NCBI GenBank assembly: GCA_031254195.1
Contig: JAIRUW010000013.1
Span: 27,011-91,010, forward strand
Direction: 5' to 3'
Source of the DNA: Oscillospiraceae bacterium
GTDB taxonomy: Bacteria > Bacillota > Clostridia > Oscillospirales > UBA929
Length of the DNA stretch: 64,000 nt
Under the pieces are notes generated by a model that did not search any database, was not told the origin of the DNA, and worked only from the letters and a program-made list of their open reading frames with translations. The stretch's first letter is position 1. Every line of letters starts with the position of its first letter. Of this stretch, positions 1-64,000 are shown piece by piece. Both the position numbers and the translations under genes were made by a program.

Positions 1-1467
1 GCGCAGCCCTCCTTTGACGTCCAAGCCATGCGAGAGCGTACAGAAAAAGCTCCGGTCTGGGTGCATTTCGGCGCAGGCAACATTTTTCGCGGCTATATCG
101 CCATGCTGCAAGACGAGCTTCTCAACAAGGGCCTCAGCGACAAGGGCGTGATTGCCGCCGAGTCCTTTGACCCTGAAATCATCGAGGCAGTTTACCGCCC
201 GTATGACAACCACACGCTGCTGGTGACCCTCTGCCCCGACGGCTCGACGCGGCTTGACGTATCGGCGTCGGTGGCCGAGGCGCTGGCCGCCGTGCCGGGG
301 ACGCCGGATTATGACCGGCTGGTTGCGGTTATGGAGGCGCAAAGCCTGCAAATGATTAGCTTCACAATTACCGAAAAGGGCTATCGCGGCCCCGCGATGG
401 AGTTGCTAGCCGGACTGATGCACAAGAGGTATAGAGCGGGCGGCGCGCCGCTGGCTCTGGTTAGCATGGACAATTGCAGCGGCAACGGCGATTTACTGCG
501 CGAAGCCGTACTGGAAGAGGCAAAGAAAATGAACGACAGCGGGTTTTTGGCCTATCTGTCCGATCCGTCGCGCGTATCGTTTCCGTGGAGTATGATCGAC
601 AAGATCACCCCCGCCCCCTCGCCCGCCGTGCAAAAGACACTGCCCGGCCCGACAGACTGGTCGCCGGTCAGGACGGCGAAAGGGACGGCTATCGCGCCGT
701 TTGTCAACGCGGAAGCGCCGCAGTATCTCGTCGTGGAGGACAGTTTCCCCAACGGGCGGCCGCCGCTGGAGAAAGCAGGCGTGTATTTCACCGATCGCGA
801 CACGGTGCGCAAAGCCGAGCGGATGAAGGTGACCGCCTGCCTCAACCCGCTGCATACGGCGCTGGCGGTATTCGGCAGCCTGTTCCGGGTAGGGAGCATC
901 GCCGGCTGCATGAAAGACGGCGACCTTGCCGCACTGGTGCGCCGCGTCGGCTATGATGAAGGACTGCCCGCCGTTGAGCACCCCGGCATTTTTGAGCCAA
1001 GGGACTTTATTGACGAGGTCGTGACGCAGAGGCTGGTCAACCCCTTCCTGCCCGACACGCCGCAGCGCATCGCTTCCGACACCAGCCAGAAGATTCCCTT
1101 CCGCTTTGGGGAGACGATTAAGGCATATGCCGGACGGGACGACCTGTCGGTCGATACTCTCGTAGCCATCCCGCTTGTTTTGGCGGGTTGGGTACGGTAT
1201 CTCTTAGAAGTTGGCGACGACGGCTTGCCGATGGAGTTAAGCCCCGATCCCATGCTGCCGAGGCTTAAAGACGCGCTCAGGGAAGTGCGGTTTGGCGATC
1301 CGTCCACGGCGGGCAAAGCCCGCGCCGTATTCTCCGACGCGGGCCTGTTTGGGTGTGATATATACGCGGCTGGGCTGGGAGGGCGATGCGAGGAGCACCT
1401 TGCCGCCATGCTGACGGGCCCGGGGGCTGTAAGGTTGCGGTTGCGAAACGCCATTTGCAACCTGTAG
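1..1467 (+). CDS. Mannitol dehydrogenase family protein (D-mannonate/altronate oxidoreductase-like), probably 5'-truncated by window edge
   Basis: WVHFGAGNIFRG, SFTITEKGY, SMDNC, SMIDKITP and KVTACLNPLHT motifs; frame is open from base 1. Confidence 0.85.
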   Translation, partial: AQPSFDVQAMRERTEKAPVWVHFGAGNIFRGYIAMLQDELLNKGLSDKGVIAAESFDPEIIEAVYRPYDNHTLLVTLCPDGSTRLDVSASVAEALAAVPGTPDYDRLVAVMEAQSLQMISFTITEKGYRGPAMELLAGLMHKRYRAGGAPLALVSMDNCSGNGDLLREAVLEEAKKMNDSGFLAYLSDPSRVSFPWSMIDKITPAPSPAVQKTLPGPTDWSPVRTAKGTAIAPFVNAEAPQYLVVEDSFPNGRPPLEKAGVYFTDRDTVRKAERMKVTACLNPLHTALAVFGSLFRVGSIAGCMKDGDLAALVRRVGYDEGLPAVEHPGIFEPRDFIDEVVTQRLVNPFLPDTPQRIASDTSQKIPFRFGETIKAYAGRDDLSVDTLVAIPLVLAGWVRYLLEVGDDGLPMELSPDPMLPRLKDALREVRFGDPSTAGKARAVFSDAGLFGCDIYAAGLGGRCEEHLAAMLTGPGAVRLRLRNAICNL

Positions 1468-1491
1468 TTGACAAAATGCAAGCGGTGGTTG
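1456..1491 (+). promoter_or_regulatory. Two imperfect dyads 21 bp apart (TGCAACCTGTAGTTG, TGCAAGCGGTGGTTG), candidate operator of the downstream XRE regulator
   Basis: Repeated GCAA-N6-GTTG at two-helical-turn spacing, upstream of an XRE gene. Confidence 0.4.
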
Positions 1492-1564
1492 GTGGTCAGC
1501 CGGTGTAAAAAAGCGGAATATCGTATGTAGAACGCGCTCTATATACGATAGGAGGAAAGAATCC

Positions 1565-2350
1565 ATGATGTTCCATGAGAAATTGCAACAATTGCGAAAG
1601 GAAAAAGGCCTGTCGCAGGAATCCCTGGCTGAAATGCTCGATGTTTCACGGCAAGCGGTCTCTAAATGGGAAAGCGGCCAATCCTATCCTGAGATGGACA
1701 AGCTGATAGCCCTCAGCGACATATTCGGGGTCACGCTGGACAGCCTTGTCAAAGATGGCGAGTTGCAGGAGGGCGGCGGCAATCCAACTTACGCGCCGTT
1801 TTATATGACGGGGAGGACTTCTTACGAGTACAAAAGCAAGAGGACGCTGTTCGGCCTGCCTTTGCTCCATGTCAACATCGGTTTCGGGGCAAAGAAAGCA
1901 AAGGGCGTCCTTGCCATCGGCAATATCGCCACAGGGATCGTGTCGATAGGGCTTTTCGCGCGCGGGCTTTTATCATTTGGGTTGCTTAGTATTGGGGTAC
2001 TCGCGTTTGGCACCCTTGCGACGGGCCTGTTGCTGGCGGTGGGCGGGGTCGCGGCGGGAACGATCGCCGTCGGTGCGGTCGCTATCGGAATATTCGCGCT
2101 GGGCGCGGTTGCCGTTGGGATGTTTTCGTTTGGGGCGGTGGCGGCAGCGTCCCACATCGCCGTCGGGGATCACGTGTATGGACATATCGCCGTCGGACGG
2201 GTCGCGGCGGGGGCCAGAACCTTCATAGACACATCGCCCGCCCGGAATTTTTCCGCGATCAGCGCGGAAGAGGTCAGAAAAGCCATCACAGAGGAATTTC
2301 CGGGCTTGTGGAATTGGATCGTGCGGCTGATGACGTCATGGTTTAGGTGA
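1565..2350 (+). CDS. XRE-family HTH regulator fused to a Gly/Ala-rich membrane domain
   Basis: LSQESLAEMLDVSRQAVSKWESG HTH; YEYKSKRTLFGLPLLHVNIG followed by repetitive GxxAxG hydrophobic segment; RBS AGGAGG. Confidence 0.85.
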   Translation: MMFHEKLQQLRKEKGLSQESLAEMLDVSRQAVSKWESGQSYPEMDKLIALSDIFGVTLDSLVKDGELQEGGGNPTYAPFYMTGRTSYEYKSKRTLFGLPLLHVNIGFGAKKAKGVLAIGNIATGIVSIGLFARGLLSFGLLSIGVLAFGTLATGLLLAVGGVAAGTIAVGAVAIGIFALGAVAVGMFSFGAVAAASHIAVGDHVYGHIAVGRVAAGARTFIDTSPARNFSAISAEEVRKAITEEFPGLWNWIVRLMTSWFR

Positions 2351-2371
2351 TGGGTGGGTGAAAAACAACAC

Positions 2372-2400
2372 TTGACACTGCGTCGATGTTGTGACATAAT
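2372..2400 (+). promoter_or_regulatory. Sigma-A promoter of antisense RNA 1
   Basis: TTGACA-N17-CATAAT with extended -10 TG; no ORF follows on this strand. Confidence 0.75.
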
Positions 2401-2405
2401 AAAAG

Positions 2406-2500
2406 CACAAGAGAGTTGACCGCTTGACGGTTAGCCCGTAATCAGCAGAATATCAGCATTTAGCCGTCATCCTGTGGTAGGGGGGACGGCTAATATGCTG
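2406..2500 (+). ncRNA. Putative type I antitoxin RNA (copy 1)
   Basis: 5' hairpin GTTGACCG/CGGTTAGC; 3' hairpin CAGCATTTAGCCGTC...GACGGCTAATATGCTG overlapping the peptide stop codon; layout shared with 4502-4593 and 53600-53690. Confidence 0.65.
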
Positions 2501-2573
2501 TAGGGGCGAAGCGGAACAATATGTAGAGCACCAATATAATAGTGATAGCATATCGCAGCAGCTTTTTTCCCAT
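2490..2573 (-). CDS. 27-aa hydrophobic peptide MGKKLLRYAITIILVLYILFRFAPTAY, putative type I toxin (copy 1)
   Basis: Translated by hand; RBS GAAAGGGGG; basic N-terminus plus single TM stretch; paralogous to 4431-4514. Confidence 0.8.
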   Translation of the reverse strand: MGKKLLRYAITIILVLYILFRFAPTAY

Positions 2574-2678
2574 AGGCACACCCCCTTTCGCACCCAGCGT
2601 ATGCTTGGCACAGGGGGACTAACCGCCCAACGTCTCTGTCAGATTCTCTCTTGTGTTGCCGGTTTCCCGGCAAATCAG

Positions 2679-2707
2679 AGTATATCACTGTTTTCGACAA
2701 AACACAA
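2679..2707 (-). promoter_or_regulatory. Sigma-A promoter of peptide 1 mRNA
   Basis: TTGTGT-N17-TATACT with extended -10 TG on minus strand. Confidence 0.6.
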
Positions 2708-2790
2708 CAGCAAACCCATTTCGTGTATCTATGGCTGTGGACTTCTCACCACACAACTAACGGGTACTCTATTCTGCACTCCATCATTAT

Positions 2791-3246
2791 TTATCTACTG
2801 CCATCCTTACTGCATGTCCAAAATGAGAGCTTCATGGCAATCGGATTGATGCCCACAGAGAGTACATAGCTGACCGCGAACCCCAAAGGGATCCCTTTCA
2901 TCACTGTCTGCAAATAATATGGAGGGAACCCAATCGCGAGCGCCGTATAGAGAAATCCGAAAAATACGACGTAGATGGACGAAAAAATAAGGGTTGTGAG
3001 CAGAATATACGAAAACGTGCCGTTTTTAGCGCGAAACAGTCCGGCAAACTTGTCCGCAAGCGGCTGAATGGGAATCAGCAGCCCCACCGCATTGGCGACG
3101 ACAAATCCGAATGCCATGTCACGCAAAACACCGGGGAACGGTATGGTTCCCGCATATATGAGGGAAAAGGCGGGGACGATCACAAGTACCATCAAAATGG
3201 AAAACCAAAACTGCGCAACATACCGAAACGCTTTCATGGTAAACAT
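2791..3246 (-). CDS. Small 4-TM membrane protein of unknown function
   Basis: Four hydrophobic segments; start taken at MFTMKAF after GGAGG; overlaps AraC stop region. Confidence 0.7.
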   Translation of the reverse strand: MFTMKAFRYVAQFWFSILMVLVIVPAFSLIYAGTIPFPGVLRDMAFGFVVANAVGLLIPIQPLADKFAGLFRAKNGTFSYILLTTLIFSSIYVVFFGFLYTALAIGFPPYYLQTVMKGIPLGFAVSYVLSVGINPIAMKLSFWTCSKDGSR

Positions 3247-4124
3247 GATTCCGCCTCCTGCTCCGCAAAGTGATTTTTCTTCACTTCTATCCAAATCTCA
3301 CCCATTTGCTCAGGATAGCTGCCGTCGCCGACAGGAGACACGACCATCTGATACTCGTCCGGTATATAGTCCGACGCGGGAAAAAACTCCGCGTATATCC
3401 GCTTCCAAATATCCGCTTCCGGGTGCCTTTCGGTCAGCTCCCGGCACATGAATTTGATCCATGTGCGCGCCGGGAGGTCCTTGACGGCATATCCTTCGGG
3501 GATCGTATCCTTATCATAGAAGGTAGCGACGTAATACAGCTGCGTTTCACCGTCAAACGAGGAGCCGTCCGATAATCCGATCAGCTCTCTGCCGGGGGAT
3601 GTGGAGAGCCCCGTCAATGCCCGTGTTGTGCCGTCGGCGTGGCATTGATGCCATAGCTGTGATGGGGCGTCGTATCCCTCCCCGTGCCTGACCGCTTTGC
3701 CGATCAGTCTAAATTCCTTCATTTCTTCAATGCAATACATCAAAACACTGCCGCCGTTTAGGGATAGTGAAATAGATAAAGGAAACAGCATATTGACCTT
3801 CGCCCCCTTCATTCTGGCGGCGGAAGGCAAAATGCTGTGAAAACGCTCAAAAGCCCTTGAAAAGCTCTCCGGTGTGTCGTAGCCATATTTCATGGCAATC
3901 TCAATGATCTTGCTGTCGCTTGACTGCAACTCAACGGCGGCCAGCGACAACCGGCGGTTGCGGATGTACGTTCCCAACGTCATACCGCTCAGCAAAAGGA
4001 ATAACCGCTGAAAATAAAACGGCGATACATACGCTTTCTTGGCAATGTCTTTAACGTCAAGGTCGCTTAGCATGTTATCCTCGACGTATTGGATTGCCTT
4101 TTGGATGCCTCTTGATAAATCCAT
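3234..4124 (-). CDS. AraC-family regulator with C-terminal GyrI-like effector domain
   Basis: SPFYFQRLF...YIRNRRLSLAA...YGYDTPESFSRAF; C-terminal IWKRIYAEFFP...EIWI; start MDLSRG after AGAGGTGAG. Confidence 0.9.
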   Translation of the reverse strand: MDLSRGIQKAIQYVEDNMLSDLDVKDIAKKAYVSPFYFQRLFLLLSGMTLGTYIRNRRLSLAAVELQSSDSKIIEIAMKYGYDTPESFSRAFERFHSILPSAARMKGAKVNMLFPLSISLSLNGGSVLMYCIEEMKEFRLIGKAVRHGEGYDAPSQLWHQCHADGTTRALTGLSTSPGRELIGLSDGSSFDGETQLYYVATFYDKDTIPEGYAVKDLPARTWIKFMCRELTERHPEADIWKRIYAEFFPASDYIPDEYQMVVSPVGDGSYPEQMGEIWIEVKKNHFAEQEAESCLP

Positions 4125-4319
4125 GCCCTCACCTCTTTCCCCTTCAGTATAGAGGAAAGAACATAACTTGTCTTGACTTTTTTTGCCGTGAAGTGTCAGT
4201 TGGATTATATTGTATGCTGATAGAGGCGTTGCACAAACGCCTACTATAAGTGTGCAACTGCCTCGTTTATGGAAATAAATGAAACGGTATAGGAAGGAAA
4301 AGGAATTGATAATTTTAGC

Positions 4320-4348
4320 TTGCGGCTTTTGCCGAAATATGCTAGGAT
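4320..4348 (+). promoter_or_regulatory. Sigma-A promoter of peptide 2 mRNA
   Basis: TTGCGG-N17-TAGGAT with extended -10 TG. Confidence 0.55.
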
Positions 4349-4430
4349 AGGCGAGCAAGAGGGTGTCGGTTACTGAAAACGCCGCCGTTCTTCCCCGCGA
4401 TTCTGTTGTGGAGGAAGGAGGTGGTTGCCA

Positions 4431-4514
4431 ATGGGAAAAAAGCTGCTCCGCTTTGCCTTATGTGTCGTTTTGGCGCTATGGCTCATGTGGTGGTTAGCCC
4501 CAAAAGCAATGTAG
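4431..4514 (+). CDS. 27-aa hydrophobic peptide MGKKLLRFALCVVLALWLMWWLAPKAM, putative type I toxin (copy 2)
   Basis: Translated by hand; strong RBS GAAGGAGGTG; same length and termini as copy 1. Confidence 0.8.
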   Translation: MGKKLLRFALCVVLALWLMWWLAPKAM

Positions 4515-4593
4515 CCGCTCTACCCCGCTCAAAGGTAACGGCTACATAGCTTGTTATTGATAGCGGCGTGTCGGTTTCCGGCACGCTCTTGCA
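4502..4593 (-). ncRNA. Putative type I antitoxin RNA (copy 2)
   Basis: 5' hairpin GCGTGCCGG-AAA-CCGACACGC; terminator GCTATGTAGCCG...CGGCTACATTGC-TTTT overlapping the peptide 3' end. Confidence 0.7.
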
Positions 4594-4598
4594 TTTTT

Positions 4599-4626
4599 AG
4601 TATAGCATATCCGGCAGGATTGTCAA
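4599..4626 (-). promoter_or_regulatory. Sigma-A promoter of antisense RNA 2
   Basis: TTGACA-N16-TATACT with extended -10; identical to 53567-53594. Confidence 0.8.
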
Positions 4627-4658
4627 GGATAATATTACAGGCTCCGAAACCAGTCGTA

Positions 4659-5576
4659 TCAGTCCTGTTCGCCCATCAGCAATGCCATTACGGCTTTCTG
4701 CACATGCAGGCGGTTTTCCGTTTCGTCGTAGATCTCTTTCGCGTGAGCGGCGAACGCCTCGGCGGTGATCTCTTCGCCGCGGTGGGCGGGCAGGCAGTGC
4801 TGCACGATCACGTTTTTGGCGCAGAGGGAGAGCAGCTCCCAATTTATCTGATACCCGGCAAAATCGCGGAGGCGTTTTTGCGCGTCGCCCTCCTGCCCCA
4901 TGCTGGCGAAAACATCGGTAAAGACCACGTTGGCCCCCTCCGCCGCCTCACGCGGGTCGCGCAGCAGGGCAAAATCGGGGTTCTTTCGCGCAGTCTCTAA
5001 AATCTCGGCGCGCGGTTCGTAGCCCTCGGGGCAGGCCACGCGTATCTTCATGCCGCAGGTCAAAGCCCCGGAGATTAGGCTGCAACACACATTGTTGCCG
5101 TCGCCCACCCAGCAGGCGGTCAGCCCCGCCAGCGTCGCCAAATGCTCGCGGACAGTCATCAGGTCAGCCAAAATCTGGCAGGGGTGTTCGTCGTCGGTCA
5201 AACCGTTGATGACGGGAATGTTGCCATACCGGGCGAAATCCTCCACGTCTTTTTGCGCGAAGGTACGGATCATCACGCCGTCCACATAGCGGCTCATTAC
5301 GTTGGCGGTGTCCTCAACCGGCTCCCCGCGCCCGAACTGCGCGTCGGCGGAGGTGAGGCAGATGGCGTGGCCACCCAGCTGGAACATCCCCGCTTCAAAC
5401 GACACGCGCGTCCGCGTGGACGCCTTGGTGAAAATCATCCCCAAGGTCTTCCCCTCCAGCACACGGTGCGACAGCTTGTGCTGCTGGTTGAACTTCATCT
5501 GGTCCGCCAGCGCCAGTATCTCCATAATGTCGTCCTGCGTCAGGTCGGACATTTTCAGCAAGTGTTTGACCGTCAT
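4659..5576 (-). CDS. argF: Ornithine carbamoyltransferase
   Basis: STRTR, HPCQ and HCLP motifs; arg operon context. Confidence 0.97.
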   Translation of the reverse strand: MTVKHLLKMSDLTQDDIMEILALADQMKFNQQHKLSHRVLEGKTLGMIFTKASTRTRVSFEAGMFQLGGHAICLTSADAQFGRGEPVEDTANVMSRYVDGVMIRTFAQKDVEDFARYGNIPVINGLTDDEHPCQILADLMTVREHLATLAGLTACWVGDGNNVCCSLISGALTCGMKIRVACPEGYEPRAEILETARKNPDFALLRDPREAAEGANVVFTDVFASMGQEGDAQKRLRDFAGYQINWELLSLCAKNVIVQHCLPAHRGEEITAEAFAAHAKEIYDETENRLHVQKAVMALLMGEQD

Positions 5577-6772
5577 GACAATACCTCCCTCAAAATCGCC
5601 AATCCTTCCCGTATCTCCGCGTCGCTCACCGTCAGCGGCGGCAGAAGTCTAACCGCGTCCGCGCCCGCCGTCAGGCAGACCAGCCCGTGGCCGAGCAGGG
5701 TTTGCATGTATGCTTTCGGGTCGCCGTCAACAATGATGCCGATCATCAGCCCCCGCCCGCGTGTGCCGCGAACCTTCCCGCCGATAGCCTCCAACCCGTC
5801 GCGCAGCAGCCTTCCCTTGCGCTCTACGTCGCTGATAACGCCCGATAGAATCTCCAGTGTGGCCAGCCCGGCCGCGCAAGCGAGCGGGTTGCCGCCGAAG
5901 GTGGAGCCGTGCAGCCCGGGCGTGAACACACCGCGCAGTTTTTGTCCTAGGATAAAGCCGCCGAGCGGGAAACCGCCCGCGACTCCCTTGGCAAAAGATA
6001 CGCCGTCAGGCTCCGCACCTAACGTCTGATACCCAAACCATGGTCCGCACCGCCCGATTCCGGTCTGTACCTCGTCAAAGAACAAGAGCCAGTCCCGTTC
6101 GGCGCACAGCGCGGCGACGGCCTGTACATAGTCTCTCTCCAGAGGGTAAACGCCGCCCTCTCCTTGCACCGCTTCCAACAATACCGCACAAATGTCGTTC
6201 CCCAGCGCTTTCAGGGCGTCTATATCTCCCGCGTCCACATGGACAAACCCCGGCGTCAGCGGCTGGAAGTATTGATGGAACGCGTCCTGCCCTGTTGCGG
6301 CGAGCGTGGTGTGCGTCCGCCCGTGAAAGGAGCGGTTGAGCGTTACGACGGTGTGCCGCCCGGGGCCGTATGTATCCTCGCTGTATTTCCTTGCGGCCTT
6401 GATCAAGCCTTCATTGGCCTCCGCGCCGGAGTTGGAAAAAAACAACGCGTCCAAGCCCGACAGCTCGCACAGCTTTTGCGCCAGCAGCCCGCCCGGCTCT
6501 GTATAATAAAGATTAGACGTATGAACGAGCGTCCCCGCTTGTCCCGCCACCGCCTTCACCCAATCCGGGTGCGCGTGGCCGACGGAATTGACGCCGAGAC
6601 CGGAGGAGAAATCGAGATACCGCCTGCCGGCGCTGTCGAAGAGGTACGACCCCTCGCCGCGGACGAAACAGACCTCCTGCCGCCCGTATGTGGGGAGGAT
6701 ATGGGCGCCGTAGAGTGTTTTAATTTGTGTGAGATCCATCAGGGACTTCTCCTTTACAGTCAATTCAGCCAT
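5573..6772 (-). CDS. argD: Acetylornithine aminotransferase
   Basis: NSGAEANE, SFHGRT, DEVQTG, AKG and HGSTFGGNPLACA; start may be the downstream Met. Confidence 0.95.
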   Translation of the reverse strand: MAELTVKEKSLMDLTQIKTLYGAHILPTYGRQEVCFVRGEGSYLFDSAGRRYLDFSSGLGVNSVGHAHPDWVKAVAGQAGTLVHTSNLYYTEPGGLLAQKLCELSGLDALFFSNSGAEANEGLIKAARKYSEDTYGPGRHTVVTLNRSFHGRTHTTLAATGQDAFHQYFQPLTPGFVHVDAGDIDALKALGNDICAVLLEAVQGEGGVYPLERDYVQAVAALCAERDWLLFFDEVQTGIGRCGPWFGYQTLGAEPDGVSFAKGVAGGFPLGGFILGQKLRGVFTPGLHGSTFGGNPLACAAGLATLEILSGVISDVERKGRLLRDGLEAIGGKVRGTRGRGLMIGIIVDGDPKAYMQTLLGHGLVCLTAGADAVRLLPPLTVSDAEIREGLAILREVLS

Positions 6773-7625
6773 TCCTGATCTGCGTCCCCATCCCCTCGAC
6801 CGTCAGCATCTCCACCAGCAGCGAGTGCGGGGCGCGCCCGTCGAGGATGACCGCGCTCTTGACCCCGCGCCGCAAGGCGTTGACGCAACAGTCCACTTTG
6901 GGGATCATCCCCTTGCTGACGACGCCGTCGCGCACCAGCGCGGGGATCTCGCTCAGCTTGGCCTCGGGAATCAGCGTCGCCGGGTCGTCTTTGTCGCGCA
7001 GGAGCCCCGGCACGTCGGTCAGCAGGATCAGCTTCTCCGCGCCCAGCTCCGCCGACAGTTCGGCCGCCGCCGTGTCGGCGTTGATGTTATACGCCGTGTC
7101 GGCGTCGATGCCGCGCGCGACTGTTGACACCACGGGGATATAGCCGTTATCCAGCGCCATCGCCACCGGCTTTGGGTCGGTTTTCTTGATCTCGCCTACC
7201 AGCCCATAGTCGTTTTTGCCCCGCAGCCGTTCGGCGAGGAAGAGGCCGCCGTCCAGCCCCGACAGGCCGACGGCATGGCCGCCCCGTCCGGCGATCTGCG
7301 AGACGAGGTTTTTGTTCACCGTGCCGCACAGCGTCATCTGCACGGCCTCCATTGTCTCCTCGTCGGTATAGCGCAAGCCGTCCACAAACTTCGGCTCCTT
7401 ACCCAGCCGGTTGAGCAGGGCGTTGATCTCCGGCCCGCCGCCGTGTACCAGCACCAGACGGATGCCCACCAGCGCGAGCAGGATGACGTCGTCGATGATG
7501 GCTTCGCGCAGCTCGGCTTTATCCATCGCCGCGCCGCCGTATTTGACCACGACCGTCTTTTTGCTGTATTGCCGGATGTACGGCAGCGCTTCGGTCAGGA
7601 CTGTTATCCTGTCTTTTCCCGTCAT
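6765..7625 (-). CDS. argB: Acetylglutamate kinase
   Basis: VKYGGAAM, VHGGGPEI, NINAD, GMIPKV. Confidence 0.97.
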   Translation of the reverse strand: MTGKDRITVLTEALPYIRQYSKKTVVVKYGGAAMDKAELREAIIDDVILLALVGIRLVLVHGGGPEINALLNRLGKEPKFVDGLRYTDEETMEAVQMTLCGTVNKNLVSQIAGRGGHAVGLSGLDGGLFLAERLRGKNDYGLVGEIKKTDPKPVAMALDNGYIPVVSTVARGIDADTAYNINADTAAAELSAELGAEKLILLTDVPGLLRDKDDPATLIPEAKLSEIPALVRDGVVSKGMIPKVDCCVNALRRGVKSAVILDGRAPHSLLVEMLTVEGMGTQIRNG

Positions 7626-8842
7626 GTGCGGTACGCCCCGTTTATCTCTACGTACTTTTCCGTTAGATCACAACCGAACGCCTCGGCCTCAAACGCGCCG
7701 TCGTGCAGATCGACCAGTATCTGCACCTCGTCGCGGCTGAGGATGCGCTTGGCGAGGCCTTCGTCAAAGGTCAGCCCCGCGCCGTCCTTGCAGACGTCGA
7801 TGGATTCGCCGGTGGATTTGAATGATACGTCCACATTCTCAGGCTTGAACGGGGCCTTGCTGTAACCCAAGGCGCACAGCACCCGTCCCCAGTTGGCGTC
7901 CGCGCCGTACATGGCCGCTTTGACAAGGCTGGAGGAGATGACGCCCATCGCCAGCTTTTCGGCGCACTCCTCGCTGCTCGCGCCTTTGACGAGGCAGGAC
8001 ACCAGCTTGCTCGCGCCCTCGCCGTCGCGGGCGATCATTTTCGCCAGCTTGCCGTTGACAAAGTTGACGGCCTCCAAAAACTGCCTGTATTCCGCGCCTT
8101 TCCATTCGATCTGCGGGTTCCCGGCAAGACCGCTGGCCAGCGCCGCTACCATATCGTTGGTGGAGGTATCGCCGTCCACGCTGATGCGGTTGTAGGTGAT
8201 ACGGTTGGAGTCGCTCAAAGCGGCGTGCAGCATCTCCGAGGTGATGGCGGCGTCGGTGGTGATGAAGGCCAGCATGGTCGCCATGTTGGGGTGGATCATG
8301 CCGCTGCCCTTGGCGATGCCGCCGACCGTGACTGTTTTACCCGCGATCAGGACTTGTGCCGCCACCTGTTTCTCACAGGTGTCGGTGGTCATGATGGCCG
8401 CCGCCGCTTCATCGGAGCCATAGCGCGACAAACCCTTGACCAAAGAGGGGATCGCCTCCGTCACCGTCTCGACCGGCAGTGGTATGCCGATGACGCCGGT
8501 GGAATTGATGATAATCTCGTCGGGGCGGATGGACAGCTCCTTTGCCAATGCTTCGCAGACCCTCCACGCGTTCTCGTTGCCGTCCGGCGCGCAGGCGTTG
8601 GCGTTGCCGCTGTTGACGATAACGGCGCGCGCCGTGCCGCGTACGAGATTGCGCTTGGTGACTTGAAGCGGCGCGGCCTGCACCTTGTTGGTGGTGAACA
8701 GCGCCGCGACCGAGCAGTCGCAGTCGGCAAAGATGAGGGCGAGGTCTTTTTTCGAGGTGTTCCTGCGGATCCCGGCGTGGACGCCGGAAGCCGAAAACCC
8801 TTTGGCGGCACAGCATCCGCCCTGTATTTCTTTCATTTTCAA
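7622..8842 (-). CDS. argJ: Bifunctional ornithine acetyltransferase / N-acetylglutamate synthase
   Basis: NSGNANAC, MTTDT, KGSGMIHPNMATML, DGDTSTND, DGEGA. Confidence 0.97.
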   Translation of the reverse strand: MKMKEIQGGCCAAKGFSASGVHAGIRRNTSKKDLALIFADCDCSVAALFTTNKVQAAPLQVTKRNLVRGTARAVIVNSGNANACAPDGNENAWRVCEALAKELSIRPDEIIINSTGVIGIPLPVETVTEAIPSLVKGLSRYGSDEAAAAIMTTDTCEKQVAAQVLIAGKTVTVGGIAKGSGMIHPNMATMLAFITTDAAITSEMLHAALSDSNRITYNRISVDGDTSTNDMVAALASGLAGNPQIEWKGAEYRQFLEAVNFVNGKLAKMIARDGEGASKLVSCLVKGASSEECAEKLAMGVISSSLVKAAMYGADANWGRVLCALGYSKAPFKPENVDVSFKSTGESIDVCKDGAGLTFDEGLAKRILSRDEVQILVDLHDGAFEAEAFGCDLTEKYVEINGAYRT

Positions 8843-8849
8843 TGGCTCC

Positions 8850-9740
8850 TTATACGTTAAATCGCAACTTAAAACACTGCACCGCCGCGCCGGCGGCGCC
8901 TTTGCCTAAATTATCGAACCGCGCGATAGCAACAGTTTGTAATTTTTGACCGAATATAAACAGTTCGGCATCATCCGTTCCGTTGCACGCTTCCATATCC
9001 AGCCGGCCGGCCTCTAAATGGTCTTCCCCGCCGAACGGCATGACTTTTACATGCTCCGCGCCGTGATACCATTCCGCCAGCGTCGTGTGGACGCCCGGCG
9101 CGTAAAGCGGGAGCGGGATGGTGACCAGCATCCCCCGCTTTACCGGCGTGAGGACGGGCACGAAAATGGGCGGGGTGTCCATGCCGCTGACGATCTGCAT
9201 CTCCGGCAGGTGCTTATGTTGCAACCCCAGCGCGTACGGCATGGCGCCTTTTGGCGCGTCCGGCCCCTCGAACTCTTCGATCATCTGCCTGCCGCCGCCG
9301 CTGTAACCGGTCAGCGAGAAGCAGGACAGCACCTTGTAAGGGGCAATCCACTTCTGCCGCACCAATGGGTAGACAATGGCGCAGAAGCCGGTGGCGTGGC
9401 AGCCGGGGACGGCGATGCGGCGGGATTGCTTGATCATGTCGCGGTGCTCCGGTGAGAGCTCGGGGAAACCGTACGCCCAGCCGGGATCGGTCCGGTGCGC
9501 GGTCGAAGCGTCGAATACCACCGTCTGGGGATTGGTGACAAGGGAAACGGCTTCACGGGCGGCGTCGTCAGGCAGGCAGAGGAATACCGCGTCGGCGGCG
9601 TTGAGCCGTTCCGCCCGGGCGGCGGGGTCTTTGCGCTCCTCCTCACTGATTTCCAGCAGCTCCACACCGGGAATGGCCCTCAGCCTTTCCTCAATTTGCA
9701 GTCCTGTGGTTCCGGCGCGTCCGTCGATAAAGATTTTCAT
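8850..9740 (-). CDS. argC: N-acetyl-gamma-glutamyl-phosphate reductase (type II)
   Basis: MKIFIDGxxGTTG, [27 protein letters not shown]; ATGA overlap with argH. Confidence 0.95.
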
Positions 9741-11053
9741 AGCAGCCCTCTCCTTTTCACACAATTTTCAAGGTTTAACAGTTCGTATATATCTTCGTTG
9801 AACAATACGGAATGTTTACGATACTCCCCGATAGATAATGTCTCCAGTGTTTCCCCTCGCTCCGCGCAATCCCTGACCAGCGCCCCGGCGATACCGTATG
9901 CCTCCCGAAAGGGCAGGCCTTTTTTCACCAGATAGTCGGCGCAGTCTGTGGCGTTGAGGAACCCTTCGGCGGCGGCGGCGCGCATCCTGTCTTTGTTGAA
10001 GACAATCGCCGCCATCATCGGCGTAAAGGCTTCCAGACAGGCCGAGACGGTATCCAGCGCGTCGAACAGGGCCTCCTTGTCCTCCTGCATATCCTTGTTA
10101 TAGGCCAGCGGCAACCCTTTCATCATGGCCAGCGTTCCCATCAGATGGCCGAAGACGCGCCCCGATTTGCCGCGGACCAGTTCACAAATGTCAGGGTTTT
10201 TCTTCTGCGGCATGATGGACGAGCCTGTGGCAAACGCGTCGGGAAGGGCCGCGAAGCCGAACTCGGAGGAGCACCAAAGAATGACCTCCTCCGCCATCCG
10301 CGACAGATGCGTCATAAGGATAGACAGGGCGGACAGTGTTTCGAGAACAAAGTCCCTGTCGCTGACCGCGTCCATCGTGTTTGCGCAGGGGCGGGCAAAT
10401 CCTAATACACTTGCGGTCATAGTACGGTCTATAGGGTAAGTCGTCCCGGCCAGCGCGCCCGCGCCCAGCGGGCACTCGTCCATCCTGCGGATTGCGTCTT
10501 CCATACGTGAGCAATCGCGGGCAAGCATTTCATGCCACGCCCCAAGGTGCAGCGCCAGCGTGACCGGCTGCGCCCTTTGCAAATGCGTATACCCCGGCAT
10601 GACCGTCGCCCTATGCCCCTCTATACGGGCGTCCAGTGTTTCCAGCAACCCTTTGAGCTGCTCCCGAAGCGCCGACAGCGCCGACTTGGTATACAGGCGC
10701 AAATCGGCTGCCACCTGGTCGTTGCGGCTGCGTCCTGTGTGCAGGCGCTTGCCGGCGCCGCCGATCCGGCGGGTCAGCTCAGCTTCGACGAAGGTATGGA
10801 CGTCCTCAGCGGACGGGTCGATTGCCAGCGAGCCGTTTGCCAGGTCGGCCGATATGCTGTGCAGGCCGGTTTCGATCATCTTGGCATCTTCTTTTGAAAT
10901 AATGCCGCATTCGCCCAGCATGGCGGCGTGCGCCAGCGAGCCTTGGATGTCCTCTTTGACCATCCGCGCGTCAAACCCAATCGAGCGGTTGAAGGCTTCG
11001 AGCGCGGGGTTTATGTCGCCGGAGGCGCGTCCCGCCCAGAGTTTCATAATCAA
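9737..11053 (-). CDS. argH: Argininosuccinate lyase
   Basis: [32 protein letters not shown]. Confidence 0.97.
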
Positions 11054-11056
11054 TCC

Positions 11057-12256
11057 CTACTTCCGCAGCAACGCGTGTACTTTAGACGGCAAGCCGAACA
11101 GGTTGATGAACCCCTCGGCGTCCTTTTGATTATAATCGCTTTCGCCGAAAGACGCAAGCTCTTCCGAATATAGGGAAAACGGGCTTTCCATGCCCTGGCC
11201 GATGATATTGCCTTTATACAGCTTGAGCCGTACCGTCCCGCTGACATGCTCCTGCGTCTTGTCGACGAACGCGCTCAGCGCCTCGCGCAGCGGTGTGAAC
11301 CACTGGCCGTAATAGACCAGCTCGGCAAACCGGATGGCAAGCTGCTGTTTCATGTGCGCCGTGTCGCGGTCAAGGGTGAGCTGCTCCAGCATGGCGTGGG
11401 CTTTATACAGGATGGTGCCGCCGGGCGTCTCGTAGACGCCGCGCGACTTCATGCCGACGAGGCGGTTTTCCAAAAGGTCGATGACGCCGACGCCGTGCCT
11501 GCCGCCCAACGAGTTGAGTGTTTCAATCAGCGTTACGCCGTCCAGCTTTTCGCCGTTCAGTGACACAGGGACGCCTTGCTGAAAACCCAACGAGATGGTT
11601 TCGGGAGTATCAGGGGCCTTCTCCGGCGTCACGCCCAGCTCGAGGATATTGTCATACAGCGGGGCGTTGGCGGGGTCTTCGAGGTCGAGTCCCTCATGGG
11701 AGAGGTGCCAGAGGTTTTTATCTTTGGAATAGTTCGTCTCCCGGCTGATGGGCAGAGGGATGCCGCGGGCCTCCGCATATTCGATCTCGTCCTCGCGGCT
11801 TTTGAGATCCCACTCGCGCCACGGGGCGATGATCGACAGCTCCGGGGCGAACGCCTTGATGGCCAGCTCAAAGCGCACTTGGTCGTTGCCCTTTCCGGTG
11901 CAGCCGTGCGCGATGGCGTCGGCCCCCTCGCGCTTTGCGATCTCCACCATCCTACGCGCGATGACCGGGCGCGCGAACGAGGTGCCCAGCAGGTATTCCC
12001 CTTCATAGACCGCTCCCGCCTTCAGAGTGGGGAATATAAACTCATCCACAAACTCCCGGCGTAAATCCTCGATAAAACACTTGGAAGCGCCTGTTTTCAA
12101 GGCTTTTTCAATCAGGCCGTCCAGTTCCGCGCCCTGTCCAACGTCGGCCGCCACGGCGATGACCTCACACCCGTAATTCTCTTTCAGCCACGGAATAATA
12201 ACAGAAGTGTCCAGCCCGCCCGAATAAGCTAGAACCGCTTTTTTGCATGTTTTCAT
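11057..12256 (-). CDS. argG: Argininosuccinate synthase
   Basis: [42 protein letters not shown]; start MKTCKK after AGGAGGAG. Confidence 0.97.
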
Positions 12257-12332
12257 GGTTCTCCTCCTTAACATAAGTCCGCGGAGCGCCGAAAACCGAA
12301 CGGGCGCCGCTGTTTTATAAATATAACACATG

Positions 12333-12348
12333 ATGAATAAAAATGCAA
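12333..12348. promoter_or_regulatory. ARG box (ArgR/AhrC operator)
   Basis: ATGAATAAAAATGCAA matches the Firmicute ArgR/AhrC box; lies upstream of argG. Confidence 0.8.
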
Positions 12349-12368
12349 TACTCTATTTGAACTTGGAC

Positions 12369-12397
12369 TTGAATTTTTTTTCGCATTGGTTTATAAT
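12369..12397 (+). promoter_or_regulatory. Sigma-A promoter for cheR-cheB-cheD
   Basis: TTGAAT-N17-TATAAT. Confidence 0.65.
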
Positions 12398-12465
12398 GTA
12401 CATAATGTCCGGCTGGAAAGCACCGGGAAGGCATATATTTGTTACGGTGGATGGGAGGCGCGGCT

Positions 12466-13281
12466 GTGGAGGGTAACCATGTATCCAGGGATGAGTTTCT
12501 CAAACTGGTACGGTACATAAAAGAGAATTACGGGGTCAACCTTGAGCAGAAGCTCACTTTGGTCGAAGGCCGGCTGTGGAACGTCATCAAGCAAAAAGGG
12601 TTTGCGTCCTTGGGGGAATATTTTGATTTTGCCATGAGCGACAGGTCCGGCACGGAAATCAAAACACTGCTGACGCGCCTGACCACAAATTATACATACT
12701 TCATGCGCGAGGATCAACACTACGCTTTTTTAACGGGCACCATCCTGCCTGAACTGATCCCGACGCTCAAGTCCAAGGATTTGCGTATATGGAGCGCCGG
12801 ATGCTCATCGGGCGAGGAACCTTATACGACCGCTATGGTCCTTGACGACTATTTTGGGACCTCCAAAAGCCAATGGGACGCCAAGATACTCGCCACCGAC
12901 ATTTCACCGCAGGTCCTGCAAATGGCGGATGAAGCGGTATATCCCGAGGACAGGCTGAAAAACCTGCCCCCGGCTTGGAAGACAAAGTATTTCACCAAAG
13001 AGCCGGGCGATCAGTTTCGGATCAAGCCTGACATCAAAAAGGAAGTCGTCTTCCGCTCGTTTAACTTGATGGAGCCGTTCCCGTTCCGCAAGCCCTTCCA
13101 TGTTATTTTCTGCCGCAATGTAATGATTTATTTTGATAAACCCACCCGCGACGGGCTGATTGAGCGTTATTACGACGCGCTGGAGCCGGGAGGGTATCTT
13201 TTTATAGGCCTTTCGGAAACGGTGGACAAATCGGTGACGCGGTTTGATTTCGTTAGGCCTTCTATATATAGGAAGGTATAA
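12466..13281 (+). CDS. cheR: Chemotaxis methyltransferase
   Basis: TTNYTYFMRE, IWSAGCSSGEEPY, ATDIS, IFCRNVMIYF; GTG start after GGGAGG. Confidence 0.95.
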   Translation: MEGNHVSRDEFLKLVRYIKENYGVNLEQKLTLVEGRLWNVIKQKGFASLGEYFDFAMSDRSGTEIKTLLTRLTTNYTYFMREDQHYAFLTGTILPELIPTLKSKDLRIWSAGCSSGEEPYTTAMVLDDYFGTSKSQWDAKILATDISPQVLQMADEAVYPEDRLKNLPPAWKTKYFTKEPGDQFRIKPDIKKEVVFRSFNLMEPFPFRKPFHVIFCRNVMIYFDKPTRDGLIERYYDALEPGGYLFIGLSETVDKSVTRFDFVRPSIYRKV

Positions 13282-13317
13282 GGTATACAATAGCATACAG
13301 AAAAGAGGTGGAACCCC

Positions 13318-14334
13318 ATGTCCCATGATACAATCAGGGTCCTTGTGGTAGACGATTCGCTTTTCTTTCGCAGTATGCTGGTTAAAGGGCTGTCGGAAGC
13401 GCAGGGTATTGAGGTTGTGGGTGAAGCGTATGATCCCTATGATGCCCGGGAGAGCCTTTTGAACCTGGAACCGGACGTAATGACGCTGGACATCGAGATG
13501 CCGAACATGAACGGCGTGGAATTCCTAAAAATACTGCTCCCACAGTGGAAAATCCCTGTTGTGGTTATTTCGAGCAGAGGCGACCTTGCCGACGCTGCCA
13601 AGCGGGCGGGAGCCGCTGATTTTTTCCAAAAACCGGAGCGCGCCAACAAGGCTTCTGTTGACGCTTTTCTCAAAGAACTGCCCAACCGCGTCCGCGCTGC
13701 CGTTTCCAAGACCCGGATGGCTTCTGTCTCTCTGCCGGGGGCGGGCGGGTCTTCAAATTGCGTCGTCGCGCTGGGAGCTTCCACCGGCGGCACACAGGCC
13801 ACCGCCCGGATTGTACACGCCCTGCCGGCAGATTTTCCGGGGATGGTCATCGTACAGCATATGCCGCCGGATTTTACCCGCATGTACGCAAGCAACCTCG
13901 ACCGCGACTGCCAGATGCATGTCACCGAGGCGAGGGACGGAGAGAGGATCGAACGCGGAAAGGTGCTGGTCGCCCCGGGCGGCGGGCTGCATATGGAGGT
14001 GCAGCAGCGAGGCGACGGCAATTTTGTACGCCTGACCCCGGGAGATAAGGTCAGCGGGCACTGCCCGTCGGTCGACAGGCTCTTCCTTTCCATGGCAAAG
14101 CATTTGCCGGGCAGGTCCTCCGTTGGGGTATTGCTGACCGGTATGGGCGCGGATGGCGCGCGCGGGCTGCTCGCCATGCGCAATACCGGCGCGTATACTG
14201 TCGGGCAGGATGAGAAAAGCTGCGTTGTATACGGGATGCCGCGCGAAGCCTTTGAGATGGGCGCGGTCACGCGCCAGTCGCCGCTGGAAGGCATTGCCGA
14301 GCTGCTAATCAGGTATGTACGCAACCTAAAATAG
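13318..14334 (+). CDS. cheB: Chemotaxis response regulator methylesterase
   Basis: Receiver domain (VVDDS, LDIEMP) plus GASTGG, VQHMP and TGMGADG. Confidence 0.95.
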   Translation: MSHDTIRVLVVDDSLFFRSMLVKGLSEAQGIEVVGEAYDPYDARESLLNLEPDVMTLDIEMPNMNGVEFLKILLPQWKIPVVVISSRGDLADAAKRAGAADFFQKPERANKASVDAFLKELPNRVRAAVSKTRMASVSLPGAGGSSNCVVALGASTGGTQATARIVHALPADFPGMVIVQHMPPDFTRMYASNLDRDCQMHVTEARDGERIERGKVLVAPGGGLHMEVQQRGDGNFVRLTPGDKVSGHCPSVDRLFLSMAKHLPGRSSVGVLLTGMGADGARGLLAMRNTGAYTVGQDEKSCVVYGMPREAFEMGAVTRQSPLEGIAELLIRYVRNLK

Positions 14335-14343
14335 GGGTGGACT

Positions 14344-14934
14344 GTGGAACATGTGGTTGGTATCGGGGGGTATGCCGTTTCGGGCAGTCCCGATGACGTC
14401 ATAAAGACCTTTGCGCTGTCCACCTGCGTCGGGCTGGTGTATTACAGTATGCGCAAGCGTGCCATGGCGATGGCGCATATCCAGCTGCCGGTCTGCCGTT
14501 CGATGAGCACGGGGGATAAGCCCAGCCGCTTTGCCGACATGGCGCCGGAGTTTTTGCTAAAAGAGATGCAGCAGAAGCACGCCGTAACCCCGCGCGAGGT
14601 ACTGATCAGCCTGTACGGCGGGATTGACGGCAGGGGGGCGGGCGACTGCTTCCGTATCGGCGAAAAGAACCTTCAGGTAGTCAAAGACACGCTCCGCAAG
14701 CTCGGCTTGGTATACAACGAGGTCGATACCGGCGGGCAGGAGAGCCGGACGCTGGTGGCGTATACCTCCACCGGCATAGTAGAGGTCATCAAGCGCCCGA
14801 TGGCGTTCAGCGGGCCGGGCGCTCCGGCGGCACGCACCGGTCCCCAGGGGCCGGCAAGGACCGGACCGCAAGGCCCGGCGGCGCGGACCGGCCCCCAAGG
14901 GCCGGCGGGCAGGGCTCCGGGCTTCTTGAGATAA
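14344..14934 (+). CDS. cheD: Chemoreceptor glutamine deamidase with C-terminal repeat tail
   Basis: ALSTCVG, AHIQLP, FRIGEKN, DTGG..SRT. Confidence 0.85.
   Translation: MEHVVGIGGYAVSGSPDDVIKTFALSTCVGLVYYSMRKRAMAMAHIQLPVCRSMSTGDKPSRFADMAPEFLLKEMQQKHAVTPREVLISLYGGIDGRGAGDCFRIGEKNLQVVKDTLRKLGLVYNEVDTGGQESRTLVAYTSTGIVEVIKRPMAFSGPGAPAARTGPQGPARTGPQGPAARTGPQGPAGRAPGFLR
14830..14904 (+). repeat. Three in-frame ARTGPQGP repeats in the CheD tail
   Basis: Identical octapeptide encoded three times by different synonymous codons. Confidence 0.85.
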
Positions 14935-15011
14935 CGCTTGACTACGGTATGAATGTATGATAAACTGCCCATTATACCGATTAATTATGGGCAAGAGGGG
15001 GGAACGGGTGC

Positions 15012-15734
15012 TTGGACAGCGTGAACAACATAGCCTCCATGCGCGTCGCGCAGGCGATGCAGGGTATTCAGACCCGCCTCGCTGAAATCGAAGAACGGAT
15101 GGGGATTTCGTTTTCCGCCCAAATGCTGCGCGCTCAGTCCTCGCAGGGAGCAGGGGGGAGCGCCGCCGTTGGCGAGTCCGAGGGGGAGCACCTGTGGCCG
15201 TCGGAGATTGCGGACGATGTATCCCAAGAGTACAGCTATACGGATGAAACCGTCCAAGTACAGCAAACGGGAGGGTTTGGCCGGTTACCGGAGAGCTCTT
15301 ATGACAGCCTTTTCGTGGAAGCGGCGGAACGCTACGGCATTAGCGCGGCGCTGATTAAAGCGGTCGGCTTTGCCGAAAGCACTTTCCGCCCGGGCGCCGT
15401 TTCCCAATCGGGCGCGATGGGCCTGATGCAGTTGATGCCTTACACCGCCGAGGCGCTGGGCGTGAACGACCCGTTTGACCCGGCGCAGAACATAGACGGC
15501 GGGGCGCGGCTGCTGGCACAGCACCTGGACCGCTTCGGCGGGGACGCGCTGCTTGCCGTCGCCGCCTATAACTGCGGCCCCTACGGCGTCACCTCGCGGG
15601 GAATCACCGATTTGTCCGACCCCGAACAGCGCGCGCTGCTCCCGGCGGAGACGCGCGGCTATTTGGCGCGGATAGAGCAGTATCTGGGCGAAGCGCAGGC
15701 GCTGTATGTATTGAGCAGCCCGTATGCGGTCTGA
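15012..15734 (+). CDS. Lytic transglycosylase (SLT domain)
   Basis: AES.F...AVS.SGAMGLMQLMP, NIDGG and AAYN motifs. Confidence 0.9.
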   Translation: MDSVNNIASMRVAQAMQGIQTRLAEIEERMGISFSAQMLRAQSSQGAGGSAAVGESEGEHLWPSEIADDVSQEYSYTDETVQVQQTGGFGRLPESSYDSLFVEAAERYGISAALIKAVGFAESTFRPGAVSQSGAMGLMQLMPYTAEALGVNDPFDPAQNIDGGARLLAQHLDRFGGDALLAVAAYNCGPYGVTSRGITDLSDPEQRALLPAETRGYLARIEQYLGEAQALYVLSSPYAV

Positions 15735-15876
15735 GCAGGCGGCCTTTTAAGGAAGGTCTTACATATATGTATTTTTACGGTAAAATATTGCCGAATATTC
15801 CCGATTCGGGTTTAGTATGCTAGAGTTGCTAACGATACACAATAGAATAAGGACCTTCCAAAAAGGGGCGTGACCT

Positions 15877-16290
15877 ATGTTCAATAAGATGTTTCGGAAT
15901 ATCGACCTGATGCAGAAGGGCTTGGACGCGGCGTGGATGCGTCAGGACGTTATCGCGCACAACATCGCCAATGTGGATACCCCGGACTATAATGCGCAGC
16001 ATGTGGAGTTTGAGTCGCTGCTTAAAGCCGCGCTGAACGGCGAGGGGACGATGGAAGGATACAGGACGCACGAAAAACACATCCGAATCGGGGGCAGCCC
16101 CGACCCCATGCAGGTCAAACCAATAACCATGACCGACTACCACTACGAGATTCGCATGGACGGCAATAATGTGGACCCCGACCACCAGATGACCGAGATG
16201 GCCGCCAACTATATCCGCTACAGCGCTTTGCAGGCGCGGGTCACCGGCTCGTTCAACAGGCTGAAGATGGCGATAAGGGAGGGTAAATGA
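15877..16290 (+). CDS. flgB: Flagellar basal body rod protein
   Basis: IAHNIANVDTPDY, DGNNVD. Confidence 0.95.
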   Translation: MFNKMFRNIDLMQKGLDAAWMRQDVIAHNIANVDTPDYNAQHVEFESLLKAALNGEGTMEGYRTHEKHIRIGGSPDPMQVKPITMTDYHYEIRMDGNNVDPDHQMTEMAANYIRYSALQARVTGSFNRLKMAIREGK

Positions 16291-16733
16291 TGGGCATTTT
16301 CCGCAGCATGGAGATCAGCGCGTCGGGTATGAGCGCTCAGCGCTTCCGCATGGATGTCATTTCGCAGAACATTGCCAACGAGGACAACACCCGCACCGCC
16401 GACGGGACGCCGTACCGGCGCCGGATGGTCATATTTCAGGAGAGAAGCAGCCCTTACCAGTTTTCCAATTACCTTCAGGCCGCGCAGCAGCGCACCGTAG
16501 GCACCGGCGTCCGCGCCATCCGGGTGGAGGAGGACCACAAGACCGACTTCAAAATGATTTACGATCCGTCTCACCCCGACGCCAACGAGGAGGGTTATGT
16601 GAGCTACCCCAATGTGGACAGGGAGCAGGAGCTGGTGGACTTCCTGTCGGCTCTGCGGTCATACGAAGCCAATGTCACCGCGTTCAATAACTTCAAGAAC
16701 ATGGCTATGAAAGCCTTAGAGATCGGAAGATAA
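16287..16733 (+). CDS. flgC: Flagellar basal body rod protein
   Basis: SQNIAN, PYRRR, YDPSHPDA..GYV.YPNV, RSYEAN. Confidence 0.95.
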   Translation: MMGIFRSMEISASGMSAQRFRMDVISQNIANEDNTRTADGTPYRRRMVIFQERSSPYQFSNYLQAAQQRTVGTGVRAIRVEEDHKTDFKMIYDPSHPDANEEGYVSYPNVDREQELVDFLSALRSYEANVTAFNNFKNMAMKALEIGR

Positions 16734-16756
16734 TGAATACTTGAAAGGGTGGTTCC

Positions 16757-17092
16757 ATGGCTATCGATTCTCTGAATTTCAACAATTACACATGGCTGCC
16801 GTCGCTGATGACCGCCGGGAACGTTCAGGATGCGATCCCAACAGCGCCCGTCGCGACGGATGAGGTTCCCAGGATTTCGTTTTCCGACTTCCTGTCGGAC
16901 GCGGTGGGCAATACCATCGCTTCCGACGCCGAGTCCAGTGCCGCCGGTATGGATTTGCTTCTGGGCGGGGAACAGGATCTGCACAGCGTCCTGATCGCCG
17001 GGCAGAAGGCGGAGGTTTTGCTCAACCTCACCGTTCAGATTCGTAACAAGATGGTGGAATCCTATCAAGAAATTATGAGAATGCAGGTGTAA
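16757..17092 (+). CDS. fliE: Flagellar hook-basal body protein
   Basis: DLHSVLIA.QKAE...QIRNKMVESYQEIMRMQV. Confidence 0.95.
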   Translation: MAIDSLNFNNYTWLPSLMTAGNVQDAIPTAPVATDEVPRISFSDFLSDAVGNTIASDAESSAAGMDLLLGGEQDLHSVLIAGQKAEVLLNLTVQIRNKMVESYQEIMRMQV

Positions 17093-17095
17093 ACC

Positions 17096-18724
17096 TTGGA
17101 ATTCCTGCAAGGTATCTTAAACCGCGTACGCGGTTGGTTTTCGGGCATATGGGAAAAGACGGAAAAGCGCGACCGTACGCGCTTTCTTGTCATTTCAGGA
17201 ATCGCGGTGGTATTGATTATCGCGGCCGCAGTCATGCTCAACAACAACAAGTATACCGAGTTTGTCACCATTAACGACCCGGAGCAAAGGCGTTCCGTGT
17301 CAGCCGCGCTGTCCGAGAACGGTATAAGACCCAGAATCTCAGGCAATACATTACTCGTCGATAAAAGCGATTACCTCAGCGCCAACGCGGTGTATCTCGC
17401 GATGGCGGACGCCAATGTCGGATTTGAGGGGTTGGATTTCGCTATCTACGAGATGGCGACCGGCATTACCAGCACAGACGCCGACCGGCGCAACTATACG
17501 GTCTTCCAGTTGCGGAGAGACCTCAAGGCGACTTTTGAGGCGCTGCCTTTTGTCAGCAGTGCCGAGGTTATAATCACTATCCCGCAAAAGCAAATCATCT
17601 TCCAAAATGATTACGTGCCCCCGACCGCGTCGGTCGCGCTCTTTCTCACTACCGAAATCACCCAGTCGCAAGTCGAGACGATTGAGAAATTTGTGGCCAA
17701 TGCCGTCGGTGGTATGAGTCCCGAGGATGTGATGGTCACCGACCAGTTTATGCGCCCCCTCAGGAAAGAGAGCGGGGAAGAGGATATTGCCACAAGGGTC
17801 TCGGCCAATTATGAGCATCAAAAGAGGGTGGAGCAGGATTTGGCCGCCGGGGTTACAAGGCAGCTTTCGGTAATCTTTGGACCCTCTAATATCGGCGTTA
17901 ACGTATCCGCCAAGCTGAATTTTGACGATTATGAGAGGCGAAGTCAGGAATTCATCCCGGTCGTTGGCGACGACGAGGGCATCGTCCGTTCTATGGAGAC
18001 CTTAATGGAGCACGCCAAAGGCGCCGGACCCCTCGGCGGCACGGTAGGCACCGATCCCAACGGGCTTGGCATGGACGGCCTTGACGCCGCCGAATATGTC
18101 GAAGTGATGGAGCAATTGATGAGCGAATACGATAAAGAGCAAAATGTAACCAATTACGAAATCTCCGAAGTCAACGAGTATCTGAGGACCGCGCACGGTA
18201 CGATAGAGGAAGTAACGGTAGGGATTACGATCAACGAAGACCTTTTGGAGCAGGAAGGATTGGCAATGGCTGCCGATGCGGTCCGCAGACTGGCGGCCGC
18301 GGCGGTCGGCTTGCAGCCTGACCAATACGAGACCAACGTGGTCGTCGAGTACCTGCCCATGCTGCAACCCAGGCTGAACCAAGCGGAAGAGGACGCGTTT
18401 AACGAACAGAAACAGCGCGAAGAGCTTTATGCCCTCATCCAAACCCTCGTCCTCTATGGCATCATCGGCATTTGTTTCATTTTGCTTATCCTGCGCACCT
18501 TCGCCCTCCTCAAACCCAAGCCGGTGGAGCTGCCCGGGGAGATACTGGCCGGCGATGTGGAAGACTATTCGGACCTTTTGGAAGCCGCCACGGTCAGCAT
18601 GGAGCTGGAGGTTACCAAAACCCCGTCGCGCGAACGTGTCGAGGAGTTTATTGAGAACAACGCGGAAGCCGTGGCCCATATGCTGCGCACATGGCTTCAG
18701 GACGAAGAGGATAAAGGCTGGTAA
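17096..18724 (+). CDS. fliF: Flagellar M-ring protein
   Basis: Two TM segments flanking ring domain; position between fliE and fliG; C-terminal LRTWL. Confidence 0.88.
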   Translation: MEFLQGILNRVRGWFSGIWEKTEKRDRTRFLVISGIAVVLIIAAAVMLNNNKYTEFVTINDPEQRRSVSAALSENGIRPRISGNTLLVDKSDYLSANAVYLAMADANVGFEGLDFAIYEMATGITSTDADRRNYTVFQLRRDLKATFEALPFVSSAEVIITIPQKQIIFQNDYVPPTASVALFLTTEITQSQVETIEKFVANAVGGMSPEDVMVTDQFMRPLRKESGEEDIATRVSANYEHQKRVEQDLAAGVTRQLSVIFGPSNIGVNVSAKLNFDDYERRSQEFIPVVGDDEGIVRSMETLMEHAKGAGPLGGTVGTDPNGLGMDGLDAAEYVEVMEQLMSEYDKEQNVTNYEISEVNEYLRTAHGTIEEVTVGITINEDLLEQEGLAMAADAVRRLAAAAVGLQPDQYETNVVVEYLPMLQPRLNQAEEDAFNEQKQREELYALIQTLVLYGIIGICFILLILRTFALLKPKPVELPGEILAGDVEDYSDLLEAATVSMELEVTKTPSRERVEEFIENNAEAVAHMLRTWLQDEEDKGW

Positions 18725-18749
18725 TTTCATTAGTGTGAGGTGAGGATCT

Positions 18750-19769
18750 GTGCCACCGACAAAGGCAACGGAAAAAATGAGCGGGCGTGAAAAGGCGGCC
18801 ATTCTCCTGATTGCCCTCGGTAAGGAGTATTCCTCCAAGATATTCCGCCATCTAAAGGATGAAGAGATTGAGCAGCTCACGCTGGACATCACCAATGTGC
18901 GGCGCGTGGACGCTGAAACAAAAGATGACATCATCAATGAGTTCTACGAGGAATGCCTGACGCAGAACTATATTCTGGAGGGCGGCATCGACTACGCCCG
19001 GGAGCTGCTTGAGTCGTCAATCGGTTCGGCGCGCGCCCTTGAGCTCATCTCCCGCCTCACCTCCTCCCTTCAGGTGCGCCCGTTTGACTTCGCACGCAAG
19101 ACCGACCCCAACCAGATACTGAACTTTATCCAGAACGAACACCCGCAGACCATCGCCCTGATTTTATCCTATCTCGAACCGGGCATGGCCGCGGCGATAT
19201 TATCCAAGCTGCCCAGCGAAAAGCAGACGCAGGTTGTCGTGCGTGTCTCCACGATGGACCGCACCAGCCCCGAATATGTACGCGAGGTGGAGCGCATCCT
19301 CGACCGCAAGCTGAGCAGTATGGGCGTGGACGACTTCACCGTTGTGGGCGGCATCCAGTCCATCGTCGATATCCTCAACGCCGCCGACCGCGGCACCGAG
19401 CGCCGCGTATTGGAAGAGCTTGAAGTCGATAACAGCGACCTTGTGGACGAGATCCGGCGCAAAATGTTCGTCTTCGAGGACATCATCCGCCTCGACAAGC
19501 GCGCCATCCAGCGCGTCCTCAAGGAAGTCGAGAACGCCGACCTTACCGTCGCCCTCAAGAACGCTACCGAAGAGCTGCGCGGCCTGATCTTCGAGAATAT
19601 GTCCAAGCGCCTTGCCGATATGATTAAAGAGGACATGGAATATATGGGGCCGGTGCGCGTACGCGACGTCGAGGACTCCCAGCAGAAGATTGTCAACGTT
19701 ATAAGGAAGCTCCAGGATGCGGGCGAGATCGTTATCTCGCGCGGTTCGGAGGATGAGCTCATTGTCTAA
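18750..19769 (+). CDS. fliG: Flagellar motor switch protein
   Basis: EKAAILLIALG, EHPQTIAL, MFVFEDI, MGPVRVRDVE. Confidence 0.97.
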   Translation: MPPTKATEKMSGREKAAILLIALGKEYSSKIFRHLKDEEIEQLTLDITNVRRVDAETKDDIINEFYEECLTQNYILEGGIDYARELLESSIGSARALELISRLTSSLQVRPFDFARKTDPNQILNFIQNEHPQTIALILSYLEPGMAAAILSKLPSEKQTQVVVRVSTMDRTSPEYVREVERILDRKLSSMGVDDFTVVGGIQSIVDILNAADRGTERRVLEELEVDNSDLVDEIRRKMFVFEDIIRLDKRAIQRVLKEVENADLTVALKNATEELRGLIFENMSKRLADMIKEDMEYMGPVRVRDVEDSQQKIVNVIRKLQDAGEIVISRGSEDELIV

Positions 19770-20580
19770 TACGATTATCAAGGCGGGAAAGACGCGCTTG
19801 TTGCCGCCGGAAGAGAGGCCGCGGCTGCTAAAGCCGGCTAAAGCCGACGAAGCGGACAAGCCTGATGAGGTAATCCAGATCCCCGACGATCGTCATGATA
19901 GGGAAAGGGAGCGGGAAGAGCGCGAAGCCATCATCCAGGCCGCGTACGATGAGGTCATCGAGGCGGCGCAGCGGGAAGTCGCGCTCTTGCTTGAAGACGC
20001 GCGCCGTCAGGCCCGTGAGATTGTCAGCGAGACTGAGGCCAATGCGGAGAAGGCCAGAGCGGCCGCGCACGCCGACGGTTTTGAGAAGGGGCTGGGGATT
20101 GGGTTTGCCGACGGCGTAGAGAGAGCCGAGCGGGCGCTGGAAGATTTACTGCGTGACGGGCAGGCCGAGGTCGATTCGGCCCTCGCCGCCGCTTATGCCG
20201 AGCGTGACCGGCTGCTTTTGGAAATGGAGCCGAAGATTTACCGGCTCGCGCTGGATGTAGCGGAGAAAATTGTGGGCTTGGAGCTGGATCAAGACAACAA
20301 GGCGTTCGTATCCCTTGTCACGGCGGCGCTCAATGTTATACAGTGCGAATCGCGCGTGACGCTCCGCGTCAATGCCGAGGAGCACACCCGGGCGTTTCGT
20401 TCCAAGGCTGAGGCGCGGCTTAAAACCGAGCGGGGCAGTGTGGAGGCCGATATTGTGACCGACATGGGCATAGAGCCGCATGGCTGCCTAATCGAGACTG
20501 GCAACGGCACAGTGGACGCTTCGGTGGACGCGCAGCTGGAACAGATTGCTAGGAATATGGGAATCGAACAAAATGATTGA
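19762..20580 (+). CDS. fliH: Flagellar export protein FliH
   Basis: GxxxG repeats, GCLIET.NGTVDAS; TTG start overlapping the fliG stop. Confidence 0.88.
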   Translation: MSNTIIKAGKTRLLPPEERPRLLKPAKADEADKPDEVIQIPDDRHDREREREEREAIIQAAYDEVIEAAQREVALLLEDARRQAREIVSETEANAEKARAAAHADGFEKGLGIGFADGVERAERALEDLLRDGQAEVDSALAAAYAERDRLLLEMEPKIYRLALDVAEKIVGLELDQDNKAFVSLVTAALNVIQCESRVTLRVNAEEHTRAFRSKAEARLKTERGSVEADIVTDMGIEPHGCLIETGNGTVDASVDAQLEQIARNMGIEQND

Positions 20581-21874
20581 TTTCGAGAAAATCACAAGCG
20601 CCGTGCGGCAGGGGAACCCGCTTCAATACTCCGGCAGTGTGCAGGTGATTTCCGGCCTGACGGTGGAAGCCGCCGGCCCGGCTGTGCAGATTGGCGAGAT
20701 GTGCCGCATATATACGCTCGCGGGCGACCGATTCATGCCGGCCGAAGTGGTCGGCTTTCGTGATAACCGCGTCCTGCTAATGCCATATGGCGACCTTACC
20801 GGCGTGGGGCCGGGGTCGCGCGTTGTCTCCACCAACCGCACGCTGTCCGTGCCTGTGAGCGAAGCCTTGAAGGGGCGTGTGCTCGACGGGCTGGGGCATC
20901 CGATGGACGACGGCCCCGCCGTAGCGCCCGAGACGCTGTACCCGGTGGAGAACTCGCCGCCAAACCCTTTGAGCCGCGCGATGATTACCGAGGTCATGCC
21001 GCTGGGCGTCCGCGCCATTGACGGGCTGTTGACATGCGGGCGCGGCCAGCGCGTCGGTATCTTCGCAGGCTCCGGCGTCGGTAAAAGCACATTGCTGGGT
21101 ATGATCGCGCGCAACGCCAAGAGCGACATTAACGTCATTACTCTGATCGGGGAGCGCGGGCGCGAGGTCAACGGCTTTCTGCAAAACGATCTGGGCGAGG
21201 AAGGGTTGAAGCGCTCCATCGTCATTGTGGCTTCGAGCGACCAGCCCGCCCTCATACGCGCCAAGTCCGCGATGGTGGGCACCAGTATCGCCGAGTTTTT
21301 CAGAGATAAAGGCTTGAATGTCCTTTTGATGATGGACAGTCTGACGCGATATGCTATGGCGCAGCGCGAGGTGGGGATGGCGGCCGGGGAACCGCCGGTA
21401 TCGCGCGGATATACCCCTTCGGTCTATACCGTGATGCCAAAGCTGCTGGAACGGGCGGGCAACGCTCCCAAAGGGTCTATCACGGCGCTCTACACTGTCT
21501 TGGTGGAAGGCGACGACTTAAATGAGCCGATCACCGACACGGCCCGCGGCATCCTTGACGGACATATCGTCCTCTCGCGGCGGCTTGCCAACCGCAACCA
21601 TTATCCTCCCATCGACATTCTGGCGTCCATCTCCCGCCTGATGCCGGACATCGCGTCCAAGGAACACTATAAGCAGGCGGGCCGCTTGAAGAGCATGATG
21701 GCAGTCTACGACGATGCGCAGGACCTGATCAATATAGGGGCGTATAAGGTCGGCTCCAACCCCGACATAGACGCGTCAATAAAGTTGATCAAGCCCATCA
21801 ACGCCTTTTTGCAGCAGGAAGTGGAGGACGGCAGCCCGTTTGACGCGACGCTGGAAAAACTGATGGGCATATGA
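20573..21874 (+). CDS. fliI: Flagellar export ATPase
   Basis: AGSGVGKS, GERGRE, MDSLTRYA.AQRE, LDGHIVLSR. Confidence 0.96.
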   Translation: MIDFEKITSAVRQGNPLQYSGSVQVISGLTVEAAGPAVQIGEMCRIYTLAGDRFMPAEVVGFRDNRVLLMPYGDLTGVGPGSRVVSTNRTLSVPVSEALKGRVLDGLGHPMDDGPAVAPETLYPVENSPPNPLSRAMITEVMPLGVRAIDGLLTCGRGQRVGIFAGSGVGKSTLLGMIARNAKSDINVITLIGERGREVNGFLQNDLGEEGLKRSIVIVASSDQPALIRAKSAMVGTSIAEFFRDKGLNVLLMMDSLTRYAMAQREVGMAAGEPPVSRGYTPSVYTVMPKLLERAGNAPKGSITALYTVLVEGDDLNEPITDTARGILDGHIVLSRRLANRNHYPPIDILASISRLMPDIASKEHYKQAGRLKSMMAVYDDAQDLINIGAYKVGSNPDIDASIKLIKPINAFLQQEVEDGSPFDATLEKLMGI

Positions 21875-21907
21875 TAAGAGGTTGCTCCTTGAAAGGGGCG
21901 TGATACG

Positions 21908-22378
21908 GTGAAAAAATTTAAGTTCACCCTGCAATCGGTGCTCAATGTCAAGCGGGCGCAGGAGAAGCAGCAGATAGGCGAACTGACCGAGTGCAACGCC
22001 CGTATCCGGCGCTTTGAACAGGCGCGGCAAGAGCTTATGGAGCGGGAGATGGGGCAGCATGAGGAGTTCAGGCGGCAAATCGGCGAGGGGCTGTCCCCGG
22101 CGGAGCTGAGGCTTTGGGGAATCGCCAACCGGGCCGCCCGTGAGCGTGTAGAGTATCAGGACAAAGTGCTGGAGCAAGCCGAAGGCGAACGGCTGCGAAT
22201 AGAGAAGAAATTGATTGCTGTTATGCAGGAGCGCAAGATTTTGGAAAAACTGCGGGATAAGCAAAAAGAAGCGTACCGTGCCGAGCAGCAGAGGGAAACA
22301 GCGATTGAAATGGCGGAATTTATGGGTCATGAAGTCTATATAGATCAGGAGGGGATCAGACATGGCAGCGGCGGTTAA
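21908..22378 (+). CDS. fliJ: Flagellar export chaperone
   Basis: MKKFKFTLQSVL coiled coil, ERKILEKLR; follows fliI. Confidence 0.9.
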   Translation: MKKFKFTLQSVLNVKRAQEKQQIGELTECNARIRRFEQARQELMEREMGQHEEFRRQIGEGLSPAELRLWGIANRAARERVEYQDKVLEQAEGERLRIEKKLIAVMQERKILEKLRDKQKEAYRAEQQRETAIEMAEFMGHEVYIDQEGIRHGSGG

Positions 22379-23114
22379 AGAGAAGCCCGCGAAAGCCGGG
22401 GAGGCGGCTCCCGAGGATATGAAGAAGGCGCAGACCGTAGACGAAATGGAAAAGGAAGCGCTGGGACCCAAAAAGCCTAAGGCTGAAAAGCAGAAAGAGC
22501 CGAAAGAGAAGAGAAAACCGGGGATGGCGGAGGCGATCATGCTGACGTCTCTGCTTTGGCTGTCTATTTTCAGCGCGTTTATATTGCTGGCAATGTTTGA
22601 CCCTACAGAAGACAGAATCATACGCGGGTTGACATTGCTGCTGCTCAACCCGGAAGAGGAAACGCGCGAGCAGTATTGGGCCAGGGATATTTACGCCAAT
22701 CAGGATTTGGAGAAAGAGCTTAATGAGTTATCTCAGCGGCTGGACGCTTTCGAAGAGGATTTGAACCTCCGGGAGCAAATGCTCGACGAGCGTGAGAATG
22801 ATTTGGAGGACAGGGAGATTGAAGTTGAGGATTGGCTGGAAATTAAGCGTGGAAGCACCGCCAGCGGCGGCAACGGGGGGGAAACCGGCGCGGATTTGGC
22901 GCATATGGCAAAAACCATTGAACGGATGACTCCGAGCGCTGCCGCAACGGGACTTGCGGAAATGGATTTTGAGAGCGCCGTGCGGGTTTGCAAGCTAATT
23001 GGGGCGAAAAAGCTGGCGCCCATCTTTAACGCGATGGACCCTGAATTTTTCGTTGAGCTTATGAATGAGCTGACCGCTTTGCCCGAAGAGGATGATTGGG
23101 ACTACGACTGGTAA
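22362..23114 (+). CDS. YlxF/MotE-like flagellar protein (TM, coiled coil, MgtE-N-like domain)
   Basis: Position after fliJ; MTPSAAA..LAEM...KKLAPIFNAMDP. Confidence 0.7.
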   Translation: MAAAVKEKPAKAGEAAPEDMKKAQTVDEMEKEALGPKKPKAEKQKEPKEKRKPGMAEAIMLTSLLWLSIFSAFILLAMFDPTEDRIIRGLTLLLLNPEEETREQYWARDIYANQDLEKELNELSQRLDAFEEDLNLREQMLDERENDLEDREIEVEDWLEIKRGSTASGGNGGETGADLAHMAKTIERMTPSAAATGLAEMDFESAVRVCKLIGAKKLAPIFNAMDPEFFVELMNELTALPEEDDWDYDW

Positions 23115-23128
23115 CAGGGGTGGGACAT

Positions 23129-24964
23129 TTGCATAAAGACTATCTCCGGGTGGCGGCTGTTACGCCTTTCGTTACACCGGCCTTGCCGCAGAAAAACATT
23201 GACGGCGCTTTGCGCCTTATCCGCAAAGCCGGCGGCGCGGCGCTTGTCGTGTTGCCTGAGCTGTGCGTCACCGGCTGCACCTGCGAAGATTTATTCCTGC
23301 ACGCGGCACTGCTGGACAGCGCCGAGGAAGCGCTTGCGCTGCTTATCAGCGAAACCAAAGCCTCCGGCGCTCTGATTGCCGTGGGGATGCCTGTCCGCCG
23401 GGGGCAGGGACTGTATAACTGCGCCGCCGTCTTTCAGGGAGGGCGGCTTCTGGGCGTTGTGCCCAAGAGCCGTATACCGCGCGCTTCGCCGTACGCGGAA
23501 AACCGCTATTTTCTATCCGGCGCGGGCCTTGACGGAACCGTATCCCTTTGCGGGGAGGAAGTCCCGTTTGGGCCGGATCTGCTCTTTGACGGGGGCGGCG
23601 GTTTCCGTGTCGCTTTTGAGATTGGGAATGACATATCGGGGCATACGGACGCCGCGGTCATCGGGAACTTGGCCGCGTGTGAAGAAGGGGCAGGGCGGCG
23701 CGCTTATTGGAATAGTTTACTAAGGGTTCAGTCGGCGCGGCTGGCCGCGGGCATTGTGTCCGCGTCGGCCGGTGACGGTGAGTCTACCGGAAATGCCGTC
23801 TTTTCAGGCAGCCGGGCGATTGCCGAGAACGGAGCGGTTTTGGCCCAAAGCGGCATTGAGGAGTGTATCGGCGTCACGGCGACGGAGATCGACCTCGGCC
23901 TGCTCGCCTATGAACGGCGCAGGGTTACAGGGGACGCCGGGGCGGCGTCGGCTATGCGGGTGATCCCGTTCCGGCGCGGCGGGACGGCTGGTGGCGCCCT
24001 GACGCGCCATTATTCGCCCGAGCCGTTTATCCCTGAGGAAAACGACGCCCTCGCAACGCGCTGCCATGAGGTCATGTCGGCGCAGATACGCGGCCTGCGG
24101 ACGCGGCTTGACCGCCTGCCCGGGACCGGCGCGGCTGTGGCGGTCTCCGGCGGCTTGGATTCCACCCTCGCTCTTCTGATTGCGCATCAGGCGGCAAAGC
24201 AGGAGCGGCGGAAGCTGCTGGCCGTGACCATGCCCGGCCCCGGCACGACACAGCGCACCCTCTCCAACGCGGAAGCGCTCTGCAAAGCGCTGGGTGTGAA
24301 GCTCAAGCATGTCCCGATCGGCGGCGCGCTGGAGGGGCATTTGAAGGACATAGAGCATGACGGGCGGCCTGATATAGTGTTTGAAAACGCGCAGGCGCGG
24401 GAGCGCGCCCAGATTATCATGGACATTGCCAACGCCGAGAACAGCATTGTAGTCGGTTCCTCCGACCTCTCGGAAATGGCGCTGGGCTTCTGCACCTACG
24501 GCGGCGACCACATGAGCATGTACAACGTCAACGCGGGCGTACCCAAAACGCTGATGCGCCGTATCGTCCGTTTTGTCGCGGGGAAATCCGCCAAAGCCTT
24601 GCGGACGGTGCTGTATGACATCGTGGACACCCCTATCAGCCCCGAGCTGCTGCCGGTAGGCCCGGACGGGACGCAAGACCAGCGCAGCGAGGATATTCTG
24701 GGGGATTATCTGGTACACGACTTTTTCCTCTATTGGTTCCTCCGCTATGGTTATACACGGGAAAAGCTGCTGGCGGCGGCCGGCCGCGCCTTTGAGGGGC
24801 GCTACCTGCCCGAGTCGCTGGAAGCGGTGCTGGATGTGTTCATGGCGCGGTTCGCGCACTCGCAATTCAAGCGCAACGCCTCGCCCGACGGCCCGCGCGT
24901 CGGCAGTGTGTCGCTCTCGCGGGAGGACTGGCGTATGCCGGCGGATCTGGCGCGGCTTCCGTGA
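23129..24964 (+). CDS. nadE: Two-domain NAD+ synthetase (nitrilase-like domain appears degenerate)
   Basis: PEL and VPK in N-domain; SGGLDS, ENAQARER, DLSE, TPISPEL, QFKR in C-domain; TTG start after GGGGTGG. Confidence 0.88.
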   Translation: MHKDYLRVAAVTPFVTPALPQKNIDGALRLIRKAGGAALVVLPELCVTGCTCEDLFLHAALLDSAEEALALLISETKASGALIAVGMPVRRGQGLYNCAAVFQGGRLLGVVPKSRIPRASPYAENRYFLSGAGLDGTVSLCGEEVPFGPDLLFDGGGGFRVAFEIGNDISGHTDAAVIGNLAACEEGAGRRAYWNSLLRVQSARLAAGIVSASAGDGESTGNAVFSGSRAIAENGAVLAQSGIEECIGVTATEIDLGLLAYERRRVTGDAGAASAMRVIPFRRGGTAGGALTRHYSPEPFIPEENDALATRCHEVMSAQIRGLRTRLDRLPGTGAAVAVSGGLDSTLALLIAHQAAKQERRKLLAVTMPGPGTTQRTLSNAEALCKALGVKLKHVPIGGALEGHLKDIEHDGRPDIVFENAQARERAQIIMDIANAENSIVVGSSDLSEMALGFCTYGGDHMSMYNVNAGVPKTLMRRIVRFVAGKSAKALRTVLYDIVDTPISPELLPVGPDGTQDQRSEDILGDYLVHDFFLYWFLRYGYTREKLLAAAGRAFEGRYLPESLEAVLDVFMARFAHSQFKRNASPDGPRVGSVSLSREDWRMPADLARLP

Positions 24965-25047
24965 GGAGGCAGATGAGGACTAATATGCAGATATTGAAAC
25001 TGACGGCAGAAACCCTTATATCGTAGTACCTTTTGCAGGAGGCTTTC

Positions 25048-25485
25048 ATGTCTACAAGACATACCAAAATAACAATCGATTTGTTTATGGTATTTGCTGT
25101 AACATGCTCGTACATCAGATGGGATGGCGAACCAACTTTACATATCGTCGCGGGATTTATTTGTGCCATACTTTTTACTGTTCATTTTTACATGAATAGA
25201 AAAGTATTCGCGGCTTTCAGCAAAGGAGTTAAAAGGTTAAGTACCCCGGCAAGGATAAAGTATTTTACAGATTGCTTATTATTGGCAACTTGGAGTATCG
25301 CCGTTATCTCAGGCTTGCTTGCATTATTATCATACTCAGGAGTAACGGAAATTTCGTTTGACATTAGAAGATTTCACGGTCTTTTTTGCAGAATAGGCGG
25401 CGTTTTAATTGTTATTCATATGATACAGCACGGCAGACAAATCATTTCATATCTTAAAGCTCGCGACAACAGCGCTATGCAATAA
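25048..25485 (+). CDS. Small 4-TM protein with paired His residues (DUF4405 / cytochrome b-like)
   Basis: LHIVAG...VHF and FHGLF...IHMIQH; visibly AT-rich relative to neighbours. Confidence 0.6.
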   Translation: MSTRHTKITIDLFMVFAVTCSYIRWDGEPTLHIVAGFICAILFTVHFYMNRKVFAAFSKGVKRLSTPARIKYFTDCLLLATWSIAVISGLLALLSYSGVTEISFDIRRFHGLFCRIGGVLIVIHMIQHGRQIISYLKARDNSAMQ

Positions 25486-25516
25486 ACGAGAGCGTCAAGC
25501 CAGACGCTCTCGTTTT
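25484..25516. terminator. Bidirectional intrinsic terminator
   Basis: AAACGAGAGCGTC-aagcca-GACGCTCTCGTTTT between convergent genes. Confidence 0.8.
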
Positions 25517-25535
25517 CCTGTCACCAAACAATCGC

Positions 25536-26942
25536 TTACAACGGCTCTATGCCGTCTATCCGTTCCAGCGGCTTCAGCGCGGGGCCGCTGATTACTTTGC
25601 CCTCGCGATCAAAGCGGGAGCCGTGGCAGGTGCAGTCCCATGTGTTTTCGTCCTCGTTCCATTTGACCGGGCAGCCCATATGGGTGCAAACCGGTTTGAA
25701 GGGCGGAATGATATGGCTTGCGAAGTTCCCGGCGATGTCGGCCGCTGTTTTCACAAAGCTCTTAGCTTGCAGCCCAACGTCGCCCCGGTCAAGGCGGAAG
25801 GCGTCCTCGAAATCGCTGCGCCCCCTCGTAATCATGTCGCTGATGATCTCCGCCGCCGCCATGCCGGAGGTCATGCCCCACTTGTTGAAGCCCGTGGCGA
25901 GGTAAATGTTTTCTCCCGCGCTGTCGTAACGCCCGATATACGGCACCCCGTCGTGGGTCATGCAGTCCTGCGCCGACCATAGATACGCCGCCCGGCTTTC
26001 CGGGTAAAGGCGCCGCGCGTCTTTCAGCAGGCCGTCATAGTGTAGCTCTTTGCTGTCGTGGCCTGTTTTATGGTCATACGCGCCGAACAGGACCATGTCC
26101 CGTCCGTCCGTGTCCTTCTGCGGTCGGAACGAAAACCCGCCGTCGGCACAGTCAAGGTACATATCCCGCATCACCCCGGCGTCTTTCAGCGCCGCCACAT
26201 AGGAACGGTCTTGATAGATTCTGGCGAAGAGCAGGGAGTGTTTGTCAATAAAGGGGTAATGGGTGCAGGAGATAATATGCTTCGCGCGGATGTTCCCTTT
26301 GTCGGTGTAGACAATCCCCGCCTCTGCCGCCGTGGCTTTTGTGTGCGTATAGATTTTGCACCCCGCCCTGGTCAGGACGCCGCAGATATGGCTGGCGAAT
26401 CTCAAAGGGTGGAAATAGGCTTGGTTGGGGAAACGGACAGCTCCCCTGACAGCGAACGGCAACTCGGTGACGGGTTCTAGCTCCGCGTCGATTCCGAGCT
26501 GTTGCGCCGCGCGCGCTTCGTCTTCGATGGCTTCAACCTGCCTGTCATTGGTCGTATAAATCCACGCGTTACAAGGCGTGAACCCGCAGTCGATCATCTC
26601 CCGCCTGATGATCTCGCCATAATGCTGGATAGCGCTTTCGTTGGCGGCAAGGTATTGCAGGGCGCGTTCCTTGCCCAGTCCCTTGATGAGCTTCGCGTAG
26701 ATCAGGCCGTGCTGCGAGGTGATCTTGGCGGTGGTACTGGCGGTGACGCCGGAACACGGCCCGTCCGCGTCGATAAGGACGATGTTCTCAACGCCTTTGC
26801 GGTATAGAAAATACGCGCATAGCAGCCCGCTCAGCCCCGCGCCGACAATAACGGCGTTTGCCTGTATATCTCCCGGCAGCGGATGGAACCCGTGCATTTT
26901 TTCAAGTTGCCAAAAGGACTGCCTTTTTACCTCTACAGTCAT
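25536..26942 (-). CDS. FAD-dependent oxidoreductase with C-terminal Rieske domain (YhfW-like)
   Basis: [36 protein letters not shown]...CTCHGSRF. Confidence 0.9.
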
Positions 26943-27030
26943 TTTGCATCCCTCCCGGCGATAGCATTTGCCAAAACCTGATACCCTATCCCCGGCCCGC
27001 CGCATATACTGCCAGGGGGGGGATGCGGTG

Positions 27031-27588
27031 ATGTCCGGGATATGGGAAGGCGCGGTGTTGGCGTTAGCCTGCTCGATTGACGCGTTCGCGGTCAGCTTTG
27101 CTTACGGCGGCAAACGGATACATATACCCTTGCCGTCAGCGCTGGTGGTCGCGTTGACCTGCACCGCGTTCCTGAGCGTATCGCTCTGGCTGGGCGCTGG
27201 AATACGGCAGTTTCTGCCCCCGTGGCTGACCTCCGGCGTCAGCTTCGGCGTCCTGTTTCTGTTGGGTGTGGTCAAGCTGTGGGAAAGCATGAAAAACAGG
27301 CCGCCAGATCATAAAAAGGCGGACAAAAACGGGGATATGGTCATATCCCCGTTTGAAGCGGCATTATTGGCCGTTGGCCTTTCGATGGACGGCCTTGCGG
27401 CTGGGTTTGGCGCGGGCGTCGGAAACGTGAATGCCGTGGTCATGGCCGTTGCGTCAGCCGCCTTGGGCACGGCCGCCGTCACAGGCGGCTGCCGCTTAGG
27501 CGCGAAACTGTCACGGGCGCTGGCATGGAACCTTTCGTGGGTCAGCGGCGCAATATTGATTGCTTTGGCGGTTTGGAAGCTGCTTTGA
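27031..27588 (+). CDS. YtaF/MntP-family membrane protein
   Basis: [11 protein letters not shown] and [10 protein letters not shown] repeats; upstream CATA-T-type sporulation -10. Confidence 0.8.
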
Positions 27589-29484
27589 TTACCTTTTCCG
27601 CTTCATCAAAACGATGACCAGTGCTACAATCGCGGCCAAAACGGCCACGGAGCCTACAATGATGAGGATGAGAACGCCGTCAACGGCGAATATAGCGCCG
27701 CTCTCTTCCTCTCCGCCATTCTGCGAAGGAGAAGGCGTTGCTTCACTGCTGGGAGATGGCTCAACTCCCTTATCCGGCGGTGAGGCAGGGACGCCGGTAC
27801 TCTCGCCGCCCGTTTGGTTTTTGATGTCGTTATAGTCGCCCGCGAGGAAACCTTCGGGATCCATCACGGCGTAGAAAGCGAGCTTAGGGCCTCCGGTTTC
27901 ATTGAAGAGGAGGGGGCTTCCGGCGCTGCGCCAGCTTGTGGGGTCGTCGATGCCCCATATGCTGACGCGGGCGATATGGTCTGAATAGTCTTTATAGATT
28001 TTGAAGAGCTGCGCGTAAAGTGTAGCCTGCTTCATCTCCTCCGCCTCGTCCAGCTCCTTATACCGTGACCAGCTCCCCGCCGGGATGTCCAGCTCGCTGA
28101 CGGAAATCTCCGCGCCGGTCCTGATCCAGCGGCGGATGGTGTCCTCCACATCCTGCGGGTTTAGGGCGTCTGTCCAATAGTGCGCCTGCATTCCAAGCCC
28201 CTCGACCAGCAATCTGTCCGGTTCTGTGTTGCGGGGGTCGGCCTTCCATTTTTCGTTGAGGTCTTCGGCCATCAGGGCGATGGCTTCCCGCTTGCCCATG
28301 TATTCCTCGTTATAATCGTTGAAGTAGAGGATGGCGTTGGGGTCGGCAAGGCGGGTGAAAACGAAGGCGTCATAGATATAATCCGCGCCGCTTTCCCCGG
28401 CGGCCATGTCTGCGCCATTGGCATAGGCGCCGTACCAAGCCGCACTCTCGGCGCTGCTGCCGCCTTTGCGCAGCGCGTCACGCCAGTCGGACGGTACAGA
28501 GCCGGTGCTGGCGGTAAACGCCTCGTTGACGACGTCCCAAGAGATGACCCGCCCGGCGTAATGCCCGGCCACCGTGTTGATGAACTCCTCCAGATTGGCC
28601 CGGGCCTCGTCACGGGTCAATACCGTCCCGTCAGGGTTTTTGTTCAGCCACGGCGCCGACTGGGCGTGCCAGACAAGCGTGTGCCCATGTACAGGGATAC
28701 CGGCCCCGGCGAGGGTTTCGATAAAGCTATCGGCGCTGGAGAACTGGTAATCCCCTTTACTTTTGCCGCCGAGCGCGTCGGGCTTCATGGCATTGCCCGC
28801 CGTCATGGCGTTGAAGTGCCGCTGTACCAGCTCAAAGCGCTGACCGGTGAGGTCCTGGCGGCTGAAAGCGGAGCCGATGAGGAAATGGTCCTTATAGATT
28901 TCATGCAGAGAGGGGAGTTGAATGCTGGCAAGCATCCCGCCGCCCGAAGGCGCAAAGAAGGAAATATCATCGATGTAAAATTCCGCGTCGGGCGTGTCGT
29001 TTTCGATATAGATCGTGATATACTCCGCGTTGGGGTAAATGAACCGCCCCTGCAACTCCGTCCACCCGTCGGATGTAGAGACCGTCTTCACATCCAGATT
29101 GTAATATTCCGCCCCGTCGCCCTCCCCGATTTGCGTGGACAGGCGGAAATCTGAGCTGCCCGACAGGGGCAGCACCCAGGCCGTCACGGTATACAGCACA
29201 TCCGGCTCGGCATAGAATGTCACGTTGAGCGATGGGCCGTGCCACGATTGCGAACGGTCGGTGACAAAGAGCGACCTCGTGCCGCTATACGCCTCGTCGC
29301 TGGTCACGGTGAGCGTCTCTACCCCGCCGTGGCCCTCAAAGCCCTGCCGTGTGCCATTTTCAAAGTCGATGACCCGCATTTCGGGAGCCGCCTCCACGAT
29401 AAACACGGGCTGAGCGGACAAAAGCACAACCAAAATCGCCAGGATAAAGGACAAACGCCTCCTCGCGCGAGCGGATCGAGCCAT
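27589..29484 (-). CDS. Membrane-anchored endo-1,4-beta-xylanase (CBM22/CBM4_9 + GH10)
   Basis: Signal peptide; NAMKPD, HGHTLVWH, WDVVNE, NDYN, GMQAH, SELD; P/S/E linker and C-terminal TM plus KRKR. Confidence 0.92.
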   Translation of the reverse strand: MARSARARRRLSFILAILVVLLSAQPVFIVEAAPEMRVIDFENGTRQGFEGHGGVETLTVTSDEAYSGTRSLFVTDRSQSWHGPSLNVTFYAEPDVLYTVTAWVLPLSGSSDFRLSTQIGEGDGAEYYNLDVKTVSTSDGWTELQGRFIYPNAEYITIYIENDTPDAEFYIDDISFFAPSGGGMLASIQLPSLHEIYKDHFLIGSAFSRQDLTGQRFELVQRHFNAMTAGNAMKPDALGGKSKGDYQFSSADSFIETLAGAGIPVHGHTLVWHAQSAPWLNKNPDGTVLTRDEARANLEEFINTVAGHYAGRVISWDVVNEAFTASTGSVPSDWRDALRKGGSSAESAAWYGAYANGADMAAGESGADYIYDAFVFTRLADPNAILYFNDYNEEYMGKREAIALMAEDLNEKWKADPRNTEPDRLLVEGLGMQAHYWTDALNPQDVEDTIRRWIRTGAEISVSELDIPAGSWSRYKELDEAEEMKQATLYAQLFKIYKDYSDHIARVSIWGIDDPTSWRSAGSPLLFNETGGPKLAFYAVMDPEGFLAGDYNDIKNQTGGESTGVPASPPDKGVEPSPSSEATPSPSQNGGEEESGAIFAVDGVLILIIVGSVAVLAAIVALVIVLMKRKR

Positions 29485-29679
29485 ATGTGGTGTTCCCCTT
29501 TCTATGATAGCCGTCCCCACTAAAATACCATAACGCAAGGGGTCCTGTCAACAGCAGAAGCCACACGAAATCATAACTAATCGAAGCCTGTCGGCATATA
29601 CCGGCGTGTTTTCCGTACTTGACAAACCCATATCATAAGGTATATGATTATGTAAAATAACAAGAAATGGGGAATAAAA

Positions 29680-30978
29680 ATGAAAAAAAGATTAGCCTCT
29701 TTCACGCTTATCTTCGCCATGCTGGTAATTTTTGCCTCCCCCGCAGCGCTTGCCGCGTCCTCTCTCAGCTTTGACGGTAATAAAAGCGGTGGTGAATTTA
29801 CTTCGATCACGACTCTGATTCTAAACATCAACCAGCGGTACACCACCGTGTACGACGCCGATTTTACAGGATTTTCAGTCACGCTGGGCGGCAAGAGCGT
29901 TAGCACAAGACCAATATATTTGAGCGGCACCTTTGATACATATACCAACAGCACTACCATTTATCTCCCGTTAAACAACACCCTGACGGAAAAGGGGATT
30001 TATACATTCAACATCACTTTTAAGGGAATAAAGCTGACCACAACCGTAGCTATCGGGCCTGACAAGGTTCCCACCGGCAGCGATTTCAGCCAGCTGAGAT
30101 GCAGTACAGACGACCTTGAAACCAACATAGCCGGATTGGTCGCCCATTTCAACGGCAGGTGCGCCCGTCCGAGCATCCCCCTGTTTACGGACTTTAAGGC
30201 CGAAAAGGACGGCTCGCCAATCCAAGTCAGCTATTATGTCAGCACCATGGATCCTGTCCTCACAAGCAACAGCACCCTGGTCAGCATCATCTTCACTACA
30301 CCCATAACGGATCGCGGAACCTATAAATTCTCCATAAAGTTCGATGGCGTCGAGCGGTCTGTGTCGATGCGGCTGGGAGGGGAAGACCCTATAGATGAAG
30401 TGGAAGAGGTAGCGGTTTTGCCCCCGCTCCTGCCACTCGACCTCTCCACCGCCGACGGCTGGGCGCATGACCACATCGAAAGCGCCCATAGCAAACGCTT
30501 CCTCCCGCCCGAGATACAGGGCGCTTACACTGCCAATGTCACCCGTAAGGAGTTCGTCTACCTCGCCATGAGCTGGCTCAATTACGTAACAGAAATGAGC
30601 AACGAACAACTGGTGGCACAATACGCCACATTCCCCAACAGGACATTCAATGACACGTCAGACCCCATCATCCTCGCGGCGGGCAAACTGGACATCACCG
30701 CCGGCAACCCTGACGGCAGCTTCGGCGCTAACACCACGTTCAACCGCCAGCAGGCGGCGATGATGCTGACAAAGGTGCTGATCATACTGGGCGATAACAC
30801 CGACAACGCCCCGAATTTTGGGTTCGCGGACATTGACACCGCCGACAGCTGGGCGCGGAACGCCATCAATTATGTAGGCAGTTACGACATCATGACCGGC
30901 AAGACCGGCGGGCGCTTTGCCCCGCACGATACCTTCACGCGGCAGGAGAGCATCATCGTCTTCAATAAAATGGGATAA
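29680..30978 (+). CDS. Secreted S-layer homology (SLH) domain protein with two repeated beta-rich modules
   Basis: Signal peptide; ADGWA...VTRKEF, FNRQQAA, DSWA...IMTG...FAP...TRQE. Confidence 0.8.
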   Translation: MKKRLASFTLIFAMLVIFASPAALAASSLSFDGNKSGGEFTSITTLILNINQRYTTVYDADFTGFSVTLGGKSVSTRPIYLSGTFDTYTNSTTIYLPLNNTLTEKGIYTFNITFKGIKLTTTVAIGPDKVPTGSDFSQLRCSTDDLETNIAGLVAHFNGRCARPSIPLFTDFKAEKDGSPIQVSYYVSTMDPVLTSNSTLVSIIFTTPITDRGTYKFSIKFDGVERSVSMRLGGEDPIDEVEEVAVLPPLLPLDLSTADGWAHDHIESAHSKRFLPPEIQGAYTANVTRKEFVYLAMSWLNYVTEMSNEQLVAQYATFPNRTFNDTSDPIILAAGKLDITAGNPDGSFGANTTFNRQQAAMMLTKVLIILGDNTDNAPNFGFADIDTADSWARNAINYVGSYDIMTGKTGGRFAPHDTFTRQESIIVFNKMG

Positions 30979-30992
30979 TAAATATAGAATAC

Positions 30993-31030
30993 GCCCCGCC
31001 GCGCCAAGCATAGGCGCGGCGGGGCTGCTT
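30993..31030. terminator. Hairpin/terminator between convergent genes
   Basis: GCCCCGCCGCGCC-aagcata-GGCGCGGCGGGGC. Confidence 0.65.
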
Positions 31031-31032
31031 AT

Positions 31033-31776
31033 CTACACATACCGGATTTCGATGCCGCCGAAGGAGACGTTTCCGGTGACCGTCAGCTGGGGAGCGTCCT
31101 CCGCTGGGGAGGCGCGGCCGTTATGATTTACCCCGCCCAACGCGCAGCTTATGTCGTCTATGACGCGCCAATGCCTAGGGACGGTAATCTCAATTGACCC
31201 GAATTGGCAGTCGCAGACGACCGTCGCGCCGTCCGGGCTGAGCTGCGCCTGGTCAAAGAAGGCCTCCAATGAGCCAAACTTGCAGATAAGCCGCGCGGTT
31301 TCCAAGCTGTCGGCGTGGATATAACGGCTGGCGGCCCCAAAAGTTACATCAATAACTGGGTTGTTGTCGCCGCCGCTGTCTTCGACCTGTGCGCCGGACT
31401 GCGTGAAAGAGCGGCTGTGCCGTCCGCCTCCCGAGACCTTCACGCGCTTCCATTTTCGCGGGAACAGGACGGCTAGGCCGCACGACGCCAGCACCGCCGC
31501 GATAATCAGCATCCAAGGGGATATATAGGGCCAGTCAAGCGTGCCCCGGAAGGTGATGTACAATACGGCAAGGGGGATGGGAAGCGGCGCGAAAGACAAA
31601 TGCGCGAGGCACTGTACGAAGAATGTCACCGCCAGCGCCGCCACAATGAGGCTGCCAAGCCCGAGGTCCACGAACTCGTTGAACTGGTTGGCGATGATAA
31701 ACGCCGCGGCGAGCAGCAGTAAAGTGCCCCATATCCATTTGGAAAGTTTGAACTGAAAGTTCCCAGCGATCTTCAT
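31033..31776 (-). CDS. LiaF-like membrane protein
   Basis: Four N-terminal TMs plus C-terminal FG-repeat domain (FGSIEITVP..W). Confidence 0.75.
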   Translation of the reverse strand: MKIAGNFQFKLSKWIWGTLLLLAAAFIIANQFNEFVDLGLGSLIVAALAVTFFVQCLAHLSFAPLPIPLAVLYITFRGTLDWPYISPWMLIIAAVLASCGLAVLFPRKWKRVKVSGGGRHSRSFTQSGAQVEDSGGDNNPVIDVTFGAASRYIHADSLETARLICKFGSLEAFFDQAQLSPDGATVVCDCQFGSIEITVPRHWRVIDDISCALGGVNHNGRASPAEDAPQLTVTGNVSFGGIEIRYV

Positions 31777-31778
31777 AG

Positions 31779-32228
31779 CTATACACTCCTGTCATTCATT
31801 TTATCTTTGAGGGCTTTGTAATAGTGCCGTGATATATAGATATGCTTGTGGGTGCCCGAGAACCTGACCTTGCTGGACGACGCTAGGTTGCGGTCGATGG
31901 CGTAAATGCGCGATGTGTTGATAATGGCGCCCTTGGCCGCCCGGATGAAAGCGCGGGGCAGAATGTCTGCCAGCTCATACAGCCTGCGCTTGACCCGAAA
32001 GGCGTCGTTTGCCGTATGCGCGTACACCTGCTCGCCGTCCGTCTCAAAAAACAGAATCTCCTCGAAGGGGAGGTAAAACTCCTGCGACCCTTTATAGAAA
32101 ATGAGCTTCGGCGCGGACAGGCCGAGGATATATGCCTGGAGCTTCTGCACGGTGTCATCCACGCGGCCGCAGCGGATGACCACCTCGTCCTCCGGCAGCC
32201 CGTCGGACACCTCGATTCGCAGCTTCAC
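31779..32228 (-). CDS. LytTR-only transcriptional regulator
   Basis: EILFFET, RLYEL..LP..FIRAAK..IIN, ISRHYYK; GTG start after GGAGGTG. Confidence 0.9.
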   Translation of the reverse strand: MKLRIEVSDGLPEDEVVIRCGRVDDTVQKLQAYILGLSAPKLIFYKGSQEFYLPFEEILFFETDGEQVYAHTANDAFRVKRRLYELADILPRAFIRAAKGAIINTSRIYAIDRNLASSSKVRFSGTHKHIYISRHYYKALKDKMNDRSV

Positions 32229-32256
32229 ACAAACATCACCTCCATCACCCGTCCGC

Positions 32257-32326
32257 ATTATATCAGCCGGAGCGGGCGGATACAAGGGGGAAACGGCAAC
32301 AGGTGCGCACAAGCCGGTAAGCGGTC
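32257..32326 (-). promoter_or_regulatory. Promoter and direct repeats for the LytTR operon
   Basis: TTGTAT-N17-TATAAT; ACCGCTTACCG / ACCTGTTGCCG repeated at 21-bp spacing upstream of -35. Confidence 0.6.
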
Positions 32327-32356
32327 ATAAAACGGGGGTATTGTGACGTTTCATGC

Positions 32357-32384
32357 AAAAATCCCGCCTACTCAGGCGGGATTC
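32357..32384 (-). terminator. Intrinsic terminator on minus strand
   Basis: AATCCCGCCT-gagt-AGGCGGGATT-TTT. Confidence 0.7.
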
Positions 32385-32521
32385 ATCTTATATGACGCAA
32401 CAAGCAAAACTTGACAACGCCTTACCATCGAATGCGATACGGATTTCTACAGCCGAGGAGCTTGCCGCAAGTGGTCTCGCCGGCACCGCAAGCAATCTGT
32501 AAGCTCATCAGCAAAAAAACC

Positions 32522-32550
32522 TTGCATTTTGTCGTAAGCCTTGATAAAAT
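32522..32550 (+). promoter_or_regulatory. Sigma-A promoter for the SLH gene leader
   Basis: TTGCAT-N17-TAAAAT with extended -10. Confidence 0.65.
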
Positions 32551-32564
32551 GATTGCGAGAACAA

Positions 32565-32660
32565 AATAGTGGCAGCCGGGGAAGTGCTGAGAACACTCCC
32601 CCGGACCTATGCAGGATGAGTAAGCATCCCACACAGCAGCGTTTAGACTGCGCCATCCCC
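32565..32660 (-). ncRNA. Candidate cloverleaf-like structured RNA, antisense to the SLH leader
   Basis: Three hairpins closed by TGGC/GCCA; own promoter at 32662-32690. Confidence 0.5.
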
Positions 32661-32661
32661 T

Positions 32662-32690
32662 ATTATATCCCGTTTTTGTTATTCGGGCAA
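32662..32690 (-). promoter_or_regulatory. Convergent sigma-A promoter
   Basis: TTGCCC-N17-TATAAT on minus strand. Confidence 0.6.
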
Positions 32691-32715
32691 GGGGTATGTT
32701 GTGCTTGACGATAAC

Positions 32716-32753
32716 GCGACGTTGGGAAAATCTCCCTGCGTCGCTTTTTTGTT
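32716..32753 (+). terminator. Terminator/attenuator inside the leader
   Basis: GCGACGttGGGA-aaatc-TCCCtgCGTCGC-TTTTTTGTT, about 85 nt before the start codon. Confidence 0.65.
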
Positions 32754-32836
32754 CTCGGCAGCGGCACTCTCGGGGGGCGTAAGCCCTCCGGGGGTAGCTA
32801 AGCCGGGAATCAAAATAAACAAGGAGGTCACCCCAA

Positions 32837-34237
32837 ATGAAAACCATGAAAAGACTACTCGCCGTTGTATTGTGCATTGCCATGATAGCGGTAACAGGAA
32901 TCCCGGCGTTAGCGGTCACAAACGAGCAGCCAAATGGCGACGGCTTCACCGCCTACAATCTGCATTGGGATAACCCGCAAGCGGGGCTTGCCAGCTTCTA
33001 TATTCAATCACAGGATCATCCATATGCTATTGAGTTGTTCAAGGACGGCAAATCTATCGGGAATATAATAAGAGAGCGTCAAGAAGGAAATCGCATTTTT
33101 GTAAACTTTTCCCCCTTTATGACCGAACCGGGCGCATATCATTTTACGGTTACTTGTATGACATGGGTAACATCGCCATATGGTTTGGAGATTGGCCACC
33201 CGCAAAACGGTCAAGTCCGCACGAGTGAGGTCTTTAATCTTGGCGCTACGACGCTCGGCGCATTGGGTGACCCGGCCAATCTTCGGATAGCAGTAGATGG
33301 TACGGTGGTAACGTGTACATGGGATATACCCGCTGGATGGACTGCCGGACGTGATTCGTTCGCCGTTGGATTCACCGGCAGGAATTTGGAAGACCTCGGT
33401 TTAGGTTATCAAGAATGGGGAATCTCCGCAAATGTCAGCGAAGCCCGTTATGTTACAGACTTGCGAAACTTCCCCTCATCACCACATGGGGCAAATTCAG
33501 AAGCAACAATCGTGTACTATTTCGCAGTACAGGCCGTGAGCGGCAATACAGCCGTGGTGGCATCCAGCAATTCGGTTCTCAGTCCCACCGTATATAACTC
33601 GCGGACGGGTGAGATTATCCCGAACACCCAAGCCAATCAAGGCGACACAACACCCGCCACCCCCAACCTCGACAGCGCATCCTCATGGGCGCGTGAGGGC
33701 ATCACGGCGGCCATCGGCAAGGGTTTCGTCCCAGCGGACATTCAAGGCAACTACACCAACGTCATCACCCGCGCCGAATTCTGCCGCCTCGCTGTCAGGT
33801 GGCTGGAGGTGCGGCTGGATAAGACCATAGACGCGATCGTGGCGGAGCATGGGATAGCGGAAAGGATGGGGCATACCTTCTCCGACACGACGAATACCAA
33901 TATACTCGCGGCATACCGTTTGGGCGTTACGGGCGGGGAGGTAGCGCCCACCGACGCCGCCCCCGGACGGTTTAATCCAAGCGGGCAGTTCAACCGTGAG
34001 CAGGCCGCGACGATGATACTGAACACCGTCAAGGTAGCGGGGATGGACGTGAGCAATACCGCTTCGGCGGGGTTCAACGACATCGGTACCGCCTCAAGCT
34101 GGGCGGTGAACGCGATCAACTACGTAAGGAACGCGGGAATCATGAGCGGCACAGGCACAGCGGACAACCCGCTGTTCAGCCCGCAGAGGGCGTATACACG
34201 GCAGGAGAGCATTGTGACGTTCAATAATATCGGATAA
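32837..34237 (+). CDS. Secreted SLH domain protein with FN3-like N-terminal region
   Basis: Signal peptide; ASSWA...ITRAEF, FNREQAA, SSWA...GIMSG...FSP...TRQE; RBS AAGGAGGT. Confidence 0.8.
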   Translation: MKTMKRLLAVVLCIAMIAVTGIPALAVTNEQPNGDGFTAYNLHWDNPQAGLASFYIQSQDHPYAIELFKDGKSIGNIIRERQEGNRIFVNFSPFMTEPGAYHFTVTCMTWVTSPYGLEIGHPQNGQVRTSEVFNLGATTLGALGDPANLRIAVDGTVVTCTWDIPAGWTAGRDSFAVGFTGRNLEDLGLGYQEWGISANVSEARYVTDLRNFPSSPHGANSEATIVYYFAVQAVSGNTAVVASSNSVLSPTVYNSRTGEIIPNTQANQGDTTPATPNLDSASSWAREGITAAIGKGFVPADIQGNYTNVITRAEFCRLAVRWLEVRLDKTIDAIVAEHGIAERMGHTFSDTTNTNILAAYRLGVTGGEVAPTDAAPGRFNPSGQFNREQAATMILNTVKVAGMDVSNTASAGFNDIGTASSWAVNAINYVRNAGIMSGTGTADNPLFSPQRAYTRQESIVTFNNIG

Positions 34238-34240
34238 GTG

Positions 34241-34420
34241 TGTGGGCGGCCTTTGGCCGTCCGCAAAATCCCCCTGTCATTGCGATGACATCCCCCTTTC
34301 ACTAAAGGGGGATGGACGAAAGAATAGCGCGTTCCAAGCCCTCCCTCTTTCACAAAAGAGGGATACCGCCCACAGGCGGAGGGAGATTTTCTTTGTAGGG
34401 GCGGCCTTTGTGTCCGTCCG
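34241..34420. repeat. Composite REP/MITE-like palindrome cluster
   Basis: Two GGGCGGCCTTTG..CCGTCCG hairpins flanking AAAATCCCCCT...AGGGAGATTTT inverted ends that enclose four further hairpins. Confidence 0.7.
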
Positions 34421-34471
34421 TAAAAACCCCCGCCGGAGCCAAGCGTACGCCAGGCTTCGGCGGGGGTTTTA
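34421..34471. terminator. Bidirectional terminator
   Basis: AAAAACCCCCGCCGGAGCC...GGCTTCGGCGGGGGTTTT. Confidence 0.75.
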
Positions 34472-34510
34472 CCATGCGAAAAGTAACGTGAAAACCTTGC
34501 GAAAAAATCC

Positions 34511-34539
34511 TTGACAATAGAGGAAAACTTTTATATAAT
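34511..34539 (+). promoter_or_regulatory. Consensus sigma-A promoter of rpoBC
   Basis: TTGACA-N17-TATAAT. Confidence 0.85.
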
Positions 34540-34686
34540 ACAAATTCGTGGCGCTATACTTGTTGTAAGGACAGGCTGAAGCGCAACAAACCCCGTATAC
34601 ACGATACCATAAAACTTGTAAAAGCGCAACAGGCTGTCGAAAGAATCAATACGCAGGTCCACGCGTGTCATAATGAAGAAGGGAAG

Positions 34687-38388
<3,702 letters not shown>

Positions 38389-38391
38389 ATT

Positions 38392-41955
<3,564 letters not shown>

Positions 41956-41967
41956 GGCTTAGGCAAG

Positions 41968-42004
41968 AAAAAGAGTGCTGGCGGAACCGCCGGCACTCTT
42001 TTTG
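41968..42004. terminator. Bidirectional terminator after rpoC
   Basis: AAAAAGAGTGCTGGCGG-aa-CCGCCGGCACTCTTTTT. Confidence 0.85.
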
Positions 42005-42016
42005 TGTTTCGTCGGG

Positions 42017-42928
42017 TTACTGTCCGTTGACGGCGTCGTAGAAGTCTTGGGGGAGGTCGTAGCCACCGAAGGCTTCGACAGCTAAATATGTTTTTCCCTT
42101 ATAGACTGCTGTGAAAGACGAAAAGCAACCCCCAAACGCCCGTCCGCCGATTTCAGTCACGTTGTCTGGTATCGTGACGCTTTTCAGGCTACATCCAAAG
42201 AATGCCATGGTACCAATCCTCGTAACGCTGGCGGGTATTGTGATACTTGGTGCCCATGGGTTGTAATTAGTATCTCTTGCCGATAATGCACCATCGCTAA
42301 TATTTGTAGTGCCATCCCGAATTGCAATTGAAATTTCTCCTTTATGTCCAATAGCACTTTTCCCCATATAAACAACCCCGTCAGGTTGATTGGCAAACCA
42401 TGCCGTGTCATCAAACGCTCTAGATCCAATGTTTGTAAACTCATCGGGCAACACAATGCTTACCAGCCCTGTGCAGCCGCGGAATGCCTGGCTACCAATG
42501 CTCGTCACGCCATCAGGTATTATAACGCTCGTCAGTCCTGTACAATCGCTGAATGCCCTATAGCCGATACTTGTCACGCCATCAGGTATTGTGATGTTCG
42601 TCAATCCTGTACAGCCGTAGAACGCATTTTCGCCAATAATTGTTACGCTATTGGGAATATATACATCCATGATACCGCTGTTGCTAAAACCTCCTTCTAT
42701 CCACACCACAGGCTCGCCCTCGATTTTCTCAGGTATTCGTACCTTGATAGAACTCCCTATGTATTTTGTAATCACCACACCTCCAACACCTGCGTCGTAG
42801 CTATACTCGAAGTCGCTCGCAGGTGTTTCGGGTTCTTTAGGCGGCGGGTTGTTACCCCCACCACTGCACCCGGCTACTAACAACAAGGCCGCTAACACCA
42901 CGCTGATTACACACTTTCTCATTTCCAT
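42017..42928 (-). CDS. BspA-type (LRR_5) leucine-rich repeat lipoprotein
   Basis: Lipobox LVAGC; 23-aa repeats IPDGVTSIGxxAFxxCTGL (69-bp DNA repeats near 42424-42630). Confidence 0.9.
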   Translation of the reverse strand: MEMRKCVISVVLAALLLVAGCSGGGNNPPPKEPETPASDFEYSYDAGVGGVVITKYIGSSIKVRIPEKIEGEPVVWIEGGFSNSGIMDVYIPNSVTIIGENAFYGCTGLTNITIPDGVTSIGYRAFSDCTGLTSVIIPDGVTSIGSQAFRGCTGLVSIVLPDEFTNIGSRAFDDTAWFANQPDGVVYMGKSAIGHKGEISIAIRDGTTNISDGALSARDTNYNPWAPSITIPASVTRIGTMAFFGCSLKSVTIPDNVTEIGGRAFGGCFSSFTAVYKGKTYLAVEAFGGYDLPQDFYDAVNGQ

Positions 42929-42968
42929 ACCCTCCCACTTTCATGTGCGCCTATAATAAGCAGAAATG

Positions 42969-43022
42969 GCTTATCATAAGCGTACTGATAAGCAGTATAG
43001 CATGGTATCCTATTAAAAGCAA
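42969..43022 (-). promoter_or_regulatory. Promoter and palindromic operator of the LRR gene
   Basis: TTGCTT-N17-TATACT immediately followed by GCTTATCA-N9-TGATAAGC. Confidence 0.65.
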
Positions 43023-43050
43023 GTGTTGTTTTTGAAAGGATGGCGGTCGT

Positions 43051-43395
43051 ATCATTGACTACAAACGAATAGGGAAGAATATCCGGGAGTTAAGGCGTTC
43101 GCAAGGGTTGACACAAGAGGCGTTAGCGGAGCTTGCCGACTTGTCGCTGACCCATATTTCCCACATCGAAGTTGGGTCAAATATGGTATCCCTTCCCGCT
43201 CTGGTAAACATCTGCGAAATCCTAAAAACCACCGCTGACCGTCTGTTATACGACAATTTGACCCAGCCGACGGCATATATGAGCGCGGATGTAGCGCAGT
43301 GTTTCGCGGACGCGTCGCCGCAGGAGGCGAGCGTCATGCTGTCCGCCGCGCGCTCGGTCAAGGACGCTATGAGAAATGTGAGGCTTTCTGTATGA
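43051..43395 (+). CDS. XRE-family regulator with non-canonical (ATC/ATT) or lost start codon
   Basis: IDYKRIGKNIRELRRSQGLTQEALAELADLSLTHISHIEVG is continuous; in-frame TGA at 43033. Confidence 0.7.
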   Translation: MIDYKRIGKNIRELRRSQGLTQEALAELADLSLTHISHIEVGSNMVSLPALVNICEILKTTADRLLYDNLTQPTAYMSADVAQCFADASPQEASVMLSAARSVKDAMRNVRLSV

Positions 43396-43542
43396 GACTG
43401 ACATATCAACGGAAGTGACCCCCGTGCTGTCTTCGGCACGGGGGTGTTATTTGAAATTAACAATAAAACCTTATTGTATCCACAGCAAAATGCTCTTTCC
43501 ATTCGCGGCATATCATAAAATGATGAGCAGAAATAATGTCCG

Positions 43543-43824
43543 TTAGTTTATGGAGGGTGCAATCTGTATTCCTCCGATCTCTGCATACTTAAAAAAGAGG
43601 TGAGCATGATTTTCCAGTAATTCTTCAAACTCTTTTATTGACTCGTCGGAATAGCCTTCTCTTATGATCCACGTATAAGAGGGTAAGGAGCATCTCGCAG
43701 TATCAAAGCCAAACGGTTTAGGGCGTTCAAAGTGCACCTCCACTGACTTTTCTCCGTTTTTCTCCAGTAGATGCGAGTGTGTTATAAGGGTTTCATCAGC
43801 AAGTGTTATATACGGGTACATCAT
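43543..43824 (-). CDS. Small conserved hypothetical protein (type usually paired with a DUF4160 gene)
   Basis: MMYPY.TL.DET.I.HS...VHFERP...F..ARC.LP.Y.W pattern recalled from memory; AT-rich. Confidence 0.6.
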   Translation of the reverse strand: MMYPYITLADETLITHSHLLEKNGEKSVEVHFERPKPFGFDTARCSLPSYTWIIREGYSDESIKEFEELLENHAHLFFKYAEIGGIQIAPSIN

Positions 43825-43933
43825 AAAAAATCCTCCAAGCTCCGATTCTTATATTATATTATACCATGAAGCGCACATAAATCAAATAAAAACATAACCG
43901 CCGGGCAGACTATCCCTGAAAGGCGGCGATATA

Positions 43934-44896
43934 ATGCGAAAGAAGAAGGTTGCGGTCGTCGGGGCGGGGTTTGTCGGGTCTACGGCGGCGTATACCATGC
44001 TGATGAACAACACCGCCGACGAGATCGTCCTAATCGACATCAACCGCGGCAAGGCGGAGGGCGACGCGCTGGATATGAACCACGGCATGAGCTTCCTGCC
44101 GCCGGTCAAGTTTTATTCCGGCTGGTACGGGGACTGCGCCGACGCGGCGCTGGTCGTCCTGACGGCGGGCGCGGCGCAAAAGCCCGGCGAGAGCCGGATG
44201 GACTTGCTGGGGCGCAACCTGCGCGTCTTTGACGATATTCTCTCGCAGCTGCTGCCCAACCTGGCCCCGGACGCGGTGCTGCTGACCGTGACCAACCCGG
44301 TGGACGTGCTGACGCAGTATGTTTTGGAGCGTTCCGGCCTGCCCGCGTCCCGGGTGATGGGTTCGGGGACGGTGCTGGACACCTCGCGGCTCAAGTGGGC
44401 GATCGCGGGGCATATCGGCATCGACCCGCGCGACGTAAAGGCCTTTGTCATCGGCGAGCACGGCGATACCGAGGTTGCGGCGTTCTCCGCGGCGACCGTC
44501 TCGGGGATGCGGCTTGACCAATACTGCGCTCAATGTCCCGAGGACAGCTGCGACGCGCTGAGGGAGCTGTCCAAACTGCACGGCGAGGTGCGCGACGCGG
44601 CGTACGGCATTATCGAGAAGAAGGGCGCGACATACTATGCCGTCGCGCTGGCCGTCAACCGCATCGCCCAGGCGGTGCTGAACGACCAAAAGGCCATCCT
44701 GACCGTGTCGGGGCTGGTGGACGGCCCGTACGGCATCCGCGGCGTGTGCCTCTCTCTGCCGCGCGTGGTCGGCGCGGGCGGGATGGAAAGGCTGCTGGAA
44801 GTGCCGTACGACGAGGAAGAGGCCCGGCAGCTCCGGCACAGCGCCGAAACGATACGGGAAGCGTACCGGGTGGCGGGCGCGGCGGCGGGGAAATAA
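43934..44896 (+). CDS. ldh: L-lactate dehydrogenase
   Basis: VGAGFVG, AQKPGESR, NPVD, GTVLDTSR, GEHGD, KGATYY. Confidence 0.95.
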   Translation: MRKKKVAVVGAGFVGSTAAYTMLMNNTADEIVLIDINRGKAEGDALDMNHGMSFLPPVKFYSGWYGDCADAALVVLTAGAAQKPGESRMDLLGRNLRVFDDILSQLLPNLAPDAVLLTVTNPVDVLTQYVLERSGLPASRVMGSGTVLDTSRLKWAIAGHIGIDPRDVKAFVIGEHGDTEVAAFSAATVSGMRLDQYCAQCPEDSCDALRELSKLHGEVRDAAYGIIEKKGATYYAVALAVNRIAQAVLNDQKAILTVSGLVDGPYGIRGVCLSLPRVVGAGGMERLLEVPYDEEEARQLRHSAETIREAYRVAGAAAGK

Positions 44897-44967
44897 GCGC
44901 AATCGCGCCTTGACAATCCGCCCCCGCCGTGATACTCTTTTCGGGTATTAGACAGGGGGCTTTTTTC

Positions 44968-45612
44968 ATGGAACAACTTTGGTATCTCGTCATCGCCGCT
45001 GCGGCGTATCTGATAGGGTCGCTGAACGGCTCGCTGCTGTCCTCGCGCCTGTTCTGGCGTGACGACATCCGCCGGCACGGCAGCGGCAACGCGGGCGCCA
45101 CCAACGTTTTGCGTACGCACGGTGTTAAGTGGACGGCCGCCGTCTCCGCTTGGGACGTTGGCAAAGGCATACTGGCCGTGTGGGTGGGGCGCTGGCTTGT
45201 ACCGGCCATGCGGCACAGCCCGGAGGCCTTGGAGGACACCCTGCGCTACGCCGCGCTGCTGGCGGGGTTCTTTGTCATCGCCGGGCATGTCTTCCCGCTG
45301 TTTTTCAAGTTCAAGGGCGGCAAAGGGGTGATCACGGCCTGCGCCGTGTTCTTTACCCTCGACTGGCAGGTGGCGTCGCTTGCGCTGGGCCTGTTTATGC
45401 TCATACTGATCTTCACCCGCTTCCTGTCCCTCGGCTCGGTCTGCGCCGTGTTTACCCTGCCGCTGCTGGGGCTGCTGTTCGGGCGCGGCTGGGCGGACAT
45501 TGCCATGTACGCGGTGACGGCGGCGCTGGTCATCTTCCTGCACCGCGAAAACATCAAGCGGCTCCTGCGCGGCACGGAGAACAAGTTTCCCCGCAACAAA
45601 ACGGCGCCATGA
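44968..45612 (+). CDS. plsY: Glycerol-3-phosphate acyltransferase
   Basis: GSGNAGATN, GHVFP, FKGGKGV, HRENIKRL..GTE. Confidence 0.95.
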   Translation: MEQLWYLVIAAAAYLIGSLNGSLLSSRLFWRDDIRRHGSGNAGATNVLRTHGVKWTAAVSAWDVGKGILAVWVGRWLVPAMRHSPEALEDTLRYAALLAGFFVIAGHVFPLFFKFKGGKGVITACAVFFTLDWQVASLALGLFMLILIFTRFLSLGSVCAVFTLPLLGLLFGRGWADIAMYAVTAALVIFLHRENIKRLLRGTENKFPRNKTAP

Positions 45613-46070
45613 TACACATTGCCCTGCATGAGCCGCAGATACCGCAAAACACCGGAAACGTCGTCCGCACCTGTTCGGCGACCGGGTCTGTGCTGCACCT
45701 GATCGAACCGCTGGGCTTCACCATAGACGACAGCCGGCTCAAACGGGCCGGTTTGGACTACTGGCACGGGATGGACATTCGCGTCCATCCCGGTTTTGAC
45801 GCGTTTTTGCGGGATATAGCCGGGCGGACGCTCTGGCTGTTCACCACCAAAGGGAGCCGCCCTTACCATGAGGCCCGTTTTTCAGACGGCGACTGCCTTG
45901 TGTTTGGTAAGGAGACGGAGGGGCTGCCGGAGGCGATCCGCGCCGCGTATCCCGAGCACTGCCTGCGGCTGCCTATGCTGCCGGGCACGCGCAGCTTAAA
46001 CCTCAGCAACTCGGTGGCCGTGGCTCTGTATGAAGCGTTGCGGCAGCAGGCGTTCGCGGATTTTGTCTAA
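45609..46070 (+). CDS. trmL: tRNA (cytidine/uridine-2'-O)-methyltransferase
   Basis: PQIPQNTGN, KRAGLDYW, FGKETEGLP, RSLNLSNSV; ATGA overlap with plsY. Confidence 0.93.
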   Translation: MIHIALHEPQIPQNTGNVVRTCSATGSVLHLIEPLGFTIDDSRLKRAGLDYWHGMDIRVHPGFDAFLRDIAGRTLWLFTTKGSRPYHEARFSDGDCLVFGKETEGLPEAIRAAYPEHCLRLPMLPGTRSLNLSNSVAVALYEALRQQAFADFV

Positions 46071-46119
46071 AGTTGTCGCGGGCGGAAGGAACTGTTATTA
46101 AAGTTTTATGAACAAAGTA

Positions 46120-46148
46120 TTGCATTTACTGTAGGTTTATGCTATAAT
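46120..46148 (+). promoter_or_regulatory. Sigma-A promoter of the opp operon
   Basis: TTGCAT-N17-TATAAT with extended -10. Confidence 0.75.
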
Positions 46149-46206
46149 CCCTTGTATCGGTCTGCGTACTTATGTATATTGTTTTTGGCCGTATTAATAA
46201 GGAGGA

Positions 46207-48585
46207 ATGGAAACCATGAAAAAAGCGATTGCCTTGATCCTTTCTTGCTGCTTGCTGCTTGCTTTGTTCGCGGCATGTGCGTCACCGTCTGAGGATGTGG
46301 ACGTATCCCCCTCGGCCGCGGCCCCCTCTGACCCGGGCGTAGAGACGACCCCAACCCCCCCGGCCGGCGAGGAGACCCCGATGGTCTACGCCATAGATAC
46401 CCTCTCCAATGTATTCAACCCCTTCTTCTCTACGGTCGTCTATGACCGCGAGGTCCACTCCATGACCCAGATCGGCACGATGATCGTTGACCGCGACGGC
46501 CTTGAGGTCATGAACGGCATCCAGGGTGAAATCCGCCCGTATAAAGGCACGGATTATCTCTATAAGGGCGTTGCCGACCTGAAAATGACCAAAAACGCCG
46601 ACACCACTGTCTATGACATCAAGATCCGCGACGACCTCGTGTTCAGCGACGGGCACCCGGTCGATATTGACGACTTGATTTTCTATTACTATGTTCTTGC
46701 GGACAAAACCTATGACGGCTCCAGCACCCTCTACTCCTATCCTATCCTCGGCATGACCAACTACCGCGAGAACAACTCAATGGCCGAGACCCTCACCGCG
46801 GCGCAGATCGCGGACGCCATGGCCAGCCTCACCGCCGACCAGCAGGCTTGGCGCAGCGCCTGGATTATCAAGAACATCATTGAGTATATCATGGACGTCG
46901 AAGTGGACTGGGTCCTGAGCGGCGACGCCGACCAATGGATCGCGGGCAAAGACCCTGCTGACATGAGCGACGGCGAGAAACTCCATGAGTTCTTTGCGTA
47001 TGATGAAGATTACGATCCCGCCGGCAAAACCATTCAGGAAGTCAGGGACGACCTGGTGGCCCAGTACGGCGACGACTATGCGACCCTCTCCATGAACTAC
47101 GCGGGCACGGAGACCTACTTTGACGGCGACATCAACGCCGCCGTTTCGGAAAAAGTGCTGGAAGACCTGCTTGCCTCTATGCCCGGCGAGCCTGTCAGCC
47201 ACATCGCTGGCATCGAGCGCGTTAACGATTATGAAGTCCGCATCACCACCAGCGGCTACGACGCCAGCGCCATCTACGGCATTTGCTCCGCCACTATCAC
47301 CCCGATGCACTACTACGGCGACGAGAGCCTCTATAACTACGAAGCCGGGCAGTTCGGCTTCGTCCGCGGCGACCTCGCCAAGATTCGCCAGAACAACGTC
47401 CCGATGGGCGCAGGCCCCTATAAGTTCATCGAGTACACCAACAAGGTCGTGTACTTTGAAGCCAACGAGCTTTATCATGACGGCGCACCGGTGACCAAAC
47501 ATCTCCAATTCAAGGAAACCCTTGAGCCCGATAAATTCAACGCCCTGATTTCCGGCGTGGGCGACGTTACCAACCCCTCTTACAACCGCTCCTTGGTCGA
47601 GCAGATTCTCGACGCCAACTCCAACGGGCAGAGCAGCGGCGACAAGATCGAGACCTCGCTTGTGAGCAACCTCGGCTACGGCTATATCGGCATCAACGCC
47701 CTGAATGTCTCCGTTGACGGCGAGCCCGGCTCGGAAGCCTCCATAAACCTCCGCAAAGCGCTGGCCACCATCTACGCCGTTGCCCGCGACGTCAACTACG
47801 ACAGCTACTACCTCGGCACGGCGCAGGTCATCAACTATCCCATCTCCGACACCTCCTGGGCTGCCCCGCGCACATCCGACCCCGACTATGAGATTGCTTT
47901 CAGCAAAAAGCTGGACGGCTCGGAAATCTATACCGCCGGTATGAACACGCAGGCGCGGTATGACGCGGCGGTGGCCGCGGCGGTCGAATACTTCAAAGCC
48001 GCCGGCTACACCTTTGACGACAACAACATCGCCACAGCCGCCCCGGCCGGCGCCAAGCTGCAATACACCGTCACCTTCCCCGGCGCGGGCGAAGGCGACC
48101 ATCCCTCGTTCGGCGTGCTGACCGACGCTTCCAACCTGCTCGCCACCATTGGCATCACCCTTGAGATCGACGACGTCATCGACTCGGCCAACGGCCTGTT
48201 TGGCGCCTTCCGTGCCGAGAAGCTCGATATGTGGTGCGCCGCTTGGGGTTCCACCGTCAACGTTGACCTCTTCCAACTTTACCACAGCACCAACCGCATC
48301 GGCTTAGGCGGCACCAACGACAACATCTACCACGTTTTCGACGACCAGCTTGACAGCCTGATCATGCAGTCCCGTGAAAACGACGACCGCACCTTCCGCA
48401 AGGCCATCTTCAAGCAGTGCTTCGACATCATCCTTGACTGGGCGGTCGAAGTCCCGGCCTATCAGCGCTCTAACGTCATCCTGTTCGCCTCTGAGCGGAT
48501 CGACGTCAACACCATCACTCCCGATATCAGCCCATACTACGAGTGGTACGTACACATCGACGGGATGGCCATGTACGCCCAGTAA
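46207..48585 (+). CDS. oppA: ABC transporter substrate-binding lipoprotein, family 5
   Basis: Lipobox FAAC; FNPFF, FSDGHPV, PMGAGPYKF. Confidence 0.85.
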   Translation: METMKKAIALILSCCLLLALFAACASPSEDVDVSPSAAAPSDPGVETTPTPPAGEETPMVYAIDTLSNVFNPFFSTVVYDREVHSMTQIGTMIVDRDGLEVMNGIQGEIRPYKGTDYLYKGVADLKMTKNADTTVYDIKIRDDLVFSDGHPVDIDDLIFYYYVLADKTYDGSSTLYSYPILGMTNYRENNSMAETLTAAQIADAMASLTADQQAWRSAWIIKNIIEYIMDVEVDWVLSGDADQWIAGKDPADMSDGEKLHEFFAYDEDYDPAGKTIQEVRDDLVAQYGDDYATLSMNYAGTETYFDGDINAAVSEKVLEDLLASMPGEPVSHIAGIERVNDYEVRITTSGYDASAIYGICSATITPMHYYGDESLYNYEAGQFGFVRGDLAKIRQNNVPMGAGPYKFIEYTNKVVYFEANELYHDGAPVTKHLQFKETLEPDKFNALISGVGDVTNPSYNRSLVEQILDANSNGQSSGDKIETSLVSNLGYGYIGINALNVSVDGEPGSEASINLRKALATIYAVARDVNYDSYYLGTAQVINYPISDTSWAAPRTSDPDYEIAFSKKLDGSEIYTAGMNTQARYDAAVAAAVEYFKAAGYTFDDNNIATAAPAGAKLQYTVTFPGAGEGDHPSFGVLTDASNLLATIGITLEIDDVIDSANGLFGAFRAEKLDMWCAAWGSTVNVDLFQLYHSTNRIGLGGTNDNIYHVFDDQLDSLIMQSRENDDRTFRKAIFKQCFDIILDWAVEVPAYQRSNVILFASERIDVNTITPDISPYYEWYVHIDGMAMYAQ

Positions 48586-48605
48586 CACAACACAGCAAAG
48601 CATCC

Positions 48606-48640
48606 GCAGACCCGCCGCCCTGATCGGCGGCGGGTCTGCT
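48606..48640 (+). terminator. Intercistronic hairpin after oppA
   Basis: GCAGACCCGCCGCC-ctgat-CGGCGGCGGGTCTGC with weak U tract. Confidence 0.65.
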
Positions 48641-48671
48641 ACATGTTTAAGAGGACAGGAAGCGGTAGATT

Positions 48672-49661
48672 ATGCGGAACTATATCATCAAGCGTGTGCT
48701 GCTCAGCATTGTGATTTTATTTTGCGTGGCGTTCATTGTTTATGTCATCATGCGGAGCCTGCCCACCTCCTATGTGGAGCGTCAGGCGGGCATCAAGGCG
48801 ATGACCCCCGGCTCGACCCGCACCTATGAGGAATGGATGGATCTGCTCAACGCGCGGTACGGCTTGGACAAGGCTGTCCTGCCCGGTTATTTGACCTGGG
48901 CCAAGGACGCCGTACGGGGCGACTTTGGAGAATCGTGGGCATGGAATATGCTCTGCACCGATAAATTCAAGGACGTCATCTGGTATTCCTTCGCGCTTGG
49001 GGCGTTCTCGCTGCTCTTTCAGATGCTAATCGCCATACCGCTTGGTATTTTGGCGGCGCGAAAGCAGTACAGCCGGACCGACTACACCGTGACGGTGGTG
49101 GCGCTGGTTGGCATATCCATGCCGTCCTTCTTCTTCGCCGCGCTGCTCAAACTTACCTTATCGGGGCAGCTTGGCTGGTTTGAGCTGTATGGCATGGTGT
49201 CCAGGACCCACCAGTTCATGACGCCCTTCCAACAGTTCCTCGACATCGCGTGGCACTATGTCATGCCGCTGATGACCCTGACCTTTATATCCATCGGCGG
49301 GTGGATGCGCTATGTGCGCACGAATATGCTCGAAGTCCTCAACTCTGACTATATCCGCACCGCCCGGGCAAAGGGCCTGCCCGAGAAGCGCGTTGTCAAC
49401 CATCACGCGTTCCGCAACACCCTCATCCCCATTGTCACCATCTTCGGCGGTACCCTGCCCGGCCTGTTTTCCGGCGCGCTGGTCACCGAGCAGCTCTTCC
49501 AGATCGTCGGAATTGGCTATACCGGCTATCAATCGCTGATTCAGGGCGACATCCCGTTCGTTATGTTTTATATGACCTTTATGGCGGTATTGGTGCTGGC
49601 CGGCACCCTGCTGGCCGACATCCTGTACGCCGTGGTTGACCCGCGCGTGCGGGTCGCTTAG
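48672..49661 (+). CDS. oppB: Peptide ABC transporter permease
   Basis: DYIRTARAKGL, HAFRN, DILYAVVDPRVR. Confidence 0.92.
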   Translation: MRNYIIKRVLLSIVILFCVAFIVYVIMRSLPTSYVERQAGIKAMTPGSTRTYEEWMDLLNARYGLDKAVLPGYLTWAKDAVRGDFGESWAWNMLCTDKFKDVIWYSFALGAFSLLFQMLIAIPLGILAARKQYSRTDYTVTVVALVGISMPSFFFAALLKLTLSGQLGWFELYGMVSRTHQFMTPFQQFLDIAWHYVMPLMTLTFISIGGWMRYVRTNMLEVLNSDYIRTARAKGLPEKRVVNHHAFRNTLIPIVTIFGGTLPGLFSGALVTEQLFQIVGIGYTGYQSLIQGDIPFVMFYMTFMAVLVLAGTLLADILYAVVDPRVRVA

Positions 49662-49678
49662 GGGAGGGGGGACAGAGT

Positions 49679-51403
49679 ATGGATCCGAATCAGGAAAATC
49701 AGCACATGAGTGCCTCCGTCGCCTTGGACGACGAACAGCGGATTAGAGTGCTGTCGCCGGGGATGCTGGTCTTTAAGCGCTTTGTGCGCAACAAGCTGGC
49801 GATCACCGGGGCCGTCATCGTCATCTTCATGTTCGCCTTCTCTTTCATCGGCGGGCTGGTCAACCCCCACGGCCAGACGGAGGTGTTCCGTCATTATCAG
49901 CCCTTTGTCAAGGAATACGCCGCCGCCGCGTTTACCGACCAGTACCGCTTCACCCCTGTACCGGGCAGGACGCTCTCCCAAAACACCCAAAACGCCTTCA
50001 ACGTCGCGGCGGCCAGGAACGCCGAATCCTTCTCCGCCGACGGCGAGACATTTATGATCGAAGTGATGGGCGAGGACTTTTACCTCATCGAGGAGCTTGT
50101 CCCGTTTGCCAAGGTCACCAGCGTCCGCGGGCAGCTCGTGGCTTCCCCCTTGGACGGGCATACAATACCGGACGGTTTTACCAGCGCGATCGACAGCGCC
50201 ATCAAAGCGGGCAGGGAACTTTTTGAGGCCGGCGGCGACAAGTATGCGTATATCATCGACGGGCGCGAATACGCCGTCTTTACCGGGACGCCTGTCTGCG
50301 TGGTAGTCAAGAAGGTCTTTGACCTCCCGCCGGACAGCCCGGCGCTTTCGTACCACTTTGTGATGAACGCCATGCTTGCGTTTCAGGGCGGCGACCCCTC
50401 TTTTGAAGCGGAAGGGCAGACGTATACCTTTGACAGGAACGACGGCGGGGCGGAAATTTACGGCCAAGACGGGCTTGTCGCCGTCATGAGCCCCCTTGCC
50501 ATCAAGGAATACCAGCCCGGCGAAGTCATGACGCTGGAGTTCAAAGCCGCGGTGGCCGAAGCCATCGCGGAGGGGACGCGGTATTTTGAGCTGATAGAAG
50601 ACGGGGAAGTGGTGGAATACACCCTTGAGGACCAGCCCAACCAATGGGTCATCCGCAAGGAGATGGACACCTACCTCATCAAGACCTACGGCCCCCCCTC
50701 GCTGGAGCACTGGCTAGGAACCGATGCCAACGGCATGGACGTCCTCACCCGCCTGATGTACGGCGGCCGCATTTCCATCACCATCGGCTTTGTGGTCGTC
50801 CTGATCGAGATGTTTATCGGTATCATATTGGGCGGCATCGCCGGGTATTTCGGCAAGTGGGTGGACAACCTCATCATGCGCATCGTGGACATTTTCAACT
50901 GTATCCCCACCTTCCCCCTCTATATCATCCTCGGCGCCTCATTAGACCAGTTCGGTGTGGACCCGACCTTGCGGATCTATTACCTGATGCTGATTATCGG
51001 GCTGCTCGGCTGGCCGGGCATCGCGCGCATGGTGCGCGGGCAGATTCTGTCGCTGAGGGAGCAGGAGTTCATGGTGGCCGCCGAAGCGACGGGGCTGAGG
51101 GTACCGCGCCGTATCTTCAGGCATTTGATTCCCAACGTCATCCCGCAGTTGATTGTTATTTCCACCATGACGCTGGGCGGCATCATCATCACCGAGGCGA
51201 CGCTTTCTTTCCTCGGGCTTGGCGTGCGCTACCCGCTGGCGTCGTGGGGCAATATGGTCACCAACGTCAACGACCCCTATATTATGATCACATATCTCAA
51301 CACATGGGTGCCGGCGGGAATGCTCATCCTCATTACCGTGCTGGGCTTCAACTTCATCGGCGACGGGCTTCGGGACGCGTTTGACCCGAAAATGAAACGG
51401 TAA
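49679..51403 (+). CDS. oppC: Peptide ABC transporter permease with large extracytoplasmic insertion
   Basis: HWLGTD..GMD, LREQEFMVAA, GDGLRDAFDPK. Confidence 0.9.
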   Translation: MDPNQENQHMSASVALDDEQRIRVLSPGMLVFKRFVRNKLAITGAVIVIFMFAFSFIGGLVNPHGQTEVFRHYQPFVKEYAAAAFTDQYRFTPVPGRTLSQNTQNAFNVAAARNAESFSADGETFMIEVMGEDFYLIEELVPFAKVTSVRGQLVASPLDGHTIPDGFTSAIDSAIKAGRELFEAGGDKYAYIIDGREYAVFTGTPVCVVVKKVFDLPPDSPALSYHFVMNAMLAFQGGDPSFEAEGQTYTFDRNDGGAEIYGQDGLVAVMSPLAIKEYQPGEVMTLEFKAAVAEAIAEGTRYFELIEDGEVVEYTLEDQPNQWVIRKEMDTYLIKTYGPPSLEHWLGTDANGMDVLTRLMYGGRISITIGFVVVLIEMFIGIILGGIAGYFGKWVDNLIMRIVDIFNCIPTFPLYIILGASLDQFGVDPTLRIYYLMLIIGLLGWPGIARMVRGQILSLREQEFMVAAEATGLRVPRRIFRHLIPNVIPQLIVISTMTLGGIIITEATLSFLGLGVRYPLASWGNMVTNVNDPYIMITYLNTWVPAGMLILITVLGFNFIGDGLRDAFDPKMKR

Positions 51404-51416
51404 GGGGGCGGGAATT

Positions 51417-52577
51417 GTGGCTAAGGAGCAAAAAAAGACTAAAAGTCTGAACTATTTATCAGTGCGCGAGTCGAGACGGATTACGCGCGAGAACCGCCGC
51501 GTTACCGCGCGGTTCGACAAGCAGCTCAAACGCAAGTATGTGCCGGAGAGCGAGTATCTGACGCAAATGAAGGACCCCAACAACGTCGTGGAGTTTGACG
51601 ACCTGCACACCCATTTCTTTACCGACATCGGCACCGTCCGGGCGGTTGACGGCGTTTCGTTCGACGTGCCGAGGGGGAAGACAGTCGGCGTAGTCGGGGA
51701 GTCGGGTTGCGGCAAGTCGGTGACCAGCCTGTCGCTGATGCAGCTGTTGCAACGCCCGCAGGGGCAGATCGTCAGCGGCGCGATACGCTTTAACGACGGT
51801 ACGCGGGCAGTGGACATCACCAAAATGCCACTGGTAGGGATGCAGAGTATCCGCGGCGGCCAGATCTCGATGATTTTTCAGGAGCCGATGACCAGCCTCA
51901 ACCCTGTCTTCCGTATCGGCAAGCAGATGGACGAGGTTTTCGAGCTGCATGAGAAGGGGCTTTCCAAAGCCGAACGCAAGGAGCGTTCGATAGAATTGTT
52001 GAAAATGGTCGGCATTGCCAACAGCGAAGGCGTATACCGCATGTACCCGCACGAGCTGTCGGGCGGGATGCGCCAGCGGGTAATGATTGCCATGGCGCTC
52101 TCCTGCAAGCCGAGCCTGATCATTGCCGATGAGCCGACGACCGCGCTGGACGTGACAATACAAGCGCAGATACTAGACCAGCTGCGGCAGCTGAAGGACC
52201 AGATCAACTCCAGCATCATGCTGATTACGCACGATCTGGGCGTCATTGCGGAGATGGCGGATTACGTTGTCGTCATGTACGCGGGCAAAATTGTGGAGAA
52301 GGGGACGGCCGTCGAGGTCTTTGGCAACCCTAGCCACCCGTATACCATCGGCCTGCTCAACTCAAAGCCGGTGGTCAACAAAAAGGTGGACCGGCTCTAC
52401 AGTATCCCCGGCAAGGTGCCCAACCCCATCGAGATGCCTGACTACTGCTATTTCAAAGATCGCTGCGAGATGACGGTGGAGGGGTGCGGCGGGCCATACC
52501 CGTGCCAGTACCGCCTTTCCCCCACGCACCTTGTCTCCTGCTATCGCTTCGCCGATAAGGAGGTGGCCGCGCAATGA
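51417..52577 (+). CDS. oppD: Peptide ABC transporter ATPase
   Basis: GESGCGKS, LSGGMRQR, DEPTTALDV. Confidence 0.93.
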   Translation: MAKEQKKTKSLNYLSVRESRRITRENRRVTARFDKQLKRKYVPESEYLTQMKDPNNVVEFDDLHTHFFTDIGTVRAVDGVSFDVPRGKTVGVVGESGCGKSVTSLSLMQLLQRPQGQIVSGAIRFNDGTRAVDITKMPLVGMQSIRGGQISMIFQEPMTSLNPVFRIGKQMDEVFELHEKGLSKAERKERSIELLKMVGIANSEGVYRMYPHELSGGMRQRVMIAMALSCKPSLIIADEPTTALDVTIQAQILDQLRQLKDQINSSIMLITHDLGVIAEMADYVVVMYAGKIVEKGTAVEVFGNPSHPYTIGLLNSKPVVNKKVDRLYSIPGKVPNPIEMPDYCYFKDRCEMTVEGCGGPYPCQYRLSPTHLVSCYRFADKEVAAQ

Positions 52578-53560
52578 CGGAACAGGGCAATTCAGATGTG
52601 ATTTTGGAAGTTAAGGACCTAAAAAAATATTTCCCCATCAAGGCAGGGCTGCTTCAGCGTACCGTCGCGCAGGTCAAGGCCGTGGACGGCGTTAACTTCT
52701 CCCTGCGCAAAGGCTCGACGATGGGCCTGGTGGGCGAGTCGGGCTGCGGCAAGACGACCGTGGGGCGCACCGTGCTGCGCCTGCACGGCAAAACGGGGGG
52801 CGACATCCTGTTTCATGGGCAAGAGGTCCATACACTGGATAAAAAGACGCTGCGCTCCCTCCGCCCGCGTATGCAGATTATTTTCCAAGACCCTTATTCC
52901 AGCCTTTCGCCGCGTCTGCCGGTCGGCGAGATTATCGGCGAGGCGCCGCGCGAGCACGGCATCACCAATAAGGACAACCATAACCGCCACATCGACAAGA
53001 TCATGTCCGACTGCGGCTTGCAGCCCTACCACAAGGACAGGTACCCGCACGAGTTTTCCGGCGGGCAGCGGCAGCGCATCTGCATCGCCCGCGCGCTGGC
53101 GCTCAACCCGGAATTCGTCGTCTGCGACGAGCCGGTGTCGGCGCTGGATGTGTCGATCCAGGCGCAGATCATCAACCTTTTGATGGATCTGCAGAAGGAA
53201 TACGGCCTGACATATCTCTTTATCTCGCACGATCTGTCTGTGGTCGAGCATATCTCCGATACCGTAGGCGTGATGTATCTGGGCAATATCGTGGAATACG
53301 GCTCCAAAGAGGATATATTCAAAAGCCCGTATCATCCCTACACCCGCGCGCTGTTCAGCGCCATCCCCATCCCCGACCCCACCGTCAAGATGAACCGCGT
53401 CATCCTCGAAGGGGACATCCCTTCGCCCGCCAACCCGCCGTCCGGCTGCAAGTTCCACACCCGCTGCCGCGACTGCATGGAAAAATGCAAGACGGAGGAG
53501 CCGGTACCGGTCGAAATGGCGCCGGGGCATACGGTGGTTTGCCATTTGTATAATTCGTAA
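52574..53560 (+). CDS. oppF: Peptide ABC transporter ATPase
   Basis: [36 protein letters not shown]. Confidence 0.93.
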
Positions 53561-53566
53561 TCTCTC

Positions 53567-53594
53567 TTGACAATCCTGCCGGATATGCTATACT
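53567..53594 (+). promoter_or_regulatory. Sigma-A promoter of antisense RNA 3
   Basis: TTGACA-N16-TATACT; identical to reverse complement of 4599-4626. Confidence 0.8.
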
Positions 53595-53599
53595 GAAAG

Positions 53600-53690
53600 T
53601 GCAAGAGCGTGTCGTTACCGACACGCCACCGTAAGAAATAGCTTATGTAGCCGTTATCCTTTGGGGGATAGAGCGGCTACATAGCTTTTG
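53600..53690 (+). ncRNA. Putative orphan type I antitoxin RNA (copy 3)
   Basis: GCAAGAGCGTGTCG-ttac-CGACACGC hairpin; terminator ATGTAGCCG...CGGCTACATAGC-TTTT; homologous to copy 2. Confidence 0.7.
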
Positions 53691-53724
53691 GGGCAAACTT
53701 TATCAGGAGCCAGAGCGCGAATAA
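53677..53724 (-). pseudogene. 3' remnant of toxin peptide (LFALWLLIKFAPKAM*)
   Basis: Aligns with C-terminal 15 aa of copy 2 (VLALWLMWWLAPKAM); no MGKK start, RBS or leader upstream. Confidence 0.75.
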
Positions 53725-53735
53725 TTGGAGGGAAT

Positions 53736-54221
53736 ATGCAAATGTCGGACTATCAAAAGCAAAAGGCAGCCAAGCCCAAAATAAACGACAGGATAAATGA
53801 GCTGCTTGCCGGAACAATGCGGGAAATGGCTTTGGGATTCGTTGCATGGATGAAAGAACACAAAATGACGGCTGGATGGGCTTCGACGGACTCATGGAAG
53901 ACGAGCTATCGAGGGAAGGGATTATTTTACATAAGGATCAGTGAGGGCAAATGGACTGTTAATCCTGTTTTCTGGGATATAGATGAGGTTGCCGATTATA
54001 TCACAGAAGAGGGTTACCAAGAGTTCATCTTGAATAATCTGTATGATTGCCGGTTTTGCCATCCCGCGCCTTGCCGCATTACAGACAGGATTTTTTTCGG
54101 CAAAGAGCTCAAGGGCCTTTGCGGCGGGCGGCCGATTTTGCATTGCGAAAATCCTGATGAGCGGACTGTAGAATTTTTGAAAGGGTTGATAGTTTACATG
54201 AGAAAGAAGATTAGTGGATAA
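53736..54221 (+). CDS. Hypothetical protein with CxxC...C...C motif
   Basis: ATG after GGAGGGA; CRFCHPAPC...LC; AT-rich. Confidence 0.75.
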   Translation: MQMSDYQKQKAAKPKINDRINELLAGTMREMALGFVAWMKEHKMTAGWASTDSWKTSYRGKGLFYIRISEGKWTVNPVFWDIDEVADYITEEGYQEFILNNLYDCRFCHPAPCRITDRIFFGKELKGLCGGRPILHCENPDERTVEFLKGLIVYMRKKISG

Positions 54222-54397
54222 TAAGCGTTTGCCGGAGCAGAAAGGAATAGGGTATATATCCGTCATTTTGACGAAGGCGAACCTATAGCAACACAAATCT
54301 TAAAAGGGAGTTTGAAAATTCCCTTAACAGCATACGGGGATTGATTTTTTGCAATGCCGTGATATAATACCCTTATCACTGGTTTGGGAGGTTCACT

Positions 54398-55036
54398 ATG
54401 GAAAGCAAGGCGTATAATCTGGCCCATGAAAAGAACCCGATGATAACCCTTCGCGTGATTCCCGGGCATTTTACCACCAGCAATTTCCACATCAGCCATT
54501 TCCTTGACGTGAGCAGCATGAAATCCAATGCTACCGTCGCGCGGAACGTCGCGCATGAGCTGGCGATGCCCTATCTGGCGTCCGCTCAGATCGATACCAT
54601 CGTATGCTTGGAGAGGACCGAGGTCATCGGCGCGTATCTCGCCGAAGAGCTCAAAGAAAGCGGCGTGACGGCCATCGGCGGCGGCGATATTAGCATCATA
54701 ACGCCAATCGCCAATAATATCGGGAGCCTGTCTTTCCAAAGCAGCATGGTCGGACTGCTGTCCGGCAGGAACGTCCTTTTGCTGACCACCTCCATATCCA
54801 GCGGACGGACGCTTGACAGCGCTTTGGATTGCCTTGCCTATTACCGCAGCAACATTGTAGGCATATCCGCGCTGTTTTTGGTGTCGTCTGCCAACCCGGA
54901 ACTGAGGGTCAACGCGCTGTTTACATCCGACGATATTCCCGGGTATCAATTCTATAGCTCCCGCAACTGCGACATGTGCCGCGCGGGGCAGAGTTTGGAC
55001 GCGCTGATTTCCAGTGAGGGCTTTACAAAGATATAA
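54398..55036 (+). CDS. Type I phosphoribosyltransferase-fold protein (PyrE-like, atypical)
   Basis: GHF..S.FHISHFLD, DTIVCL, VLLLTTSISSGRT, C-terminal CxxC. Confidence 0.7.
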   Translation: MESKAYNLAHEKNPMITLRVIPGHFTTSNFHISHFLDVSSMKSNATVARNVAHELAMPYLASAQIDTIVCLERTEVIGAYLAEELKESGVTAIGGGDISIITPIANNIGSLSFQSSMVGLLSGRNVLLLTTSISSGRTLDSALDCLAYYRSNIVGISALFLVSSANPELRVNALFTSDDIPGYQFYSSRNCDMCRAGQSLDALISSEGFTKI

Positions 55037-55371
55037 TGGCAAGAAAACAGAAAATACCTTTTGAAGACGACGGGCGGGTCGTCGCCGACATGAGCGGCAT
55101 CGACGAATACCGCCCCCGTTTCATATTACCGCGCAAGCGGAAAGACCTCGCCTCTTCGTCACGCGGCGGTGAGGCGGACGAGAGCGGCCCCGGCCAGGAC
55201 GGAGTTGAGCCGGACGGCTGCGGCGTCATACCGCCAAAGGAGCCTTTAACGAAAGAGCAGGCGCGGATGGTGACGTTCGCGTCGCTTCGGGCAGGATTGC
55301 TGATAGCGCTGCTGTTTATCGCCGGGGCGGCGCTGTTTATTCTGTTCTGTATTCACGTTTGGTTCCGGTGA
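55036..55371 (+). CDS. Hypothetical protein with C-terminal TM helix
   Basis: EDDGRVVADMS N-terminus; translationally coupled to the upstream gene. Confidence 0.7.
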   Translation: MARKQKIPFEDDGRVVADMSGIDEYRPRFILPRKRKDLASSSRGGEADESGPGQDGVEPDGCGVIPPKEPLTKEQARMVTFASLRAGLLIALLFIAGAALFILFCIHVWFR

Positions 55372-55427
55372 GGAATCCTGAGGCAGCTTCACCCTGCCCC
55401 AGTTATTCCCTCTGTGCCTCCCGGTTG

Positions 55428-56000
55428 CTATACGGTCTCAAATGTAAACGAGCACGGCTCCTCCCCGTTTGTATTGAGCGGGGAGGAATTGATTTCCTTG
55501 AGCTGCAGTTTGACGCCCAGTGCGTTTTGATAATGATGTAGAAAATGCCCCGCACAGCAGCCGCAATAGGTTGACGATACGGTAAACGGCTGTTTCAGTT
55601 TCTTGATCCCGCCGCAGGAGCAGGTTGTTTTACCTGTATGTACGCCATTTTGATGTCCTGAAAATGTTATGGTGAAGGAGCCGTCATCGTTGAGGCGGGG
55701 TTCCATCATATACTCAACGGTATTCATCAGCGCGAGTTTTTCGGCAAGCGGCTTATCTTTGTGCTCTTTGCCGAATGCTTTGGAGTCCTTATCACGTTTT
55801 CCGCCCTTACAGCATCCTTCCCGCTCCATGACGGCGAGACGCTGCTCTTTGGTCAGCAGTTTATCCATCATATCAATGGCCGGAAAGACAACATGAAAAT
55901 TTTTGCCTGTCTGGTTGGCGTCAAGCCCCATCTGCCCGATAATATCAGGAGCAATCTCCAGTTTATACATGGTTTCCTTCATCTTTTTCAAGCTCGGCAT
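55428..56000 (-). CDS. Cys-rich hypothetical protein (DUF6144-like)
   Basis: GCCKGG, CSC, TYCGCCAG, C-terminal PCSFTF; RBS AAGGAG. Confidence 0.7.
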   Translation of the reverse strand: MPSLKKMKETMYKLEIAPDIIGQMGLDANQTGKNFHVVFPAIDMMDKLLTKEQRLAVMEREGCCKGGKRDKDSKAFGKEHKDKPLAEKLALMNTVEYMMEPRLNDDGSFTITFSGHQNGVHTGKTTCSCGGIKKLKQPFTVSSTYCGCCAGHFLHHYQNALGVKLQLKEINSSPLNTNGEEPCSFTFETV

Positions 56001-56077
56001 AGTTTTGGCTCCTTCTTTTTGATTTCGCTTATGAAGTGAAAGAGATTGCGCATCATATTGAACGCAATACCTCCCGG

Positions 56078-56650
56078 TTACTTTACAATCTCAAACACAA
56101 ACACACAGGGGTTTTCTTTGCTCACACCCTGTTTGGGGATCTCAACTGATTTTATCCTGAGCTTTATTCCCAAGGCAGATTGCAAATTCTGCATACGTCC
56201 TCCGGCGCAGCCTTCATAATACAGTGAAAACGGCGCCGTTATCTTCCCTTTGACGGAATGATTATAACACTCGTCACAGGCCCATGTGAATGTTATTGTA
56301 TTATTTTCCTCGTCCAAAACGATATTGCGCGTCTTCCCTTTAAGACCGTTTTCAAACTCCATGATGTATACATCCAGCTTTACCGGCAGCGGCAATTCTG
56401 CGTGCTCGGCGGCAAACGCTTTGCGCGCTTTTTCATGTCCAAACCCGCGGCAGCCGCCGCTTTGCTCCCAGAGCCGAAAGCGCTCTTCTTCGGTGAAATG
56501 CTCACCGATGGCTTCCATAAACATGTTATCGCCCGCGTTGCTGCCACAGCCCGGGACAAAGTATGTGTCGAGTATGTTTTGGAAGATAAGCAGCTTATCC
56601 TCGGGGATTTCGTTTTTCTTCTTTTTCATCATGCCGTAAAAGGTTCTCAT
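56078..56650 (-). CDS. Cys-containing hypothetical protein, distant paralogue of 55428-56000
   Basis: GGCRG, CDEC, GCAGG...ALGIKL, PCVFVFE; RBS AAAGGAGG. Confidence 0.7.
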   Translation of the reverse strand: MRTFYGMMKKKKNEIPEDKLLIFQNILDTYFVPGCGSNAGDNMFMEAIGEHFTEEERFRLWEQSGGCRGFGHEKARKAFAAEHAELPLPVKLDVYIMEFENGLKGKTRNIVLDEENNTITFTWACDECYNHSVKGKITAPFSLYYEGCAGGRMQNLQSALGIKLRIKSVEIPKQGVSKENPCVFVFEIVK

Positions 56651-56664
56651 TGGGGAAGCCTCCT

Positions 56665-57942
56665 TTATGTTAAGTAGACCCGTTTGACCTTCGCGGACTC
56701 GCCTTCTCCCCATGCCGCGAAACCTAATTTAACTCCCTGTGTTTTCACCAAGTCGAAAACCAGCTTCCCATCCGCTTCGGTGATAACATCGTGCCCGTCC
56801 GGGTATGATTCCCAAGGGGTTGGATTTTGCCGCGCAAACATGTAACCTCCTGAAAATGCCCCGTCATATTCCACTACCATTTGCTTTGCCGCCCTTAAAT
56901 ATTTAGGCGAAGGATTCCAACATGTAAACTCGTTGTCATTTAATGGTAATGATAATTCATGAGGAAAATCGATGGATTTGCCGTCTTTGAGCTTGATTGG
57001 AATGTATCTTGTCAGCTGCTCATAACCCAGCCCGGCTTTTATATCCTCGAAATCGTCGCCGCTATAAACCATGCCGCCCATGACGCCGCGTTCGTCGTCA
57101 TACTCGAAGTTGGTGGCGTCAAGCCATTTGAAAATCTTGCCTTCGACTTTCTCTATGCTCTCCCCATCATCATCAATACTCACCGACAGGGCGTATAATC
57201 CGCCCTCGAACTCAATCAGCTCAAACGGCGCTACGTCCGCCGCGGTAACAAAGTCTTTGACCTTCATCACATACTCGACTTTGTCGCCTCTCCTGATCAA
57301 AAAGTCAATGCTGTTGAAGATAATATCCTCAAACAACCGCTGACGGTCGCCCTGCCAGGCCCAGTCCATGAGTACGCCCCATGTGTCCCATGATTGAAGC
57401 CCCGACGTTACCGCTCTGAACTTCGGGATCCTGACGACCATGACGTCCGGGATCTTTTTGTCCAGTTTTTCCGTTATTTCCAACAAGCGGTTCACGTTGG
57501 CCGGATTTCCGTTGTAATCGACATTGACGATCTGCGTTTCGATCTCTTTGGCCTTTTCATACAGCATCTTCACATCCGATTCCTTGGCGAAATCGGCTTG
57601 CTCGATATGCCGGATGAAGTTCAATACGATCTCTTTGAGTTCGTGCAGCAGGGATACTTCCTCGTCAATAGTGTCTACCTTTTTCCCGAGAATCTCCAGC
57701 ACGACTTCCGAACCGGACGTATTAAAAATCCGTTGGATGTCTTTGATGCTGATATTCAGTTTTCTCAGAATCAGGATTTGCTCAAGACGCTGTATGGTGG
57801 GTTCGTCGTACAGCCTGTGGGCGTAATCATCGCTCCGGGTGCTGCTGATCAGCCCCATGTCTTCGTAATAGCGCAGCGTCCGCGCCGATATGTCATACTT
57901 GCTCGATACATCCCTGATTTTGACTAGGTTGCTCATAACCAT
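56665..57942 (-). CDS. MerR-family regulator with GyrI-like domain and extra ~100-aa C-terminal domain
   Basis: ISARTLRYYEDMGLI...HRLY; FEGGLYA...YIPIK; further C-terminal segment. Confidence 0.88.
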   Translation of the reverse strand: MVMSNLVKIRDVSSKYDISARTLRYYEDMGLISSTRSDDYAHRLYDEPTIQRLEQILILRKLNISIKDIQRIFNTSGSEVVLEILGKKVDTIDEEVSLLHELKEIVLNFIRHIEQADFAKESDVKMLYEKAKEIETQIVNVDYNGNPANVNRLLEITEKLDKKIPDVMVVRIPKFRAVTSGLQSWDTWGVLMDWAWQGDRQRLFEDIIFNSIDFLIRRGDKVEYVMKVKDFVTAADVAPFELIEFEGGLYALSVSIDDDGESIEKVEGKIFKWLDATNFEYDDERGVMGGMVYSGDDFEDIKAGLGYEQLTRYIPIKLKDGKSIDFPHELSLPLNDNEFTCWNPSPKYLRAAKQMVVEYDGAFSGGYMFARQNPTPWESYPDGHDVITEADGKLVFDLVKTQGVKLGFAAWGEGESAKVKRVYLT

Positions 57943-57972
57943 TCTCTCCTCCGTTTTTTTAGGTTTAAGTAT

Positions 57973-58003
57973 AGTATAAATCCTTCCCCAACGGCAGAAT
58001 CAA
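57973..58003 (-). promoter_or_regulatory. MerR-type long-spacer promoter
   Basis: TTGATT-N19-TATACT with imperfect dyad CTgCC-N5-GGaAG in the spacer. Confidence 0.65.
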
Positions 58004-58098
58004 GGGGTATTGCAAAATTTTTTACAAAAATGTAAAAAGATTTTTTCTTCCATGAAGCCCCATGCGTTCGCTAAGGGTTTCTGCTATGACAAACAGGG

Positions 58099-58869
58099 TC
58101 ATCGCCTGCTTCCGAAGAGATATTGCTTTTTGACTTTTCCGTGGAAGACCGCGGTTATTGCCTTCTGAGGGCATTTGTTAATGCACCGGTAGCAGAGTGT
58201 GCAATTATGCCTATGCTCGATTTTACCGCTATCGCTGTTTAAGTTGCCCATAGGGCAGACAGCGGCGCATATACCGCAATTTGTACAGCCGTTTTTGATC
58301 CTGATTGCGTTAGGAGCGGCCGCTTTTCTTTCTGTTCCCGGTAAAAGTGCGGCCTGTATCAACCCTAACGCCCGCGATATAGGGTTAAAGCCGCGCTTTT
58401 TCACCTTTCCGGCCTTTATGTCGCGGCATACGGTCAGCATTTTGCGGTCCGCTCTGGCGGTAATCTTCAGGACTTTCTTATCGCTTATCAGTGCGTCGGG
58501 CAGAAACCAGTAATTGGTCACATTGTTGGGCATGAAGAAATGCTCCGCGTATAAGACCTCCGCGTGTCCGGGCGGGAACATATCCATAAACGACCTTGCG
58601 GCATCGCCGGAGAGTATGAGCTGCGTGCAAAAGAGTATCAGCTTCTTACCTTTCAGCGCTTCCATATGCTTAATGGCAAACTCCCGCATGATTCGCGGCG
58701 GTCTTGAAAAAAACACAGGATAGCAAAATCCGATGGTCTCTTCGCCCGTTATCATTGCGTCAAAGTCAAGATTTTCCTCGATGGAATAGCACTCAGCGTC
58801 CATGTGGCGGCAAAACTGTCCGGCTATGTACTTTGAATTGCCTGTGCCGGAAAAATAGAGCATAATCAT
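58099..58869 (-). CDS. Flavodoxin-like plus 2x[4Fe-4S] ferredoxin protein (EFR1-type)
   Basis: YFSGTGNS; CTNCGICAAVCP and CTLCYRCINKCP. Confidence 0.9.
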   Translation of the reverse strand: MIMLYFSGTGNSKYIAGQFCRHMDAECYSIEENLDFDAMITGEETIGFCYPVFFSRPPRIMREFAIKHMEALKGKKLILFCTQLILSGDAARSFMDMFPPGHAEVLYAEHFFMPNNVTNYWFLPDALISDKKVLKITARADRKMLTVCRDIKAGKVKKRGFNPISRALGLIQAALLPGTERKAAAPNAIRIKNGCTNCGICAAVCPMGNLNSDSGKIEHRHNCTLCYRCINKCPQKAITAVFHGKVKKQYLFGSRR

Positions 58870-58871
58870 GT

Positions 58872-58964
58872 TTACGCACCTCCGAAAATGTAGGAAATGA
58901 GGCTGTCGGTGATGATGTCCACAGTTTCGGGCAAGTCGTCCGCTTCCGTTAATGCTCTTGGCAC
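58872..58964 (-). pseudogene. 30-aa ORF MPRALTEADDLPETVDIITDSLISYIFGGA, probable internally deleted TetR-family gene
   Basis: TetR-like first residues joined to a helical C-terminus; stop is 2 nt from the next ATG; upstream operator palindrome. Confidence 0.5.
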
Positions 58965-58976
58965 ACTATCACATCC

Positions 58977-59033
58977 TATTATGACTATCATATCCTATAT
59001 GGTCATAATAAAGGATGCCAATTGATTTGTCAA
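58977..59033 (-). promoter_or_regulatory. Promoter overlapped by palindromic operator
   Basis: TTGACA-N17-TATTAT; TATTATGAC-N16-GTCATAATA. Confidence 0.7.
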
Positions 59034-59171
59034 TAGCCAATATGAGGAACCAACAAGCTGTATTAGTAGAAAAAGATATTATATTTTGCATATTTATGTT
59101 GCTTTTGCAATTAGTCTGTAATATAATGAAGGGGGCATGTTCAAATTGGAAGGAAGGGAAGACCAACTTTT

Positions 59172-60962
59172 ATGAAGAATATGAAGGTAGCGTCAAAACT
59201 GATAGTCAGCTTTCTGATTGTGATCGCTTTAAGCATTATCATTGGGGTTGTCGGAATAATCGGGATGTCAACGATGAACCAAGCGGGATCTGACATGTAC
59301 GATTTCAATGTGGGCAGCATTATGGCTCTGGGGAATCTGCGCGAGAACCTTGCGCTTCAGCGCAACGATTTGCGTGACATTTTCCTCTCCCAGGACGATC
59401 CGAATAGAGTCAGTCAAATGATAGCCGAGGTAAAACGATTAGGCCAAGATGCGGAGGCCAACTTCACCCTGTATGAAACGACGATTTTTGACATGTCGGA
59501 AGAGGACGACTACTTTAAGGCGAAGGACACTTGGTTTGGGTCCTTTGTCGAGATGAAAAATAATGTCTACGCCTTGATTGACCAAGGGAATTTCGACGAA
59601 GCATACTCGACTTTTAGGGCTGTGATCAATGACATCTCCGTTATCACAGAAGGGCTCAACTCGGCGGCAGCTAGGAATGAAGCCGCGGCGGCGACAAGCA
59701 ATACGGGCATGGACAGCACATACCGGATGCTGTCTATACTCATGATTTCCGTCATCGTTTTGGCCGCGGCTATCGCGCTGGGCTTGGCATTCTACATCTC
59801 CGGCCTGATCTCCAAGCCGCTGGGCCTGTTGACTACCTTTATGAAGAGAGCCGGCGGGACCGGCGACATTACATTGGGTGCCGAGGATGAGCGTACTATT
59901 GGGCAATACGGGCAGATGAAAGACGAAATCGGTCAGTGCATCGGAGCCACCGGCGCCTTTATCGGTCACGTTATCGGCGTCAGCAAGCTGCTGGAGCATA
60001 TCGCCGACGGAGACCTGAGAGACGAAGTCAAGCTGCTGTCCGCCACCGATACACTGGGTATCTCTCTTAATAAGACGCTGCAAAACCTCAACGGAATGTT
60101 CGGCGAGATCAACAACAGCACAGCGCAAGTCTCTTCCGGCTCCAAGCAAATCGCCGACGGCGCGCAAACGCTCGCCCAGGGTTCGACCGAGCAGGCCGCC
60201 GCCGTGGAGCAGCTTTCCGCTTCCATTACAGAGATAGCGCAAAAGACCAAAGATAACGCGGATATGGCCGGACGTACCGCCGAACTCGCAACATCCATTA
60301 AGCAAAGCGCGGAAAAAGGCAGCCGTCAAATGGATGAAATGCTGGCAGCCGTCAAGGAAATCAATGAAGCCGGCAAGAATATAAGCAGGGTCATCAAGGT
60401 CATCGACGACATCGCTTTCCAAACCAACATCCTTGCTCTCAACGCCGCGGTAGAAGCGGCGCGGGCCGGGCAGCACGGCAAAGGGTTCGCCGTCGTCGCG
60501 GAGGAAGTGCGAAGCCTTGCCGCCAAGAGCGCGGACGCGGCAAAGGAAACCGGAACACTGATTGCCAACTCTACCGAAAAAGCGGAACTAGGTTCACGCA
60601 TAGCAAGTGAAACCGCCATCAGTCTTTCGGAAATTGTGTCCGGCATTAACGAGAGCAATCAGTTCATTCATGAAATCGCGCAATCGTCCGAGCAGCAGTC
60701 CGCCGGAATTACGCAGATCAACACAGGCGTAGACCAAGTGGCACAAGTTATCCAGCAGAACAGCGCGACCGCGGAGGAAAGCGCTGCCGCGTCGGAGGAA
60801 ATGAGCGGACAGGCCAATATGCTGGAGGATTTGATTGCGCAGTTCAAGCTGAAAGACGGGGGCGGTACGCGCCGGAGCTTATCTTCACCGTCTCCGCGCA
60901 AACAGATTGCCATGCCCGAGAAAGCGGAGTTGCCTAACAGCGGGGAGTACGGGAAGTATTAG
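59172..60962 (+). CDS. Methyl-accepting chemotaxis protein (four-helix-bundle sensor)
   Basis: Two TMs, [24 protein letters not shown]. Confidence 0.95.
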
Positions 60963-61015
60963 CGGCTCTTAGAAGATATTGAACGGAACCTTGACGCGGC
61001 GCAATAAACGATTCT

Positions 61016-61045
61016 ACCGCCTGTCTGAAAATGACAGGCGGTTAT
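61016..61045 (+). terminator. Terminator after MCP 1
   Basis: ACCGCCTGTC-tgaaaat-GACAGGCGGT-TATT. Confidence 0.7.
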
Positions 61046-61186
61046 TGCTGCCTGTGTTTCTCGGGAAGCCATATAATCGTATGAGCTAAGAGAATATTAG
61101 CAATAAAAAGAAAAAGAAAGAAAAATAACTACATTATTGCATTATCAAGAAATATATGCTACAATAAGGTATATTTTGCCGTACGA

Positions 61187-63319
61187 ATGAAAGGAGAGAT
61201 TCTACAAATGAACATTAAGCAAAGGCTGGCAACCGTCTCGGTAGGATTGATTGTCGTTTGCGTTCTGCTTCAAATGCTCGTATTCCTTTTTGCCAATGAC
61301 GGTATCTCAAAGCAGACGGTCGATTTGAACAACGAACTGTATAAACGGGGCAATATCCGCTCTGATAATGAAATCGGAGCGCTGGGGCAGTCGCTTATTG
61401 TTTTTTTAACGGAGGAAGAGGATCGGATCGACGATTCCATGTATCACGCGGCGTTGGTATTGCAAAAATTGGACACATTAGGCGACATCACCCTCCGCGA
61501 CATGGAAACTCTGCTCCGCGAACTGCGCGTCGATGACCTATACCTTACCGACATGGATGGATATTTCACGGTATCCACAGTTCCGGGCGCCGTGGGCGGC
61601 ATCGGACTGTTTGAGATTTGGGAAGGATACAGAATGCTTGTCACGGGAGAAGCCACAGAGCTTCCGTCGGCTATCAAAATCATGGTGGAAACCGGAGAGA
61701 TATATAAATTCACAGCGGTTCCGCGATATGACGAGAACGGAAATATCAAAGGAATCGTGGAATCTGCTTTGGAAGTCAGCGCGATTGAGAAAAGCATGGG
61801 CGCGATGATTGCCGGATACGACATGATTTACAGTATGCACCTCTTTGAGCCGGACGGTTTGACGCTGATGTCTGTGGAGAAGCCATCCGCCAAAGCGTCT
61901 TTTATCAAGGGCGCCATTGCCCAAATCCCTAATATAACAAGCACTTTGACCGAGAATGACGATGACGGGACGATTACATATTATACAACGGTAAATCGTT
62001 TCGGCGGCCCGGCCTATATCATGCGGCTCGAACTGGACGCGGCGTACTTTGCTGAGGATTCGCTTTATGTGAGCGGCGCGCTCGAAGGGCTTAAACAAGG
62101 CTCATCCAACAACCTGCTGCTGGTTGTAGGTGTTGGCTTAGTGAGTATGGTTATCATCATGGTCGCTTATCTGTTCCTTGTCCACCGGTCCATATTGCGG
62201 CCGATTATCCATTTGCAAGCAATCATCAACCGTGTATCACACGGAGATGTATCCCCGGTTGACGCGATCAATCGCAAAGACGAGTTTGGGCGGCTTGAAA
62301 GAGAAGTCGCAGATATGGTCAACGCGATAAACAACCAGGCAAACACGCTGGGTCAAATCGCAGACGGGGATTATACCGCCACTGTTACCGTCCGTTCGGA
62401 TAAGGATGCTATGAATATAGCGTTTGAAAAGATGCTCGGCAATCTCAACCATACTTTTAATGAGATAAACGCATCGACAGCGCAAGTCTCTTCCGGCTCA
62501 AAGCAGCTTGCGGACGGGTCACAGATACTCGCGCAAGGTTCAACCCAGCAAGCCGCCGCTGTGGAGGAGCTGTCATCCTCGATTACCGAGATAGCGCAAA
62601 AAACAAAAGCAAACGCGGAAACGGCCGGGCGAACTGCCGCCCTTGCGAGCGCGATTAAGCAAAGCGCGGAAAAAGGCAGCCGCCAGATGGATGAGATGCT
62701 GACGGCCGTCAAGGAAATCAATGAAGCCGGTCAAAGCATTAACAAGGTTATCAAGGTCATAGACGATATAGCCTTCCAGACCAACATCCTCGCCCTCAAC
62801 GCCGCCGTGGAAGCGGCGCGGGCCGGACAGCACGGCAAAGGGTTTGCCGTGGTTGCCGAGGAGGTTCGCAATCTCGCCAGCAAGAGTGCTGACGCGGCAA
62901 AAGAGACGGGCAATCTGATTGCCAACTCGACAGAGAAAGCGCAACTAGGTTCGCGTATTGCGAGTGAAACCGCCGCCAGTCTTGCGGAAATCGTGACCGG
63001 CATTAACGAGAGCAATCAGTTCATCAATGAAATTGCGCAATCCTCCGAGCAGCAGTCGGCAGGCATCGCGCACATCAACGCAGGCATAGGCCAAGTGGCG
63101 CAAGTTATCCAGCAGAACAGCGCGACCGCGGAGGAAAGCGCCGCGGCGTCGGAGGAAATGAGCGGGCAGGCCAACATGCTGGAGGATTTGATTGCGCAAT
63201 TTAAGCTGAAAGACGGGGGCGGTACGCGCCGGAGTTTATCTTCACCGTCTCCCCGCAAACAGATTGCCATGCCCGAAAAAGCGGAGTTGCCTGACGGCGA
63301 AGAAAATGGGAAGTATTAG
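61187..63319 (+). CDS. Methyl-accepting chemotaxis protein (larger, Cache-like sensor)
   Basis: Two TMs, [24 protein letters not shown]; promoter TTGCAT-N17-TACAAT at 61137-61165. Confidence 0.93.
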   Translation: MKGEILQMNIKQRLATVSVGLIVVCVLLQMLVFLFANDGISKQTVDLNNELYKRGNIRSDNEIGALGQSLIVFLTEEEDRIDDSMYHAALVLQKLDTLGDITLRDMETLLRELRVDDLYLTDMDGYFTVSTVPGAVGGIGLFEIWEGYRMLVTGEATELPSAIKIMVETGEIYKFTAVPRYDENGNIKGIVESALEVSAIEKSMGAMIAGYDMIYSMHLFEPDGLTLMSVEKPSAKASFIKGAIAQIPNITSTLTENDDDGTITYYTTVNRFGGPAYIMRLELDAAYFAEDSLYVSGALEGLKQGSSNNLLLVVGVGLVSMVIIMVAYLFLVHRSILRPIIHLQAIINRVSHGDVSPVDAINRKDEFGRLEREVADMVNAINNQANTLGQIADGDYTATVTVRSDKDAMNIAFEKMLGNLNHTFNEINASTAQVSSGSKQLADGSQILAQGSTQQAAAVEELSSSITEIAQKTKANAETAGRTAALASAIKQSAEKGSRQMDEMLTAVKEINEAGQSINKVIKVIDDIAFQTNILALNAAVEAARAGQHGKGFAVVAEEVRNLASKSADAAKETGNLIANSTEKAQLGSRIASETAASLAEIVTGINESNQFINEIAQSSEQQSAGIAHINAGIGQVAQVIQQNSATAEESAAASEEMSGQANMLEDLIAQFKLKDGGGTRRSLSSPSPRKQIAMPEKAELPDGEENGKY

Positions 63320-63368
63320 CGGTTCTTAGAAGGCCGAGCGGGACCTTGACGCAGTGTGACACGATTCT

Positions 63369-63400
63369 GCCGCCTGTCTGAAATATGACAGGCGGTTTTG
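63369..63400 (+). terminator. Terminator after MCP 2
   Basis: GCCGCCTGTC-tgaaatat-GACAGGCGGT-TTT. Confidence 0.75.
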
Positions 63401-63490
63401 CGTTTCCGGGACTTTTCTGACGCTTGACGCAGTGAACACCTGAAGCCCTCCCGGCATACGCTGACGTATAATCATTGCGGAGGTGGCTAA

Positions 63491-64000
63491 ATGTTAAACC
63501 AGCGGATGTATGTAACGCTATCCTTGGAGCTGCACCTTTTTTTCGCCAGAATCATGAAGGAGCATTCTTTCTTTCTGGAAGCGGGGTTTACGCCTAAGAA
63601 CGAGGATTTAGCGAAAGAAGCGGATGACTTCAAGAAAAAGTTTGAGGGCTTGCTGTCCAATGTTGTGAGCATCAGCAACGGCATGATCCGGCCCGCGGTG
63701 CTGTCGTCCGGCGAAATCGTTACCGACTATACCTTGGGCGCCGAGCAAAAATCTCATCATTTTACCGGGATTCCGCTGAATCACCAGATCACTATCATGG
63801 AATCGCAGCTGCACAGCGGGCGCGACGGGGCTGTTTCGCCGGAACTGGAAAGCCAGGTCAGGCGGCTCAACCGTGAGGCCATTATGCTGCTGGACGGTCT
63901 GATCGCGTTCAAGCAGAAAGTGCTGAATGCCGTGCTGTCATGCAACATTTTCACTGTGAACTACCCGCTGCTCCTTGAGCATATCCTGCGGGAAGCGAAG
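63491..64000 (+). CDS. DUF2935-domain protein, 3'-truncated by window edge
   Basis: Hand translation MLNQRMYVTLSLELHLFFARIMKEHSFFLEAGF...NYPLLLEHILREA; RBS GGAGGTG. Confidence 0.8.
   Translation, partial: MLNQRMYVTLSLELHLFFARIMKEHSFFLEAGFTPKNEDLAKEADDFKKKFEGLLSNVVSISNGMIRPAVLSSGEIVTDYTLGAEQKSHHFTGIPLNHQITIMESQLHSGRDGAVSPELESQVRRLNREAIMLLDGLIAFKQKVLNAVLSCNIFTVNYPLLLEHILREAK

Follow-up and report, generated by a model that had tools for sequence, protein, structure and literature searches.

Organization of the locus

Positions 2372-2707 of the window, i.e. the whole 64,000-nt stretch of DNA that was analyzed, raise the question of what kind of genetic element is formed by a very short open reading frame (ORF) that is faced by a convergent promoter. 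The tiny size of both genes, which go unannotated, makes type I toxin-antitoxin systems difficult to detect, and the initial annotation had read this locus as a candidate for a new family of such systems, present in three copies. The ORF, both promoters, the 5' hairpin, the repeat and the stop-codon hairpin that it described were all found again, at unchanged positions. The features of copy 1 are as follows:

2573-2490, minus strand: peptide ORF of 27 codons plus stop, MGKKLLRYAITIILVLYILFRFAPTAY, with coding-type variation among 31 homologues
2581-2585, minus strand: Shine-Dalgarno (SD) sequence GGGGG, 7 nt 5' of the ATG, mostly paired in predicted folds
2372-2400, plus strand: small-RNA promoter, TTGACA (2372-2377), 17 nt, CATAAT (2395-2400), with TG before the -10 element
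2707-2679, minus strand: mRNA promoter, TTGTGT (2707-2702), 17 nt, TATACT (2684-2679), with TG before the -10 element
2407-2511, plus strand: predicted antisense small RNA (covariance model R1, E 7.2e-12)
around 2414-2436, plus strand: 5' hairpin of the small RNA
2459-2495, both strands: stop-codon hairpin (-20.6 kcal/mol, with covariation), enclosing TAG 2492-2490 of the minus strand
2616-2655, minus strand: 5' arm of a predicted closing helix (P1-like), based on the minimum-energy fold and directional substitutions, containing CACAAGAGAG and the CGTTGGGCGGTTAGT segment
2406-2437, minus strand: 3' arm of the closing helix, to which the small RNA is complementary over its initial ~32 nt
2656-2673, minus strand: 5'-terminal hairpin TTGCCGG-GAAA-CCGGCAA, an extra element

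The 5' ends of both RNAs of copy 1 were placed by promoter consensus. The small-RNA promoter agrees with the consensus at 11 of 12 positions, and the promoter of the peptide mRNA is weaker. The match of the small RNA to model R1 (G000:C52:29417-29521) equals window positions 2407-2511; its 3' end is uncertain, since the U-run present in other copies is missing here. The hairpin at 2459-2495 belongs to both RNAs: in the small RNA it is the terminator-like stem-loop, and in the mRNA it forms a stem-loop as well. The repeat CACAAGAGAG stands at 2406-2415 on the plus strand, with its complement again at 2646-2655, and a T-run (2397-2405) comes after the 3' arm of the closing helix. Among the modules examined, the extra 5'-terminal hairpin occurs only in copy 1 and in G357. 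In the predicted folds, the SD and start codon of copy 1 have a mean unpaired probability of 0.31, in line with the proposed sequestration of the SD; its partner is ambiguous, as the minimum-energy fold pairs it with GCCCCU close to the end of the ORF and not with the upstream CCCCCU that had been named.

Further copies and their genomic setting

The window contains a second intact copy. What had been counted as the third, near 53.6 kb, is a remnant. The corresponding features are:

4320-4348, plus strand: mRNA promoter of copy 2, TTGCGG-17-TAGGAT
4355-4598, plus strand: predicted full-length mRNA of copy 2, its leader beginning GCAAGAG
4431-4514, plus strand: ORF of copy 2, MGKKLLRFALCVVLALWLMWWLAPKAM
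4508-4547, plus strand: stop-codon hairpin of copy 2
4594-4493, minus strand: antisense small RNA of copy 2 (R1 match, E 4.1e-17)
4626-4599, minus strand: small-RNA promoter of copy 2, TTGACA-16-TATACT
53567-53724: remnant, with the ORF end (last 15 codons plus stop) at 53724-53677, minus strand
53599-53698, plus strand: intact small-RNA gene of the remnant (R1 match, E 9.4e-15)
53567-53594, plus strand: small-RNA promoter of the remnant, TTGACA (53567-53572) and TATACT (53589-53594)

In the predicted fold of the copy 2 leader, an anti-SD sequence CTTCCCC pairs with the SD GGAGG. The 3' arm of this mRNA ends with CTCTTGC followed by a T-run, 25 of the first 30 nt of the mRNA find a partner among the last 50 nt upon minimum-energy folding, and a local alternative terminator-like hairpin is found at 4565-4587. 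The remnant lacks the mRNA promoter, the leader and the first half of the ORF; its orphan small RNA matches the ORF ends of copies 3 and 4.

The whole genome (2.24 Mb) carries seven intact copies and one remnant, and the peptides of the other copies are only 44-48% identical to that of copy 1. Up to eight matches per genome were found (G000 and G028). Copies 1 and 2 are flanked by ordinary chromosomal genes and two modules lie inside phage structural gene clusters; the contexts are unrelated, and no partner gene is conserved beside the modules. A convergent promoter is present beside every intact ORF. All three decayed copies that we saw, i.e. the remnant in the window, L042 and G021 (TGA at codon 4), are without an intact ORF, and the small-RNA gene is visibly kept in the first two.

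This setting bears on a first alternative, namely that the ORF encodes a harmless small membrane protein, such as a regulator or accessory subunit, whose level is tuned by a cis-antisense RNA with no addiction or killing involved. The position of copies 1 and 2 among ordinary chromosomal genes would suit such a protein, as would the properties of the peptide presented below, i.e. the lack of a match to any toxin family and a layout of charges unlike that of the described Gram-positive type I toxins. However, the high number of matches per genome in unrelated contexts, two of them phage structural clusters, the lack of a conserved partner gene and the loss of the ORF from decayed copies, two of which visibly keep the small-RNA gene, all speak against it, and we consider this explanation unlikely.

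The peptide is an unnamed family

The peptide of copy 1 consists of 27 amino acids, while family members range from 23 to 31 (alignment A3). Its N-terminus is basic, some 19 hydrophobic residues follow, and the short end reads A-P-x-A-x. Every ORF is preceded by a GGAGG-like site located 5-9 nt 5' of the start codon. Across 31 ORFs, column entropy at codon positions 1, 2 and 3 amounted to 1.16, 0.62 and 1.56 bits, respectively, the third position being the most variable, and 51% of single-base codon differences were synonymous, compared with 24% expected. Judged by this pattern of variation, the ORF is under coding selection.

The Pfam and NCBIfam libraries contain models of type I toxins such as Hok/Sok, Ibs, TisB and Ldr. 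The peptide matched neither these nor the other type I toxin models in the two libraries, and a search with 26 peptides against Pfam, NCBIfam, PHROGs and PADLOC returned singleton matches only (E ≥ 0.013), while the sequences in PDB gave none. Two of ten peptides were present in a collection of 15 billion predicted proteins, and about 70 clusters at 50% identity were assigned to the family among 1.84 billion representative proteins; none of the 12 peptides found over both look-ups bears a name beyond 'hypothetical protein'. As far as these searches reach, the peptide is an unnamed family outside every described family tested, which agrees with the suggestion that it was undescribed.

The RNA components gave a similar picture. 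No Rfam covariance model reached its gathering score anywhere in the 64-kb window, with no antitoxin RNA family matching the small RNA, and at E ≤ 10 the region 2300-4700 yielded only three chance-level matches (E 2.2-9.9). A blastn comparison of the module with plasmids gave no match. In the literature, of which most subscription journals lay outside the search, we did not find any system of this kind reported for Oscillospiraceae or Ruminococcaceae. Fozo et al. (2010) reportedly list more than 2000 candidate toxin ORFs in supplementary tables, and these may include relatives.

Related modules were detected in 16 of 401 genomes sampled in the same order, and a sample of 400 other genomes of the class contained none; the label 'clostridial family' is thus too broad. 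The layout described above was found in 33 intact modules, distributed over several genomes, which is more than chance would produce, although the modules compared are mutually related and the counts and p-values given here overstate their independence. Eleven of 25 sequence-pattern matches in genome contigs were rejected as chance, having neither a hydrophobic ORF nor a convergent promoter. Order-level matches in family f11, G088, G295 and G064 proved to be N-termini or fragments of longer ORFs and were also discarded as modules.

Promoters and the stop-codon hairpin are conserved

A near-consensus small-RNA promoter was found at the equivalent position in all 33 intact modules, and its score ranged from 9.5 to 12.5 in all modules on a 13-point scale made for this analysis. 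The mRNA promoter is often weaker (e.g. TTGCGG-17-TAGGAT), and a small-RNA promoter that is consistently the stronger of the two is a further point against a harmless protein.

All 36 loci examined, including two remnants and one pseudogene, are predicted to form the stop-codon hairpin, and compensatory changes were observed in 8 of its 11 pairs. In the alignment, 91.2% of cells are paired compared with 78.8% in shuffled controls, and the covariation score is 0.367 versus 0.145; in both cases, none of 500 shuffles reached the observed value.

A predicted closing helix between the mRNA ends

The mRNA and the small RNA begin with matching stretches of ~35 nt, and the full-length mRNA is therefore predicted to close on itself. 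Minimum-energy folding placed 20-30 of the 30 leading nt in pairs with the terminal 50 nt for 25 of 27 modules; the two others were copy 1, in which the extra 5' hairpin reduces the number to 10, and G006, in which it is 4. The closing duplex has a mean energy of -49 kcal/mol, compared with -35 kcal/mol for the mirror-image strand.

Differences between the two arms proved to be directional. Between the leader and the 5' end of the small RNA, 110 transitions are compatible with G-U pairing in the mRNA and 16 are not (33 modules), and when modules are taken one by one, compatible changes prevail in 28, are fewer in one and equal in four. A set of 21 representatives sharing less than 70% identity gave 71 compatible and 11 incompatible transitions. 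The bias persists outside self-complementary stems, both in the 5' tail (9 versus 1) and in loops (45 versus 2). We take this directionality to argue for selection on the mRNA helix. RNAalifold applied to 33 full-length mRNAs recovered part of the helix, with many two-sided changes (CG 17 and GC 14 at one pair); it returned only 12 pairs on the MAFFT alignment, as the mRNA ends align poorly between subfamilies. Taken as sequence comparison, these data argue for a 5'-3' closing helix under selection.

No separate terminator stem-loop was found beyond the closing helix, where only a T-run follows the 3' arm. The mean predicted accessibility of the SD and start codon in 33 modules is 0.34 in the full-length mRNA, 0.32 when bound by the small RNA and 0.27 after 3' truncation; no SD switch upon small-RNA binding or 3' trimming is thus predicted.

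The helix also offers another reading of a contact proposed earlier. The 15-nt complementarity, including G-U pairs, between the small RNA (2415-2429) and the leader is present as described. As a regulatory contact it is most simply explained as a by-product of the closing helix, because the leader segment is the 5' arm of that helix and the first hairpin of the small RNA is self-complementary. Such a contact would be central to a par/Fst-like arrangement, in which the mRNA ends at the shared stop-codon hairpin and the small RNA blocks translation of the leader in trans via repeats. Indeed, the stop-codon hairpin could serve as a bidirectional terminator, the 15-nt complementarity is real and, in par, the contact begins at the terminator loops and the SD is hidden by a 5' stem (PMC7472228). 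However, the repeats are inverted here and not direct, so that the two RNAs share their 5'-end sequence and, outside palindromic stems, are alike rather than complementary. Furthermore, the G-U bias in the non-palindromic 5' tail and in loops can only be explained by pairing with the mRNA's own far 3' region, and the peptides have no PXXXG motif and no charged tail. We therefore regard a par/Fst-like mechanism as improbable; the par/Fst or hok/sok layout suggested by the initial annotation gives way to one that fits bsrG/SR4.

The same repeats allow for yet another explanation, in which they are terminal repeats for a transposase and the module is a miniature mobile element with an incidental ORF and promoters. 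In favor of this, the modules exist in several copies, measure about 300 bp and have imperfect inverted repeats of ~35 nt on either side. Nevertheless, the ORF varies as coding sequence does, the repeats differ directionally, as expected of an RNA helix and not of DNA repeats, and their likeness stops before the promoter spacers (0.44 within a module versus 0.39 between modules). Moreover, peptides within one genome share just 44-48% identity with copy 1, and inspection of the flanks of copies 2-4 by eye showed no target-site duplication. This explanation appears very improbable. The idea that the small-RNA gene arose as a whole inverted duplicate of the promoter and leader was rejected as well, since the likeness of the spacers is not above the between-module level.

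Sister modules carry other peptides

The same genome contains sister modules with unrelated peptides, among them three (a tandem pair on C78 and one on C14) the peptides of which match Pfam PF16935 Hol_Tox ('putative holin-like toxin') above the curated cut-off. Their 5' and 3' UTRs are homologous to those of the new family (51/79 and 53/74 positions identical, z 7.6 and 10.1), they share its promoters, closing helix and stop-codon hairpin, and the small-RNA model built from the new family also matches one of them. The peptides, in contrast, are unrelated: the Hol_Tox model matched none of 26 new peptides, hhalign gave a probability of 0.5% for the new peptide against the Hol_Tox peptides of this genome, and charges are C-terminal in Hol_Tox and N-terminal in the new family. 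That homologous modules carry Hol_Tox peptides also weighs against the harmless-protein explanation. A tblastn search of phages with a Hol_Tox peptide gave two unannotated Listeria phage matches (E 0.3) and linked no named toxin. Peptides of G163 and G154, which belong to other families and look Hol_Tox-like by eye, were rejected by Pfam (0/5).

Altogether, the 2.24-Mb genome has at least 12 cassettes with three unrelated types of cargo, i.e. the A-P-K-A-M peptide with the basic N-terminus, Hol_Tox and a 24-residue amphipathic cationic peptide, and additional types are present elsewhere in the order, in other families. It is conceivable, and we propose it tentatively, that the conserved unit is not the peptide but an RNA chassis, in which the nested convergent small RNA is combined with the leader, stop-codon hairpin and 5'-3' closing helix, and that this chassis works as a portable cassette whose small ORF has been exchanged for unrelated ones.

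Proposed mechanism and its implications

The convergent promoters, hydrophobic peptide, sequestered SD and possible 5'-3' foldback agree with the type I toxin-antitoxin-like module suggested at the outset, and the locus is probably such a module, of the bsrG/SR4 architectural kind. In the mechanism that we propose, a weak promoter would produce an mRNA of ~270 nt encoding a 27-residue single-helix membrane peptide, and the first ~35-40 nt of this mRNA would pair with its last ~32 nt, leaving the molecule closed; a stem would hold the SD, and the stop codon would fall within the 5' arm of a stem-loop. In copy 1, this mRNA would extend from about 2672 to about 2403. A strong convergent promoter just past the mRNA end would yield a small RNA of ~100 nt that is fully complementary to the last ~100 nt of the mRNA. 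The terminator stem-loop of the small RNA, being the complement of the stop-codon stem-loop, would be the likely first contact. As the 5' part of the small RNA copies the leader, it would compete with the leader for the 3' arm; the pairing would open the closing helix and form a long duplex for RNase III, and the peptide would not be made. Loss of a short-lived small RNA would then lead to peptide synthesis and membrane damage. The transcripts and their ends, the cleavage by RNase III, the shorter life of the small RNA and the toxicity of the peptide are what we infer.

The accepted view of how type I systems work is unchanged by these findings. They add an unnamed peptide family in uncultured genomes labelled as Oscillospiraceae and indicate, from sequence alone, that selection acts on a closing helix of the bsrG type in organisms remote from Bacillus. 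Other candidate fold-back mRNAs may be examined with the directional G-U test, and the modules represent natural, mutually distinct RNA control cassettes that are ready-made. A shared chassis with unrelated cargo would provide a concrete case for the origin of new type I toxins; if the cassette reading is true, type I systems diversify by ORF replacement under fixed RNA control. Under that reading, the A-P-K-A-M peptide, with its charges at the end opposite to that of known relatives, would be a new class of membrane-active toxin.

Comparison with known systems

In hok/Sok and AapA1/IsoA1, the full-length mRNA folds back so that its two ends pair, and the antisense RNA binds the 5' region of the 3'-processed mRNA. 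Pairing of the mRNA ends is predicted in the present modules as well, whereas their small RNA is complementary to the 3' region of the mRNA; in addition, they have no mok-like leader ORF and no match to Hok in Pfam.

The toxins of B. subtilis and C. difficile that are described in PMC6563280 have a charged C-terminus. Those of the C. difficile CD0956.2 type comprise 34-59 residues with a hydrophobic N-terminus and a lysine-rich C-terminus (PMC6563280), whereas the peptides described here carry N-terminal charges on 23-31 residues.

With par of E. faecalis pAD1 (Fst, RNA I-RNA II), the modules share convergent promoters and complementary terminator stem-loops, through which the two RNAs probably meet first, as well as an SD hidden by a 5' stem and an extreme 5' end sequestered in a helix (PMC7472228). 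In par, however, direct repeats DRa and DRb create complementarity at the start codon and SD, while the repeats are inverted here, and the PXXXG(C) motif, conserved tryptophan and charged C-terminal tail of Fst/Ldr peptides are all missing in alignment A3 (PMC7472228).

Parallels also exist with txpA/RatA, yonT/SR6 and other 3'-overlapping Gram-positive type I pairs, which are likewise convergent, with an antitoxin that pairs at the 3' end of the toxin mRNA and acts via RNase III degradation (PMC6562991; PMC8594479). They differ in their peptides, in overlaps of 100-140 bp and in longer antitoxin RNAs.

The closest counterpart is bsrG/SR4 of the B. subtilis SPbeta prophage, to which bsrE/SR5 is described in a review as similar in RNA structure. 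In the bsrG mRNA, helix P1 is formed by nt 1-35 and nt 232-262, a stem contains the SD, and SL3 carries the stop codon in its 5' part (PMC3834814); the terminator loop of SR4 contacts the SL3 loop, and SR4 pairs with the 3' arm of P1 and frees nt 1-33, with cleavage by RNase III (PMC3834814; PMC6562991). The modules share with it (i) an mRNA whose first ~35 nt, by prediction here, pair with a stretch 3' of the ORF, (ii) an SD in a stem, though predicted here, (iii) a stem-loop that faces the antitoxin terminator loop and has the stop codon in its 5' part, (iv) a convergent antitoxin RNA, here a predicted one, that is complementary to the 3' part of the mRNA and covers the 3' arm of the closing helix, whereby its binding would free the 5' arm, and (v) the occurrence of some copies in prophages. 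Differences also exist. The peptide is unrelated and without a Pfam match, and the small RNA, which is ~100 nt long, has its start exactly where the closing helix ends, whereas SR4 has 180 nt and a non-complementary 5' stem-loop; an SL4-like terminator stem-loop past the closing helix is lacking in the modules; and antitoxin binding extends the SD stem in bsrG, whereas no tightening is predicted here (0.34 versus 0.32). bsrG/SR4 has been probed experimentally, while the present modules are known from their sequence. This agreement with the layout of a proven toxin system is the last point that weighs against a harmless protein. Within the limits of these comparisons, the locus is a new peptide family, of putative toxicity, on an already known type I architecture.

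Organization of the module and its copies in the window

All sequence features that the initial annotation had named for 2372-2707 (the ORF, both promoters, the 5' hairpin and the stop-codon hairpin) were present as described. Three copies had been counted in the window; a second intact one was indeed found at 4431-4514, whereas the third, at about 53.6 kb, turned out to be a remnant. The features are as follows.

2573-2490, minus strand: copy 1 ORF, MGKKLLRYAITIILVLYILFRFAPTAY, 27 codons, with GGGGG located 7 nt upstream of the start codon ATG
2707-2679, minus strand: copy 1 mRNA promoter TTGTGT-17-TATACT, upstream of the ORF
2372-2400, plus strand: copy 1 convergent promoter TTGACA-17-CATAAT, TG-extended, 11/12 consensus matches, directed into the 3' end of the ORF
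2459-2495: copy 1 hairpin around the stop codon
4431-4514, plus strand: copy 2 ORF, MGKKLLRFALCVVLALWLMWWLAPKAM, of the second intact module
53567-53724: remnant, or orphan small-RNA gene, keeping the promoter, the whole antisense RNA, the hairpin and the last 15 codons

The predicted copy 1 mRNA starts with the hairpin TTGCCGG-GAAA-CCGGCAA. A promoter scan of 2200-4800 returned 5 sites (3.3 +/- 1.6 in shuffles), the best two being the antisense promoters of copies 1 and 2. In the remnant nothing is left of the mRNA promoter, the leader or the 5' half of the ORF; since its ORF end matches those of copies 3 and 4, its small RNA might still act on these in trans.

Evidence that the peptide ORF is coding

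Judged by its coding pattern, the peptide ORF is a gene. All ORFs carry a GGAGG-like site 5-9 nt upstream of ATG, GTG or TTG. When 31 homologues were compared over their final 22 codons, entropy per column was 1.16, 0.62 and 1.56 bits at the first, second and third codon position, respectively, and 51% of single-base codon differences were synonymous, compared with 24% expected. The peptides share a basic N-terminus, an L-R-F/Y motif and about 19 hydrophobic residues, and end in A/S-P-K-A followed by one variable residue. The strong conservation of this C-terminal end may reflect the double use of its codons, from which the terminator of the small RNA also derives its U-run and 3' arm.

Selection on an RNA helix

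In the 33 intact modules, whose relatedness to one another makes all counts overstate independence, the convergent promoter is near consensus and the mRNA promoter is often weaker. The two predicted RNAs of a module, with ends inferred from promoter consensus, have a nearly identical first ~35 nt, a sequence that varies between subfamilies and matches within every module. Because the genes converge, the far 3' end of the mRNA can pair with the 5' end of the same molecule by complementarity, and in the predicted minimum-energy folds of 25 of 27 modules the final 50 nt took up 20-30 of the 30 nt at the 5' end in such pairs (the closing helix). The exceptions were the module of the sampled genome G006 (4 nt paired) and copy 1, in which only 10 nt pair because of the extra 5' hairpin.

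Differences between leader and small RNA are directional: in 110 of them the leader shows G against A of the small RNA, or U against C, whereas 16 run the opposite way; differences in the favoured direction were more numerous in 28 modules, fewer in 1 and equal in 4, and 21 representatives gave 71 vs 11. Such changes preserve G-U pairs of the mRNA helix and would disrupt the mirror helix. The initial annotation had pointed to the small RNA pairing with the leader; since the bias also holds in the non-palindromic 5' tail (9 vs 1) and in loops (45 vs 2), such pairing cannot be its source. Leader likeness stops short of the promoter spacers, whose likeness was 0.44 within modules and 0.39 between them. 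Together, the folds, the directional changes and the spacers show selection acting on a predicted helix between the 5' and 3' ends of the mRNA, which implies that the mRNA extends as far as the position where the small RNA begins.

The SD is predicted to lie inside a local stem, with a mean accessibility of about 0.3. The stop-codon hairpin folds in 36/36 loci and covaries (e.g., TAGCCG/CGGCTA, TGACCG/CGGTCA, TAACCG/CGGTTA), with two-sided changes in 8 of 11 pairs and a covariation score reached by 0 of 500 shuffles.

The same RNA layout with other peptides

A small-RNA covariance model recovered the 8 expected loci of the window's genome at E <= 1.3e-9, together with two weak matches (E about 0.004), both complete modules with other peptides. 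One encodes a peptide that scores 24.9 bits with the Pfam Hol_Tox model, above the cut-off of 23.3. The other (L088, G000:C28:36096-36252) encodes, on the same RNA layout, a 24-residue amphipathic cationic peptide, MSVLTEFRKILQALASLIRAIKMK, which had no family match; its closing helix is predicted for only 6 of the first 30 nt. Three Hol_Tox ORFs were located in this genome.

G000:C78:35992-36456 (L090, L092, L089): tandem pair of Hol_Tox ORFs, 390 bp apart
G000:C14:36799-36879 (L091): Hol_Tox ORF

All three have a convergent promoter and a predicted closing helix that takes in 23-25 of the 30 nt at the 5' end; the stop codon lies inside the hairpin in two, and the third has the hairpin just 3' of it. 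The untranslated regions of the Hol_Tox modules can be aligned with those of the new family: the 5' UTR is identical to that of copy 1 at 51/79 positions (z 7.6), and the 3' parts to the new family at 50/78 and 53/74 (z 7.5 and 10.1, respectively). No relationship links the encoded peptides (hhalign probability 0.5%). At the order level the small-RNA model matched 9 of 151 genomes, and each of five loci inspected outside the home family held a small ORF ending in the hairpin and encoding still other peptides, none matching Hol_Tox. The Hol_Tox model also matches the B. subtilis control genome. A similar motif is present at the N-terminus of the type I toxins of B. subtilis. From the architecture and the Hol_Tox sister modules, we infer that the new peptide is probably toxic.

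Distribution and genomic surroundings

The window's genome (2.24 Mb, 80 contigs, 91% complete) holds 7 intact copies and the remnant. Of 401 genomes sampled within the order, a profile built from 26 peptides matched 16, including G064 (not a module) and G021 (a pseudogene); per family, with the window's genome excluded, the matches were 9/26, 3/26, 1/13, 1/26 and 1/25, with none in the remaining 25 families of this sample and none in a further sample of 400 genomes from elsewhere in the class. The pseudogene (L073, G021:C16:13028-13102) has an in-frame TGA at codon 4 and retains the remaining ORF and the hairpin. Genome G028 has 8 peptide matches, equal to the window's genome, and two back-to-back modules within 750 bp (L064 and L082, G028:C84:2091-2828). 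One module (L053, G247:C4:35051-35131) is a near-identical match to copy 2, from which it differs at 4 of 27 residues; its genome, 47% complete, is placed in another family than the window's, and the likeness suggests either that the module was transferred recently or that the genome was wrongly binned or classified.

Searching 185,579 public species genomes for exact matches to a DNA pattern spanning the stop-codon hairpin gave 25 loci, 14 of them with a module: 13 labelled "Oscillospiraceae bacterium" (12 intact, 1 remnant), which are all the pattern loci under that label, and 1 "Candidatus Roslinia caecavium". The remaining 11 had neither such an ORF nor a promoter. In 1.84 billion representative proteins, the profile gave 70 matches at E <= 0.001, either of 29-31 residues or longer mis-called frames with the peptide at the end. 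Two of 10 peptides from examined loci were present in a 15-billion-protein collection, both unnamed, and of 10 protein-library matches looked up, one was named, as "hypothetical protein".

Copies 1 and 2 are neighboured by chromosomal genes. They face outward (2372-4626) with just two genes between them, for a 167-aa membrane protein (weak DUF2798 match) and an AraC/GyrI-type regulator, and may be the end marks of a small inserted island. On one flank lie a gene of the mannitol dehydrogenase family and one for an HTH-plus-membrane protein. A 261-aa protein encoded directly beside copy 1 (1565-2350, plus strand) has a Cro/C1-type HTH at its N-terminus and, after it, a long hydrophobic repeat region rich in glycine and alanine. 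The other flank is an arginine operon, an ordinary biosynthetic gene row (4659-8842, minus strand) with OTCase confirmed by Pfam and neighbours that, by their translations only, look like argD, argB and argJ.

Two modules of another genome lie on contigs with a complete set of phage structural genes, one between head-closure and tail-sheath genes and the other adjoining sheath genes. These complete modules, L086 (about 6100-6500) and L087 (about 6500-6900), are on contigs shared with loci L029 and L041; the structural genes around them include those for tape measure, sheath, major head and an XkdN-like tail protein.

Comparison with known type I systems

In the probed structure of the B. subtilis bsrG mRNA, helix P1 joins nt 1-35 with nt 232-262, the SD lies within a stem and the stop codon in the 5' part of SL3; the SR4 terminator loop first contacts the SL3 loop, SR4 next binds the P1 3' arm, which leaves nt 1-33 single-stranded, and cleavage by RNase III follows (PMC3834814, PMC6562991). 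The module has the same plan (5'/3' helix, SD stem, stop codon in a hairpin), here as predicted folds, and with this precedent the logic of a leader look-alike displacing the leader is already known. In contrast to bsrG/SR4, the module's small RNA is shorter than SR4 and begins at the very end of the helix, a separate terminator after the helix is absent, and no tightening of the SD stem is predicted. The initial annotation had favoured a par/Fst- and hok/sok-type layout, which was not supported: par/Fst has direct repeats, unlike the module (PMC7472228), and the antisense RNA of hok/Sok binds a different site, whereas the bsrG/SR4 plan fits. Its proposal of an undescribed peptide family was supported. 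The peptide is unrelated to that of bsrG. As read from its sequence, the locus is a type I toxin-antitoxin-like module with an undescribed peptide family and the RNA design of bsrG/SR4.
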